From Bigelowiella natans CCMP2755 (taxonomy: Eukaryota > Protista > Cercozoa): a stretch of DNA of 64,000 bases. Positions 1 to 64,000 of the stretch are shown here, in pieces (position 1 is the first letter of the stretch; each line of letters begins with the position of its first letter). Under the pieces are notes generated by a model. That model did not search any database, had not been told where the DNA came from, and saw only the letters and a list, made by a program, of their open reading frames with translations. Where the stretch lies: contig ADNK01002135.1 of NCBI GenBank assembly GCA_000320545.1, positions 1-64,000 of the forward strand, given 5' to 3'. The position numbers and the translations under genes were made by a program.

Positions 1-61
1 AGCAAGTTATGATCGCAGCTAATTTTTAATTAATATCTATTGGAAAGACACACACACACAA

Positions 62-108
<47 letters not shown>

Positions 109-207
109 TTCATATGACGTTGATTATCATATCACCGTTATCGTTATCCACCGCAACTCATTTCTGCTCATAACTTGCTCCTCCTCCTCCCCCTCCTCGT
201 TGCAAAG

Positions 208-730
208 CGGCTGGGATCCTTCTCTAGCATTTGTAATGGCAGGGGGCCTTTTAACGAACTTGGTGCTCTGGCCTGTCATAACGAAATGGACGCAACCCAT
301 CACATGTCCTATGGTAGTACTGCTATTTCCGTGAAGATGATATCCATCTCATTATGCCTTTGGAAGTTTTATTTTCTCCTTCTCGCTTCCCCCCTCTCCC
401 TCCTCCTTATCTCCACAGTTCGACCTCCCTAAGAAGACGGAGCTCGAGGGTGATCTGGTGGTTGGAGGTGTGCTCTTCGGCATCGGTTGGGCTGTCGGTG
501 GTCTCTGCCCAGGACCGGGGTACTGGTGTCGATCAACATTTATGAATGATAATATAAGAGAGAGGGAGGGAGGGAGAGAGAGAGAGAGAGAGAGTATATG
601 TATGTTTTTTTGCATCTACGAAAAGGAGGATGTGCGTTAAAACGATATCAACCCCATCAGAATGGTCGGGATAGCAGGGCCTTATGGAAGCAGTGCCTTG
701 GTACCTGTAACTGTCTTCTATAATTTCTAA
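208..730 (+). CDS. YeeE/YedE family (sulfur-compound transporter-like) membrane protein, 3' exons only; 5' end lies outside the window
   Basis: Exon ~208-313 reads GWDPSLAFVMAGAFLTNLVLWPVI. Exon ~419-519 reads FDLPKKTELEGDLVVGGVLFGIGWAVGGLCPGP. WDPSLxFVM and LFGxGWxxxGxCPGP are YeeE/YedE hallmarks. Last exon and end coordinate are uncertain. Confidence 0.8.
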
Positions 731-2704
731 TGCAAAAAAAGGAGCAGAGACAAGCAATAGACAAGAATACCTGTCGCTATGTTCTAAGTTACCATTTTCA
801 CATCATGTTCAGATATGGACTGCAGCGTGTGTTCTCGGACAGCAGCTAGTCGTATCTTTCTGGAAAAAGTCGAAGTAACCATGATGAAAGATGATGATTG
901 GTGATTCATGCAGGCTAGCAGGGCTAAATAATCTGCTACATTTGCGTAGAGAGAAAATCAATGATTGATTTTAATAATTCGTTCTTGAAGTCAAAAACGA
1001 GGCAGATTCTCTTTTGAAAAACGACATCCTATCTAGCTATTCAGAACGTCAAATTAATGTTTTTGCATTTTGCAATAGTAGACTCTCCCTTCAATGTTCA
1101 ATGTTCAGTGATCCTAACACTGCACAGATCTAGAGATGGAAACTTTGCTTCATGAGTTTCGAATTTGTTTGTGAACAAATGTCTCCACTACGTTTCTGCT
1201 GTTTATACAAATGTACGAGAAAAATTTAATGCACGTCGTGCCATGCAAAATGTGATTCGGCCGTTAACATAGCTTTTTGTCGACGACATCATCATTGGAA
1301 TCCAAATTCGCACGCTGTGTGTCAGTCTGATTTATCTAGTCATTAGACAAAGCTGTTGCATGTTGAAAGCAGTTTGTCAATGTCTGCGTAGACACAAGGT
1401 ACATGACAACATCAAGCTAATTTTGCTTGATAACAAATTGACCCTCCACTAAACACTAAACACTGGCATGGTGATGATGCCTAGCTTTCATCAGTGCATG
1501 ATGATCATTGTTGCCATTTCGTGAATCTACAGGTGCTTCGTTCGGTCTACCAGACGTATTAAATTTATTTCGCCGGCTTGTATTCCTTTCTACATTTTCA
1601 TTATAGTGCTCTATCAACCTGGTGAGGAAAAATGTTGTCAGTGCAGAGAATGCGTGGCCTGCATTAATGATGAATAGAATACAAAATGCAGATCTATTGG
1701 ATTATCAACTGTACCTCCCAAATATCTTCCTTAGCTCTCGATTGAATTCTTTGTATGATAATTGTTGTGGATCTATTATTGTGAACATCAATTCAGAACC
1801 AGGGCTTATGTGTAGCCAACGACGACGCATTAATTGCATTAATACGCACAAAACACGTTCGTGTAGACAGCGATGAACTCATCCGCAGAGATTTTCTGAT
1901 TTTACAATATTCAAGTTTAGCCTAATAAACATTTGAATCGCCTCTATAGAACGCTAGAACCTTTGTATGGTCGATGTCAACCATTGCAAATATTTTCCGC
2001 ACTTCGTTTTCAATTTGTTTTTGTTGCTGAATGACGGAGACTTTAGTATTTAGTATGAGCTTATTGGAAACGATGATACACCTACCGTTTTACGTCTAAC
2101 AGCATCGGAAGCTCTTAAATTACGTTTCGATTTCTCCAGAAATTTTGTAGCTTCTAAGAAAGTAATTTCTCCAGATCCATCCTTGTCCAGCATGCCTGTT
2201 TTGAATCATCGCACAAGTCGCTGCTTCAGGCTTTAATTTAATAACAATCACAAAATATACCGAAGACTTCTTCAAGTCGTTCCCTAATTTCTCGAACTGT
2301 GGCCTTCGCGCTACCTTTCGACTCGCGAGGCATTGGGTCGTCAGCAGCCGACGAGCACAACCCCATGTGGATTGAGATGTTGAAGAGGAGATTTTGCACA
2401 AAGTAGTGCTCAGGTGATTCTGTGGTACAAATGGAACCTATTTCATCCACAGCGACTACCACACGAAATTCGACAAATATAAGGAAGAAAACCAAGTCGC
2501 ACCTCCTTAACATTTTACATTTTGCATGAGAATCTGTCGCAGTTTCCTTGCGGTGTCGTCTGGTTAAATTCGGGGCCATTTTTTGTGGGTGCTCATGAGA
2601 GCATCCGAGCAGCCAGCTGGTTCGCACATCGCACTCGCCTTCCCCCTGCGAGCAACCGTCTCGGACTTGGGTCGTCAGAAGTGAAGAGGAGGGCTAGAAA
2701 GGGC

Positions 2705-5194
2705 ATGAATGGCCTTAAGCTACGCGTTCCTTCTGCGAACGACATTCCTCTTTATTTCCTGCAGATAGGAATCGCCCTTATCTCCGTATTCCTGTGTTTG
2801 ATCGAGCTCTTGCCGCTACCTGCCACAACATGGAGCTTTGAGTTGCGTGGACTCCAAACTGGTGTGCTAATGGCGCTTTTCGGATTTGTTGTACTTCTCA
2901 GTATATGCAATTCCCATCGCTCCTCACCCTGGGACGGCTCGGCGCGGAGTCGCATTTCCGCGGCGACATTGTTGGCCATTCTGAACTGCGTTCCGATCCT
3001 GACGTGGGTCGCCACAACATCCTGGTATTTATGGTCCAACGACTGCAAAGGAACCCAACTCGCCTTTAGCAAGAAGTGTAACAAGGCTACCGTTCTATTA
3101 GACGCGATTGGTATCGTCACTGCTAGATTAGCTCGCATAGATATGGGCCTCTGCGTGCTACTGGCTGCTCGAGGCGAGACGACATGGCTTCTCGGAGCAA
3201 CGGGGTGGGTGGGGTTTCCTGAAGGAATTCCCTTGCACAGACTTACTGGCTGGTGGTGTATTGTTCAATCTGCCATTCACTCCATGGCCTACTTCCTATA
3301 CTACTACCTCAAGGGTAACTTATGGCGTGGCTGCTTTCCTGTGCCGTCATCATCATCGCTAAATAGGCTTGGACTCGTAAACTTTTTTGGGGTTCTTGCA
3401 TTCATAGCGTCCTTGCTACTTGGACTGTTAGCGCTGCCCCAAATTCGGAAGTCTTGGTATCATTTATTCCAGCAGACCCACCTTCCACTTGCATTGGTTT
3501 TCATTGTCGGCTCCGCTCTCCACGACCTCCCCATGTTGATGTTTTCTGTGCCCGGTCTAGCTGAGTGGTATTTTGGAAGGCTTGGCAGCAGCAGTAGCAG
3601 GATCAGGAGCAGTAGCAGTAGCAGTAGCATTTGCTATCGGAATTGGCTCGGATGTAATAGAACCTATGGTAGCATTTGCTCGGCATCTGTGCGGCTGAAG
3701 GCTAAGGCCCAAGTGCTCAACGGCACCTCGGCGCCCTGGATTAAACTTACGATAGAGAATCATGATAAGAATGATGTGGTGATCGCAGATTTTGATAGTT
3801 GCAGTAAAGCTGCTCCCCGTGGGCTCTGGGCATCGGTGAGAGTTATTCCCCTCAGCACAGAATTTCATCCTCTCTCGGTAGCGGTTGCTGGCGTCTCACC
3901 TCGTGATGAAAACTGGGAAGAGGAAGGGGCGGAAACGACGCAAAGATTGATAGCATTGGTGTCTTCCAAGGCGGGCGACTGGTCACAAGCGCTTCTAAAT
4001 CTTGCGACGAAGAAAGGCGAGAAGAAAAATGCAGATGATGGCATCTGTGATATTGAAGAAGACGCGGCCTGCAGTTTCGAGGTCGAGATGGAAGGCCCAT
4101 TTCCTGTAGGTGGGGGTGGGTGGTCATTGAGGGATGGAATCGATAGCGGTGCTCTTATTACTGATTCATCCAGAGACTGTAAAGGTCACAATAATGACAC
4201 AGCGCTGCTGCTTATTGCTGGAGGTTCGGGGATCATTGGATGGCTGCCCGGTTTGTGTGATACTAGTGCTGTTGCTGCTGGTGATGGTGAAGAAAAAGGA
4301 ACTAAAGGAGAGAATGTTAGCGACGGCCGTCAACATCGTTGTCATCTCATATGGTGTGTCAGAAAGGAGACTGATTACAAAGCTCTTGCCAAGTCCTTGC
4401 CTTCTGCGGAAAAAGTGGATGTCACTGTGTATGTAACGCAGTCAGCAGCGCCAAATGGCTCGCCATTGATGATTAATGAAGCGTCGAGTGGGGATGTGTT
4501 TGAGAGCCAGAGTCCGGGTTCCTTTCGAACAAAAATCAACATTTGTGGCAGCAGTAGCTTGATGAAATTGGTGTCACTCTTGGCATGTTTTACCGGCCTT
4601 GTCATCAACTACTGGGCTTGGTACGATGGAGTCTACCCACACCTTCAAACAACTTCGATGACGATGTTTCGCTACACTGTGGTATACCGATGTCTGCCCA
4701 TCGTTGTTACAATCGTATCTATTATCGTGATTTTGATGGCCGGTAGCATCTTGATGAGATCTTACGCGGAAAGGCCGGTCCGGTATCATTGCGCTCCAGT
4801 CATAAAAGAAAGTAGAGATGGGGTTGGTAGCAGAGATGATAGCAGAGATGATAGCATAATTGAATCTGAAAACTATGAGGTTTCACTGCTTGCTGCTAGC
4901 ACGCACCAAGAGCAAAAAGTGGCGTCCGAAAGTAGCCATCTTCGTGAGCACACCCCTGTTAAGCACACTATTCTTGCAGGGCGCCCTGACTTAGAAAAGG
5001 TGATTTTCGAAAGGTTAGATGCTCTCGATGCCAGCACGAAAAGGATTTTAGTCGTAGCTGCATGCGGACCTGATGCTCTCGTCAATGCGAGTAGGAAGGC
5101 TGTCGAGGCTGTTTCGAATGAAAGGCAGAAAGGGCGATCAAGACGATCCGCGAAAGTACATCTCAGATTTGCTGGGGCTCATTCGAATTGGTGA
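2705..5194 (+). CDS. Ferric reductase-like transmembrane flavocytochrome (FRE/FRO/NOX superfamily), intronless
   Basis: Heme His pairs LHRLTGWWCIVQSAIHS and THLPLALVFIVGSALHD; FAD motifs FHPLS and EGPF; NADPH motifs LLIAGGSGI, HLIWCVR, GRPDL and CGPDALV. First ATG in the open frame is at 2705. Confidence 0.9.
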   Translation: MNGLKLRVPSANDIPLYFLQIGIALISVFLCLIELLPLPATTWSFELRGLQTGVLMALFGFVVLLSICNSHRSSPWDGSARSRISAATLLAILNCVPILTWVATTSWYLWSNDCKGTQLAFSKKCNKATVLLDAIGIVTARLARIDMGLCVLLAARGETTWLLGATGWVGFPEGIPLHRLTGWWCIVQSAIHSMAYFLYYYLKGNLWRGCFPVPSSSSLNRLGLVNFFGVLAFIASLLLGLLALPQIRKSWYHLFQQTHLPLALVFIVGSALHDLPMLMFSVPGLAEWYFGRLGSSSSRIRSSSSSSSICYRNWLGCNRTYGSICSASVRLKAKAQVLNGTSAPWIKLTIENHDKNDVVIADFDSCSKAAPRGLWASVRVIPLSTEFHPLSVAVAGVSPRDENWEEEGAETTQRLIALVSSKAGDWSQALLNLATKKGEKKNADDGICDIEEDAACSFEVEMEGPFPVGGGGWSLRDGIDSGALITDSSRDCKGHNNDTALLLIAGGSGIIGWLPGLCDTSAVAAGDGEEKGTKGENVSDGRQHRCHLIWCVRKETDYKALAKSLPSAEKVDVTVYVTQSAAPNGSPLMINEASSGDVFESQSPGSFRTKINICGSSSLMKLVSLLACFTGLVINYWAWYDGVYPHLQTTSMTMFRYTVVYRCLPIVVTIVSIIVILMAGSILMRSYAERPVRYHCAPVIKESRDGVGSRDDSRDDSIIESENYEVSLLAASTHQEQKVASESSHLREHTPVKHTILAGRPDLEKVIFERLDALDASTKRILVVAACGPDALVNASRKAVEAVSNERQKGRSRRSAKVHLRFAGAHSNW

Positions 5195-5931
5195 TAGCTA
5201 ATCTAGCTAGCTAGTAATGCTAGAATGTTGAAAGCTACGTGGGGTGCATGTAGGTCTAGAGGTGTTTAACAATGAAGTGATGCACTGCTTGATTCAATGC
5301 TTGCATGTTCCCATTCCCGCTAGCCCGCTTGATGAGGTCGATGGCTTGAAGGCAATTAAGCTAGTGTTTTCCCTTGTGCTCGCATACATGCAGCAATGAG
5401 AAATTGCGTTTTCATTTGCATGTCATGCTAGCATGCAATGCACATCAACGCAGCGCATGTTCAAGCTTAGGAAGCTAAAGATATTGCATTATCTTCATGC
5501 ATGCAACACACTGTGACGAAGCACCACGCAGTCGTGCAGAGCTAGCATACGATTCATCTTATTACATGATCTTAACTGTACAAGCAAACATTCGTAGCTC
5601 TTGAGCGCACTCCCCTATTTTATCAAATGAGTAGTAACAATCGCGGAGATTCAGCTGCTTCTAAGACTGATATAAAACGGAGTGGAAGACTATATGCTAC
5701 CAAGTTTCGTGGCGAAAGAAGAAGGATTAAAGTATGTGTGGGTGAAAGTAAGTAGCCGCCCGTAGCTATTAGAAGAAGCGTGAATTTGAGGAAAAACGAT
5801 CACGATTAAAAAGAAGCACGAAGTAGCAGAAATTGCCGATTGGTGCGATGATTCTCCTTTCAAAACGGAGGAGCAAAGATGAACGAGTGCGTGGGAAACT
5901 TGCCTTTATTACTTTGGGGTACTTGCTACGA

Positions 5932-6338
5932 TTACTTCGGCGTACTCACCGTCGTCACCGCTGTGAGTGGGCTGTTGCTGCAATTATTATTACCATTATT
6001 ATTATTATTATTGTTATTGTTATTATTATTCCTATCATTAGCTAACTGGCGTGAAGGAAATCCATAATGAATCCCTTTAAATCCAGTATTCGCCAAACCG
6101 CGCAGTGACTTTGTCAACGGCAGCATGCACGAGTCGGCAGTTAGAGTCTCCCCAGCGTGGAGATATACCCAAGCTCCTACTACAGCTCGTGCACCGATGG
6201 TGGTGTTACCGAACCTGAAGCCGTTTTCCGTCACGAGATGCCCCTGAATGATGGCGTGTTCTGACACAACCGCACCAGCCTCAATCTGCGAACGTAAAGC
6301 CAGTGATGAGAGATGATAAGGGGCATTGCGGGAGGCGG

Positions 6339-6388
<50 letters not shown>

Positions 6389-9300
6389 TATGTATGCATT
6401 TATGATGTGATTTCTCCTCACTCACCGTGATGAAATCATGGTCAAATAGGATTTTGGTGTACACATCCGCGTCGGTGGATATCCTGCTCCCGAGCAAGTT
6501 GTAGTACAGACTCGCACAGGCTGACCCCGCGAAAGGAGGCAAAAGGCGTTGTCCAAAGGGAATCGTTTCTCCCCAAGAATGAAGCATGCTAAAGCAAGTA
6601 GAGGATAGAATAGATCAGCGACGAGTTCCACCGTCTTCGTTACAAGATGATCCAATGAATGAGATGTGTGCTCACCATAACCCTCGGAAGCTATATGGTT
6701 GCCAACAAACATCCTCATCTTCTTCTTCATCACTATCATCAGCTGCGTTCATGTTTCCTATCAGCATCCACTTATAAATCAAGGCGTGAGCCCCAAAAAT
6801 GAGCCCCCTGCCCGTCACAAAAGATAGTCAGTGTTTTCCGTGCTGTTAGCGACGTCGTAAATCATCTTCATCATCATCATCGTCATATCGCTATTGTTAC
6901 CATATGAAGATATAGCCTCCCCAAAGCACAACCGCAGCTTCTTCTTTAGCACCCGTCGCCTCGGATATCTCGATTCCGATCTCAAACGCAGCCCACACGG
7001 TCAAATACCTCGTCCCCAGACGTATGAGCAAAAGGATAGTGTCAAACACTACCAACAACGGATAAATGGAGGAGCTGCTTGAGCCTTCCGCCCCCTCCCC
7101 ATTTCCCTTCGGCTTCATACGTTTCATAACGCTATTAGCTACGCAAAGCGACCCAGATTTTATAACTCTCTGCTCTTCCTCCCCCCCCTCCTCGCCAGGA
7201 AGTCCTCCCCCCTCGATATGCGTCATATAGCCCACGGTGCAGTTGTCTTCAATCTTGACACTCCCTTCAACCCTAGCTCTCATTCCGATGAGGCTGTTAT
7301 CCCCAACCGTGATCCTGCATTTCGCGGTGGCGCTATTGCAGCGGCCCGTGTGGTAGGGGACGAGCTCCGCCACTGACATCAGCGTTTGGGAGCCAAGTTC
7401 CACGAGGTGTGCGTCCTCAGGATGGACTGATAGCCGGTTGCTCATAACGGTTTGCCTCCCGATCTTCATACCCAAGAGACGGCAGAACGTGTTGTGGACG
7501 GAGGTTTGGCGCCCAAGAATCAGGCCTAGGTAATACCCTTCCACGAGGAATGCCAGTTTCCCAAGCAGCCACCGCCTATACTCCGTGTACAGGGTCGCCT
7601 CAAAGGCGCCCTCGCGTACGGTGCTGGCCAGCACCCACTTCGCTAAGACCGTGAAGACAAAGAGCATTGACATGGCCCCGACGAGGAGGAAGGTAAAGAA
7701 GATCAGGTCGAAGTACCTGCGTGCGGATACAGAGTCGGGTTTCAATAGATTACATACAAATTGACAAAGTAGGAACAGACCAAAAAAGGAGCCAAACACA
7801 AAGGGGGAAAAAAAATCCCCAAGAATTACAATCATCAACAGGAACGCATCCAAGCTCACCGAATGTCCACGGCCGCATCTTGAAGGTTTCCCTCTCGAAT
7901 GCCAAACAAATCCACCGCCCAGAAGAGCAGCATTGCAGGGATTGAAAGCACAGCAAGCAGCCAAGGAAGCAAAAACAAGCTCAGGGCCTTCATAACATCC
8001 AACACTGCACCGCTCGAAAACGAGGATTTTTGCTTCACCACCTCCTCCTCCTCCTCCTCCTCTTCTTCTTCTCCCTCCTCAATTCCTCCGTGATGAAGGT
8101 CAGGGGAGTCATCGTCATCCTTTGGTGCAATTTTATGTATAGACGACTCTTCCGGCGACTTGCGTAACTTACGCTCATCAAGGGCGGCGCGCTGCTGCTT
8201 CGCTGGATTACCTTTCCATTCTGTGCGTGGTTGGAGATGAGACCTACCCGTAATACGTGTGAATGGATGCACAACGACGCCATGGCCCACTACTGAGCCT
8301 GGCTCGATCACCGACTTGGGACGAATCCTACTCTCACGCCCAATCTCAATGAAATCAAACTCAATGCTGGTATTGAATAGGAGCTTCCCGAGAAGAACTC
8401 CGTCGACCTTAGCCCCTGGCCCGATCTTGATGAGGTCAGGCTCACGAATGAAAGAACGAATCGTGGCATTCCACGACACTCTCGCTCCGAGGAGGATATA
8501 GAAGAGGTTGATGATCCTGGTATCACGGATGATTTGCCCGATTAGCACCTCCCACGTAGCCAGAATGCGGTCTACATACCACCATCGTAGCCAACAGAAG
8601 GAGTGTCGGCGTATTCGTTCTTTCTTGAATCTTCCGACGACAAGCCACTTCATCACCACCACCACAACTGAGAAACTCACCGCCCATATCGGTATAGTCA
8701 TTGCCAGCGCAAGGCCGATTGTGGTTGCTTCTTCATAAACGCCGATCTTGATCTCGCTCCAGGGGTCTCCGAGGTCTCTCACCTCTCTCGCGAAGTAGTA
8801 CGATGGCAGAGCCGCCGAAGCTGCAAGGAAAAATACAGAGATGGACAACAAGAATTGAATGACATGTCTGATCATGCCTCTTTCGCACAGACGAAGAAAG
8901 AGAAGAGTGCTGCCGGGATCTCCTCCTCCTCCTCCTCCTCCTCCTCCTCCTCCTTCTCCTCCTTTGGATTTCTCCATGAAATTGACCGGCTCATACTCTC
9001 GTTCCAGTATCTTCGAATCGCCCTGCGACTGCTGCTGCGACGACAATGCCGCCCACCCTGAGTGCATGCTTGAAATCGCGGGAAGGGTTGACGATCTCGG
9101 GCGAGTTTTGGAGTCGTTTGGTCGCTTGACATCTACCTTGCATTCCGACTCGAAACGTAGCAGCGAAGAACCCGCCCTCTGTGCCTGCAGGGACTTCTGC
9201 TTCAGGGCCTCCAAAGCCGACCCCCCCCCTGATTCCTCAAGATCGTCAATAGTTTCTTCTGATATTATAACTATACAGGAGCCCTCTGACCTCGGAATTT

Positions 9301-11906
9301 GCGAGAGTGCGGTCCTCCAATTCGATGCGTTGTACTCCGAGCGAAGGCGCTCGCAATGCCACGATACCAGCCTCTCTAGGTTCTTCGGTGTGAAGTGAAG
9401 CAGCAAGACTGAAGGCTCAAACTTAATGCAAAAACCCTCGAATATGGCCTCTGCCAACTCAACGAGGGTGATGGAATCTAGAAGAGAGCTCAATCGAGTC
9501 TCTGACACCGTGCTCCAAGCACCTTCCAGGAGCTCACAGAGCACGTTTCTAAAATCCTCCTCCTTCTCCACGAACTGGAAGCTGAGGGGAGGTTTCTTCA
9601 TTTCCCTCGATTTTATAGAGTCGGTTCTTTTTCTTGTTGTAGTTCTAGTTGTTGTTGTTGTTGTTGGGAGTGCTGTTGATGTCCCTTCCTGAAGAAGAGC
9701 CCTTTGTTCACTTCTTAGCCGGAAAACGTGCTCCAGCTTCCCTTCTTGGTATAAATCCTTCGCTACCGACCGCCTCAATTTCCCACTCGATGTCTTCGGA
9801 ATTGTGCGTGCGGGGATAAGGACGACATCCCACAACTTCACTTCAGAAGCCAGCGAGACGTGCCGTATTACTTCCGCGGCCAACGTTGAGAATGAAGAAT
9901 GCCGAGAAGGCCTTCTGTCTCTGACCTCGGATACCATTACCACCTGCTCGACCTCTCTCCCTTGCACAGAAAATGCTATGGTGCACCCAGGACGGATGCC
10001 TTCCACCGCATCGGCGGCTGTTTCGAAGTCCTTCGGAGCATAATTTTTCCCCCGGACGATGATTACATCTTTCAGCCGTGAAACGTAAAAAAGCTTGTTG
10101 TCTTCCATAAACCCTAGGTCTCCCGTCCGGAGCCAGGAAACTCTCGAGGCAATATGGCTGCTGCTGCTGCCGCAATGTTCTCCTTCATTATTTTCATTGT
10201 ACGAGCGCTTTCGATCGGCGTCCACAGGCGAGGAATTCGTCTTCAAATCCGCTTGAAACGTAGCCTTTGATGTAACAGGGTCCAGACCCCAATACCCCAA
10301 TGCTACTGAGGGAGAGCTTAGCCAGATCTCTCCATCGGAGCCCTTCGGAACTTCTAGGCACGTGTCGGGATCTACGATCTTACACAGGACGCCATTGAAT
10401 TTGCTGCTTCTGGGGTGATTGAAGACTCCAATGCACAAGCGATGATGACGGTGATCGTTGGTCCTCTTCGAGTAAGAACGCCCTCCTATATTCGAGTCAG
10501 AGCATGCTGTTACTACATGCTCTGCGAGACCGTAGCTACTGCTTACCGTCCCGCCCTTCATCCCATAGAAGGAAAAGAACCTCTCGAATTCTTCCACGTG
10601 TCTTGGGATATTGGCTTCCCCGCCCGCGCCAATACCGATGAGATTGCGCAGATGGAACCCGTGGGGTACGGGGCGTGTATTCCACTTTCTCAGGACAAGT
10701 TTGAACGCGAAGTTCGGCACGTTTGTCGCGTTGCATTTCATCTTCCACAACCCGTGAAGCCAAAGAGGTGGGCACCGGACAAAATCGAAGGGGCTCATAA
10801 AACAGCCAGAGGACCCGACGAAGAAGACAAGGAGGTAGTTGCAGATTAGTCCGAAATCGTGGTATTGAGGCAACCAACAGAAAGGTCGGTAACGCTGGTC
10901 ACTATCCCCCTCTCCATTGTGGTGATGATGATGGTGCGCACGTTTCATCGTCTCGAACATTTGATGATATAGGATCAAATTGTGCATGAGCGAAGAGTAT
11001 GGAACCATCACACCCTACGCAAGCATAAATTAGTGTGTGTGTGTGTGTGAGGGAGTGTTAGTAAATGATATGGGTAGGATGTGTGGAATAACGATGAGCA
11101 TCATCACCTTAGGGTCCCCAGTTGTCCCACTCGTATACTGAAGAAAAGCAAGGACTTCTTTGCACTTACCCTCTTCTTCAGTGCCATTCTGAGACGCCAA
11201 TTTTGTTTTATTTTTTATGGATCCACCTGATATAGGATGCAATTAGAAATACAAATTGTTGCATATATTAAAAAGGTTAAAAGTTTTTTCGTGCCCTCAA
11301 TAATACCTTCAATAATATCGGTGTCTACGAAGGGGGTCTTCGGCCAGCACCCAGATAAAACTTTTAGTTTTATCTTCCATATTTTCTCGGAGAATTTCCT
11401 ACATAGTTTTCAGAGTAAACTTCACACTATATCAGTACCCTTACAGGAACATGTGAAAAAGCTTTCTCACCTGTGAGTTAAAACTAGACGCGCGCCGCAA
11501 TTCTTGACGATGTAAGCCAACTTGACAACGCTTTTGATATGTAATGTACCGAGTAAGGTTGCTGCGAATGTTTATTCATTGGTTGAAACCACCTGTATTT
11601 CAGTTTGGAAGGGTTAGGGGGGTATATTGGTACAGCCACGGCTCCAGCTATCAGACACCCTAAGAAGGCCTGTATGAATTCCAGGTTGAATTCGTAGCAC
11701 AGAACTATGCGTTCCCCTTCTTCGACCCCTGCATTCTTCAAAAATTCAGCGACAGCGGTAGCCTTTTGCCAAACTTGAGAGTAAGTCAACTCCGTCGATA
11801 CATTTCCCTCCCCATCCATCCACTGGTACAGAGGAGAGTTTGGGTTTTTTTTTACATGAGACTCGAGAATGCCCAGGAATTTCTGGCGATGGTCAGAGGA
11901 TGCCAT
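5932..11906 (-). CDS. NRPS-like membrane enzyme: FAAL-like adenylation domain + carrier (ACP/PCP) domain + Pls-type terminal domain (three TM/LbH repeats), ~1734 aa
   Basis: Exons 11906-11593, 11530-11471, 11398-11307, 11226-11108, 11014-7860, 7716-6901, 6807-6676, 6588-6426 and 6285-5932 are all GT-AG and sum to 5205 nt in frame. Adenylation motifs: FLQYTSGTTGDPKGV, WLPQYHDFGLI, PNFAF, YGLAE, GEIWLSSPSVALGYW, LRTGDLGF, IPKTSSGKLRR. Carrier motif LDSITLVEL. Three KWxxxG...LLGxxI...hexapeptide units, the first ending WKGNPA and the last carrying IIQGHL. Confidence 0.9.
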
Positions 11907-13022
11907 CAGGGCTAGGCTAACCCTGGCTTCCTGAATTCGAGGCAAGCTCGAGGCTTTTGATGCTCGTGCAGCTCAAATTGGAGCATGCTCTCATGCATAT
12001 GAAGTGCAGGTATTGTGCAGATCTAGTGCGCATTGAGACGAGCGATCAGAAGGCAAGCTGTGCTCTCACTTGTCCGGCATAGATAGCGACAGTGAATTGA
12101 GAGAAAAATGGAAAAAAAGGCCTTGAAAACGAAAAAAGTCTTGATGTATTATTATAGGGATGTCGTAGGTTTAAAGATGCCCAATGGCTAAGGGCAAATT
12201 CCTTGTCGCAACATGGAAAATCATTCAACTCTCGAGAAATGAGTCCTGAAGAATCCAAAAACCATTTCCTTATCGAGTAAAATCGTTGTGGAATTGTGTT
12301 GATTAGCGAGAATTTATTTGTCGTAGATACAAATAAGAGAGCATTATCATGGACGAGAGCCGTTGTGAGACCTTACGAAATTCTAAAAACCAAGCTAGAA
12401 TGGCTGCCTCTGTGACCCTCTTTGGGAGGAACATCAGGAAATGTTCTCTGTCAAATGCCTTCTGGAAGTCGAGACTCCGAGAAGTATTAATCTTTAGCTC
12501 AATCACCGGTTTTCTAGCTCAGGAAACCAAATTTGCGGAGTATTACGCCTCTGATCCTGTTCAGCTATTCTTCGGCAAATTTAAAAACTGGTGCGAAGGA
12601 GAGGAGAGCAGGGAGCGGGGACAGTGGTGATGGATAGGCTAAAGAAATATGCAAGTTTATTTTTTCAAATGGTCACCTTAGCTATGGGGGCAGGATGAGC
12701 AGGGACGAGCAGTGTTGCCCTGCGCACACATCCACATTGATTCATCTCTTTCACGCAATGAGGGGGGAAAGGGGGAAACTCAAAATATTGGTCCTTATGT
12801 CGTCCATATAATTGACCTGCTCAAGTGTTGTAATAATTAACATCATATCTCATGCATTGCGTCGTCAGGGATAATATCCGACCTATTCACTTCATCATCT
12901 TCACTGCATCCCTCACGACCGCGATCGTTCTCTACTGGAAGTTCCTCTCCGTCTGGTACGATTCAATGCGAGAGGACAATCATTAGCAATAGTGGATTTC
13001 ATCCACTTTACCAAATTTACCA

Positions 13023-13089
<67 letters not shown>
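13023..13089. repeat. (CT)n microsatellite, representative of dozens of (CA)n, (TA)n, (GA)n and trinucleotide tracts in introns
   Basis: Directly visible; others at e.g. 49-101, 6345-6382, 27030-27106, 30158-30199 and 32787-32875. Confidence 0.95.
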
Positions 13090-13091
<2 letters not shown>

Positions 13092-13112
13092 ACCCCCCCC
13101 TCCCCCTTTCAA

Positions 13113-13426
13113 TAGGACCAACTTCTACCACGAGCGCTTGATGAACTTTCCCAGCAACAATGTAATGCAAAATGGCTACTGATACAATTTAAATCATATT
13201 ATATCGGCATATTTACGATCTTCCTGCCCCATTAATCTGACAATTTGTCTGTACAACCACCTCTTGTTCCCCTGCCCCCTCGCATCATCAGTGGCTTCAA
13301 GTTCAATACAAGGAGACCCTCTCTGAAATGGCATCGTTTAACGTTGCCGAAGAGAATGTGCGATGGGTACAGAATGCCACATTACTGCCCGAGGATATTG
13401 GGGCTGGCAATCCGGTATATATAGTG

Positions 13427-13465
<39 letters not shown>

Positions 13466-15067
13466 ATTCTTTCTTCGTAGCTATTATTGTCTAGTCTCGT
13501 TGTCATTCGCAATTTTTGGTTCAACGCATACGAAACCCCCTTCCTTCCCTCCTTCCTTCCTTCCTTCCTTCCTGCCTCCTTCCGTATCACTCAGAGCTGG
13601 AGCAAAAAGCCTGTGCGTAACTTGAAATTGTCTCTCGATAACGCAAGGCTAGAACATGCCCACTTCGCTAAAGTCATAGCAGAATCATACTTGGTATGTG
13701 TGCTGTGAACCGCAGAGTACTTGTTGGCGTGGCACGCGCTTACGGGAGTGTTAGAGAAATAGAGAAGGAGGGGGAGGAGGAGGAGGAGGAGGAGGCAGAC
13801 GATGCACAATAACCTCTCTCATTTTCACTTACCTACTTCTCTCCCTTTTGTTTGTTTACAGCTGATAGAGCGGCTCGTTGTGAGGCGACTACCGTATCTT
13901 CGCTCATCGAGAGACAGAACCATTAGAGTAATTGCTATGCAAACAAACCATAAGAACCTAACTGCTGTACTGCACCGCTCCCTCGAAAGCTCAATTGTGT
14001 ATCATCTGCTGCTTCCTCGTCTTCGTTCTCTTCCATGATGACAGAACCGTTTTTAATGAAATTCCTCGTTAAGCATTAGCCAGTTTGATACCTGGATATG
14101 GCTTCAAAAATCCTATCTGATGATGATGACAAATATAAGACGAGGATGACGATGATAATGATAATAACATTGAACGAAATCGAATGCTTGCAGTAGCGCT
14201 AATTCCTGATATAATTTGCCTTCTGCTGTGATAACTGCATATTGTTGAAATTGTTTAATGATATTTTTATCTTCTGGTTGCATCTTCTTTCTTCTCCTCC
14301 TTTGTCATCCTCTTCTTGTTTTTTCCCCTTTATGGCGATATCGGTACAGGACTATATGTTTAAAGTCGGAAAAGAATTCGAGGTCACGAAATTTCCAATT
14401 GTGCTGAATGAATATACTGTTAATTGAAATGCTTATTGTAGAACTAGAAAAGCTTGTTGCAGTTGCAATCATTGGCATTTAGAATGAATCAGTGTCTTTC
14501 GAAGTTATAACTATGTTTCTATCCTTGATTACTTCACTTAGTGTTTCTTTTAACCTCCTTTAGCTCGATGACATCGACGTGCGGCAGTACCTCATTTTGT
14601 ATGAGAGAGCTCGGTGAGTAGTCTCTTTTCTTTCTCCACATGTGTGTTTCCGACTGCTGTTCGTTCGTGCTAATTTCAGTCTTATATTACGAACAATAAT
14701 ATCAATTTATTACCCTAGGTTCGGGAGCGGGCACCAGCCGAAGATGCCAAACAGCACTAGGGGGGGGGCAGGGGGAGCTACAGCATCTTCAAAAGACCAC
14801 CGGCAACATAAATTGCGTAAGGTGTTTGGAAATTCGGTCTCTCCACACCTTGAAGAGGACCCGAAGCTTATCAACGCTGTCACCTTCAAGATCTTCCTCG
14901 AGTGCCTCAAGAGAATCCTGGAGAAGATTCGGCTGGGATATCGCGCGCGCAACCGAGTGAAAAATGTATCGACGCATCGAAGGGCTAGTTCCGACCAGAT
15001 CATTTCCAATAAGTATGGTGGAGTCGGTAGTAGAAGTAACGTACCGGTAGCCAGCATTAAAGAATGA
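13113..15067 (+). CDS. Multi-exon hypothetical protein with NICE-3 (C1orf43)/DUF4129-like C-terminus; start not resolved
   Basis: Splice-flanked exons read SWSKKPVRNLKLSLDNARLEHAHFAKVIAESYL / LIERLVVRRLPYLRSSRDRTIR / DYMFKVGKEFE / LDDIDVRQYLILYERAR / FGSG...TFKIFLECLKRIL. The TIRDY...YERARFG pattern recalls this family. Confidence 0.5.
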
Positions 15068-15429
15068 TAAAGAGTGTCATATGTCAATTCTATTCCATAT
15101 AGCCACGCCCACACCTGCCTCAACTCTATCCGCAGCTGTCGTTATCATTGTACTCACATATGCATGTGCTTGCTGTATCATTGAGAATTCCACGCTATGA
15201 CAGTCGCGTTGTTCATGTAGCTATCTAGGTAGATGTATTACACAAGCATCATCGCAAGACGTGTGATGCTACACTACGCTATCTGTTTCCGCGGCGCAGA
15301 TATAGTCACAGGGCTTGGCCACAACAATAGACATACGTATATATAATATATATAATTTGTACTGTGTCTATAGTCACAGCTAGACAGAGACATCCACCAC
15401 TTCGTCACTACTGCAAAATCGAAAAATTC

Positions 15430-15776
15430 GTGAGCGGCCAGGCGGAAGGTTCGTGTTCGATCAGAATTCAATTTGGCATTCTCGAATGAACGAAGTTCCG
15501 CAGAGCAAATGCGCGCAAAGAAGCGAATGAATTGCTTCACATTGCGGCCGCTCGCCACTACAACGCATGCGCAAATTCATCCAAAAGTCTCCATTGTTTA
15601 CCAAACTTGTGAACTAGTGGAACAGCGAGGCAGTGCTGCGAAAGCTTGCGAAAGCAGGTTCATTCACACAAGAATTAAGCATTGATTGTCAGTTAGTGAT
15701 ATGTAAGCGGAGGCGAACGAACCCCCGCAAGCTTCCACAAGCGCAGAAAAAAAGTGTCGCCGCAGCACCTTTTTTT
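15430..15776 (+). ncRNA. Candidate structured non-coding RNA: two multi-stem modules ending in a T-run
   Basis: Nested complementary segments 15430-39/15546-55, 15442-47/15496-501, 15633-40/15761-68, 15642-50/15726-34 and 15657-65/15715-23. G-U pairs favour the + strand. T7 at 15770-15776. Family not recognised. Confidence 0.45.
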
Positions 15777-16005
15777 CGAGTTGTGAGATCAAGCCTGTGA
15801 CTCAGTCCACGAGTGCCAATGCAATGTTGAGTGCATGCCATGTGCTGTCGTTGCAACGTGCAGGCGTCACTAAAATTCGTCTGAACCAGATTTTGACATC
15901 CAAGCTAGTGGGGCCCTCTCCGGATTCGATCACACGCATACATACACATGTACGAAGCTCATGTGTATTTGCATATATATATGTACATCTACATGACGAG
16001 CGTGA

Positions 16006-17247
16006 TCACTTTTTGTTGAGTTCTGGCTTTTTGACATGTTGCAAGTGCCAAAGTTGATACTCGGTATCCTTAAGATCAACCAACAAGAGATCACATTCTT
16101 CCTGCGTCGTATCTTTTAAAGGGATTGCTCGATATTCTTTCGGTGGTTTCGACACTTTTACCATTTTGAAGCCTCCTTTTAACAATGCACTCGCTAATTC
16201 TCCTCTTCCTGCCCTCTCCAAGGCCGTTACGTAAAAGAACTCCCCACCGTTCCTCACGGTGTCTTGCAACACTCGCAGAAACACGGGAACCATGTTTCTA
16301 TCGTACACCAAGTCAGATCCTATCACTATGTCGAAATTCTTGAGGAGTTTATGACGAGATTCTACGGTGGCATCCTCCTCGGTCTTTTTCACTTCATGGT
16401 AGGCATTCCAGTCAATAGTTTCGGCTGTCACCTTCGTGTTCTTAAACGCCCCCTTGTTGAGTTCCACGTTGTAGCTCATATTTTGCACGGTTTCCTTGGC
16501 AAGGTCTGTGATCACTACGCTCTTGGCCTCGGTAAATACGGCAACAGAAAGGCCTGCCAATCCGCATCCTGCTCCAAGTTCTAATACTGATTTCCCCCGC
16601 AACTTGTCGGAGTCGAGGGAAAGCATCCAGCGCGATAGAATAACTGAAGCACCCCATAACCCTAGCCCAGTTTGATCAGCAAGTGCGAGCAATCCAACCC
16701 CACCTGCGATCGAGGCGAGATTAGGCTCCACAATTGCCTTCTCCCGTATCTTAACAATTTTATTTTTTGAGTTGAAGATGAATGAGTGCGTTGCCTCTCT
16801 GAGTGATTCTAGTTTCTCTTCGTTGCCCTCGAGTAGCTTCTCCTCTGTGGCCGAATGATGTAATAACATATCTTGAAGAATGTCGACGTCACCTGATGTG
16901 AACGCCTCTGTCATCGCTCCTTTGCCAAACTCATTTTTCCGCAGCACATTGATATGCTTGTAGCTCTCGAGAAGAAGCTTCACAACAGCATTTTGCTTAA
17001 GCTGAGCTGCCCATTGGAGCGGTGTGTTCCCGCTTTTGTTTGGGAAATGAGAGGCTTTACTCTCAATTAGCAGTTTAACGCAAGCAACGTTCCCGTTGGC
17101 ACTGGCATAATGGAGGCCGCTGCAACCATTCGAAGACTTGAAGTCTATCGTCCCCTGACTTGGCTTCTTCGCTAATGCAGCCTTAAGTTCCTCCACCTCA
17201 CCATACCTTGCGTGCTCTAGAATGAGCGGGCCAATGTTGTTATCCAT
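16006..17247 (-). CDS. Ankyrin-repeat + METTL21/Methyltransf_16-type protein-lysine methyltransferase fusion, intronless
   Basis: Ankyrin repeats (GLHYASANGNVACVKLL, GNTPLQWAA) followed by QTGLGLWGASVILSRW, VLELGAGCGLAG, VVITDL, IDW and DIVIGSDLVYD. ATG at 17247. Confidence 0.9.
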   Translation of the reverse strand: MDNNIGPLILEHARYGEVEELKAALAKKPSQGTIDFKSSNGCSGLHYASANGNVACVKLLIESKASHFPNKSGNTPLQWAAQLKQNAVVKLLLESYKHINVLRKNEFGKGAMTEAFTSGDVDILQDMLLHHSATEEKLLEGNEEKLESLREATHSFIFNSKNKIVKIREKAIVEPNLASIAGGVGLLALADQTGLGLWGASVILSRWMLSLDSDKLRGKSVLELGAGCGLAGLSVAVFTEAKSVVITDLAKETVQNMSYNVELNKGAFKNTKVTAETIDWNAYHEVKKTEEDATVESRHKLLKNFDIVIGSDLVYDRNMVPVFLRVLQDTVRNGGEFFYVTALERAGRGELASALLKGGFKMVKVSKPPKEYRAIPLKDTTQEECDLLLVDLKDTEYQLWHLQHVKKPELNKK

Positions 17248-17756
17248 TTGGTAAAGCCGCGCCGCCCGGCGGTTTAGAACGATCGTGGCCCGTTCACGAC
17301 GGTCATTGTTCTCATTCTCGAGTATTCGGATCAGCACAGACTAGACCGAGACACCGAGACCCTTTTAACTGTCGTTCAATAAAAAAACTTGGCATTTTTA
17401 CCGAAGTCGAATTTGACCCAAAACCTTTGTCGCATGGTGTGGGATGGGCTGTGGTGCTAGTCGTCCTTGCTCAGTTAGACGGGGATTTCACGTATTTTTA
17501 ACTACGACATGCACATTGTGTTGTCGTTGTCTTTCCATATTCTCAGTATTTATTGAAGCATCTTAAGCAGGCAAAGCTCCAAGCTTGAAGCTCATCCCAT
17601 CGCCAGCTGAGTCTTTTGCTACAACTACAAAACTAACAAAAGAAAAAGATGAAACGAAACCTGTCAAACGCTTCGTGTGCTAAGCCCCGCCAAAGGTCGA
17701 ATGATGGCGGTCTTTTTTCGAAAAGTTACACCAAGCGGCAAAAGAAGGAACGCCTG

Positions 17757-20074
17757 ATGGGTTTTCTAAAGTTTAAAGACTCATGGTACCATTCGAAGTC
17801 AAATTCGAAGCCAGTCGAAACTCACAAATGATTCTTACTACCAGTGAACTTTTAGAGGCAAAAGATATAGGTTGGTCTTTCGATGGAGCTCACCTTGCCC
17901 TTTGTACTAGTAACGTTGCAATTTGGGAAAGGAAGGTAGGAAAACTCCAGCCGATCTTCAGTTCCGGTGTGTTTCTTTCAAAGGATTTTCTTTTATAGGG
18001 CAAAAGTCACAAGTACAGGTGCATCGCTATGATACACTTTCCAATTTTGGGATCGAGCGCAGTACAGCATCTTTCGTGGTCCCCAAAGGAAAGGAAGTTT
18101 GCATTCTTTTTTTCAGGGGCCATTAGGATCTTTGCTCCGAGAAAAGTGAATAGTAGTGTAGTTCGCAAGTTTGATCGCCTGCTTCGGTGCCTTGACAGTA
18201 GCAGCTGTCACTTTCAAAGAGATCAAAGTCGCTTGGTAAATAACATTTTCAAGGAGCATCCAGAACTCAACGCATATGAATTGGTTGCTTCAACAAAACG
18301 ATTCACCTCTAGCATTAGCGACCTCAAATGGAGTCCAGATGGTAAAAGCATCGCAACAGCTGGAACTTGGCAATGGAAAGTTTGGGTATGGAAGCAGCAT
18401 CCTATAATGAAGAACAAATACTACGGTGCGACAATTCGGCGCTCAGAGCAATGCGGAGCTAAAGAGCTAGCTTGGTTAGAAACTGAAAAACCTATTTCAC
18501 ACTTCGAATTTATGAATTAAAAACGATGCAAACCAAGGCATAGAAGTAACAATTTAACTTCGGTCTGCTATTATTCGCTTTTTGTCTTTTTTCCAGAGAG
18601 TCATATTCTTTCTTTTATTTTAAGATCCGTGACAATAATATTCGAAAGTAAAACCAAACAGAAGTTTGAAGGGATTTAAATATTATTAAAAAGTGGAACG
18701 ACATTTACCCAGATGAAATAAGATGATAGCAGCAGCTATCCATTCTATTTTCAGAGTCAACAAAGATCAAAATTTGAGCATGTTTTTCATGGGCAAATGT
18801 GAGGAGAAATTACTTCACTTAAATAAATATTGAGGACACATATGTTCGTAGATAAGTATGTTTTTCCCAATATATCTCGCAGTCCTATTTTGTCTCATAT
18901 CCATTATGCGCATTGATGATTCAAAATTACTTTCTATTTCCTGCACTAAGTGTTAACCACATTGGCAGGTCACCGGATAGTAAGCATCTAGCAATTGTTG
19001 GTTGCTCTGGTGTGAGCATATGGGAAGAAATTCCTCTGGGAAAAATGGATACAGTGAATGCGGAATCCTACTCAGACTCCTCCTCAGACTCCTCATATTC
19101 CTCTTTCTCGTCATCTTCTTGTCATGCTTTTTCATCGTCCTGTTGGGTCGTGTTCGGCACTGCAAAAACATATTGGAAAAAGGTCGCACACTTCAGAGAA
19201 GGAAACGATCGAGTCCCAAAGCACCTCTCATGGTCATCTGATGGTGTTTTAGCAATCTCTTTTGCCAATGCCTATGTGATGCTGCGAAGACCCCTGGTTT
19301 CTTTCATGATAGTGAAGCAGGGACACTGGGAGTCCTTCGTTAAAATCAGCTCGCGTGCTACCATAAAAATTTCCGCTATTTCACCAATCCTGGCTTGGGC
19401 TCCCTCGGGACGCCTTCTAGCTGTTTCTATCCATAACAGGGTACTGCGGTATGGTTCGTGCTATCTCATCTTTGTAATTGTATTTTTCCGACTTTTTCTC
19501 CTAAGTTGAATCAAGTTTCTTCATTCAGATCATATGTGATCAAAGTCTTTCTTTGGGGTTGCCATGAATTTATCTCTATTTGCAACAATTTTTCCAGATA
19601 GTAGTTTATGAGCGGCAAGACCAAGTTGGTGCGGGGTGTTCACTTGTCAAAGTTGCCGACCTTAAGCCTTATAATTTTCCTCGAAGAAATCAGGTTCAAT
19701 CCGTAGCGTGGAGTGCAGATGGATTTCGTCTCGCCACGGCCTTTGCCGACAGCGTGTGTATTTGGCCCATAATTCCTTCTTTCACTTCCGCATCCTACCA
19801 ACTTAGCAGTGGTTTAGGGATGGAGTTTGTACAACTACGTCAATTTCAACCACGAAAAGATTGTAATTGGGCGCATTTGACAGTTAAGATTGCTTGGTCA
19901 GCGGATCATCGCCTCGCAGTAGTTCAAAATAGGAAGTTTGAGTGGGAGAATGCGTGGGTGTACCATCGCCGCGATGATTTATCCGCACGTAACTTGCTGC
20001 ATGAAAGTCTATCACCGAACCTTCCCACAAAACTAATTCTTATTGTAGAAGATTTCACATTCGATCTTCAATAA
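17757..20074 (+). CDS. WD40/beta-propeller repeat protein, multi-exon; ends approximate
   Basis: Repeated blade motifs: IGWSFDGAHLAL, LSWSPKERKFA, LKWSPDGKSIATAG, LSWSSDGVLA, LAWAPSGRLLAV, VAWSADGFRLATA. Confidence 0.75.
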
Positions 20075-20902
20075 CAAGGAATAAAACAGCGTAATCACAT
20101 TTCTAATTGCAGTAAGAGCCTCAATAAATACAATGAGTATACTTCAGATAGTTAGCTCCCTTTAAATTGGAGAAGATATTTAGACTCAAAATGAATAAAT
20201 TATTCTTAATTTAGTGGAAACTTATTTCATTAATCTTCCTTCCAGGTTTCACATCTTGCAATAGATGAAAAATTTTCGGAGACATTATCCAATGGAGATT
20301 AGTGTTGTCATATGGGGACCTATCACAATCTTCCACTCGATTAAATGTCTCGAGAATTTCATTTTAGAATCTCGATTAATTCTAACATAATATTCAAATT
20401 GCATCAGTACAAAAACACCATTGTGAATTTCAGCCACCAATTGTCAAGTAAAATTGACATTGTGCAATGGGGTTCTAGAACCATGTCGGTCATGTATTTC
20501 TAGATTTCGTGCTCATTGACTGTGCCAAATTGCCCGTCGCAATGAGGTACCCACATGTGTCAATTTGCTGCATTTTGGCCTATTTGTGACTCATTTGAAA
20601 GCTGTATTCGACTCCAGCATTGCAGGCTAGCTCGAATCATTGTTTGTGGCATTTTTGAAAGATTATCGCCTTGGACTTGCAAATTTTGTACGTGTGTGCA
20701 TCTGCTAGCTAGCTAGGCTAGCTAGAATAGCTGAGAAAAGCTCATCTTATGTAATTAAACAGTAGCTGCGCATATTACATTTGAACAAGCGATACGATAG
20801 TCTGACATCCAGCGTTGTGTAGCTGTGTACATGAGGCGCTGTGTCCATGCTGTGCTCGGATCACCTTCGAGCATGCAATCATCATTTCCTCATCTGTGAT
20901 AT

Positions 20903-23328
20903 TTAGCTCTTAGATTCGGCGTCTGATATTGACTCATCATTAGATGCGTACTTATGCGCTGTATCTACGACGAATCTAGAAGAAGTCGTTCCAGTGTCTA
21001 AATCCAACTGTAGTGCGCTTGCAATGCTCTGGGTAGCATCGATCACTACATCATCTCTCCTTTCCTGTGAAGTTCTCACGTTCCGTAACCATTCGTGGGA
21101 TAGTGCTTCACTGGCACTCATGAAACATCCTAATAATGGGTGAGGATCAAAGGTGAGAGGAGATGTTTTCCGTCACCAAATTTTCTAGATCAGGAAGTTG
21201 TTCTCAAACCAGAATAACATCAGCAGATCAGCAGATTACAATATCGATAATTTTAACAATTTCATCGGTTGATCCTAACTCTCTTTGACGTCTCCAGTTG
21301 CCTTCTGCAAAAAGTCAGTGCCAATGGAGGAGAAGTTTCCTGTTGGGATCATGAACCTTATCACCTGACACGAACGATAACAGACGCTCTCTCACCTAGG
21401 AACATGCTGTAATTACTTTCATTTTTCAAGATAAAAGAAAATATATAATCGCATAGAGGATACATAAATATGCATAAAAATGCAAGGAATTTAGTACATC
21501 AGCGACTTCAGTAAAGTCTAATCTTTGCCGCCATGAAACTTCAGCTTCTGGAAGGTTGAAGGTTGAATGTGCCTGTGTGATATGATGATGGGCTAAACGC
21601 GGTGCGGATGAAATACGTGGCAAGTAAGAAAAGGAAGGGCGAAGCTATTAATTAGTGATCATATCATTTTTTCCCCTTTCTTTTGATATATAATGAAGTC
21701 GGGATCTCATTCTTCGTACCAAATCAAAGCTCGCCAGTTTGACGGAGTACAGACTTTCGCGTTTCCCGGAAATCAATATGTTGTGCGGCGCAATGTCCTT
21801 CGAAGTTATACCGTGAAAGGCAATTCATTAACTATTTTGTTAGTCCTTTAAGGCTGCTGCTGCCAACCTACTATTTGCTACTACGACACACCTGAACGAC
21901 GATCTGACATGCATGAAGATGCTGGAGAGCCAGGAGGATAGCTCTGATCACTATTCTGGCCTACAATACACCAAAAGGTTAGCTCCAAAGTAATATACAG
22001 CAAGGGTGGTATAAATTAGGAAGGAGGGCACATAGAATTCATGAAAGGAGGTTCTAAATTCTCCATCTTTCATAGTAACGTAGTGCTAGTTTTTCCTTCT
22101 GGTAGCGTGTGGACGAGCACCTGTCGCTCCTGAAAATGTCCAGATTTCTGCACCTTATAATCATAATCACTTGCATCATATGGCCGTCAAATGCAATGGG
22201 CAAAAGTCATAGAGTGCAATTTTATTCCAAACGTACATCGTTGAATATCGAACGGCCTCTCTTCCTTTCCATAACGATAGCCACCCGCTCTTCTGAAAAA
22301 CGGCCAAAGCAGCCACAATCAGCCACAATGAGATTGCAAGGTAGGCGATTCACATTGCGCAGTTGGTGTATATTATCATGAGTACTTGTAATCTTGATAA
22401 GCGCGAACACTCTGACCACGTTTTCATGAGTCAGAGATAAGATCGAGTCGTCGTCGAGCATATCCAGCTTTTGCATCGCCTTCCTCTCTGCAATCTATCA
22501 TACATACTTTACTTGGTACCCATCTCTACGAAGTTTACGATTTGTATTATCTATGTGTGTCTGTATGTATGTGAATGTGTGCGTGTGTGTTTGTGTGTGT
22601 GTATTTCCTGGTCAAAATTCGATTCATCTGCGTGATGACTTCCCCTAACTCCACGGATCCCCGGAAAATAAGGCTTATATTGTGGCACAACTCACAAACA
22701 TAGAGATAGAAAGATAGGTCCAACCTGCACAGTTATCTTATCTTCGCTCTGGAGTAGCCGTGCAGAATTCGGTAGAAGTTTCTCATCAGCCACGAGTGCC
22801 AAAACCTTTGTTATTCACAAACGGATTTATGCATGTGCCTTTTCATGATTGCGCTCTCATGATGTAGCCAGCCCACTTCTGATCTAATCGTTGTGGTCTG
22901 GAAAAGACCTTGATGACGTTGAGGCTCGCCTCAAACACCCTATTTGTGACCATTATTCCAAAGTCGCTCAGACGCTCCCTACAAAAGAGAACTTTCAGAT
23001 AGTGTTGATAATGGAGAATGACGAAAGCACTCTGTCGCTGTTTGGGCATTGTGGGAGGAAAGTGAGAGATGGGAAAAGTATGAGAAAACTATACAAGTGT
23101 ATTGGCTCTATCTTGTGCCATACAGCATTCAATGAGAACCTTGCCATCTGCAGTCTGCCATGAATCAGAGGAGCATCTTCCTCCTTGAAGAAAGTCTCTT
23201 GGTTCTTCGTGACAGCCCCTCGAAGACCCCCCCGCAGTTGCAGCCATCGTTGCGGCAGGGAAAGAGAAAATAGCTCGCCCTCGCGAGCAAATGTCCGCAC
23301 AACTAACAGGATGGAGAAATGTAGACAT
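20903..23328 (-). CDS. Ser/Thr protein kinase-like protein (CAMK-like fold, probable pseudokinase), multi-exon; start uncertain
   Basis: Exons read ILSLTHENVVRVF, VAIVMERKRGRSIF, IRAILLALQHLHACQIVVQ|DIAPHNILI, VKLASFDL and MSASEALSHEWL. Confidence 0.7.
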
Positions 23329-24396
23329 CCGTTGACTTATCTAATCTAGAATATTTCCACTAGCTCCCACCTTCCTAATCCCTACTCCTCCCCTCTCGCT
23401 GGATGCATTGTCACTCTCGTTTTAAACGCAGAAAAGCTGCAAGTCCCTGACAGCACAGCGGCTAGGCATTTTGAATTATGAATGTTTTGCCCCTCTTTCG
23501 AAGTTTTCGGTCATTTTTTTGTCGAGCGGGCCCCATTATTCTGAGGTGGGTTTTGAGATTGATTGAAAAATGAGTAACCTACAAAAGTGATGTCGCTTAT
23601 TAAAAAATACATGTAATTATTGGATAGTACAGTATCAAATGAGAAGGATCTAGTTTGGTTTATGAGACATGAAAATTGATTTGTCGCATCTTTGAGATAG
23701 GTTTTACCTTTCTCAGGTACCCTTCCACGAGTGGACTCCATCTTAATTTTTCGCAAACGGCAAATTTTTGCATGCAGAAACGCGGGAGTTGAGCAATGCT
23801 TAAGGCATAGTACGAGAAGAAGAAGACTCCCGTTTCAATGGGAAATGCAAACTGTCTACGCTATCTAAGGAAAATCCTAGCCGTATAGTTCTAATCCCGA
23901 TGATTGACATTCGAATGACCACGCTCAAAAACGACGATATGTCAAAACAAATGGGTTTCCGAGAAAAAAAACTGACTCTCATAGGAGCATCCTTCTATTT
24001 ACGTCCTACGACAGATGATGTGCCATGTCGTTAAAAGAAAATAGATACCTTTTCCGATGAATACTCACTTTCTGTCAAAACTCATACTTCGAAATACTTT
24101 AAGGTATGTGAGTCTACACAGGGTAGGGGTTAGATTGTAAAGAAGGAAAGGAGGAAAATCAAAGCTTGCAATTGGTGCACTCAGAGAGAGAAATAGGGAG
24201 AGAACAGTTAGCGTATTTTATTTCTTGAACGAAGGAGGCATCACTATGCAGGGTGGCGAGTGAGTTGAGACAGTGCGTGTTGCATAGGAAGGCGCAGCAC
24301 AATCGATGTACATTGGTGCATGTATCGAAATCACTCCTTGATCTCAATTTTACTCTTTCAAAATCAGTGACATAACATTCCGCGTGGAACATTAAT

Positions 24397-25707
24397 ATGG
24401 CGGTCCTCTCTCTTGCTCTCTTGGTCGGGGCTGCAGCCGTGGTTGACTCGACTGCAATGTCTCGTGCCTCAACCAGCAGCCGTAATGTGCGCACCAATCT
24501 CTTCGATGGATCCAGACGTATGGGAGCTATGAACAAAGTCAACTCCCGTACAACCTCCATGCCGGCTGCAGCAACCGCTCTTGGTATCGAGAAGACTCGG
24601 AGAGCATCCTTGACTTCAACCGCAAGGAAAACCCTCACCTCCCTCACCGATAATCCCATCCAAAAAACCGGACGCGCCATCAAGACCGCAGTGAAAGGTG
24701 GTCTCAATGCTGCGGGAAGGTCGGCTGGGGCGCGTTACACCTCAGCAGACTGGTTCCGCAACATCAAATCTCTGTCTAGATCGGATATTCTTCGCCGTAT
24801 CTCGGGTCACCTTTTCTTCAATATTTTTATAGCAATAGTCGGTGCAGCATGGCACGCATACTACCCTGAAACCTTCCTTAACTTGGGAACAACTGGACAC
24901 TCGCTCTCGGGCGCAGCGCTATCGCTGTTGCTCGTATTCCGCACTAACTCGGCATACGACCGTTTCTGGGAAGCTCGTAAGATTCTGGGTTCAGTAGTAG
25001 ATAACTCTCGTGGCCTCTCACGCATCGCGCCTACCGCCCTACCACCACAGCAAGCACATGAATTCGGCCGCATGATCATCGCGTTCCCCTATATGCTGCG
25101 CTTGCACCTTACAGGCCGTGGGCAAATTCCAATCAAGGATACCACTGACGCGCCTGATGTGTTGCCATACATCGATGGCAAGAAGGTCGAAACAATCGAA
25201 TCGTACTTCTCCAAGCCATTTGCCACGTTGTCTCTGATGAACCAGATCCTGCATTCCAAGAATGCTCAATATCCAGATGAGGACCCTGAGAAGACTCTGG
25301 TAATGCTGCCGCAGCGCCAGATTCTCCAGCGCAACGTTAACTTGCTTGCAGCGAATACTGGTGCTTGTGAGCGAATTCTTGGATGTCCCGTACCACTATC
25401 TTACTCCCGTCATCTCTCCCGTTACCTCACAATCTGGAGCGCAACCTTACCGTTTGTCCTTGCGCCACTACTAGGATGGACCTCTGTTCCGGTAATTGCA
25501 GCTATTTGTTGGTCGCTGTTCTCCATTGAGGAGGTGGGGCACATGATCGAAGAGCCTTTCGCTGCTCTACCATACGACCAGGTGCAGACCAAGCGTGTGG
25601 CTGACGTCATTAAGCGCGATACCCTCGCCATGTACAAGCAGCAGCTAGGCATTGATCTTGCTGACGAAGTAGCCACCACAAAGCAAGCGGAGCTTGCTTC
25701 AGCTTGA
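24397..25707 (+). CDS. Bestrophin-like anion channel (UPF0187/VCCN1/BST type) with probable bipartite plastid-targeting leader, intronless
   Basis: LLLVFRTNSAYDRFWEARK, GACERILGCPVPLSYSRH and IEEVGHMIEEPF. N-terminal hydrophobic signal followed by an S/T/R-rich extension. Confidence 0.92.
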   Translation: MAVLSLALLVGAAAVVDSTAMSRASTSSRNVRTNLFDGSRRMGAMNKVNSRTTSMPAAATALGIEKTRRASLTSTARKTLTSLTDNPIQKTGRAIKTAVKGGLNAAGRSAGARYTSADWFRNIKSLSRSDILRRISGHLFFNIFIAIVGAAWHAYYPETFLNLGTTGHSLSGAALSLLLVFRTNSAYDRFWEARKILGSVVDNSRGLSRIAPTALPPQQAHEFGRMIIAFPYMLRLHLTGRGQIPIKDTTDAPDVLPYIDGKKVETIESYFSKPFATLSLMNQILHSKNAQYPDEDPEKTLVMLPQRQILQRNVNLLAANTGACERILGCPVPLSYSRHLSRYLTIWSATLPFVLAPLLGWTSVPVIAAICWSLFSIEEVGHMIEEPFAALPYDQVQTKRVADVIKRDTLAMYKQQLGIDLADEVATTKQAELASA

Positions 25708-27053
25708 GGCAGTATTGGATGTATGGGTGTCATTGTGTCATGATGGAAAGAAGACATCCACCATTGTTTACATGTCACAGCGAATGGATGCTATGGATTT
25801 CATTTCCGTGAGATATTTTCAGTTAGGAAATTTCCATGTCGTTAAGCTTTTCAACGCTCGTTCGTGCACAACTAGACAATGCCATGTTCGTTTTCTCATT
25901 CATGTCGATACTTCAAAGCCGGCAAGGCATGCACGTCAGCCACACTGCAAGCACTAGCTAGCTAGCTAGAGCACACTGATCGATGCAATGCTAGCAATGG
26001 TGTTGACTAGTTGAGTTCATCCATGCTAGCATGCTAGCATGCAGTCCTGCGCGCCTGCGATGGTGCTCTAGTGCTTTCTCCGTTCTCAACAAATGCTAGA
26101 AATGACCTGATCTGCAATGCTAGTCTAGCTAGCAGTGCTAGCAGTGGCCATTCTAGCATGTTGCTTGCACGTTGTTGGCAAGCTCCAGAGCTAACAGCAA
26201 GGTTGGCTAGCTGGTGGAGGCCAAGCCAGTGCTGCTAGACTGCTAGACTGGAGCAAGCTGGCAAGAGTGCTAGAGTGTGTCAGTGCTGGTGCAACACAAC
26301 CGCAAACCCGAAAGTTTGCTTGGACGGACTAGCTTGTCAAGCTAGCCATGGCCAGCGAATTGCCCGATCAAGTGAACGATGGTGATGATTGGGAATGTCT
26401 TCAGTGCACTGTGGTTGATCACTTTTGTTGGTTTGGTTCATCCAGGCAAACTTCACTGGTTTGGCACGCCAGCACGCACGGCACGAACACTGCCCGCAAG
26501 CTGTCAAGCGACAAAAGTTCATGCCTGGTGCGTTGATGCGTTCGATCAAGGTCTGCTGTCGGGTGATCTAGTGATGTGATCTGGCAATCCAGCAATGGCA
26601 ATCGAACCCTCTAGCTAGCTAGCTAGCTAACCCTCACTTTCCTACGTGCTAGCGTGTGCGCGTGCAACAAACATCAATCCTTGTCACCTGGCTAGCTGGT
26701 CAACGCACAAGCACTTGATCAATCTGAACGTCGTTCAGGCGCTTTGTGCCAAATCTCAGAGAAATGGCTTTCTGTCAGCTTCGTGATAAGAAACAAACCG
26801 ATGATTTGACTGAACCTTTCTCTTTTTGCACATCCCAGATCTTTTAGTATGAGCAAAACTGAGGCCAATATTTTACTTAAGGAAACATTTTTTAGATATT
26901 ATACGCATGAATTATTGTCTAAGGTTACCTTCAGATTCCTTATTCTAATTTGTGGGCTGGACTTTGCTCAACGAAGATGGGGTCATGAGCACTGAAGCTT
27001 CTATGCATTTTGAACTCTCCTTTGATACACGAGAGAGCGAGAGCGAGAGCGAG

Positions 27054-27112
<59 letters not shown>

Positions 27113-27259
27113 TTGAAATGTGCACATGAAGATACATCATCGTCAAGAATCTTTTTCTATTTCAGAGTAACCCTGGCTACCATCGCAAACAACTAAGCTA
27201 GAGTGGTGTCGACGGCTTCAACATCAGTTTTTGCCTTTGTTATCATACCTGGAGAAGCC

Positions 27260-28656
27260 ATGCCATCCAACATCTTCGGTTATCCTGAATCGTACCTCAA
27301 GGTGGGTGGGACGAGAGCAAAAGAACGAAGAGAAGACGCAGAAGATTTTCACATGTTCCAGTGGATTCGCTCAAAATTTGTTAATGCTTCCTAGAAGACC
27401 TCGCTGTAAATTCTTCCCATTCGCTTTATCCCTCCTCCTCCTCCTCCTCCTCCTCCTCCTCCTCCTCCTCCTCCTCCTCCTCCCACATCTCCCTCTCAGA
27501 GCTTACGGTATCTTGCCCATGACTTTAAGCACTCGCTGCAAAAGATTGGCAAGCGTGATCGACTCTGCCAAGGTGATAGCGAACAAAATGAATGGCGACA
27601 TGGAATTCGGAGTAGAATAGGGTTTTCTCTGTTTGCACACAGTCATGAGACAAACAACCCTCTATCATCAAACCAGACTACTTGTTTACTGTTATCATCA
27701 TCAGAGTTGGAGGCTGACCTCGAGGTAGATCGTGGAGCATACCTCAAGCATCTGGAACGTCAAGTCAGGGTACGTCACACACATGCAACGACAGAATGTG
27801 TTAACTAATATAGTGAGTGTGTGTGTGTGTGTGTGTGTGTATGTGCCGGGGGCGTGTTTTATTGATGATAATAACATCGGCCATACAGCTCGCAGGCCCC
27901 CGCAGAAAGCGGCCACGGCGGTCAGTGGCCATTATTGACGGCGAGGAGGACGGAAGAGATACGGCAGCAGAAAGCTCACAACAACAACAACAACAACAAC
28001 GAGGAAGGGGGAAGGGAGGTGCAATATCCTCAAATTACGAGACAGCAGGCACATCATCATCATCAGCATCATCATTATCATCATCACGTGCAGGAGAAGC
28101 AGCAAGAGTGTCGGCGATCTCAAACAACAAGCAAGGTAGTTAGTTCCCCTTTTGTATGACAAGAAGTGTAGGTATATGAAGTGTGCGTGTGTGTGTGTGT
28201 TTGTGTTTGCGTGGTTCGTGAGTTTGAGTGATACTTTTACGATAATGCATGAGAGATGACCAACGCTATGAGTCCTCCATAATCATAGCACAATACGTCA
28301 CAGGAACTCCGTCAGATGGGATGACGTCAACGACGAGTGATGCCAGTCATCATGCTTCTTTTGCAGCGACAGCGACTTCGTCATTATTAGGCAGCAGCAG
28401 CAATGCAGGGGGGGGACATCATCCCTACTACCACTTCCACCCCCCCCCCGTTAAATTTGCATCTGTTGATGTGCCCGGGGTGCCGCCGACAATTTACGAA
28501 ATAGAGGTCGGTGGAATAGCGACAAGAACACATTGTCTATGAACCATTGTTGCTGCTGCTGCCTTGATGCTTAACATCATTATTCTTGCGGTTCTCCAAA
28601 ATGACCGAGCTATAGCACTATTGACAATCTCAGGAGCCCTCACCATATTATACAGG

Positions 28657-28690
<34 letters not shown>

Positions 28691-29533
28691 GTATATAAAT
28701 GTATATAATATTTAATATTACTAATTCCGCTACTACTACTACTACTACTACTACTGCTGCTGCTACTGCTGATGGTGCCTAACAGAGACTTGGACAGTTT
28801 CAACGACGACTGAGAGAGCGTAACGTTGCTGCAGCCCAAGAAATGATCGATATGGTCAGCAAGCGAGAGGGCATCGTATTTCCGATAGATAGTCAATGCA
28901 GTGATGTTTCTAAGATACGTCGTGCCTTTGGCGTTTGCTGCTGTGTTATTCTTACAAACGTGGACTATGCAAAACTATCTTCTTAATTAAACACAGAGAA
29001 AGGGAGGCAACTTCGTCAACAACATCCTCGCCGATATATTTCCTAGTCTCTTAACCTGTTCCTATTTGTCCTCCTCCTCCTCCTCCTCCTCCTCCTTCTC
29101 CTCCTTCTCCTTCTTAGATCGACCGCTCAGTGCTGAATCTTGATCTTACTGTGAAGGTAGTAGTGTTTTTTCCCTCTTCCCCCCCCCTCCCCCATCCTCT
29201 TTCCGAATGCATCCAACGCACAAAGAATAATTGATTTCGCTGGTATGCTACCGAATTGTTCATCAACGTCTGGAGAGAGATATCCTCCAGCTCATCATCA
29301 CTTTACACATCGTCATCATCAGCAACATCATAGACTCAATAATCTTCCTCAGGCCTTTGAATTAGAGCTTCGGAGGGACAATCCCACCGTAATGAACGAC
29401 GAAGAGTTCTTGATATATAAATTCAATTTTATGATGTTTCAGCTCTACACACCACCACCAATATGTGTTTCCCTGCCCCGTGCCAATCGTGAGAACACGC
29501 GTCGCAGGCATGAGACAAATCATGTTTTATTCT

Positions 29534-29597
<64 letters not shown>

Positions 29598-29709
29598 CCA
29601 TTCTTGAAAGGTCACGAGTGAACCAGCAAACATGCGCGAATTTCCACTGATTGACGTTCCTGGTGAAGTAAAGGACCTGATCAAGGTCGTGTAGATAGAA
29701 ACGATGAAG

Positions 29710-29745
<36 letters not shown>

Positions 29746-30153
29746 TTATATACAGTGACAATGATGAATATATAGTCAAGCAATGCAGAAATACCCCTTC
29801 ACACATCATTAGTTGGCATACACGCGGTCGCCGAGGTGGTGCCAGGCACAAAGGAATATCGAAGGCTTCATCGGTAATAATATCCGTAACATGCAGCCTC
29901 TTCTTATACTCGTTTTCTAGAATAGGGTAGAGGGGGGGGGGGGGGGATGAAGTATTTTGTAAAGTTTCGGGTTTCATGCAGTAGTCTGAGACTCTTCTTT
30001 ACATTGTTGTTAATGTTGTTGTTGTTCTTCTTCTTCTTCTTCTTCTTCTTCTTCTTCTTCTTGTTATTGTTGTTGTTTATGTATCCTTGACGACGCAGCG
30101 GGCGGGAGGAGGAGGAGGAGGGGAAAGGCAAGGGACTGGGCAACAAAGTATAC

Positions 30154-30201
<48 letters not shown>

Positions 30202-30338
30202 GTGTTTCGTGTTGTGTACTTTTATAACACGTAATAGGGAGATTCATTCATTTATTAATCATCATATTATTGTCTCATCATGATTATTACTATTACATTC
30301 AAGATGTGCCCTTGAGGTATATTTAAATAAATAAATAA

Positions 30339-30371
<33 letters not shown>

Positions 30372-31391
30372 TATACGTTTGTGTGTGCGCGCGCGCGTGT
30401 GTGTATGTGTGTGCGTCTGTGTGTATGTGCATAAATATTGATGGCGCTCAGGTTGGTGCAACACATGAAGACGGCGATGATGCAATTTACGACGACGAGG
30501 AGAAGGAGGACCAGAACACCAAGAAAAAGGAAGGGCAAGATCTATACTGCTACTGCAGAAATGTACCTTACACGCTCTCCCTAGTCGTAGATGTGCATCA
30601 AATCATCAGTGTAGTATTAGTATTTTTCTTTATGTGCGATTGGCTATTCTTATCCCGTTATTATCTGTGCTTTTAAAATATACATCATCACCTTTTCTCC
30701 TGATCATGAGTGTATTTTATTGCTGGTGTTGTCGTCGTCGTCGTCGTGGAAAATCAAGGTTTATCACGGACGTATGGTGGGCTGCGACAACGATAAGTAA
30801 TGCCCCCACCCGCTGTGCATTCAACCTCCAATGTTTTCATGTTATTATTCGGTCATTGGTCTTCGTCTTCCTCATAGCTACTGTTACATCTATATCTATC
30901 CACATTCCTCGATATTTCTACTTCGGTATTGAAGGTAGGATAGCCATGTTTCTATTGCTCTTATCATTCATATATGCTATTCATATGCTATTATAAATGG
31001 CCCTAAATCACTACCTCGAAACGTTACTCTCAGCTGCAAGCTGGAATGGTTTCACTACGAGTGTGTTGGTCTTAAGGAAGATCCCAAGTAAGTAAGGATG
31101 TGCGTGCGTGCGTATTTATGTATGTATGCATGTGTGTGTGTGTGTGTGTGTGTGTGAATAATGGCAGATGAACTTAGATCTTAGTGCGATAGCACCAATG
31201 CCACAAAAAAGGAATGATTTTGTCCTTTATTGGGGAAAGCAAGAATTGTCGTCGTTGTTGAACATTAGAGTTTAAAACTCGTTTATTAGAGTTAATAATA
31301 TTATGAATTTGAACAAAAAAGGGGGAAATGGTATTGCCCAGACTGCAGGCTAAATCCGTCAACGCACAACAAAAAAAGTCTGAGCGCCTGA
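27260..31391 (+). CDS. ING-family (inhibitor of growth) PHD-finger chromatin reader, many exons
   Basis: N-terminal ING-like helices (YPESYLK..LP; ERNVAAAQEMIDM|IDRSVLNLDLTVK|AFELEL). The C-terminal PHD is split over four exons: LYCYCRN|VYHGRMVGCDND|CKLEWFHYECVGLKEDPK|GKWYCPDC. Stop TGA at 31389-31391. Confidence 0.88.
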
Positions 31392-31422
31392 TGCCAAGAC
31401 AAAGACTAAAAGAACCACGAGA

Positions 31423-31468
<46 letters not shown>

Positions 31469-32379
31469 GCTCTCTCTCTTGAGGAATTCGTGAAGTCGCA
31501 ATGTAAAGTCAATCACGTCACACATTTGGGTGATGCGTTAGCCATTTCGTGGCAACAACATGAATCATGTCACATCTGTTACAAGCACACGCAAAGCAGG
31601 CTAGCAGGCTGCAGGTGGCCGCGCAAACATGGACACATGCATGCATCATGCAGTTGTGTTGCATTCGACGTGCAGCTGCCTGCAGATGTGGCTTGTGCAT
31701 GCATCCCCCTGCTAGCCTAGCCCCCACCTAGCCACACACGCTAGCTAGCTAGCATGCAATGACACACCTTGACCATTCATCACAGTGTGCATTGTGCGCA
31801 TGTCCATTGTCTTGTGATTGTCGTGCAGCAGCAGCAGTGCATGCTCGTCACACGCGCGCAATGACTAGATGACGCTGTCGCAACATCCGATTGTTCTAGC
31901 GATCATGCATGCATCATGCAAGATTTCCATTGGCAAACTTCCTCTAGTGCACACAACAATTTCCAACAAATGACGAATTTTGTCATGATTCAGTCTTTTT
32001 TGTTACGAAGTTTCTAGGATGTGTTCTTCATCATTCTATCCAAAGGCGTTTCTTCTGTGCGACATGAAACAAATGCTGTCTCAGGACAAAAACAGCTCTG
32101 CTCGTAGGCAGAAAATACTTGGAAGCCGGCATCGAGTCGGATCGTTCGTAAAACATGCATGCCAGACCCTCTAAACGAGCGTGGGGGAGTCTTTGAGAAC
32201 TAGACGGACATCATCCGACCGTCACCAGTCGTCTTGCTTTGTCTGTTGTCTGGGGCCACCATTTTGGCCTGGCGATGGGATGAGCCTAGCTTCCGCAGTC
32301 CTTCCGGTAGGGTATTTTGCTGTGTAATGTAGACGATCGTTAATGGCAACTTCTGCTGCATCTTCTTTCAATAAAGGCC

Positions 32380-32838
32380 TTGGTGTTATCCTTTCTCTAC
32401 ACTTACCAACCGCATGATACCGGAAGTCGCAGAGACCGCCCGGGAAGGCTCGCAACACGCTTTCAAGGAAATGCTTACAGAGTAAAGCGGCGGCAGCAAC
32501 CAGGAGCTCCTTATTATCGGCAAAGGATCAATAGGCACGAGCGATTCGGAGCAGAGGACGTAAAAAAGGGGGGGGAAGACAAGAAACAACAAGGAGAAGA
32601 TGATGAAGAAGAAGAAGAAGAAGAAGAAGAAGGAGAAGCGGAGATTCCGGTGCAAGTAGAAGCAACCCAAAATATCGACGACTATGACCCTACTGACGAC
32701 GCTTACGATGCTCTGGAAGTAGTGGAAGTAAGATCAAACGTGCATAGGGAACATGCGTTTATCCTTAAAACATATGTACATATGTATGTGTGTGTGTTTC
32801 TGTGTGTGTGTTTCTGTGTGTGTGTTTCTGTGTGTGTG

Positions 32839-32878
<40 letters not shown>

Positions 32879-35562
32879 ACAGGGTTGGCGGGGCTACTTC
32901 TATTATTAACGTATAAACCAAGCGACAACAATGATTTAGAGGGGGTTGAAGATGTTGGACCGACAACACAAATGATCATCTGATAATCTCTCTCAGGATG
33001 AAGAAGAGCGTGAAGAGACGAAAAAACCACTTCCAATGTTGCGTTTTTCTTCTCCCACCACGATGCCAACCAACCACCCAACTCCTGCGTTGAATAAGGG
33101 AGATTTCGTCATGTACAAAGGGTATGCTCCCCCTCCTCTCATCGTCTTTTCTCGCCTAATTGAACACTTTTGTGTAAAATTTTCATATTATTTCAAATGC
33201 ACGGTAGGACGCTGGGAGTTATTTCTGTCGTGGATTGGCAGTAATATACTATTCAATTGAATATGCCGTTGATGATAATTATGTGTATTTTCTTTACACC
33301 TTGAAAGAGAACTAATGAATTGTTGATTCTGATTCTACGAAACACGCTCATCAAAACCGTGTTGCAGGGCCTTAAAACTTATCGATGTCGTCCCCAAACC
33401 ATCACTTTCGTTGAAATATATTAGTACTCTGCCATCATGTCTAAAACTGCATTTTCCTTAAATTAACATACATGAATGTATCTCCCCTCCTCCCCCCCCT
33501 TTCCCCATCCATCCTTCTCATCCTTCCCATCCATGAAAGCGGTCAATCGTACGGCATCACGTTTCCTGAGGATCCAGAGCGAGGGGCAAACACTCCCTGG
33601 GAATCTCGCCACATCTCAACCATAACTGACGTTGATGTTCTGGAAAAACTAGCCAAGAAGTATCGTCGGCATGACGCAAATCGCGAAGCCGACAAGAACA
33701 ACAATATAGCCGCCCTGCGTGCCAGGCGCCGCAATTTCTCCCCCAGTCTGACCCCCCCTCCTTCACGCAAGGGAAGGAGGGGCCCACAGACGCCGCCCAA
33801 GTTTGGCGACCGTGACCATAGCGGCGAGCAACGACACGACGACACAGAAGAGTACAATGATGTGAGGAATAGCAAGCGTGGAAATGAGGGCAATAAACTG
33901 TGGCGGCGTCGAGGTGGTGGTGGTGGTGGTGGTGGTACGGCTTTGAAGTGCGATTCTACCAGAAAAGGGAGGGACGATGGGAGAATATGCTCAGATAACA
34001 ATAGCAGAGCAAAGCAGCAACGAGGTGTTGTTGTTGTTGATGATGATGATGATAATGATAATGGGAGGCGGCAAATGCGCGACTACACAGGTGCTGGCGC
34101 CTTCACTTTTCGGAGAAATCGGCATCGCAACAAGCCCCACCCCAGCAACAGAAGACGACGACGAATAACGGGCCTAGAAGGAGGGGGCGGGTTAGGAATG
34201 GGGAAGAAGGGGACTTCTTCAAATGGATACGGGAACCATAAACGTGACGCAACGACAACAACGAGTCTTATTAAGAAACATAGAAAGCAGAGAAGACGAC
34301 AAGAAACGTCAAGACCTCCTGCTCCTGCTTCTGCTGATGCTGCTGCTACACGAGAGAAAGGAGGAGGACAAGGTGGAAAGAAGGGAGGGAAAGGCAGAAT
34401 GACGACGACGACGACGACGACAACGACGACGACGGCTAAAGTCGGTTCTGTACTGTCCAAGAAGGTGGGAGGAGGTGCTGATGTTCCTAACGGTGCAGCT
34501 TCCATCCTGTTTCAGCGCCTCAACAACAACAATCCCTTCAAAGTATCAAAACAGCAAAAAAAGAAGAAAAGAAAGGGGGGGGGGTGGACGCGGGACGAGG
34601 GGCAGGGAGGGGAGGAGGAAGTGAAGGCTGAAGGTACGATACGGCAGAAGGGCAAAGGTACACAAAGAGGCAACCAACTAAGAAAGGAGGAGGAGGAGGA
34701 GGAGGAGGAGGAGGAGGGGGACGAAGAAGAAGAACAGCGATACATGCTAAGCAGTGAGGAGGAGGAAGAGGAAAGGGGCAACACCAGCACTGACAATGAA
34801 GAAAATATGGAGGCTGACGCCTACCGACAAAGAAAAGGAGTTGAGGGGGGGGAAGGTGGATGCTTGCTACGATGCGTGTCTTCATCTGCGCTATCGCTCA
34901 CGGTGGGCGGGGCGTTTGTAGAGCCTGGTAGCAGCTTTGTCGTTCCTCATCAGAGTACAACGACAGGCTTGGAGCTGAAACCACAACAACAACAACAACA
35001 ACAAGTGGAGGAAGAGAAGGGAGGGGGAGCCGAAGGAGGGAGAAGACAGAGAACAGAGACAACAAGAAGAGGGGTATTAAATAGGAGCAGTTGGTGGAGG
35101 ATTAGCAGGGCTGATCTTCTCGTATTTCCTGGAGAAGTTAGAGAAGGGGGAGGGAGGGGAGGGGGGGGGGGGTACAAGAACCAAGGGGGGAAAAAAGAAG
35201 TTGGGGAAAGAGAAGAGGAAAACAAAAAGAAAGAAAATGGCGGGTCGGAGGATATGTCTTGGACCTCTTTTCTCTGTGATCCCCTCCGCATCATTAAGAA
35301 AGACTCACGTGAGGGCAAAGCGATTGGGACATTGTTGGAAGAAGTCAAGAAATCATCTGGCATTGATATCCGTATTCTCAACCAAAGGCATCCATTGAGC
35401 CCTGGAGCTGCCTTGCTTCGTGTATGGTCTATACAACCGACCTCAGCGATCATTATATTGGACAGATCCATTGTGAGCAAATCCCTGACCCCCCCCCCCC
35501 CCCCCGTTCTTACTATCAAAATATACATATCCATTAAATTATAATATTCATATAAATATATA

Positions 35563-35604
<42 letters not shown>

Positions 35605-35763
35605 GAGAGCGAGAGTGCGAGAGAGAGTTAATGTCGTCGTCATGTATCCGCAATCAGGGCGAAGGCAGCTGCCTTCACTTCAATTTGGGAACCGAAGCTC
35701 TTTCCACCGTCCCTTTGCGGTTCTGGGAGCGTCTCTCTGCGGTTTATGGTGATAAGAGGTAGC

Positions 35764-35799
<36 letters not shown>

Positions 35800-36821
35800 C
35801 GCCATCATCATCATCATCATCATTATCATCGTCATTATCATCATTATCACACCATCTTCATCCTCAAAGGAAGCTTTTAGCAACTCTCATCATGGCCACT
35901 TACCTCTCACTGCTGTGCTTAACTCAACCCCTCGCTACTGCGCCATCCCTTCCCCCTCTGCGACACACCACAATAATCATAAGATACAACGCTGTGACAA
36001 GTCCTGGAGCGGTGCTGGAAGGCTTGCTATCCTGCCTTCTTACTGCGCTTCAAAAAGGCAGATTTCGGACGATACGACAACCACCGTTAAAGATGTCGGA
36101 GAGTCCTTTGGCAGCAGCAGCGAAGTATAGCGAGGAGCAAGGGAAGCTCCACCATCGCCTTGACCCCCCCCCCACCCCTTTCACGTTCGGATTCGACCGT
36201 CGCTCCCAGGAAAGGGGGGAGAGTGGGAAGCCCTCCGGAGAGAAACAGCGCGTGAGGGAGAAAACCAAACCGGCGAGGGAAAATGAAGGGGGGGAGGGCG
36301 AGGAGGAGTGTGGTATCGACGAGAATGCATCCGTTGCATCATCACCATCAGCAGCAGATTTAAAAGGAGCTAAAAGTGGCTGCTATTCACCAGAATCGAT
36401 GGAAGCAGAGGATGGCAAAGGAGGGGGGGGTGGAGCAGGGGAGGCGGAATGGACGGATGGAGAACAGGTTTGCTAATGCTACTGAATCATCTTCACCGTC
36501 TGGCTCTTTCCTTTTCGATCATCAAACTTGATTAACTGCATATCACATAAAAAAGTATTTATGTCTCAATTCCTTCCTTCTCCTCCGCTCCCCTTTTATT
36601 TCATCAGGCAGACGAGTTTGTAGGCGCGAACACAGAGTCACAGGCACGGAGAGCTTCACATCCCACGAAAAATAATACATATTGATTAGAGGGAGAGAAA
36701 GGGGGGGGGGGGAGAGAAAAAGATGAAAGCGATACCTCTATACGGATGCATGTGTGTGTGTGAGAACGTTCAAGCCATAAGGTTGTTGTTTCTCTCGTCC
36801 TCGCTTTGGCAATTATATTGA

Positions 36822-36856
<35 letters not shown>

Positions 36857-37867
36857 TGTGTGTGCGAGTGTATTACATTTTTAAAAGTATGTATTTTGTG
36901 CGATCCCCTCTTCCCTCCTTCCTCGCTCAAAAGGACAAAGAAGAAGAGGAAAGCAGGGAATGGGCAATGTTCGGCGTGGAGGAGTTGAAGAACAGAATGA
37001 TGATGACGTTAACACCGCACCAGGACAGATACCAAGGGTGTGCAACTAACGATATGAATTTATGTGTTTAATACGTATATTTGTATGAAGACAACGTACG
37101 CAGTACTTTCCAAGCACTCGCCCTCCCCCCCTCCCCCCCTCCCCCCCTCCCCCCCGTCTTTGGCGTTTCCGAGTATTGACTATAGATCTCGAAGGCAAAA
37201 TCGTGATCTAAATATTAACTCACGTTGGCAGCACGACACCGCAGAGCTCAATCGGAAACATTTCCTATCTGTTTTGCTCAGGCTCAACGTGCGGAGAGAA
37301 CCCTGGGCAAACAGCTCGCTGGCAGGGATCCGCATACTACGGGTTGATATGCCGATTTGCGTCGATAAAGTGAGGAAGGCACCTTCCGGGCAATGCTACT
37401 ACCGGATTGAAGGTCGTTGAATGTGCACTGTGTTGTGGTCGCTATCTACGATAGATTCATGTGTCATTTGTGGCTTTCTGTCATCCCTCATCATCATCAC
37501 CATCACCATGTATTTCATCATTAGAGGGGGCTCCAAAGGGTGCAAAGGGGTGGGTAGTGGGACAAGTTCCCGACGATGTCTCCCAGCAGCTGCTTGTTCC
37601 CTACCTCCCCCCCTCTTCTCCTCTCACCACTACCAATGCTACAACTACCACAAACAACAAGATGAGTGCTCGCGTGGAGATCCTCCCTCCCCCCTCCGAG
37701 GAGCTGCGTGGCCCGAGACCCGAGGCACCAGTGATTAGTATTAAGGGGGGGGTGCCGCTCACCAGAGCTGCACGACGTTGGATGGGTATTGCCGCAAGAG
37801 AACTCAGGAGCGTTGTTGCGACGTCGTTTGCAAATATTAAGGTGTTTATCTCAAAATATCGTTTTGA

Positions 37868-37918
<51 letters not shown>

Positions 37919-39401
37919 GTGTAGATATCTCTCGCTAATAGCAACGAATTGATCCATAATATGTTCAATGCAAATCGTTATGGGGAAACATATGAACGTA
38001 CCACAGCTATTCGTGGAGAGGAGACCGGAACGCTCAGTGGGCAGGGGCTGCATCCTGGTGAGGAGTTGAAGGAGGAGGAGGAAGAAGAAGATGATGATGA
38101 TAATGATGATTATGATGGGGATAAGGATGATGGTGGTAGTGATCATAGTGTGCTCAGTCGTCCCAATTGTGATTGGAATCTCTTCCCCCTCCCTAATCCT
38201 CTTTCCCCCCCTCCCCCTCATCGTAGATTTCAGCGAATGATGCTCCAGTGGTTCGAATCTCCGGGCTGCTAGTTGAATGTGCCCAATCCCAGGTGTGCAG
38301 AGGGCGGAGCCTCCTTCCTCATACATTATCTATGATGATGATGATGATGGTGGTGGTGATAGTGATGAAGAAAAAGAAGAAGATGTTCGTCTTCGACAGC
38401 TCTTAGTACTATTATTATTATCATCATTATTATTATTGATAATGATAATAAAACTGTAACGTGTTGCTTGCTTACACAGCTAGAGTCTGTGAAGGCTGAG
38501 CGCTTTGGCCCAGTGTTGATTCGGAGACTGGAGGACACTGTAAGTCCCTCCCCTCTTCCAATGGAAAAGAATAGGAATAGAGCTCAATCTCAAAAGAAAG
38601 ATAAGCATAAGCACTTGACGGATGTGCGGGGCCTGAAGCAAGAGCAGCAGCAGCAGCAGCAGCACACACCTGGAAACAGCAACCCTCCCCCCTCTGATGA
38701 CATCGGTAGCAGCAGCACTCTGCAGAACAAACACACACGATTCGAATCTGCAGTGAAACACTTGGGTGATATCATCGCGGATGATTTCAAGGAACCGACT
38801 ACAAAGGCGGCAAGGGAGGCCGCAGCAAAGGAAAGTCTTCAGCGACGACAAGGAGGGGTCACAACCACTGGCAAAGACAGCAGCATCTTTGGCGAGGTCC
38901 ATGGCCAACTGACAGAGTTGCGAACGATGCACGAGCTGATGCAGGTGATCCAATCTAGTGAAAGAAGAAGCACGAATGAAACAATTCAAAACGCCAAAAC
39001 GCGCATGTGTGCATGCACTGCCTAGAGGAGAAAAGTGGTAGGCTGTCAGCGCATCATGAGCGCAAGTTCACCGGGGTGCTTCTTATTGTAAATTTCTCAG
39101 AACACCGGTGAGGATTTCTCGAAGCTTTCCAGAGAGATCACAGGAGAGAGAGAGAAGCAAACGGTGAACAGGCCAACAAGACATCACAGCACAACTCGTC
39201 CTACTCGTGGAACGCAAGGGGGTAGGCGTGGCAGCGCCCATCACAGCGACGGAAAATGGAAAAGAAAACGATTTGGAATCCATGGCAGTGGTCAGAGGAA
39301 TTTCAAGCGACGAGGCTCCACTGAATCTTCCGGAAGGTGATGTCAATTTAGCTGTTCTTCACATCTTGCAGAATTGTTACCAACATGCACGTCATCCATG
39401 A
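32380..39401 (+). CDS. Large multi-exon hypothetical protein, low-complexity and probably largely disordered; boundaries approximate
   Basis: Chain of same-strand open segments (33540-35420, 35985-36467, 37186-37370, 37525-37841, 38480-38943, 39142-39401) mostly flanked by AG/GT and separated by microsatellite-rich introns. No family recognised; could be more than one gene. Confidence 0.5.
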
Positions 39402-39603
39402 AACTGAACTCACAGCGCACCAAGTTGCTTGCAGCCGGTGAACTTCTTCCTCTTCTTCTTCTTCTTCATCTTCGACACTGCGATGCCATGTGTGCCATGC
39501 TTCTTTAGCGTAGTTGTGACAAATCGATGCTGCAGACCAGAATCCATTATGTTGATTCATGTCACTCTTTCTGCTAGACATGATGTTGCACATGTGAACG
39601 CAT

Positions 39604-39640
<37 letters not shown>

Positions 39641-39904
39641 CGCATGTGTGTGCGCGCGTGCTGCCAACCCACAAGCGTACCGCAGATTCACGTTTGGCTA
39701 ATTGGGCATATGATCGAAGACACGCACGAGAGCTTACATGTTCGCCATCATGAATTGACGCTCCAAGTACGATATGTTGTTAGCGAAGCACACTCAGCGG
39801 AACACTAGTTGGCATGCGAATGTGCAGCAGTGTCAAACAAAGTTTGCGCTCTCCATCATTGAGTTTTATTCCCATCATTCGTGCATGGCATTATCATCAC
39901 TATT

Positions 39905-40731
39905 CTAAGAAAACCTGTCAAACTCCTTGCAAAGTTTGACTATCACGTGATTCTCAAACGATTCCACAATGCCCCTCTCAGTTCTCTCGTGAATGGAATG
40001 AGAATAGCTCGGCACTTTATTCGCCTCACAGATGGTAAGCCTACTGCTTTTCACGACGCCTGGAGTGAGCTCGATGCATTGAAAGGCTCCTTCGTGGACT
40101 TCAGGGCCATCCTTCTCCCATCGAAAGCCGTGTAGCTTTGCATCTTCAAATCCAAATCGGCCATAGTATGCGGGACTACCGAGCACGAATACCAGATCGA
40201 CACCTTGAGAAAGGCATGCTTCTAACCCAGCTTCCACCAGCTCTGAACCGATTCCCTGACGTTGCATATTTGGCACCACTCCCAAAGGTGACAGCTGCAC
40301 TGCTTTGATGGCCTGGAGAAAAACGAGATTTTCAAAGCAGAGGTAGCAACTATCATAGAGCTGAAAAAACGGGTTCCAAACAGTTGGGCAATTTTCATCG
40401 ATGATCTACGAGGAGGGGAAGGTGAGGGTTCGCTTACGCCTTGTGAAATCGGTTGCCGCTCAGCGATGGTCATAGCTCCACTGGACTGAAGGTTATGTGG
40501 GCGACAACGCGGCGATGATGATCCACTGCGACCTTAGACGACCAAGCGCCCATTTGCCCTGAGTTCATCAACGAGGCCGGCGACGAGGAGACCTTCCCCG
40601 CCTCCATATTTTTCCTCAAACGCCTCAGTGTGCACCTTCCTCACAGAGCTTACATCTTGGATTCTTTCATCTCGAATGTGTAGTGCAGCGGTGCTTCCAG
40701 CGGCCAAAACGCGAGAGCTCGTGGAGCCCAT
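39905..40731 (-). pseudogene. YhbS-like GNAT N-acetyltransferase with a disrupted reading frame (pseudogene or assembly error)
   Basis: HIRDE..VHTEAF..LVDELR, then VAVD..VVAHITFSPV in a shifted frame, then LSPLGVVPNMQRQGIGSELV..VFVLGSPAYYGRFGF. In-frame TAA at 40534-40536. Confidence 0.7.
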
Positions 40732-41056
40732 TCGCAGAAGGTTCTTTCTTATTTCCGTTCTTTCTATCAATCCGATTCTTCCGTTTTTAACCGTGAATCT
40801 TTGCATATTTTCACGATATAATTCTTCCGAAACGGACCTTTCAAATTCGTCGGTTTTTGCCGAAGCAGCCGAGGATTTTGACGACCCTGAATAGGATCAT
40901 TTTTCATCGTTGAAACATCTAAAGTATTCTTCTCATAGGAGCAACATCGCAGGGACAGAACGGACGTTCAGATACTGCACGTCGGACCGAACCCGAAAGA
41001 GACTAGGAAGAGGCGGGCACACTCTCAGAAAACATGTATGTATGAGAGAACTGACG

Positions 41057-42740
41057 ATGGGGAAACACACTTCTTCTTCTTCTCCTATTGATGGTTATTT
41101 CCTCATGTTCTTGCTTGGCGTGGATATGTTCTTCTTTTCTTCGGTTGATGGGAATCATCTGAGATCATCATATCTGCATTGCCGCCACACACACTACAGG
41201 GATTTGTCCGTGCAAGATAATGGTGTTGCCGTTCTAACTATGAGTTTCGGGCCTAAGGGGGGGAATCTATTCTGCCCTTCTCTAATAGCAGGTGCGAAAA
41301 ATCCTTCCTTATCCTCCTCCTCCCCCTTTCCATCTCGAAACAAACAGCGTATCTAACTAATATCAGAACTGGACAAGATTATTACGGCTGTTGAATCTGA
41401 TGCTCGAGGTAAACTAAACACCAAAGCCAGCACAAACGCCTCGAAACGCACCCACTATTAAAGTTTTCCTTAAGATTATGAGCGAAGCTAATAATAAAAT
41501 GACCATGCTTTTTGTACGTTTAACAGTTTCCGCATTGGTCATTACCGGCAAGGTATTGATTTACATGCATTCCAGAGGCAAGTTAAAGAGAATACCTCGG
41601 GCGATGAAGGGGGGCTAAGTTGAATGAAAAGGGAGAGATGGGAGAGAGGAAGGGAGAGAGAATAGCTTTGCCGCTCACTATGTTCACTGTACTGCCCCCC
41701 CTCGCCTCGCGGCGTTTCTTTCTCAGGGGAAGTACTTTTCCAATGGGTTAAATACCAAATGGCTGCAGAAGAATGTAGTATGGGCGCCAGCCATGGTAAT
41801 ATCCTCTTACAGGCTTTTTGCCCGAGTGCTCGCTCTTGGAGTCCCAACAATCGCAGGTAGGACTTGCAAAACAACAACAAGAACACCATCTCGAGATCAG
41901 TGTACGCGACCACTTGTATGATGATGCACATGTGGTATATGTTATACCTACAGCTATAAACGGCTACGCTGTTGGAGCGGGTTTCTTCCTTGCCCTTTGC
42001 TGCGACCACAGGATAATGGTGAAAGGCAAGGCCTCCACCGCCAATAAAAAGAGCCAAGCAGACTACTTCCTTCGCCTTCCGGAGGTAGTAATATAGTAGT
42101 TGTAGTTGCTGGTGTTGCTCTTTCATCGGCTGCTCATATTGTTGAACGATACCATTTGCTCCAAAAGTAATAATTAGTTGGTGGATTTGGAAAAAGGATC
42201 AGAACATCCCTTATTACTATGCATCATCCGCATTTCAACGTGTCTTATAGAAAACCATTAATCATTGTTTCAACTCCTTTTTTCTCTGAATGAACAAACA
42301 CCCTCGCACCCACATGCATAAATATAACACACCAGCTCGATCTAAAGATGCCGTTGTCCCCTGGCTACACCGCAATAGCAAAATGTAAGTTACCAAAACG
42401 TGCTCTCCGGACGACAGTACTCACGGCAAAGCGATGGACCCCGATGGAGGCTCTATCATCGGGCATTATCGATCGCGTTGTGAGCAGTAAAGACCTTCTC
42501 CACACGTGTGTTGCATTCGGTCACGAGCTTGCTGGCGGGGGGAGAGTTGAAAGGAAGCGAAATGTTTACTCAATGCTCAAGCGTGAAATCTATAGCGAGT
42601 GCTATGAATCGCTGACGAGCTGGTTTGCAATGCCTCGAATGGTTGCTACCCTGGGCAGTTTGGCCGTGCGCGGCATCTTTTTGCCGAAGAAGGCCAAATC
42701 TCTGCACAAGAAGAATGCAGCCCTCAAATCGAAGCTCTAA
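41057..42740 (+). CDS. Crotonase-superfamily enoyl-CoA delta-isomerase/hydratase, peroxisomal (C-terminal SKL), multi-exon; start uncertain
   Basis: Exons read VAVLTM, SALVITGK|GKYFSNG, RVLALGVPTIA|AINGYAVGAGFFLALCCDHRIM, LRLPE|LDLKMPL and EALSSGIID; protein ends SKL*. Confidence 0.88.
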
Positions 42741-43474
42741 TTACAGGAGGGGCTTCCTGCACTCACCCATCAATACAGTACCGTCTGAAGATGATGGATG
42801 AATATGTCGTACAACACTTGTGAACGTTCGTCTCGAAAATGCACCCACTGTGTATGTATAGCAGTTATCTTGACTATCAGGCCCGTAGCATATTAGAGCG
42901 CAGTCTTAGTGTCGTAGCCGCTACACGATCGACAGCACCGCGGGCACTACATCATCACATACATGTGTTTGCTTCAAGTTGTGTACGTATCGGAGCACCT
43001 GGTCGCCAGCGCAGACACACTCAACGCACAGTCTTCTCCCATATACTTATGTGCATGCATGCATACGTGATGAGCGCAACATCCCCGCAAGTGCATCATG
43101 CACTTCTCTAGCTACACTTACGTTGCACTCGTACATTGACGTACGCCGCATTATTGAGCTTTTGCATGCGCAAAATATTGCATATGCTAGTATGTATGCA
43201 ATATGCAAAATTCTATTGACCATTATATGACCCAGTTAGGGTTTGCAAGAATGGGAGTAGTAGTGACGACATTGGATTCGGGAAATGCACATGCAGCTTG
43301 CATGTGTTCATAGCTCAGTTTGGGTGTGAATGGCCTCTTTTGGATGGATGATTCATGAAGCAAAAACAAAATCACATGCTCGAGACTGCATTTCTTATCT
43401 GCGATGTGGACGACAGCATTGATACAAGGCAAAGCATCATCCTTCTCTACATCCTCCATGCAATTGTCCTAGAC

Positions 43475-43685
43475 TCAATCGTCATGTTGTTTGGAGCCCG
43501 ATGAAGCACGTGCAAACTTCAGCCAAAAGGCAAGAATAATTAGCGGCACAGCGGTTAAAAGTCGCCTGTGAGCAAAAGCAATGTTTCGAAAGTGTATGAT
43601 TAAAAATTCCATAAAATTCTTTTATTCGGCCACGAAGCATACTCGTCCGCCCTCTACTACAACTATTATAACAACTGCTACTGCA

Positions 43686-43717
<32 letters not shown>

Positions 43718-45000
43718 CACTGCTACCCCTTACACCGATATCACACATGAGCTGGTAACCACTTCATGAATCATTATCATTGTTATTATTATTATCATTA
43801 TTGTTGCTAGTAGTAGTAGTAGCACTAGCAATGACCATGTTATCGTATCCGCATGAATTAAGAGGGACAACACAAGTCCAGCGAGCAGCCCGTACGCTTT
43901 TCCCACCCCCCCCAAATGATATGTCACCTGAAGGATCGATATTCAACGGCGGCAAACAAACCAACAGCACAACGCAGCTCCCACTGCAATGGAGAAATAG
44001 AAACGACGCCTGCCTTACTAAAACCAGCAGCTACTATTACCACCTACTTCTCACCTTTCCTACGACTATTCCTCCACACGCAGTGGACATCAAAGGCAGC
44101 ACTGTGTATCTATCGAATCCATCGAAGAACGAAGAATTCAAAATACGCTGCCCGTCGCCTATGCCGAGCACGTAGGCCTCGCATAAGAGCTGAAGTGTGA
44201 AGAGGGAAAGGAGGCGGGGTAAGGATAACGGTGATACTACTGCTGACGATGACATCAACGTGTATTGAGCAAATGATGAGGAGATGATTGGTGACGGAAG
44301 AAGAGGAAGAAGAAAAAGAAGTGGAAAATAGTTGATGGCGACCTTTAATATAAGAAAGCAAGCCGAGAAGAAACCCTAAACAACACACGTACAGATTAAT
44401 GCTGTATCTACCGATAGAGCTATTTCGGTTTGGAGTGTCATCGTCACCGATGATTTCCCCCATCCATGCCAAGAATGTAACGAAGATAAGTTGTTTTTTG
44501 TGTGATTGGGATCAAGTCTCAAGATTCCAGAACTTATCACTATGACAGACATACACACGCACGCATTCGCAATGTTGCCAACACGAAAATTACGAGTTCT
44601 GCAGACATCAGGTAGCTGTTTCTTTCAAGCCTTTGCAGGTTGTATTGCATCTGCCATGGTATAGTGCCGATAAACATGGTGAGTGTCGAGGAGATATATG
44701 GAGGAGAAGATCATCACTGCACGATGTGGAGGTAAAGGGATGGATGGTAATATTACGAAACGCCTCCAAAGAATTCCCATAAAGCAAGAAATAACAAGAT
44801 AATATAATGTGAAAGTCATGACATAGAAATTCCATTTAGCTTCATACGCCATGGCCACATGATGATGATGATGATGATGATGATGATCATAATTATCATA
44901 ATATACTACCACTGTAGACGCGACACCGGATATTGCTCCCGCCACTAATGTCAACCCAATGCCGACTAACCGGCTCTGAATTTCGTCGTCTACATAGATG

Positions 45001-45040
<40 letters not shown>

Positions 45041-45671
45041 GTATGGCTGCTTGTGCGGTGTGTTATGCATCAGCGGCGGACGATATTTTGCACAGCTAGC
45101 CTAGTAGCAGGAGCAAACATCATCAGATTTATTGCTCATTCTTCCAATCCACTAATAGCCTTTTGTACGTCCTCGGAACGCGTGCTGGTTTGCGGTATCA
45201 GTTTTCATTTTACAATGGCGTCTCATCATCTCGACGACGATACGAATTGTGCCGCAGCAGAAACCATGTGTGACGCAGAACATAGAATACCAAAGTGACT
45301 GTTGGTACTTATGATGATGACGACGATGATGTTGTTGTTGTTTTATGGCTTGGAACATGCACCGCCAGTATACCTGTCGTAGTTTGCTCATCGAATTTGG
45401 TAGGATCTGTTGATACCTGTTTAGATGATAATAAATGACAGCACCCCTTCTTAGTATTTGCAGGGGAGAACAAGTTATTTTAAGATCTCCTGAGTAATAT
45501 GTTGCTTGCTGTATTATCGCTTTGCGCAAAAGCACACTCTCTTTCTTATCTGCCTGCTGTTGCTGTTGGCAATGGCTCTGCTACTGCTGCTCGCCGAGGA
45601 ATACGTTTGAAGCGTAACATGATTAGATTCTGATCCCTACACATCTGTCTATTTTCAATGTGTACTGCATT

Positions 45672-45708
<37 letters not shown>

Positions 45709-47204
45709 TATATATGCACGTATTCGCAAGGTATTATTCACATCGTACAAGGAGTGTCGTGAAGATGATTATCCCGAGCGATGCAATCTGATGGTGAACG
45801 ACAGTTGTTGGTTTAAACAATACTTGCTGCATGAACTCTATGCACAACCACTCTTATCATCAAACGCCACAACCCACCAGACCTGTGCAGGCCTAAATTT
45901 TTCTTCCAGGAAGATGTACACGAATACTGCGTTCCAAATTAGCTTGCTCTGAAATGTGTTGATTCGGTAGTGAATTGAGGGAGAGGGGGATGGTATTACA
46001 ATAATAACCTTCGTGAAAAGGGGAGGATCTATCTCTGGATCTATGTCGTATGGTGTGGATCAAATGACTCTCTATTTCCTTGATTAATATACTGATCATG
46101 TGGGTTCATTAGAGCTGCTCGCCTCTCCATTTCCTCTCCCACGTCACACACAATTACTTGATTCAAGATGTTGTACGTGAGTCCGTCGATCTTGTTCATA
46201 GCTACTATCGTCAGAAGATTCTGTACCTATTTATTCCAGCGGTATAGGGATGATGATGGAGGAAACGTATAGGTTGTTCAAAGGATAGCTAATATTCCTT
46301 CCAGGACACGCCACACTGACATCCCAACTAGTCACAAATCTCTCGTTTTCTTCGTCACGCAAGTGTCGTCTTACAGCCTACAACATAGTTTATCTTTGCG
46401 TAACAGTATCCATTCCTTTTGGTCTTCCTACCGCGTAGAGCATCGCAGGAATCCCAGCAGTGGCGATGCTGATAATGAGGGACGGGGCATCATCGGTATG
46501 AAAAGGAATGGTAGCACGATTTAAATAGAACCCAAACTATGCATGGTGTACTGTATTTTAGATTGGAGTGTTTCTGCAAAAGATACCTTTTCTTAAGTGA
46601 CCAGTTCCTGACTATCTCGCCGCCACTAAAGCAGTAATGACGACATGAAGTCAAAGAGATGACGAGGAAGAGGGAAAAAACATATCAATTTGTCTTCACC
46701 TTTTCGTAAAGAATAAGACAGCCTGCATGCCGAAGATAACTTTCAAAACTCCTGGATCGTTGTAAACATTAGAAAGGGGAGGGAAGCTGCTCTATGATTT
46801 AATGGTGGACGTCCATGCGCCATTCTCCTAGGCTATGTGCTGCCATTCTGTGTATTTTGGTTCAATCAACCAGACCTACCTTCTTGCACGATTACTGCAG
46901 CAGAGCTAATGACCTGAGAAGGGAAAAAAACTCATCATATATCACGTTCAATCACCGAGAATCGTAACCTCGGATAAATCAGTGAAAATTTCCCAAGAAT
47001 TTGGGTACAAAATTAGTACCATGGAGGAGGCGAATGTTGAGGTCATCAGTGGCTGAAACCCGGATCTGACACACCATGATGGAGGATTGTCGGTGCATAT
47101 GTGAGTGAATTTGTAAATATTCGTATTCTGGGCTATTAAAACGCGACACGTAACTGCAGGGCCAGCAGGGAAAGCCATCCCCAAGCTTCAAACCCGCCCT
47201 CCAT
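43475..47204 (-). CDS. Nucleotide-sugar transporter, SLC35A (UDP-Gal/CMP-sialic acid) family, many exons
   Basis: Exons read MEGGFEAWGWLSLLALQ, GFQPLMT, VISSAAVIVQE, NWSLKKS/ATAGIPAMLYA, IDGLTYNILNQ|SKLIWNAVFVYIFL, FFDGFD..ACGGIVVG, GGVGKAYGLLAGLVLS and RLLTAVPLIILAFWL..KQHDD*. Confidence 0.82.
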
Positions 47205-47568
47205 CGCTCAGAGTGTGGTCTCAAAACCTGGTGACATCATCAAAGAGGAGGTGAATTGTGCCCAAATGGCGTAACACAGGGCGTGTAAATTCAAAGGTGG
47301 TTGGCACCACAAAGATAGTTACCCAAGAGTAGACACGACCCCTCCCCGACTGAGTCAGCCAATGTGCCAGACAAGCGCCGGCAAAATGAAAGTCGATCAG
47401 TTTTCCATTCCTTCAATCTGCGACAATGAAATGTGATTGTCGCACATTCTACACTTCTAAACCGTTATATTCGTGTCGCAAAAAATGCAATAGGGGTGAA
47501 CACTTGCAAACGACTTGTGATGTGGGATTCATTCATAAAAAAATCCTTGTATTTTGTGGAACATACAC

Positions 47569-47576
47569 GCCTGGAA
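47569..47576 (+). promoter_or_regulatory. Candidate snRNA upstream element GCCTGGAA (U5)
   Basis: The same 8-mer lies about 63-64 nt upstream of both the U5 and the U1 gene. Confidence 0.55.
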
Positions 47577-47632
47577 GAACTCTACATAGAAGCTGTAATT
47601 GGGATTCTCCCTTTTGGTGATCGATTTTTGCT

Positions 47633-47740
47633 TCACACACGGGTTCGCTTCAGAACGCATTACTTTTTCGCCTTTTACTAAAAAGTACCGTGGAGCGGAT
47701 CACTAAATGTGATCTCGAGTTTTTGGCGATCTTTGATCGT
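47633..47740 (+). ncRNA. U5: U5 spliceosomal snRNA
   Basis: Invariant loop I CGCCTTTTACT closed by TACTTTT/AAAAGTA; IL2 CCG; stem GGTTCGCTTCA/TGGAGCGGATC; Sm-like site AGTTTTTGG; 3' hairpin GCGATC-TTT-GATCGT. Ends approximate. Confidence 0.92.
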
Positions 47741-47928
47741 ACAACGTAAATTTTTGTTTTTTCATGAAATTTTTTCCGGCATACATTTTCCGCATAAACT
47801 TCGAGCAACCTGCACACATCATCGACTTTGCGAATTTGGGGGACCAATGCTGGTTGGGTTAAGGGATGAGAAATGAAAGAAATCTCAATTTCACCTAAAC
47901 TTCACCATTCCTTCATTTTCATTAGTAA

Positions 47929-47936
47929 GCCTGGAA
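47929..47936 (+). promoter_or_regulatory. Candidate snRNA upstream element GCCTGGAA (U1)
   Basis: Identical 8-mer at the same spacing as upstream of U5. Confidence 0.55.
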
Positions 47937-47991
47937 TCCCAGGGACAATGATCATTGTGAGGGTTTGCCAAGGAAGAATTACGGCCTCTTA

Positions 47992-48169
47992 TCACTTACC
48001 TGGCAGGCCAGTACTTCTTGGAAGTTTCGCGGGTGATCACTAAGGCCCGGCTGGTAGGAGCTAGTACCCCATTGCACGCCGGGGCTACAACCTCCTAGTG
48101 GAGTCGGCTACGCCGGCCTCACACTGCATAATTTTTGGTAGAGGGGCTGTGCGCTATGCGCCGGCCCCG
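47992..48169 (+). ncRNA. U1: U1 spliceosomal snRNA
   Basis: 5' ACTTACCTG; helix H GCAG/CTGC; U1-70K loop GATCACTAAG; U1A loop ATTGCAC; Sm site ATAATTTTTG; terminal stem GGGGCTG...CGGCCCC. Confidence 0.95.
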
Positions 48170-48396
48170 CACAAATTGAAACACACCCACAAACTTTCCG
48201 ACGAACACTTGCTAGACACCTGAGGTAGTCCCTCGAGTAGTCTCTGGAGATTCTCGAGATGAAGCACATCTGGGCGTCAATTTTCTGCTCTTTCCCAGAA
48301 ACCGAGCCCTCTCACCTGGGCGTCAAAAACCATCTCTTCACCCTGGCGTCAGTCACAGCCCGACACAACTCAAATTTCGTTGAACTGGAATTCCAA

Positions 48397-49394
48397 ATGA
48401 TTGCTCTAGCTCTCCTTCTCACCCTTCCATTAGCTCTCCCCTTCCCTGTTCCTGAGATTCAGCTCTCCAGTAGCGTCTTTGAACACCTCAACAATGCTTC
48501 AACTCCCCAAGGTACTGATCCAGATTGAGTTTCGTACCAAAAATACCTTCGTAATCGAAGACGAAGATTTGGGTCCCGTCGGCTGGTTGACATGGGTCGT
48601 ACATTGAAGTAGTGATTGACCACAGTTTGTTTTGATGTATCTCTTTTCTGTTTGCAATGTTGCAATTAGACTTGAAAGATCAGCTCGCAACCTCTGAAGT
48701 ACTCCCTCATTTAAGGGTTTTCTTCAATGCATCGGCCCATGCAATCGAGGTTGGTACTGATGATGTATCAGTATCGGGAAGCATCCCTACCCAGACTGTT
48801 GACCCGTCCTGCCATCATACTGTAACCGCGATAAACCCCAGAGGCACGGCCAAGATACTGAATGACTCCCGCCTGATGTTTGGTGTCTCTAATATCTCTT
48901 GGAAGTCTGTTGAGATCTTCGCAGATGCACGATTAGATTCTGTGCTCGATGTTTACTCTGACATCCGGGTAAGGCTTGGGAAGCACGTGTTTGGGCACCA
49001 CTGTACGCAGATTGCACGGAAGACGGTCGGTGTTGACGTAGTTTCGCACGGAACTGTTGGGCTTGGGTTAAACTTCACAGCCTCGAACGCCCGCATTGAG
49101 AGGTCTACCAACACCTCATCAAACTACGAACTCGTATTCAACTTCGAGTGCGATTCCGTAGCTCTCGTGCTTTCCTGGGATGTGGAGGAGGTCAAAGCGA
49201 ACAATTGCAAACTGAAAATCCTCGGTATTGATATTTTGAGTTATTGTGGATACCTTGAGAAAACCATTAAGGACGGAGCGAACAAGCTATCAACTGAGAT
49301 CATTAAGATCAACGCTCCAAAGATTGCAGCCAAAGTAGAAAGCGCTCTCAACACTGCCATCGGAGGAACAGTGCGAATCCCAATTGGATTTTGA
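48397..49394 (+). CDS. Secreted hypothetical protein, 2 exons (intron 48512-48669)
   Basis: Signal peptide MIALALLLTLPLALP. The GT-AG intron joins in frame to the 48657-49394 ORF. Beta-rich, with Cys residues and several NxS/T sites. Confidence 0.75.
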
Positions 49395-50047
49395 CGATCG
49401 AGCTGATGCATGCGATTTTGTAAAGCGGAACGAAGGCACATCACATTGTGATTCGATCGTTTTCGTCTCCAAAAAGCCCCAAAATTGCCCCAGAGTACGG
49501 AGTAGGATCATGTCAATTTCGTTGTCTCCAAATGTGACTAAATGATGGAACGCAACATCATTCGCTCAGGACACAACGTTCATGTCATCATGTGAACTAC
49601 ATCTGCAACGTTTGTGCGTGCTAGCGTGCGATGCATGCATGCTGCATTTTGACACATGTTGTGAGCAACCTGCGTCCATGCTAGGTTGTCTGTGTCACAC
49701 GTGTGGTCACTTGGATGCGCGCCATCGTCGCACGTATACACGCATGATGGACATGCAATACATAACATGTGTACAACACATCATGCATGTGATGCACATG
49801 TTGCATTGCTGTCTAGCTGTGTCCATTGCACGCATTTGTGTGTTTCGTCATCGCAATGATCACTGATCATGCAAGCTCATCTTGAAATCGTCGCCTGCAA
49901 TGCAAAGTCAATGCTGCTCAATGCTGAAATGGGATCGATCTCGCTCGACCAAGTGACATCATTCTGATGACATTGCATTGCCACAGCCACAGCCTCAACA
50001 GAGCTGGAGAGCACTGCACACATGCCAGCATGGCTAGATGGCTACAC

Positions 50048-50373
50048 TGTTGCGCGTAAGGTGTTCACAGGCCGAGGCGCTACGTGCACAAGTAGGCAGG
50101 GGGGGGGAAAGGCACGTTTGCTTCCTTTTGAAGAGTTGTGTTTATTTTTATTAAAGATTATATTTTTATTAAATCGTGCACTGCGTAATCATTCGCGAAG
50201 CTTTCGCGAATGCCGCCGCACGTGGGGCAGCACACTTCCGGTGTGCTGCCATGAGTCCCGCCGGAACCCACGTGCCTATGCTGTATTAATATCTACGTTA
50301 TCTATATTCTATATCCGCGACAACCCCTTTGTTGTCGCACGTGACTTGTGCCCGCGTAGTGGTACGCGCTACA
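50048..50373 (-). repeat. 3' LTR
   Basis: Appears identical to 55438-55763. Terminal inverted repeat TGTTGCGCGTA/TACGCGCTACA (10/11). Confidence 0.95.
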
Positions 50374-50381
50374 CCTCCCCC
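50374..50381 (-). other. Polypurine tract (GGGGGAGG)
   Basis: Abuts the 3' LTR on the element's sense strand; a further purine run lies at ~50393-50417. Confidence 0.75.
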
Positions 50382-50424
50382 AAGTCACGTTGCTCCTTCC
50401 TTCCTTCCTTATTCCCTTAGACCT

Positions 50425-53400
50425 TCATCGCTTTCGGAACTTCACCAACCACCAGGTAATAGATTCCTCTCTAACCTTATCTCCTTTGTCGCTTACCCAG
50501 AACTCACCTTCGTCCTTAGGTTCGTGTCCATACCAGCCCTCTGCATCAAGGTCCCCCAGGACCTTATACCAGTGCTCAAAGGGTAAGTCGGGAACAGCTA
50601 GGTAGAGTAGCTGATATTTTCCGTCCTTTATTTTCATAGCTACCCTCTCCATATTTCGTAATCCAGGGTAGCCTAGATAGACAATCTTCATGCGCCAATC
50701 GTCGTTCACCCTGACCTTATTGTTTCCATATTCCACATCGAACTTAGGTCGGGGTCCTAAACAAGGCATTGCTCGCTCCCACACAGTAGGGTTTACTTTA
50801 ACATCCTCTAGGAGCTTCTCACCGATATCATAATTCTTTAGGTGACTGATGTGGCGCAAGGTGACCCTGTTCCCATCATAGATGTAGTACTGCTTCCTCC
50901 CCTTCCTCTCGGTAACCTTTGCAACGCCACCCCAGAAGGGGTCTTGTTTATTTCTCGATCTCAGATTTACCTTGGCCCTAACATACTGTCCTTCCTTTAG
51001 AACTCGGCCATCGTACGGGACCTTCTCGTCTTCGCTCTCGGTATCGTCGTCGTTGTCGTCGCCTTCTTCCCTCTCCTTATCCTTGATACCTCCCCCAGAC
51101 GTGAAGGTGTCGTTTACTAACCCTTGTATCTTGTCTGGTGTGGTGCTATTTATCCTGCTTAGGTTGGCCAAGGTGCGGTGGAGTCGCTCTACCTTGGAGT
51201 TGGACTGGGCATAGTATACAGGTGAGGCATCAATATTAGGGTGTGGTAGCTGTAGAAGAGAGGTCTCATTATCCACATGTAACTTCTTTGGTATCTTGTT
51301 TATGCTAACTTCATCAGGGATAGCCTGGAGCTCAGACTCCCAGGTACGGTAGCAGTTAGTAAGCCTCTGCTTATATAAGCCTTTGTTCTTCTTAGCAACG
51401 TTGACCTTGATAATCTTTTTAACCCAGCACTTTCCAGTGGCCACATCAACGAAGGTAAGGTAGTGATAGCCATCGTACTTATAAACATCAATTTGCACGA
51501 TATCTAAGAAGTTCCTTGCTTTGATTTTCTTAGATGCACGGCTCTTGCTGGACTCCTTGGTGGCGACGCCTGCCGCCTTCAAGCTGGAGCACCTGCAGCC
51601 ACGCAGGTATGTCCTTATCTCTTTTAGCTTGTAGGGCCAGTAGTAATGGTAGAGTAGAGCAGTGATATGGTTTTCTCCTACGTGTGCAGGTCCATGGGCG
51701 GTAAAGAGAAGGGCTCCCCTGGTCCGCCGTGGCACGTAGGTACGCCTAACATTATTAGTGTATACATATATCCTATCACTAAGTACCTCATGCTTGTGTT
51801 TGTATTTATCCAGGTGTTCTTGAAGGTGCTGGAGCTCCTCTGGCTCAGGCAGGAAGTCGCCGTCCTCGAAGGTAATCGCGTTAACCATAGGGGTGACCTG
51901 GGTAGGGACTTTCTTTTCGAACAGCCTGCTGAAATAGTCAGCAAGCTGCTTGTCTCCTGGTGCGTAGACCACTGTCCTCTTGTCCCTAAACTCTTCCGTG
52001 TCCGCCCTCATAGCTGCATACTCATCGTTAGGCGCTTCGAGCTTGCGGTCGATGCCTAGGAGGGGCTTGTGGTCAGTCATTAAGGTGAAGCTGGGCACCG
52101 ACAGCAGGTAGTATCTTAGTTTCCTCTGCGCCTCAGTCATGGCTTTATACTCTCCTTTTGTAGGGCTGTACTTGGCCTCAGCTGCTGTGCAGGCCCTGCC
52201 CCACACCCGTATGATCTGCTGGTCTTGGGTAAGTACAGCAGCCATACCTAGCTTAGACCAGTCTGTCCATAGGGTAGCTGGTCTAGTAGTGTCTAGCTTA
52301 GCATTCAATAGGGTGTTGCTGCATAACTTTATTAGGTTATCGAAGTGGGCATCAAGGCCAGCCTTGGCCCACACCTTAGCGAAGCTGAGGCCTACAGAGT
52401 TCTCCTTCCGGTAAGCAGTAGTAAAAGCAGCTGCAGTCCTAGCGTAGGTAGGGGAGAACCTACGTAGTATCCAAGCTGCAGTCTGCAAGAATGACTTTAA
52501 CTCCTTTGCATTCTTAGGTTTAGGGGCTTGCTGTAGTGCTGCTACTTTCTCGGGGTTTGGGGTGATGCGGCCTTGCTCCAGGTAATATCCACACCACTTG
52601 ATTCTTGTAGCTAGGAATGTACACTTCTGCAGTCTAATAGTAAAACCGAAGTGTGCAAACCTAATAAATATATTTTCCAGGAGGAAGATCTGAGCGACGA
52701 CTGTGTTGGTACATATTATGTCATCATCCACATACACAAACACAAACACCCACAACACAGACGCCATCCCATCATGTGTGTATGCCCTGTAGTTCTGACT
52801 ACTGAACGCATCCCCTGATATGCTTAGGCCGTAAGGGAATACGACGAAGTGCCACTTCCTGTGCCTGCTGGAGAACGCGGTAATGGGGCGGGAGGTTTTG
52901 TGGATGGGTGTCTGCATGTATGATTCATTTTTATCTAGGGAAGAGTAGTATTTGTATCCTATGACGTGTTCAATAACGTCATCTATCCTTGGTGTAGGTG
53001 TCTGGATCCTCTTTATTACTCGGTTGTGGCGGATGAAGTTGTGCGCCAGGCGGAAGAAAGGGTAAGTAGGTTTCTTAGCTAGCACATGTCTCACGTTCCA
53101 TGGTGAGTTGCTTGGCTCTATCTTCCCTTCCTTTGCCCATTCATTGATCTGCCACTCTATCTTTTCCCAGTCCGCTTCCGGTCGCCTATGTTCTGGGTCA
53201 TTGATGATGCACTCTTCGTATCCCTTCTTTAGCTCGATCTTTACTGGGGTAAGCTTGCTGGAGGGCTTCGTCGTCGGCTTGGTGATGTCAGAGTACTTCT
53301 CGTTTAATATTTTATTAATGTACTTTTTGCCTTTGTCGATATCCCAATCATCAGCTGGGGGGGTCTTGTCCAGTAGCTCCGTTATCTGTCGGATGGTCTT

Positions 53401-55398
53401 GCCGGGGTTCTTCTTCCGTAGCTCGGTAGGTGTAGGTAGCTTGTTGTCCGCTAGGTCCATAAACTCTAACGCATTAACGCTTGACTCAGAGGTCCACTCG
53501 TCAAGCCGTATCATGTTCTGGCTGATGGTCCTGCCTGACTTCTTTGGCAACTTAGCAAAGTATATCTTGTGATTGTAGAATGATATGATCCCCCCTAATT
53601 TTTCTAGGGCATCCTGTCCGAGGAGTAGTTCCATGGATAAAGTCATGGCTACTCGGGTCTTGATTTGGGTCTCCGCGTCGCTGCCAGGTATCTGTAGCTT
53701 TAGCATTAGCTCACCGACGGTCTTCATGGAAGAGCTTCCGTCTGCTTGAGCATATTTACGTTCTTTCTTAGTCACTTGATCCAATAGTCCTAACCTTCTT
53801 ACTGTGCTTAGGCTTATGAAGGACTTCGGCATGCTGCCACTATCCCAAAGGGCAGGTAGTTTCTTGTAGTCTCCGTAGCTGTCTTTAACTTTAACCTTGG
53901 TCATAGCAACTTTGATAGTCCTGTTAGCGTCTTCGTCATTAATGTTGCATACTCCTAAGTTCTTTATGTCGTCTAGGGTCATGGGCTTGTCTTGGTCCTG
54001 CGTTGCTGGTACTGCTGTCTTCGTCGGCGCCTGCTTAAGGTGATCTAATATTCCGTTTATCTGCTGCTGTATAGCATTGATACTGTTCTGCTTTTTGTTC
54101 TTATATTTATTGTTCTTCCCGTTGTTGCTGCCTTGCCATTTGCTGTTGTTATATCCTTGTCCTCTGCCTTTCTTTCTCTTTAACTTCTCGTAGTGTTCGT
54201 TGAGCTGCCTGATCGTCATCCTGGGTCGTCCTTCTTTCCTGTCTCTGCAGTCTTTAGCGGTGTGTTTCCCTTTACGTGAGCAGTATCCGCAACGTCGGTT
54301 ACCTTCCCTGTCCTTGTACCAGTCTCGCTGCGGCTTAATAGCGTTAATGTTTCCTATGCCAGGTACCTTAGGGCTGGTAAACTTGCGGTCCTGCTCCTGC
54401 TCGCGTAGGGATATAGCCTGCACTGCTGCCTCCATCGTGGTGTAGCCTTTCTCCGTAACGTAAGTGGATTCCTTTATCTTTAACTTGAACTCTTCAAACC
54501 TTGCCTGATCATCACCTGTGTTGTAATTAAAATCATGTAGTTCGTCGATCATATCCTGGAAGCGCGTGGCAAAGTCTCTAACAGGTTCTCTCTCATGCTG
54601 CATCATTGCTCTGTATTTTCTAATAGCCTGGGGTAGGGAGTTAGCATCCTGTTCATTTACAAAAGCCTTCATTATCGCCTCAACGTCTCGTAGCCCACTA
54701 ACTGTAGTGTGTATTTTCTCTAGCTGCCTGATCCGGGTCCTGCCTGTCTCGTAAAGGTCCATGGCTTGCTTTATTATAGCTAGCCATTTGAGCTTGTCGT
54801 TTTCGGTGGGGTTAGGGGTAAAGTCGCAGAGTATACTCCTAGCGTTCTTCCACCACCTCCTTGCCTCACCTCTTTTCCCGTTGTATTTCGTTATCATAAC
54901 CGGTGCTGTTTTAACAGACATGAACTGGGTGTTCCGCTGTACCGGCTGCTGCTGCTTGACGGTGCTCTGGGTCGTCCCCCGCGAGGCGCCCAGACCCCCG
55001 TCGTTCCTAAACAAAGCTGCCCACTCTGGAGGTAAGTCTGCTTCGTAATCCATGATGTCCTGCATGATAGCTGCCCAAACATCATGTGTCTGATACTTGT
55101 ATTCTATCGATACTTTCAGTTTGGCGTAGTTGCTCGCCCTGGGTCGCAAGGCTCGTAATGCCATTACGACCTTCTTGCTTTCGGCGGCCACGTCCTCGTC
55201 GTCCGCCTCGTAGAAGTTCTCCAGTGCCTCTGCTGCTGCATCTGCTTTCTTAATCCCGGGTGCTGGTCCCGGCGGTGCCTGTGGAGGTGTTCCTCCTCCT
55301 TCCTTAGCGTCCGTATCGCCCTTCCTTTCCTGTTTCTGCTCGTGCCCTTGCACGGCCTGCGAGCCAAAGTCCTGCTGTTCTTCTAGCTGCTGTGACAT
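50425..55398 (-). CDS. Single-ORF Gag-Pol polyprotein (1657 aa) with an extra C-terminal domain
   Basis: Zn knuckle CGYCSRKGKHTAKDC; protease LWDSGS; RT PYGL and YVDD; RNase H TDWS..GE..TDHKPL..ADYFSR; integrase HHCC + D,D,E (QIDV, HVDNE, QSNSKVER); GPY/F-like segment. Confidence 0.96.
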   Translation of the reverse strand: MSQQLEEQQDFGSQAVQGHEQKQERKGDTDAKEGGGTPPQAPPGPAPGIKKADAAAEALENFYEADDEDVAAESKKVVMALRALRPRASNYAKLKVSIEYKYQTHDVWAAIMQDIMDYEADLPPEWAALFRNDGGLGASRGTTQSTVKQQQPVQRNTQFMSVKTAPVMITKYNGKRGEARRWWKNARSILCDFTPNPTENDKLKWLAIIKQAMDLYETGRTRIRQLEKIHTTVSGLRDVEAIMKAFVNEQDANSLPQAIRKYRAMMQHEREPVRDFATRFQDMIDELHDFNYNTGDDQARFEEFKLKIKESTYVTEKGYTTMEAAVQAISLREQEQDRKFTSPKVPGIGNINAIKPQRDWYKDREGNRRCGYCSRKGKHTAKDCRDRKEGRPRMTIRQLNEHYEKLKRKKGRGQGYNNSKWQGSNNGKNNKYKNKKQNSINAIQQQINGILDHLKQAPTKTAVPATQDQDKPMTLDDIKNLGVCNINDEDANRTIKVAMTKVKVKDSYGDYKKLPALWDSGSMPKSFISLSTVRRLGLLDQVTKKERKYAQADGSSSMKTVGELMLKLQIPGSDAETQIKTRVAMTLSMELLLGQDALEKLGGIISFYNHKIYFAKLPKKSGRTISQNMIRLDEWTSESSVNALEFMDLADNKLPTPTELRKKNPGKTIRQITELLDKTPPADDWDIDKGKKYINKILNEKYSDITKPTTKPSSKLTPVKIELKKGYEECIINDPEHRRPEADWEKIEWQINEWAKEGKIEPSNSPWNVRHVLAKKPTYPFFRLAHNFIRHNRVIKRIQTPTPRIDDVIEHVIGYKYYSSLDKNESYMQTPIHKTSRPITAFSSRHRKWHFVVFPYGLSISGDAFSSQNYRAYTHDGMASVLWVFVFVYVDDDIICTNTVVAQIFLLENIFIRFAHFGFTIRLQKCTFLATRIKWCGYYLEQGRITPNPEKVAALQQAPKPKNAKELKSFLQTAAWILRRFSPTYARTAAAFTTAYRKENSVGLSFAKVWAKAGLDAHFDNLIKLCSNTLLNAKLDTTRPATLWTDWSKLGMAAVLTQDQQIIRVWGRACTAAEAKYSPTKGEYKAMTEAQRKLRYYLLSVPSFTLMTDHKPLLGIDRKLEAPNDEYAAMRADTEEFRDKRTVVYAPGDKQLADYFSRLFEKKVPTQVTPMVNAITFEDGDFLPEPEELQHLQEHLDKYKHKHEVLSDRIYVYTNNVRRTYVPRRTRGALLFTAHGPAHVGENHITALLYHYYWPYKLKEIRTYLRGCRCSSLKAAGVATKESSKSRASKKIKARNFLDIVQIDVYKYDGYHYLTFVDVATGKCWVKKIIKVNVAKKNKGLYKQRLTNCYRTWESELQAIPDEVSINKIPKKLHVDNETSLLQLPHPNIDASPVYYAQSNSKVERLHRTLANLSRINSTTPDKIQGLVNDTFTSGGGIKDKEREEGDDNDDDTESEDEKVPYDGRVLKEGQYVRAKVNLRSRNKQDPFWGGVAKVTERKGRKQYYIYDGNRVTLRHISHLKNYDIGEKLLEDVKVNPTVWERAMPCLGPRPKFDVEYGNNKVRVNDDWRMKIVYLGYPGLRNMERVAMKIKDGKYQLLYLAVPDLPFEHWYKVLGDLDAEGWYGHEPKDEGEFWVSDKGDKVREESITWWLVKFRKR

Positions 55399-55415
55399 TG
55401 TTAGTCAAATCGTTT

Positions 55416-55432
55416 CCCGTGTGTGGAAGCCA
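55416..55432 (-). other. Primer-binding site (TGGCTTCCACACACGGG)
   Basis: Starts with TGG, 5 nt inside the 5' LTR. Complementary to a tRNA 3' end ...TGTGGAAGCCA; the tRNA was not identified. Confidence 0.7.
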
Positions 55433-55437
55433 AAGGT

Positions 55438-55763
55438 TGTTGCGCGTAAGGTGTTCACAGGCCGAGGCGCTACGTGCACAAGTAGGCAGGGGGGGGGAAA
55501 GGCACGTTTGCTTCCTTTTGAAGAGTTGTGTTTATTTTTATTAAAGATTATATTTTTATTAAATCGTGCACTGCGTAATCATTCGCGAAGCTTTCGCGAA
55601 TGCCGCCGCACGTGGGGCAGCACACTTCCGGTGTGCTGCCATGAGTCCCGCCGGAACCCACGTGCCTATGCTGTATTAATATCTACGTTATCTATATTCT
55701 ATATCCGCGACAACCCCTTTGTTGTCGCACGTGACTTGTGCCCGCGTAGTGGTACGCGCTACA
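55438..55763 (-). repeat. 5' LTR
   Basis: Direct repeat of 50048-50373, followed on the element strand by the PBS and the gag ATG. Confidence 0.95.
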
Positions 55764-56397
55764 ACACGCACACGTGTCCTGGCAATGATGGACATGCAAT
55801 GTGTTGCATGCATGTCATGCACATCATGTTGCTGTGTCCATCATGGCAAAGCACAAGTGCTGCGTGCGCTGTCATGCGTCCACTTTGATCCAGTCATGAC
55901 ACACGAACACACGGCCAGGCATGTGCACAGGCACACACACAATGACCACGTGCAAACCAAGACTGTCCACAAGACTGCAACGTGTCGCAGCTCCGCAGCT
56001 CGTTGTTTGGGAAAACAAGTGTCCTCGGGCACAACACTGTGATCCAAGTGAGCAAAGCTGTTTGTGTTTGAATGAATGAACGATTCAACAGGTGCGGTGG
56101 AAGGGATCATCCGCAACCAAATTGCGCTTGATTGATTCCAACATTGTCAAAAACAAGAGATGCTCGCGCGCAAAGTTTGTGCGACAAACCATCACAATCA
56201 AAACGAAGAGACTTTTGCGTAACCGGTAGCACAAATTCAATTTGCAGGGGGTACACCTGAAAGCAGGACCATGCGGTCGTTAACGTCCCCTTTCTCAACC
56301 ACTCGACAGCCTTTCTGGTCAATTCTTAGGTGAAAATGCCCTTTCATTTTGTACAAACTTTGTGTTCATACCGAGAGCAAATTGAGCGTACACTGTC

Positions 56398-58594
56398 ATG
56401 GCACTGACGGCCAGCGTGATCTCCGATTCTATCCGGTGCAGCTTTGCCATTGTGGCAATATTTATACTCGCTGTTCAAATTAAGGAGAGGAAAGAAGGCA
56501 GAACTGTCTCATGGAGAATCCATTGGTATTTGGAGATTCAATTCTACGTGTGATCGTTTACAGGACGTACAATCCTTCATTGAACATTTACAATCTAAGG
56601 TTTTCACTAGGAGGATTGATCCTGAATTTCATAGCTTTCTTGGGTCACCGTAGACCAATTAATTTTCCGTGGCAACTCACAGCTTTCTGTTATGCGGCCG
56701 CAACGGTGATTTGAGCTCGTCTGTACCCCTCAGCAAAAATAAAACACGTGATATTTTCCCAGGCACAATTATTTCTTACCTTTCTATACCTTGCTTTTGT
56801 GGTAACCGTGGCAAACTACAAAGCTTGCAAGATGTCCGATTTGTTGGTAAGTTTTTTGGAAGAGAGTGGACACAAGTTTCACGCATTGATTGATGCATTG
56901 TTTCTCCCTACTCCCTACGGCAGCCGAGATTCCTTGCTCCAGCATTCCAGCTTTTGGTAGTCCGTTCATTTTTTCCAAATGAAACATAGAAATGAAATGT
57001 GAAGGGGCCTATCCTTTCTCTCTTCATCCCTCCTTAATTTCCTGATTCTCATCAGGCTGTGCTGTTCGTCCTCGTCCAGATTGTGTGTATCCTTGGTGGC
57101 GTATTCACCAACAAAATCGTTTTCTGGGCGTGCCGTGCAATTGTGAACTTTTTCGCCACTCTTCTTCTAACAGCATTGTTCGAACATGCGATGATTGGGC
57201 TTCTACTCCACGCAAAGAAATCCTTCCCTAGGCACTGGGAAGGTCAGGAGATTGCGGGCTACAATCCAGATGGGTCGCGGGTGGATGCAAGCTCGAAGAG
57301 CAGCAGGAAGAACAGAAATAAACATAAGAAGATATGGACATGGGGAAAGCAACAGGAGGTGCAAGTTCAATCTCCTCCGCCCTCAGTGTGGCTTCCAAGC
57401 CAGCAGCCTGGTTCCATCCTATCTCCATCGCACAACAAAGCGAAGTTGGGCGGTGAGACTGATGCCAAAGGTAACGCCTGCCAAGAGGTAAAGCAAGAGG
57501 AAGAGAGCGCAAGTAGCAAAAACAATAAATCCATGCTGGGGAGGAGCGGCAGCAGTAGCTGCAGGTGGCGTAGCCCAAGGGCGACGACGACAACGAATAC
57601 TACAACGACGACCACCACACCAACGACCATAATAGGAGACATCATGCACGTCGAAAATCCTACTACTACGACCAGCGCTATTCCCACAGAGAACAGCAAC
57701 TGCAGCACTGCTGAGATGAGCCGCGCGACAACAGCAACAACGATGACTCCTAACCTGACAAAGCACCTCAGCTCAAATAGCCTCGATAAAGTGTTGGACT
57801 TCTCCGTGGGCATGATTCAAAATTCATCCTCAGTGAAGCTAAGCCACCATGGCACCGACCAACACACTCAGCATCAGCAGCAGCTTTCATGCGAGCTCTT
57901 GGGCAGCAGCGAAAGCAATAGTAAGACAAGGAATAAAATAAAAAGGAATCAGCCTGGTGACAATAATGAGGATGCAGATGACAGGGAGGATAATGTGGAA
58001 GTTGTTAATGCTTTTAAAGACATGAAATCTCAAGGATTTTCGTTACATTCGCCTCACCCATTCCATAATAACACTCCTGCAGAATCTTTAGTGTTTGTTC
58101 GAGAGAATAAAGTGAAAAACAAGATTTCCCACGTGAAAATCAACGCCGTGGCTCTAGCCAATGTAAGAGCCCGAAGGCGAAAGCGAAAGGTTCATCTCGT
58201 ATATGTAGCCTGTCCCTAAGTACTCATTTCATAATTTTCCTTCCCCATGTTATTTGCATTTTGAGAAAGTTTGAATTCTATTTAGGGGAAAGAAATCGCA
58301 GCTTTAAGGAAGATTGTGCTGTGCATCGTGTTCGGATTCGTTTTGGGTGCATTTTCGTCCGTCTTTTCATTTTTCCTTTTCTTGCGGTGGAGCGGATACG
58401 ATGGCGACAACGACAAGGAGGATGTCTCAAGTATTTACACTGGAAACTCTACCTTTAACCCAGCAGAAGATGCCGCAACATATACCAACATTCTTGGCTG
58501 GTACTACTTGTTGTGGTACTCGTGGACGATCAAGTGCAATAGCGAGTGGTTGCGAGTGAGAAGATCAGGCTCAAGAGGTAGAAGTACGCATTAA
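56398..58594 (+). CDS. Multi-pass (7TM/GPCR-like topology) membrane protein with a long S/T-rich loop before the last two helices, multi-exon
   Basis: Hydrophobic segments CSFAIVAIFILAV, AQLFLTFLYLAFVVTV, LFVLVQIVCILGGVF, AIVNFFATLLLTALF, a ~330-aa polar loop, IVLCIVFGFVLGAFSSVFSFFLFL and NILGWYYLLWYSW. Confidence 0.65.
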
Positions 58595-59447
58595 ATTTGC
58601 AACTATGGATGATGAGATCAAGACTTTCAATAAAACGCTTGAGCTGCTTCTCATTCCCCTCCAACCTGCAATGGTAGCAACAATATGATCAGCACAATGG
58701 GAATTTTACCCTTTTTCATTTTGGACATGTATTTGATTTGATAACTGATGCATACAATTAAAAATTAAAGTGATAAATCGAAACATAGTAATAACACCAT
58801 CGAAAATAATGTAATTTTAAGATACATGGCCACATTAAAAGATCAGGCAAACATTGTAGCTGCCGCGTTATGCGTGCAAGTGCAAAGATTTTATTAGCAT
58901 GTAATATGAACTTCATTAGATGCCTTTTGATTAAACGGTCGTGAGCATTAGTTTTGTCCTTTAGTATGCAACATCAAGGCTAGGTGTGTGTCATTTAGGG
59001 CATGCGCGCAACACATGCATGTGTTCCAGATATGGGATTGTAAACATTTATTGTTTAGATGTAGAACAATACGCACGTCCACAACTCGGTCAACGTGCTA
59101 GCGTGGCTAGATTGCACGATGCGTGATCGCGGGCCCACTCTAGCACTGTGTGCATGGCTGCATGCCCATCGCGGTGATATGAGGCAATGATCACATCATC
59201 AGTACCATTTTTCAACACAACTCTAGACGTTACAGATTAAGCCACGTCGTGATCGCATACATGGACATCGACCGCCATGCCTAGATGCTTCAAATGTCTA
59301 TTGTGATCTGCATTTAAGATGCGTAGGTTTCGCCCGTTAAAGCCATTATTTGGTGAGGGAAACCGAGAGTTAGCTCTCCAAATTTAATTTCAAGATGGCA
59401 TAGGAGAACGATTGCTGTGGAGTATGAAGGATTTTCGCGGTTCTTCG

Positions 59448-61574
59448 CTATTCCTCCGCTTCTTGCCAGCACTTCCACTTCTTGATGTACTGATCATCGT
59501 TGTAATCAGGTACAGTTGGCACCTTTCCACCATTAAGATCTGCCATCGCATTTATCCATTCCATGTCTGTAAGCCCTGACTTACACTTATTGGAGCCTTC
59601 CGATAATTTAGTGCAAGCTGGAAACGCGTAAATATCGCTCTTGTGAACCGCCTGTCAAATTAGTTGGAGTGGGGAATGAAAATGGTGAAGTTGTTCCAGA
59701 CTCAAATCTAATCAATGCCTCTGTAGGTTTTTAAATTTCTTGTCTTCTCCACAAGTGCTTACGACTAGATCTACTCTATTTGCGAGCAGTACTACAGAAG
59801 AGAAGGAAATGTATTCCTTATCCCGTTTCTACATTTTCCCCTACATAGCTACTACCTCTGCGCAGTTCTCTTTATCGTCATCAAATAACACAATGCTGCG
59901 GCTTCTCAGATTCGTGCCATGTTCATGCTCCCAGGCCGCCTTTAACTGATTGATTACAGAAAGTGATACTGAGATAATGTAACGCTGAAATCTTTACTTG
60001 CCAATGCTTCTTAGCCTCTTAACGTACAATGGCAGAGTGTTATCCACAGTCGATGATAGTTGATGCAAAGCATGCAATAACATAAAAAATCCAGTTAGCC
60101 GAACTTTGCGCTCGCAAGCTGCTAGTCCACCCCCCCCCCCCTCCACGCCGACAAAGTTACATTGTTAATATGCTCAGTTTTAAAGCACTGCTTGCGGTCT
60201 TCTTCGGGCACACTCAGGATGTTGTGGTAGCTCGGATTAAGCCCATATATCATGATCTTGTCAGTCTGTAGTAGACAAGGTCGAGGGTCACGCATGAACA
60301 AACACATCGCTACGGTGAGAAAGAGAGGGGGGAAGAGAAGCAAGAAAAAGGAGTTGCCGGGTAGTATACAACGTCATGCAGCCGCAAACGTATTCCCAAT
60401 TGCATCGCTGCTGTTGAAGGCTGGTCACAGAGAACAACGTCTTTTGCAACTATTTCATTTGAAAATAATCAATTACCTCAGCTTTGGTGAGGGCGGGGTT
60501 GTCTCCAGTAGTGAACACCAACTCTAATATTCCTCGAATAAATTCCTTCCCGGCTCCTATCTGAGCAGAAGGCAGACACCCAATATACAAATGAGCACAG
60601 GTAAATGATCATCGCTCGAGGCATTTAAGAGGCGAGGGGGCTTCTCACTACAACACCTTTGCCTGCCGGAGCCACGGCGCGGTCTCGTAGAGTTTATCAT
60701 CGGAGTACGTGGCGATCCCAACCTGTATGTATGTAGGCCCGATAACAAGGTTGATATGATGTAGTAGTTTGTTATTGTTGGAGGAGGACGAGGTGGAGGC
60801 AAGGCATGTCGTACTGAGGAATACATACATACATCCTGCGATCGCAGCAGTTCACCGGTGTTCAATGACTGATGGTCTCGTTGTGCTCCGAAGGGTGCTA
60901 TTACTCCTACTTTCAGCTGTGGCTACTATTACTACTATTACTACTACTACTACTACTACTACTACACACTTCTTTACCGAGAAACCGCTCTTAATGAGCT
61001 TCGGGACGACTTTCGTGAAAGTTGACGACCTAATGAGGAGGAGATTGAACATTTATGCATTTTCACGGCAGCGACTATTATGTGCTGCTGCTGATGATGA
61101 TGATGATGTGTTGATGGTGTCTACAATGATATGGAAGGAGGTTATCAAGGTTGCAAAGTATCAGATTTCATTTCAGTCTGAATATTTGATCTAATTCTAC
61201 ATTGAATTAGCGGACACTTATTATTACTAGTACTGATCATAAGAGTATATTTCTAGAATATGTGATTTAGATTCCGTAAGGAACATCATTCGCCAAGAAA
61301 ACGCAGATAATTTGCCCTGCAGCAGGGTTCGAATCATCGGTATTTTCAAGCACGGTAAATAATAAATTGCAGCCAGGCCGTTATTTTGTGGTATTAAAAG
61401 TAGTTTGTCATCATCTTCTGGTGTACATTTTGCCGCCAAGACCTCGTAGTCCGATTTCCAATTACCTATTAATTAGGGCGTTGAGCAGCAATAGTGGAGA
61501 AGATGATGATTAAAAGATGCTGCGATGATACTAAAAGGGTAATCCATCGGACACGCACGCACACACGCAGATAC

Positions 61575-61618
<44 letters not shown>

Positions 61619-63305
61619 ATGTTTATATTTGCATTCGACCTCTCGTGTGCTCTTGGGTCGCAGTCTTGTCAAAGTCAAAGAGAATGAGTTTAATATTAGA
61701 TGGTGGTAGCGGGAGCGCCTGCACCCTAGGAGGGAGCTCGGGAAGAGGCCTGCCATCCGTTTTCCCTGCTCGGGTTGGAGAAGAAGAAGAAGAAGAAGAA
61801 GAAGAAGAAGAAGGGGATACTTGATCTGGAGGGAGTTGAGGAAGAGGCCTCCCTGCCATTTTCCCCGCCTTTGGAGCTACAACTTCGTGTGTGTTGCGAT
61901 TGTCATCCCAACCCCTAAACAGAGGATGATTCATGAATGATAAGAAACGTCTCTTCGGGCAAAGCAACGGATAACATTGCTCGTTGCAGCAGAGAGCCAT
62001 GTGGTGGTTGTGTCGTGTGCGCAATTCTGCTCATCATATGAGTTGTCCATCATCGCATCACCCGAAGACGGGAGATCATCAACTTTCATGCCACCGGAGT
62101 CACAAAACAACAACGAAGAGGAGCACGTGCTTACGTACATACAACGACGACATTCAAGAATAATAACAACGATGCGAGCGATTGAAACGTTCCATAAATA
62201 CCTTTCATTCATCCACGTAACGCATTCGTTGAACTCAGCTAGAATAGGCCCGCCAACCTCGATGGTCATCTCCACTTCTTCATTTACCTTATGATTCTGC
62301 TGCCGTTTCGTAGACTCTAGGTCCACATCGAATTCCACATAGGCTGTGAATTTATACTTGTTCTTCTTGGCTTTAACCTTGTAGTTATCGTTGAATTTCG
62401 GGTCGACTTCGAAGAATTCCAGATTCTTTTCGAGGGAAGGGGGAATGAAGAGTAAGCGTCGATTAGTGAGAGGAGAGGGTGCAAACGGAACAAATATAGA
62501 AATAATTAAGCAGGAGAATGAAAAATAAAAGTTTGATTGCTAGTTTTATCGATGGATCTTTCATTGTTGGTGTGCGTGCGTGCGTGGCGCGTGCGTGTGA
62601 TAGATCTGAATCTAGTGAATGACATGATTCTCCACTAGATAGCCGTTTTTCTTCTCAATTCTGTAGTCTTCTTCACTTTTCGCTTTCTATAAAATGAGGA
62701 ATACAAGAATAAGAATGAGGAAAAGTTCGCTAACAAGAAGAATGCAGTGGATGACACTCAACACATTGCAAAAATGAGATTGAAAATTAAAAAAGAAACA
62801 CTTTAAGAGAATAGAGAAAAAGGAATCTATTTTACATCTTTCCACAATTTGAATCTCGGCCACCTATCGACATAGAAGTGTATTGCACGGTTTTTGGTCT
62901 TACTCCCGCCTGCAAAGACGACCATCTGTTGTGCACAAAACGAAGCTAATTTTAGAGGCAATGACAAGACGGAAAAGGTGCTAAATTAAATGAGAAATCG
63001 AACGGTACATTCTTTTTCCAGTTATTAAGCGTGGCCGTGTCTGGGGGCGTGGAGCTACAGAGGGCATTTGGTCCGAGGCGCAACGATGAGTTGGCGGCTG
63101 AGCGTGCCTACCATAACAAAAACATACGCATTTGTGACACTACTGCTTCCTAGAACACCAAAATGCCTTCACAGGTGAAATGGAAAATATTCCGAATCAA
63201 CTTTACCGCTAGCTGGTTTCTAGATGCATCCTTGATCCTGTTTGAGTAAGCGAAGACTTCGAGCCTCCCGAGGAGAAGAAGCAGGACAGCTGCTGCCATA
63301 GCCAT
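59448..63305 (-). CDS. HAD-superfamily phosphatase-like protein with N-terminal extension and possible signal peptide, multi-exon
   Basis: Motif I KLILFDFDKTATQEH, motif II VGIATYSD and motif IV IVLFDDDKEN. N-terminus MAMAAAVLLLLLG. Linkage of the 5' exons is inferred. Confidence 0.7.
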
Positions 63306-63659
63306 CGTGGTCAGGATTCACCTCGCGAGGAATTCAAAATATTTGAATAGCATGCCGCGAAATAATAGTTTATGCATTTCCGCATGGATTTCAACCCCGC
63401 GCCATGGCGATCGCACTGTCGGAAAACTTACGCTCTCTGTAATTCTCCTTTTATGTCTGCGACATGAAGAATGGGCATGTCTAATGACAAAAATGGGAAC
63501 CAAACGCAACCCGCTAGGTCGGCAAGCGGTATTGGATTCAATGAATAAATGGAAGCTATTTTGTCCCTGCGACATCAAAATGGAGCCCACAGCTCAAGCT
63601 CTGAAACTACCTGGTGCTTCTCGTCGGCAGCGAGCTGGCTTTGTCCCGTAGATACGAAG

Positions 63660-63806
63660 ATGCCGCCCCCTCGCTCTAAACCGAATCAGGCTCGGGTGAT
63701 TCGAACCACGCAGTGGTGCGCCCCCCTGTTAATCATTCTCCCGTTGTTACTCGCGGGAATGCACATGCCTGTCGCCAGAGCGGTTGATGAACAGATCTCC
63801 CAGGAG
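63660..63806 (+). CDS. First exon of a gene with a signal peptide or anchor; continues beyond the window
   Basis: MPPPRSKPNQARVIRTTQWCAPLLIILPLLLAGMHMPVARAVDEQISQE followed by the donor GAG|GTGCGT. Confidence 0.55.
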
Positions 63807-64000
63807 GTGCGTGCTCGATCGCTGTCGTCGATCATATCTGCCGGAAAAGGAGGAGGGATAGATGGAGGAAGGAAGGGGGGAGGAGGGGGAATAACACACA
63901 GCTTTCGCGCGTTGAAAAGTTCGAATATTATGCCTACTCAGCATGCTACAAGTTGTTTTGCGTCGAATAATGTCTTCTTGGCACATTAGGAACTTGATTC

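What the first reader, a model, noticed from the sequence alone, without database searches (positions are those of the whole stretch)
5932..11906. FAAL-carrier-Pls-terminal-domain enzyme: candidate membrane-bound lipid/polymer synthetase in a eukaryote
Seen: one spliced ~1734-aa frame joins an adenylation domain with FAAL-type signatures (WLPxYHDxGLI, PNFAF, YGLAE, RGKNYxPxDxE, PKTSSGK), a carrier domain with an intact Ser (LDSI, ~9474), and three tandem units of TM segments + KWxxxG + LLGxxI + left-handed beta-helix, the last with QGH. Known: this terminal architecture matches epsilon-poly-L-lysine synthetase (Pls) and related homopoly(amino acid) synthetases, whose A domains load amino acids; FAALs load fatty acids on ACPs. 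Inference: this enzyme may polymerise or transfer (hydroxy/amino) acyl chains at a membrane to make a polyester, polyamide or lipid of unknown type, with no condensation, KS or TE domain. Related FAAL/ACP/LbH fusions occur in plants, so the novelty is mainly lineage and product. Eight spliceosomal introns show it is a resident nuclear gene.
Basis: partly seen in the sequence, partly recalled or inferred. Interest (0 to 1): 0.85.

Follow-up and report, generated by a model that had tools for sequence, protein, structure and literature searches.

The report
FAAL-carrier enzyme with Pls-like membrane module
This is a real, expressed nine-exon gene of the alga Bigelowiella natans for a membrane enzyme that activates a fatty-type acid, holds it on its own carrier domain and probably passes it to an acceptor. 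The transfer module is a distinct sister branch of the one bacteria use to make polylysine, the product is unknown, and this is the fourth such gene in the genome.

Summary

**Gene model**
- It is a minus-strand gene at 5932-11906 with 9 exons, 8 GT..AG introns of 62-143 nt, and 1734 codons.
- Transcript contigs from three studies support all eight introns.

**Domains**
- The adenylation domain matches fatty acyl-AMP ligases (FAALs) best, by HMM, by PDB sequence search and by fold.
- The carrier serine is invariant across 46 relatives.
- Three units follow, each a pair of membrane helices plus a left-handed beta-helix (LbH). They are specifically homologous to the Pls/PosA terminal domain.
- Only unit 3 keeps the Q-x-H histidine. 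That histidine is near-invariant in unit 3 of both bacterial Pls/PosA enzymes and FAAL-linked proteins.

**Family**
- The genome is Bigelowiella natans. It has four FAAL-type paralogues and one PKS-type gene with this module.
- This scan had already flagged such genes elsewhere in the same genome (s1-715958, s1-739066, s1-756083).
- FAAL-linked modules form their own clade, apart from Pls/PosA proper.
- All named members are eukaryotic: chlorarachniophytes, diatom, pelagophyte, labyrinthulid, chromerid, choanoflagellate and plants.
- I found no paper describing the fusion.

**Most likely function (inferred)**
- CoA-independent fatty acid activation, self-loading onto the carrier, then His-catalysed transfer to an acceptor at a membrane.
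- Polymerisation is less likely. The product is untested.

The parts
5932..11906 (-). Whole gene: 9 exons, 8 introns, 1734 codons plus stop.
   Evidence: Sequence reading. Transcript contigs of X1, X5 and X7 cover all 30 bins and show the splices.
9722..11906 (-). FAAL-type adenylation domain, spanning E1-E4 and the first ~430 aa of E5. Introns lie at 11592-11531, 11470-11399, 11306-11227 and 11107-11015.
   Evidence: Pfam AMP-binding in E1, E4 and E5. FAAL NCBIfam models score best, 1.6e-61. The top PDB sequence hits are mostly FAALs. The top Foldseek hits are all FAALs, E 7e-31. W-L-P..H-D-F-G-L, SPFDFVRCPPLWL and PNFAF align with the Legionella FAAL 3kxw.
9779..9799 (-). A10 motif PKTSSGK with the catalytic lysine (E5 K411).
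   Evidence: T407 and G410 are invariant and K411 is near-invariant (>=90%) in 46 relatives.
9332..9580 (-). Carrier (phosphopantetheine-binding) domain. The attachment Ser is E5 S513, codon 9475-9473.
   Evidence: Pfam PP-binding is below threshold, 15.2 bits against a cut-off of 20.8. S513 is invariant in 46 FAAL-type relatives and aligns with Pfam-positive carriers of P0070. The AF2 model shows a helical bundle with S513 at the start of helix 513-527, pLDDT 72-87.
8915..9331 (-). Low-complexity linker that includes a Gly run.
   Evidence: pLDDT below 50 for residues 614-698. Translation.
8177..8914 (-). Unit 1: TM1 (8878-8798), TM2 (8728-8627), KWLVVGR (8653-8630), ILLGARV (8497-8477) and a left-handed beta-helix.
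   Evidence: TIGR02353 at 2.4e-19. Pls/PosA-family hits to 4e-34. AF2 pLDDT 91.6. VIA-align Z 13.7 to hexapeptide acyltransferases. Hydropathy.
7860..8011 (-). TM3 (8011-7895) and the end of exon 5. Intron 5 is 7859-7717.
   Evidence: Hydropathy. Helix 998-1033 in the model. Splice joint.
6901..7716 (-). Exon 6: TM4, unit 2 (KWVLAS, LLGMKI, beta-helix) and TM5 (7079-7002).
   Evidence: Hexapep at 29.5 bits, above the cut-off. TIGR02353 at 1.8e-9. Hydropathy. Alignment.
5935..6807 (-). Unit 3, spanning exons 7-9. It holds the second half of TM6 with KWMLIG (E7), LLGSRI (E8) and a beta-helix with QGH (E9, His codon 6240-6238). Introns lie at 6900-6808, 6675-6589 and 6425-6286.
   Evidence: TIGR02353 positions 618-676 at 2.6e-3. 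The His aligns with a column that is His in 55 of 56 Pls/PosA-type and 18 of 20 FAAL-type unit 3 sequences. Splice joints.

Best explanation
The gene encodes a self-contained, membrane-embedded acyl-transfer enzyme.

**Proposed steps**
1. The FAAL domain adenylates a fatty (aliphatic) acid without using CoA.
2. The acyl group moves to the phosphopantetheine arm on the enzyme's own carrier domain (Ser513 of exon 5).
3. The carrier presents the thioester to the terminal module. By homology with PosA, this module is a pseudo-trimer of three beta-helices on six membrane helices.
4. The single conserved histidine of unit 3 acts as general base. An amine or hydroxyl of an acceptor attacks the thioester, and an N- or O-acyl product is released at or through the membrane.

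**What is shown**
- The gene, its splicing and its expression.
- FAAL identity at sequence and fold level.
- The carrier serine.
- Homology and colinearity of the three units with Pls/PosA.
- The unit-3 histidine.

**What is inferred**
- Every chemical step.
- The identity of the acid and of the acceptor.
- The membrane in which the enzyme sits.
For: - Splicing and expression are supported.
- FAAL identity rests. The CoA-rejection elements named in PMC8460268 are the bulky W224, M231 and F279, the FAAL-specific helix and P226. By my reading of the motifs (EcFAAL numbering was not checked), they correspond to W-L-P, F in place of M, SPFDFVRCPPLWL and PNFAF, all of which align with the Legionella FAAL 3kxw.
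- The catalytic A-domain residues are conserved in the family and present here.
- The carrier Ser is invariant, and the carrier folds as a helical bundle.
- Unit 1 hits Pls/PosA-family synthetases specifically.
- Relatives match TIGR02353 colinearly over positions 40-695.
- The unit-3 His is present in 55/56 and 18/20 sequences and is not conserved in units 1 or 2.
- The U1 positions K788 and G842 are invariant in 46 relatives. The matching K and G of unit 2 and the G and H of unit 3 are near-invariant in relatives and present here.
- The soluble part of unit 1 has the LbH acyltransferase fold, Z 12-14.
- From established knowledge, LpxA and LpxD are LbH enzymes that move fatty acyl groups from acyl-ACP using an interface histidine. 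Pls transfers a carrier-bound acyl group to a free amine (PMC10522769).
- There is no signal peptide. Each unit has two membrane helices, so all soluble domains face one side of the membrane.
Against: - No biochemistry exists for any FAAL-linked member.
- The near-invariant Gly three residues before the carrier Ser is Leu here.
- Pfam PP-binding is below threshold.
- The piecewise TIGR02353 scores (69, 37 and 16 bits) are far below the curated 423-bit cut-off.
- Only one weak PPTase hit was found in the genome.
- The acyl pocket was not analysed, so the acid could be something other than a plain fatty acid.
- The pseudo-trimer and the position of the His at an interface were not modelled for this protein.
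Confidence: 0.62

Rival explanations
1. The enzyme is a polymerase. It would load an omega-hydroxy or amino acid and extend a polyester or polyamide iteratively, as Pls does with lysine.
For: - The terminal module is homologous to an iterative polymerase.
- This paralogue keeps the full Pls-like Q-x-H-L signature. Gln is present in 50 of 56 Pls/PosA-type unit 3 sequences, but the commonest residue at that position in FAAL-type relatives is Ile (4 of 20).
Against: - The A domain matches FAALs that take plain long-chain acids. The best fold matches are bound to stearoyl or palmitoyl adenylate.
- FAAL-linked modules form a clade apart from Pls/PosA proper, SH-aLRT 96.
- Unit 1 and unit 2 have diverged strongly from unit 3 in this clade.
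- No bifunctional substrate is indicated.
Confidence: 0.15
2. The terminal module is a non-catalytic membrane anchor or export channel. In this reading the FAAL-carrier pair hands the acyl chain to a separate enzyme, such as a PKS or another acyltransferase.
For: - Units 1 and 2 lack the histidine.
- Bacterial FAAL-ACP pairs usually feed other enzymes (PMC8460268).
Against: - Units 1 and 2 also lack the His in working Pls/PosA enzymes.
- The unit-3 His and the K/G positions of each unit are conserved across distant eukaryotes. That conservation is not expected of a mere anchor.
- The A-domain tree and the unit-1 tree both cluster the fusion proteins, so the parts are inherited together.
Confidence: 0.13
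3. This copy is a decaying or redundant paralogue without function.
For: - Four paralogues exist in the genome.
- No close orthologue was found. The best match is 35% identical.
- The carrier has Leu where the family has Gly.
- The protein carries many homopolymer runs.
Against: - The 5.2-kb frame is intact across 9 exons.
- It is spliced and expressed in three studies.
- All family-invariant catalytic positions are kept.
- Its branch length is typical of the family: 0.85 against a median of 0.88.
Confidence: 0.08

Closest known systems
Epsilon-poly-L-lysine synthetase Pls (Streptomyces albulus) and delta-poly-L-ornithine synthetase PosA (Acinetobacter baumannii), NCBIfam TIGR02353
   Same: - Domain order: A domain, carrier, then three tandem units. 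Each unit has two membrane helices and a left-handed beta-helix.
- No C or TE domain.
- Unit-3 Q-x-H-L motif (PMC10522769).
   Different: - The loading domain is a FAAL, not an amino-acid A domain.
- HMM scores are far below the family cut-off.
- Unit 1 falls in a separate clade.
- The gene is eukaryotic, with introns and long low-complexity linkers.
- A plain fatty acid cannot be polymerised.
Paralogue Bigna1 91948 (P0001, G000:C230), with further paralogues at C3248 and C2848 in the same genome
   Same: - Same architecture.
- The A domain is 51% identical and is sister in the tree, support 99.
- Unit 1 matches unit 1 at 1e-60.
   Different: - Only 35% identical overall.
- P0001 has a 134-aa N-terminal extension and more exons.
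- This copy has Q-G-H where P0001 has L-G-H.
Plant FAAL-like multidomain proteins (HemY or amine oxidase, FAAL, catalase), noted as uncharacterised in PMC8460268. Examples are Linum P0070 and P0116.
   Same: FAAL, PP-binding domain and a TIGR02353-like module, 185 bits.
   Different: - The plant proteins add flavin amine-oxidase or catalase domains.
- Their unit 1 lies outside the main FAAL-type clade, on a long branch.
- The paper did not mention the Pls-like module in the passages I read.
LpxA and LpxD, acyl-ACP-dependent left-handed beta-helix acyltransferases
   Same: - LbH fold. LpxD matches at Z 8.8 and 7.8.
- Fatty acyl transfer from a carrier thioester using a histidine (established knowledge).
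   Different: - They are soluble homotrimers with three active sites that use a free ACP.
- Here there are three fused, unequal units on a membrane base, with one histidine and a built-in carrier.
Bacterial FAAL-ACP loading didomains (olefin synthase, FadD32)
   Same: Best sequence and fold matches for the A domain.
   Different: Those enzymes feed a PKS or NRPS. Here the downstream partner is the Pls-like module.

Membership tests
Fatty acyl-AMP ligase (FAAL) | ANL core motifs, including the A10 lysine | tested here: met
   YTSGTTGDPK, YGLAE, LRTGDLG, RGKNY and PKTSSGK are all present. D298, R312, T407 and G410 are invariant and K411 near-invariant in 46 relatives.
Fatty acyl-AMP ligase (FAAL) | Closer to FAALs than to acyl-CoA ligases or amino-acid A domains | tested here: met
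   FAAL models score 1.6e-61 to 1e-45, against 4e-14 for PRK06187 and 7e-9 for AA-adenyl-dom. One model labelled CoA ligase, PRK07768, also scored 4.5e-48. PDB top hits are mostly FAALs and the Foldseek top hits are all FAALs.
Fatty acyl-AMP ligase (FAAL) | FAAL-specific insertion after motif A5 | tested here: met
   The region aligns with the insertion region of 3kxw with only about 8 residues fewer. The model shows an extra segment at about 173-207.
Fatty acyl-AMP ligase (FAAL) | CoA-rejection elements: bulky W, M and F residues, the FAAL-specific helix and a conserved Pro (PMC8460268) | tested here: met
   CWLPQYHDFGL, SPFDFVRCPPLWL and PNFAF align with the Legionella FAAL. Met is replaced by Phe. 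EcFAAL residue numbering was not checked.
Fatty acyl-AMP ligase (FAAL) | Forms acyl-AMP and loads holo-ACP but not CoA | not testable with these tools
   This needs an enzyme assay.
Carrier protein (PP-binding, PF00550) | Pfam score over the gathering threshold | tested here: not met
   15.2 bits against a cut-off of 20.8, E 0.026.
Carrier protein (PP-binding, PF00550) | Conserved Ser at the start of helix II in a helical bundle | tested here: met
   S513 is invariant in 46 relatives. Helix 513-527 has pLDDT 72-87. The Gly at position -3 is Leu here.
Pls/PosA family synthetase (TIGR02353) | Three tandem units, each with two TM helices and an LbH | tested here: met
   TM6 is split by intron 6.
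Pls/PosA family synthetase (TIGR02353) | HMM score over the curated 423-bit cut-off | tested here: not met
   69.2, 36.6 and 16.2 bits exon by exon. Full-length relatives reach 141-185 bits. The joined protein was not scanned.
Pls/PosA family synthetase (TIGR02353) | Amino-acid-activating NRPS A domain | tested here: not met
   The domain is FAAL-type.
Pls/PosA family synthetase (TIGR02353) | Unit-3 Q-x-H motif | tested here: met
   His is present in 55/56 and Gln in 50/56 Pls/PosA-type unit 3 sequences. This gene has Q-G-H.
Pls/PosA family synthetase (TIGR02353) | Makes a homopoly(amino acid) | not testable with these tools
   This needs product analysis.
Left-handed beta-helix acyltransferase superfamily | Hexapeptide repeats and the LbH fold | tested here: met
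   Hexapep scores 29.5 bits in unit 2 (over the cut-off), 23.3 in unit 1 and 16.7 in unit 3. VIA-align Z is 13.7, 13.6 and 12.5 to acetyltransferases.

The most novel reading that the evidence does not exclude
FAAL-linked Pls-like proteins would be an unrecognised, widespread eukaryotic class of CoA-independent membrane lipid synthases.
- They would make N-acyl amines, lipoamino acids or O-acyl lipids of a type not yet described.
- They might export the product through their own six-helix base.
- Relatives fused to DOMON/copper monooxygenase, flavin amine oxidase or catalase domains would then modify that product.
- The strongest version is that some members polymerise functionalised fatty acids into a membrane-made polyester or polyamide.
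Probability: 0.35. Interest if true: 0.8.

Novelty: new variant of a known kind. Interest (0 to 1): 0.55.

Why it matters
**State of knowledge**
- The Pls/PosA terminal module is known only from bacterial and fungal enzymes that make cationic poly-amino acids.
- No experimental structure of the module is in the PDB copy searched.

**What this gene shows**
- The same module is driven here by a fatty-acid-activating, CoA-rejecting domain.
- The enzyme belongs to a distinct clade that spans several eukaryotic supergroups.
- Members are annotated only as "FadD21-like ligase" or "carrier domain protein".

**What follows**
- Identifying the product would define a new route from free fatty acids to membrane or secreted lipids in algae and plants.
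- It would also show what chemistry the Pls-type module can perform beyond polyamide synthesis.
- The single conserved unit-3 histidine gives a direct point for mutagenesis.

Tried and rejected
1. **TIGR02353 specificity.** Sub-threshold TIGR02353 hits alone are weak evidence. The same search rang in 13 of 14 control genomes because of generic hexapeptide repeats. I resolved this with a unit-1-only search and an exhaustive search.
2. **Misaligned fragment.** Alignment A1, starting from a carrier-to-unit-1 fragment, misaligned the carrier. I replaced it with A2, built on the whole exon 5.
3. **MAFFT --auto offset.** MAFFT --auto shifted the short exon-9 fragment by four columns. L-INS-i placed the His correctly.
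4. **Foldseek on the whole exon-5 model.** It saw only the A domain, so I folded unit 1 alone. No solved chain matched the membrane-helix part.
5. **Raw RNA run X16.** It gave only 3 reads from the 6% of the run that was read. The transcript strand, ends and expression level were therefore not determined.
6. **Odd joint in X7.** A joint 10882>11111 has depth 6 and a 27-nt side, with GT..AG on the wrong strand. I took it as a repeat artefact.
7. **Literature.** I found no paper on FAAL fused to a Pls-type domain and none on a Pls cryo-EM structure. One preprint calls the domain in Symbiodiniaceae "of unknown function".
8. **Bacterial operon context.** I looked for it to get functional clues. 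The two metagenomic relatives I examined sit among eukaryotic-type genes.
9. **Steps not taken.** Complex prediction was not used.

Full report
**Gene and expression**

The finding lies on the minus strand. Reading the sequence gives nine exons:

| Exon | Coordinates |
|---|---|
| E1 | 11906-11593 |
| E2 | 11530-11471 |
| E3 | 11398-11307 |
| E4 | 11226-11108 |
| E5 | 11014-7860 |
| E6 | 7716-6901 |
| E7 | 6807-6676 |
| E8 | 6588-6426 |
| E9 | 6285-5932 |

- The eight introns are 62, 72, 80, 93, 143, 93, 87 and 140 nt long and all are GT..AG.
- I laid contigs of three runs from three studies, plus one raw RNA run, on 5925-11924.
- Six introns appear as explicit joints.
- Intron 6 is shown by adjoining pieces of two records.
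- Intron 4 is shown by the arithmetic of X1 record 4, in which 272 nt lie between 11013 and 11593. That equals one base plus E4, E3 and E2.
- X1 covers all 30 bins. Its contigs break only at homopolymer-codon runs.
- Most of the A domain, the carrier and unit 1 lie in one 3155-nt exon, so that fusion does not depend on any splice.
- The runs are recorded as RNA only by a guess, but intron-free contigs cannot come from genomic DNA.

**Organism and paralogues**

- Earlier notes of this scan name the genome as Bigelowiella natans.
- I checked this. The JGI protein Bigna1 91948 (P0001) maps at about 100% identity to contig C230 of the window's own assembly.
- The assembly is 91.4 Mb.
- A TIGR02353 search of the genome finds five loci: C230, C1602 (this gene), C2848, C3248 and C2875.
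- The first four also carry a FAAL.
- C2875 carries a ketosynthase about 9 kb upstream instead.
- The scan had therefore already met this architecture on other DNA of the same genome (s1-715958, s1-739066; PKS type s1-756083).
- The protein of this gene itself was not in either protein collection. The best match is the paralogue P0001 at 35% identity.

**Adenylation domain**

- Exon-by-exon scans give AMP-binding in E1, E4 and E5.
- FAAL models are the best NCBIfam matches. PRK05850 scores 1.6e-61 and FadD21, FadD28 and FadD32 score 1e-45 to 1e-53. Most acyl-CoA ligase models score 4e-14 or weaker. The exception is PRK07768, labelled a CoA ligase, at 4.5e-48. The amino-acid adenylation model scores 7e-9.
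- The best PDB sequence matches are mostly FAALs: Legionella FAAL 3kxw, the olefin synthase FAAL, FadD32 and FadD23.
- An AlphaFold model of exon 5 has A-domain pLDDT mostly 80-96.
- That model finds the same FAALs first by fold, E 7e-31.
- PMC8460268 names FAAL-specific, CoA-rejecting features. By my reading they correspond to W-L-P-x-Y-H-D-(M, here F)-G-L, the helix region SPFDFVRCPPLWL and PNFAF. I did not check the EcFAAL residue numbering.
- All of these align with the Legionella FAAL.
- The FAAL insertion is present and about 8 residues shorter.
- In an A-domain tree this gene is sister to P0001, support 99. The next sister is the Amorphochlora amoebiformis protein P0158, also support 99.

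**Carrier**

- Pfam PP-binding is below threshold, 15.2 against 20.8 bits.
- The serine of LLDSIT (codon 9475-9473) is invariant in 46 FAAL-type relatives.
- It aligns with Pfam-positive carriers of plant relatives.
- In the model it sits at the start of a helix in a helical bundle.
- One caution applies. The near-invariant glycine three residues before the serine is leucine here.

**Terminal module**

- Hydropathy finds five membrane segments, plus a sixth that is split by intron 6.
- TIGR02353 matches unit 1 at 2.4e-19, unit 2 at 1.8e-9 and unit 3 at 2.6e-3.
- Such weak hits can come from generic hexapeptide repeats. The control search rang in 13 of 14 genomes.
- I therefore searched unit 1 alone.
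  - It finds Pls/PosA-family synthetases down to 4e-34.
  - It finds 1209 representatives at E<=1e-3, most of them with three matched stretches.
- One of these hits, P0132, has an A domain that matches the solved Pls A domain 7wew at 5.6e-194.
- Full-length relatives match TIGR02353 colinearly. P0002 covers positions 40-695.
- Unit 1 folded alone gives pLDDT 91.6. The model has two long helices, a helical layer and a six-residue-period beta-helix.
- Its best structural matches are hexapeptide acyltransferases, Z 13.7, 13.6 and 12.5.
- Nothing solved matches the membrane part.
- No solved chain covers the terminal domain of Pls.

**A single histidine**

- I aligned the units of Pls/PosA-type and FAAL-type proteins.
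- One column is histidine in 55 of 56 Pls/PosA-type unit 3 sequences and in 18 of 20 FAAL-type unit 3 sequences.
- That column is not conserved as histidine in units 1 or 2 of either class.
- This gene has Q-G-H-L there (codon 6240-6238), matching the Pls Q-T-H-L.
- The other near-invariant positions are also kept here. These are the K of KW and the G of LLG in units 1 and 2, and the G of LLG in unit 3.
- By analogy with trimeric beta-helix acyltransferases, and with the PosA model in PMC10522769, this suggests a pseudo-trimer with one active site. This is inference.

**Family**

- Among the best 150 representatives found with unit 1, roughly 60 carry a FAAL-type domain, about 40 carry an amino-acid A domain, and the rest are fragments or unclear.
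- In a unit-1 tree, 23 of 26 FAAL-type sequences form one clade with SH-aLRT 96, apart from the Pls/PosA type. It was a quick search. Three long-branch rows, including the plant protein, fall outside the clade.
- In FAAL-type proteins, unit 1 of this gene matches their unit 1 strongly and their units 2 and 3 weakly.
- All named members are eukaryotic: Amorphochlora, Chrysophaeum, Salpingoeca kvevrii, Mucochytrium, Chromera, Seminavis and Linum.
- Two metagenomic relatives sit among eukaryote-type genes.
- Some relatives add other domains:
  - DOMON plus copper monooxygenase;
  - flavin amine oxidase;
  - catalase;
  - a ketosynthase;
  - a WW domain.

**Mechanism and rivals**

- The best-supported reading has three stages: CoA-independent activation of a fatty-type acid, self-loading onto the carrier, and His-catalysed transfer to an acceptor at a membrane.
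- A plain fatty acid has no second functional group, so single transfer is more likely than polymerisation.
- Polymerisation of hydroxy or amino acids is not excluded.
- An anchor-only role for the terminal module fits poorly with the conserved positions.

**Literature**

- PMC8460268 reports plant FAAL-like proteins with HemY and catalase domains as uncharacterised.
- PMC10522769 describes PosA and the modelled terminal domain.
- A 2026 preprint calls the domain in Symbiodiniaceae "of unknown function".
- I found no paper on the FAAL fusion.

**Limits**

- The joined protein was not built, scanned or folded.
- Read laying was kept to 6000 letters.

Noticed in passing
window 2522-5194 (+): A single 890-aa open frame carries Ferric_reduct and NAD_binding_6 domains, so it is a NOX or ferric-reductase type gene. 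It is convergent with this gene, and the two stops are about 740 nt apart.
   Followed up: partly
window 16006-17337 (-): A 443-aa open frame joins ankyrin repeats to a Methyltransf_16 lysine methyltransferase domain.
   Followed up: partly
window 6343-6382; 10936-10919; 9664-9647; 8953-8921; 8071-8030; about 6033-5983: A (TA)n microsatellite lies inside intron 8. The coding sequence also has homopolymer codon runs of His, Thr, Gly, Glu and Asn. The transcript contigs break at these runs.
   Followed up: no
window 9681 and 9706: Transcript contigs of X1 and X5 read G>C and G>T near the Thr-run linker. The differences lie 34 and 59 nt from a contig end. They could be alleles or repeat artefacts.
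   Followed up: no
G000:C2875:135463-147082 (+): A ketosynthase (163 bits) lies about 9 kb upstream of TIGR02353-like units. This is the PKS-type counterpart of this architecture in the same genome.
   Followed up: partly
L015 (G000:C3248) 4204-9459 (-): This paralogue has its whole terminal module in one 1090-aa open frame. Its unit 1 pairs with Amorphochlora amoebiformis P0158, support 99, so it is a likely orthologue pair across chlorarachniophytes.
   Followed up: partly
P0245, P0188, P0171, P0136-P0155: Relatives carry extra domains. P0245 has DOMON plus a copper type II monooxygenase before the FAAL. P0188 has a flavin amine oxidase after it. P0171 has a ketosynthase between two carriers. 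Agaricomycete proteins (Mycena and others) add RING fingers to an A-T-terminal-module protein.
   Followed up: partly
G000:C1980:16910-17038 (+): This is the only hit to the phosphopantetheinyl transferase family PF01648 in the genome. It scores 26.3 bits in a 73-aa open frame.
   Followed up: no
L021 8134-9117 and L022 5719-6669: In two metagenomic contigs, an alpha/beta-hydrolase gene lies directly after the FAAL-type relative P0163, on the same strand.
   Followed up: no
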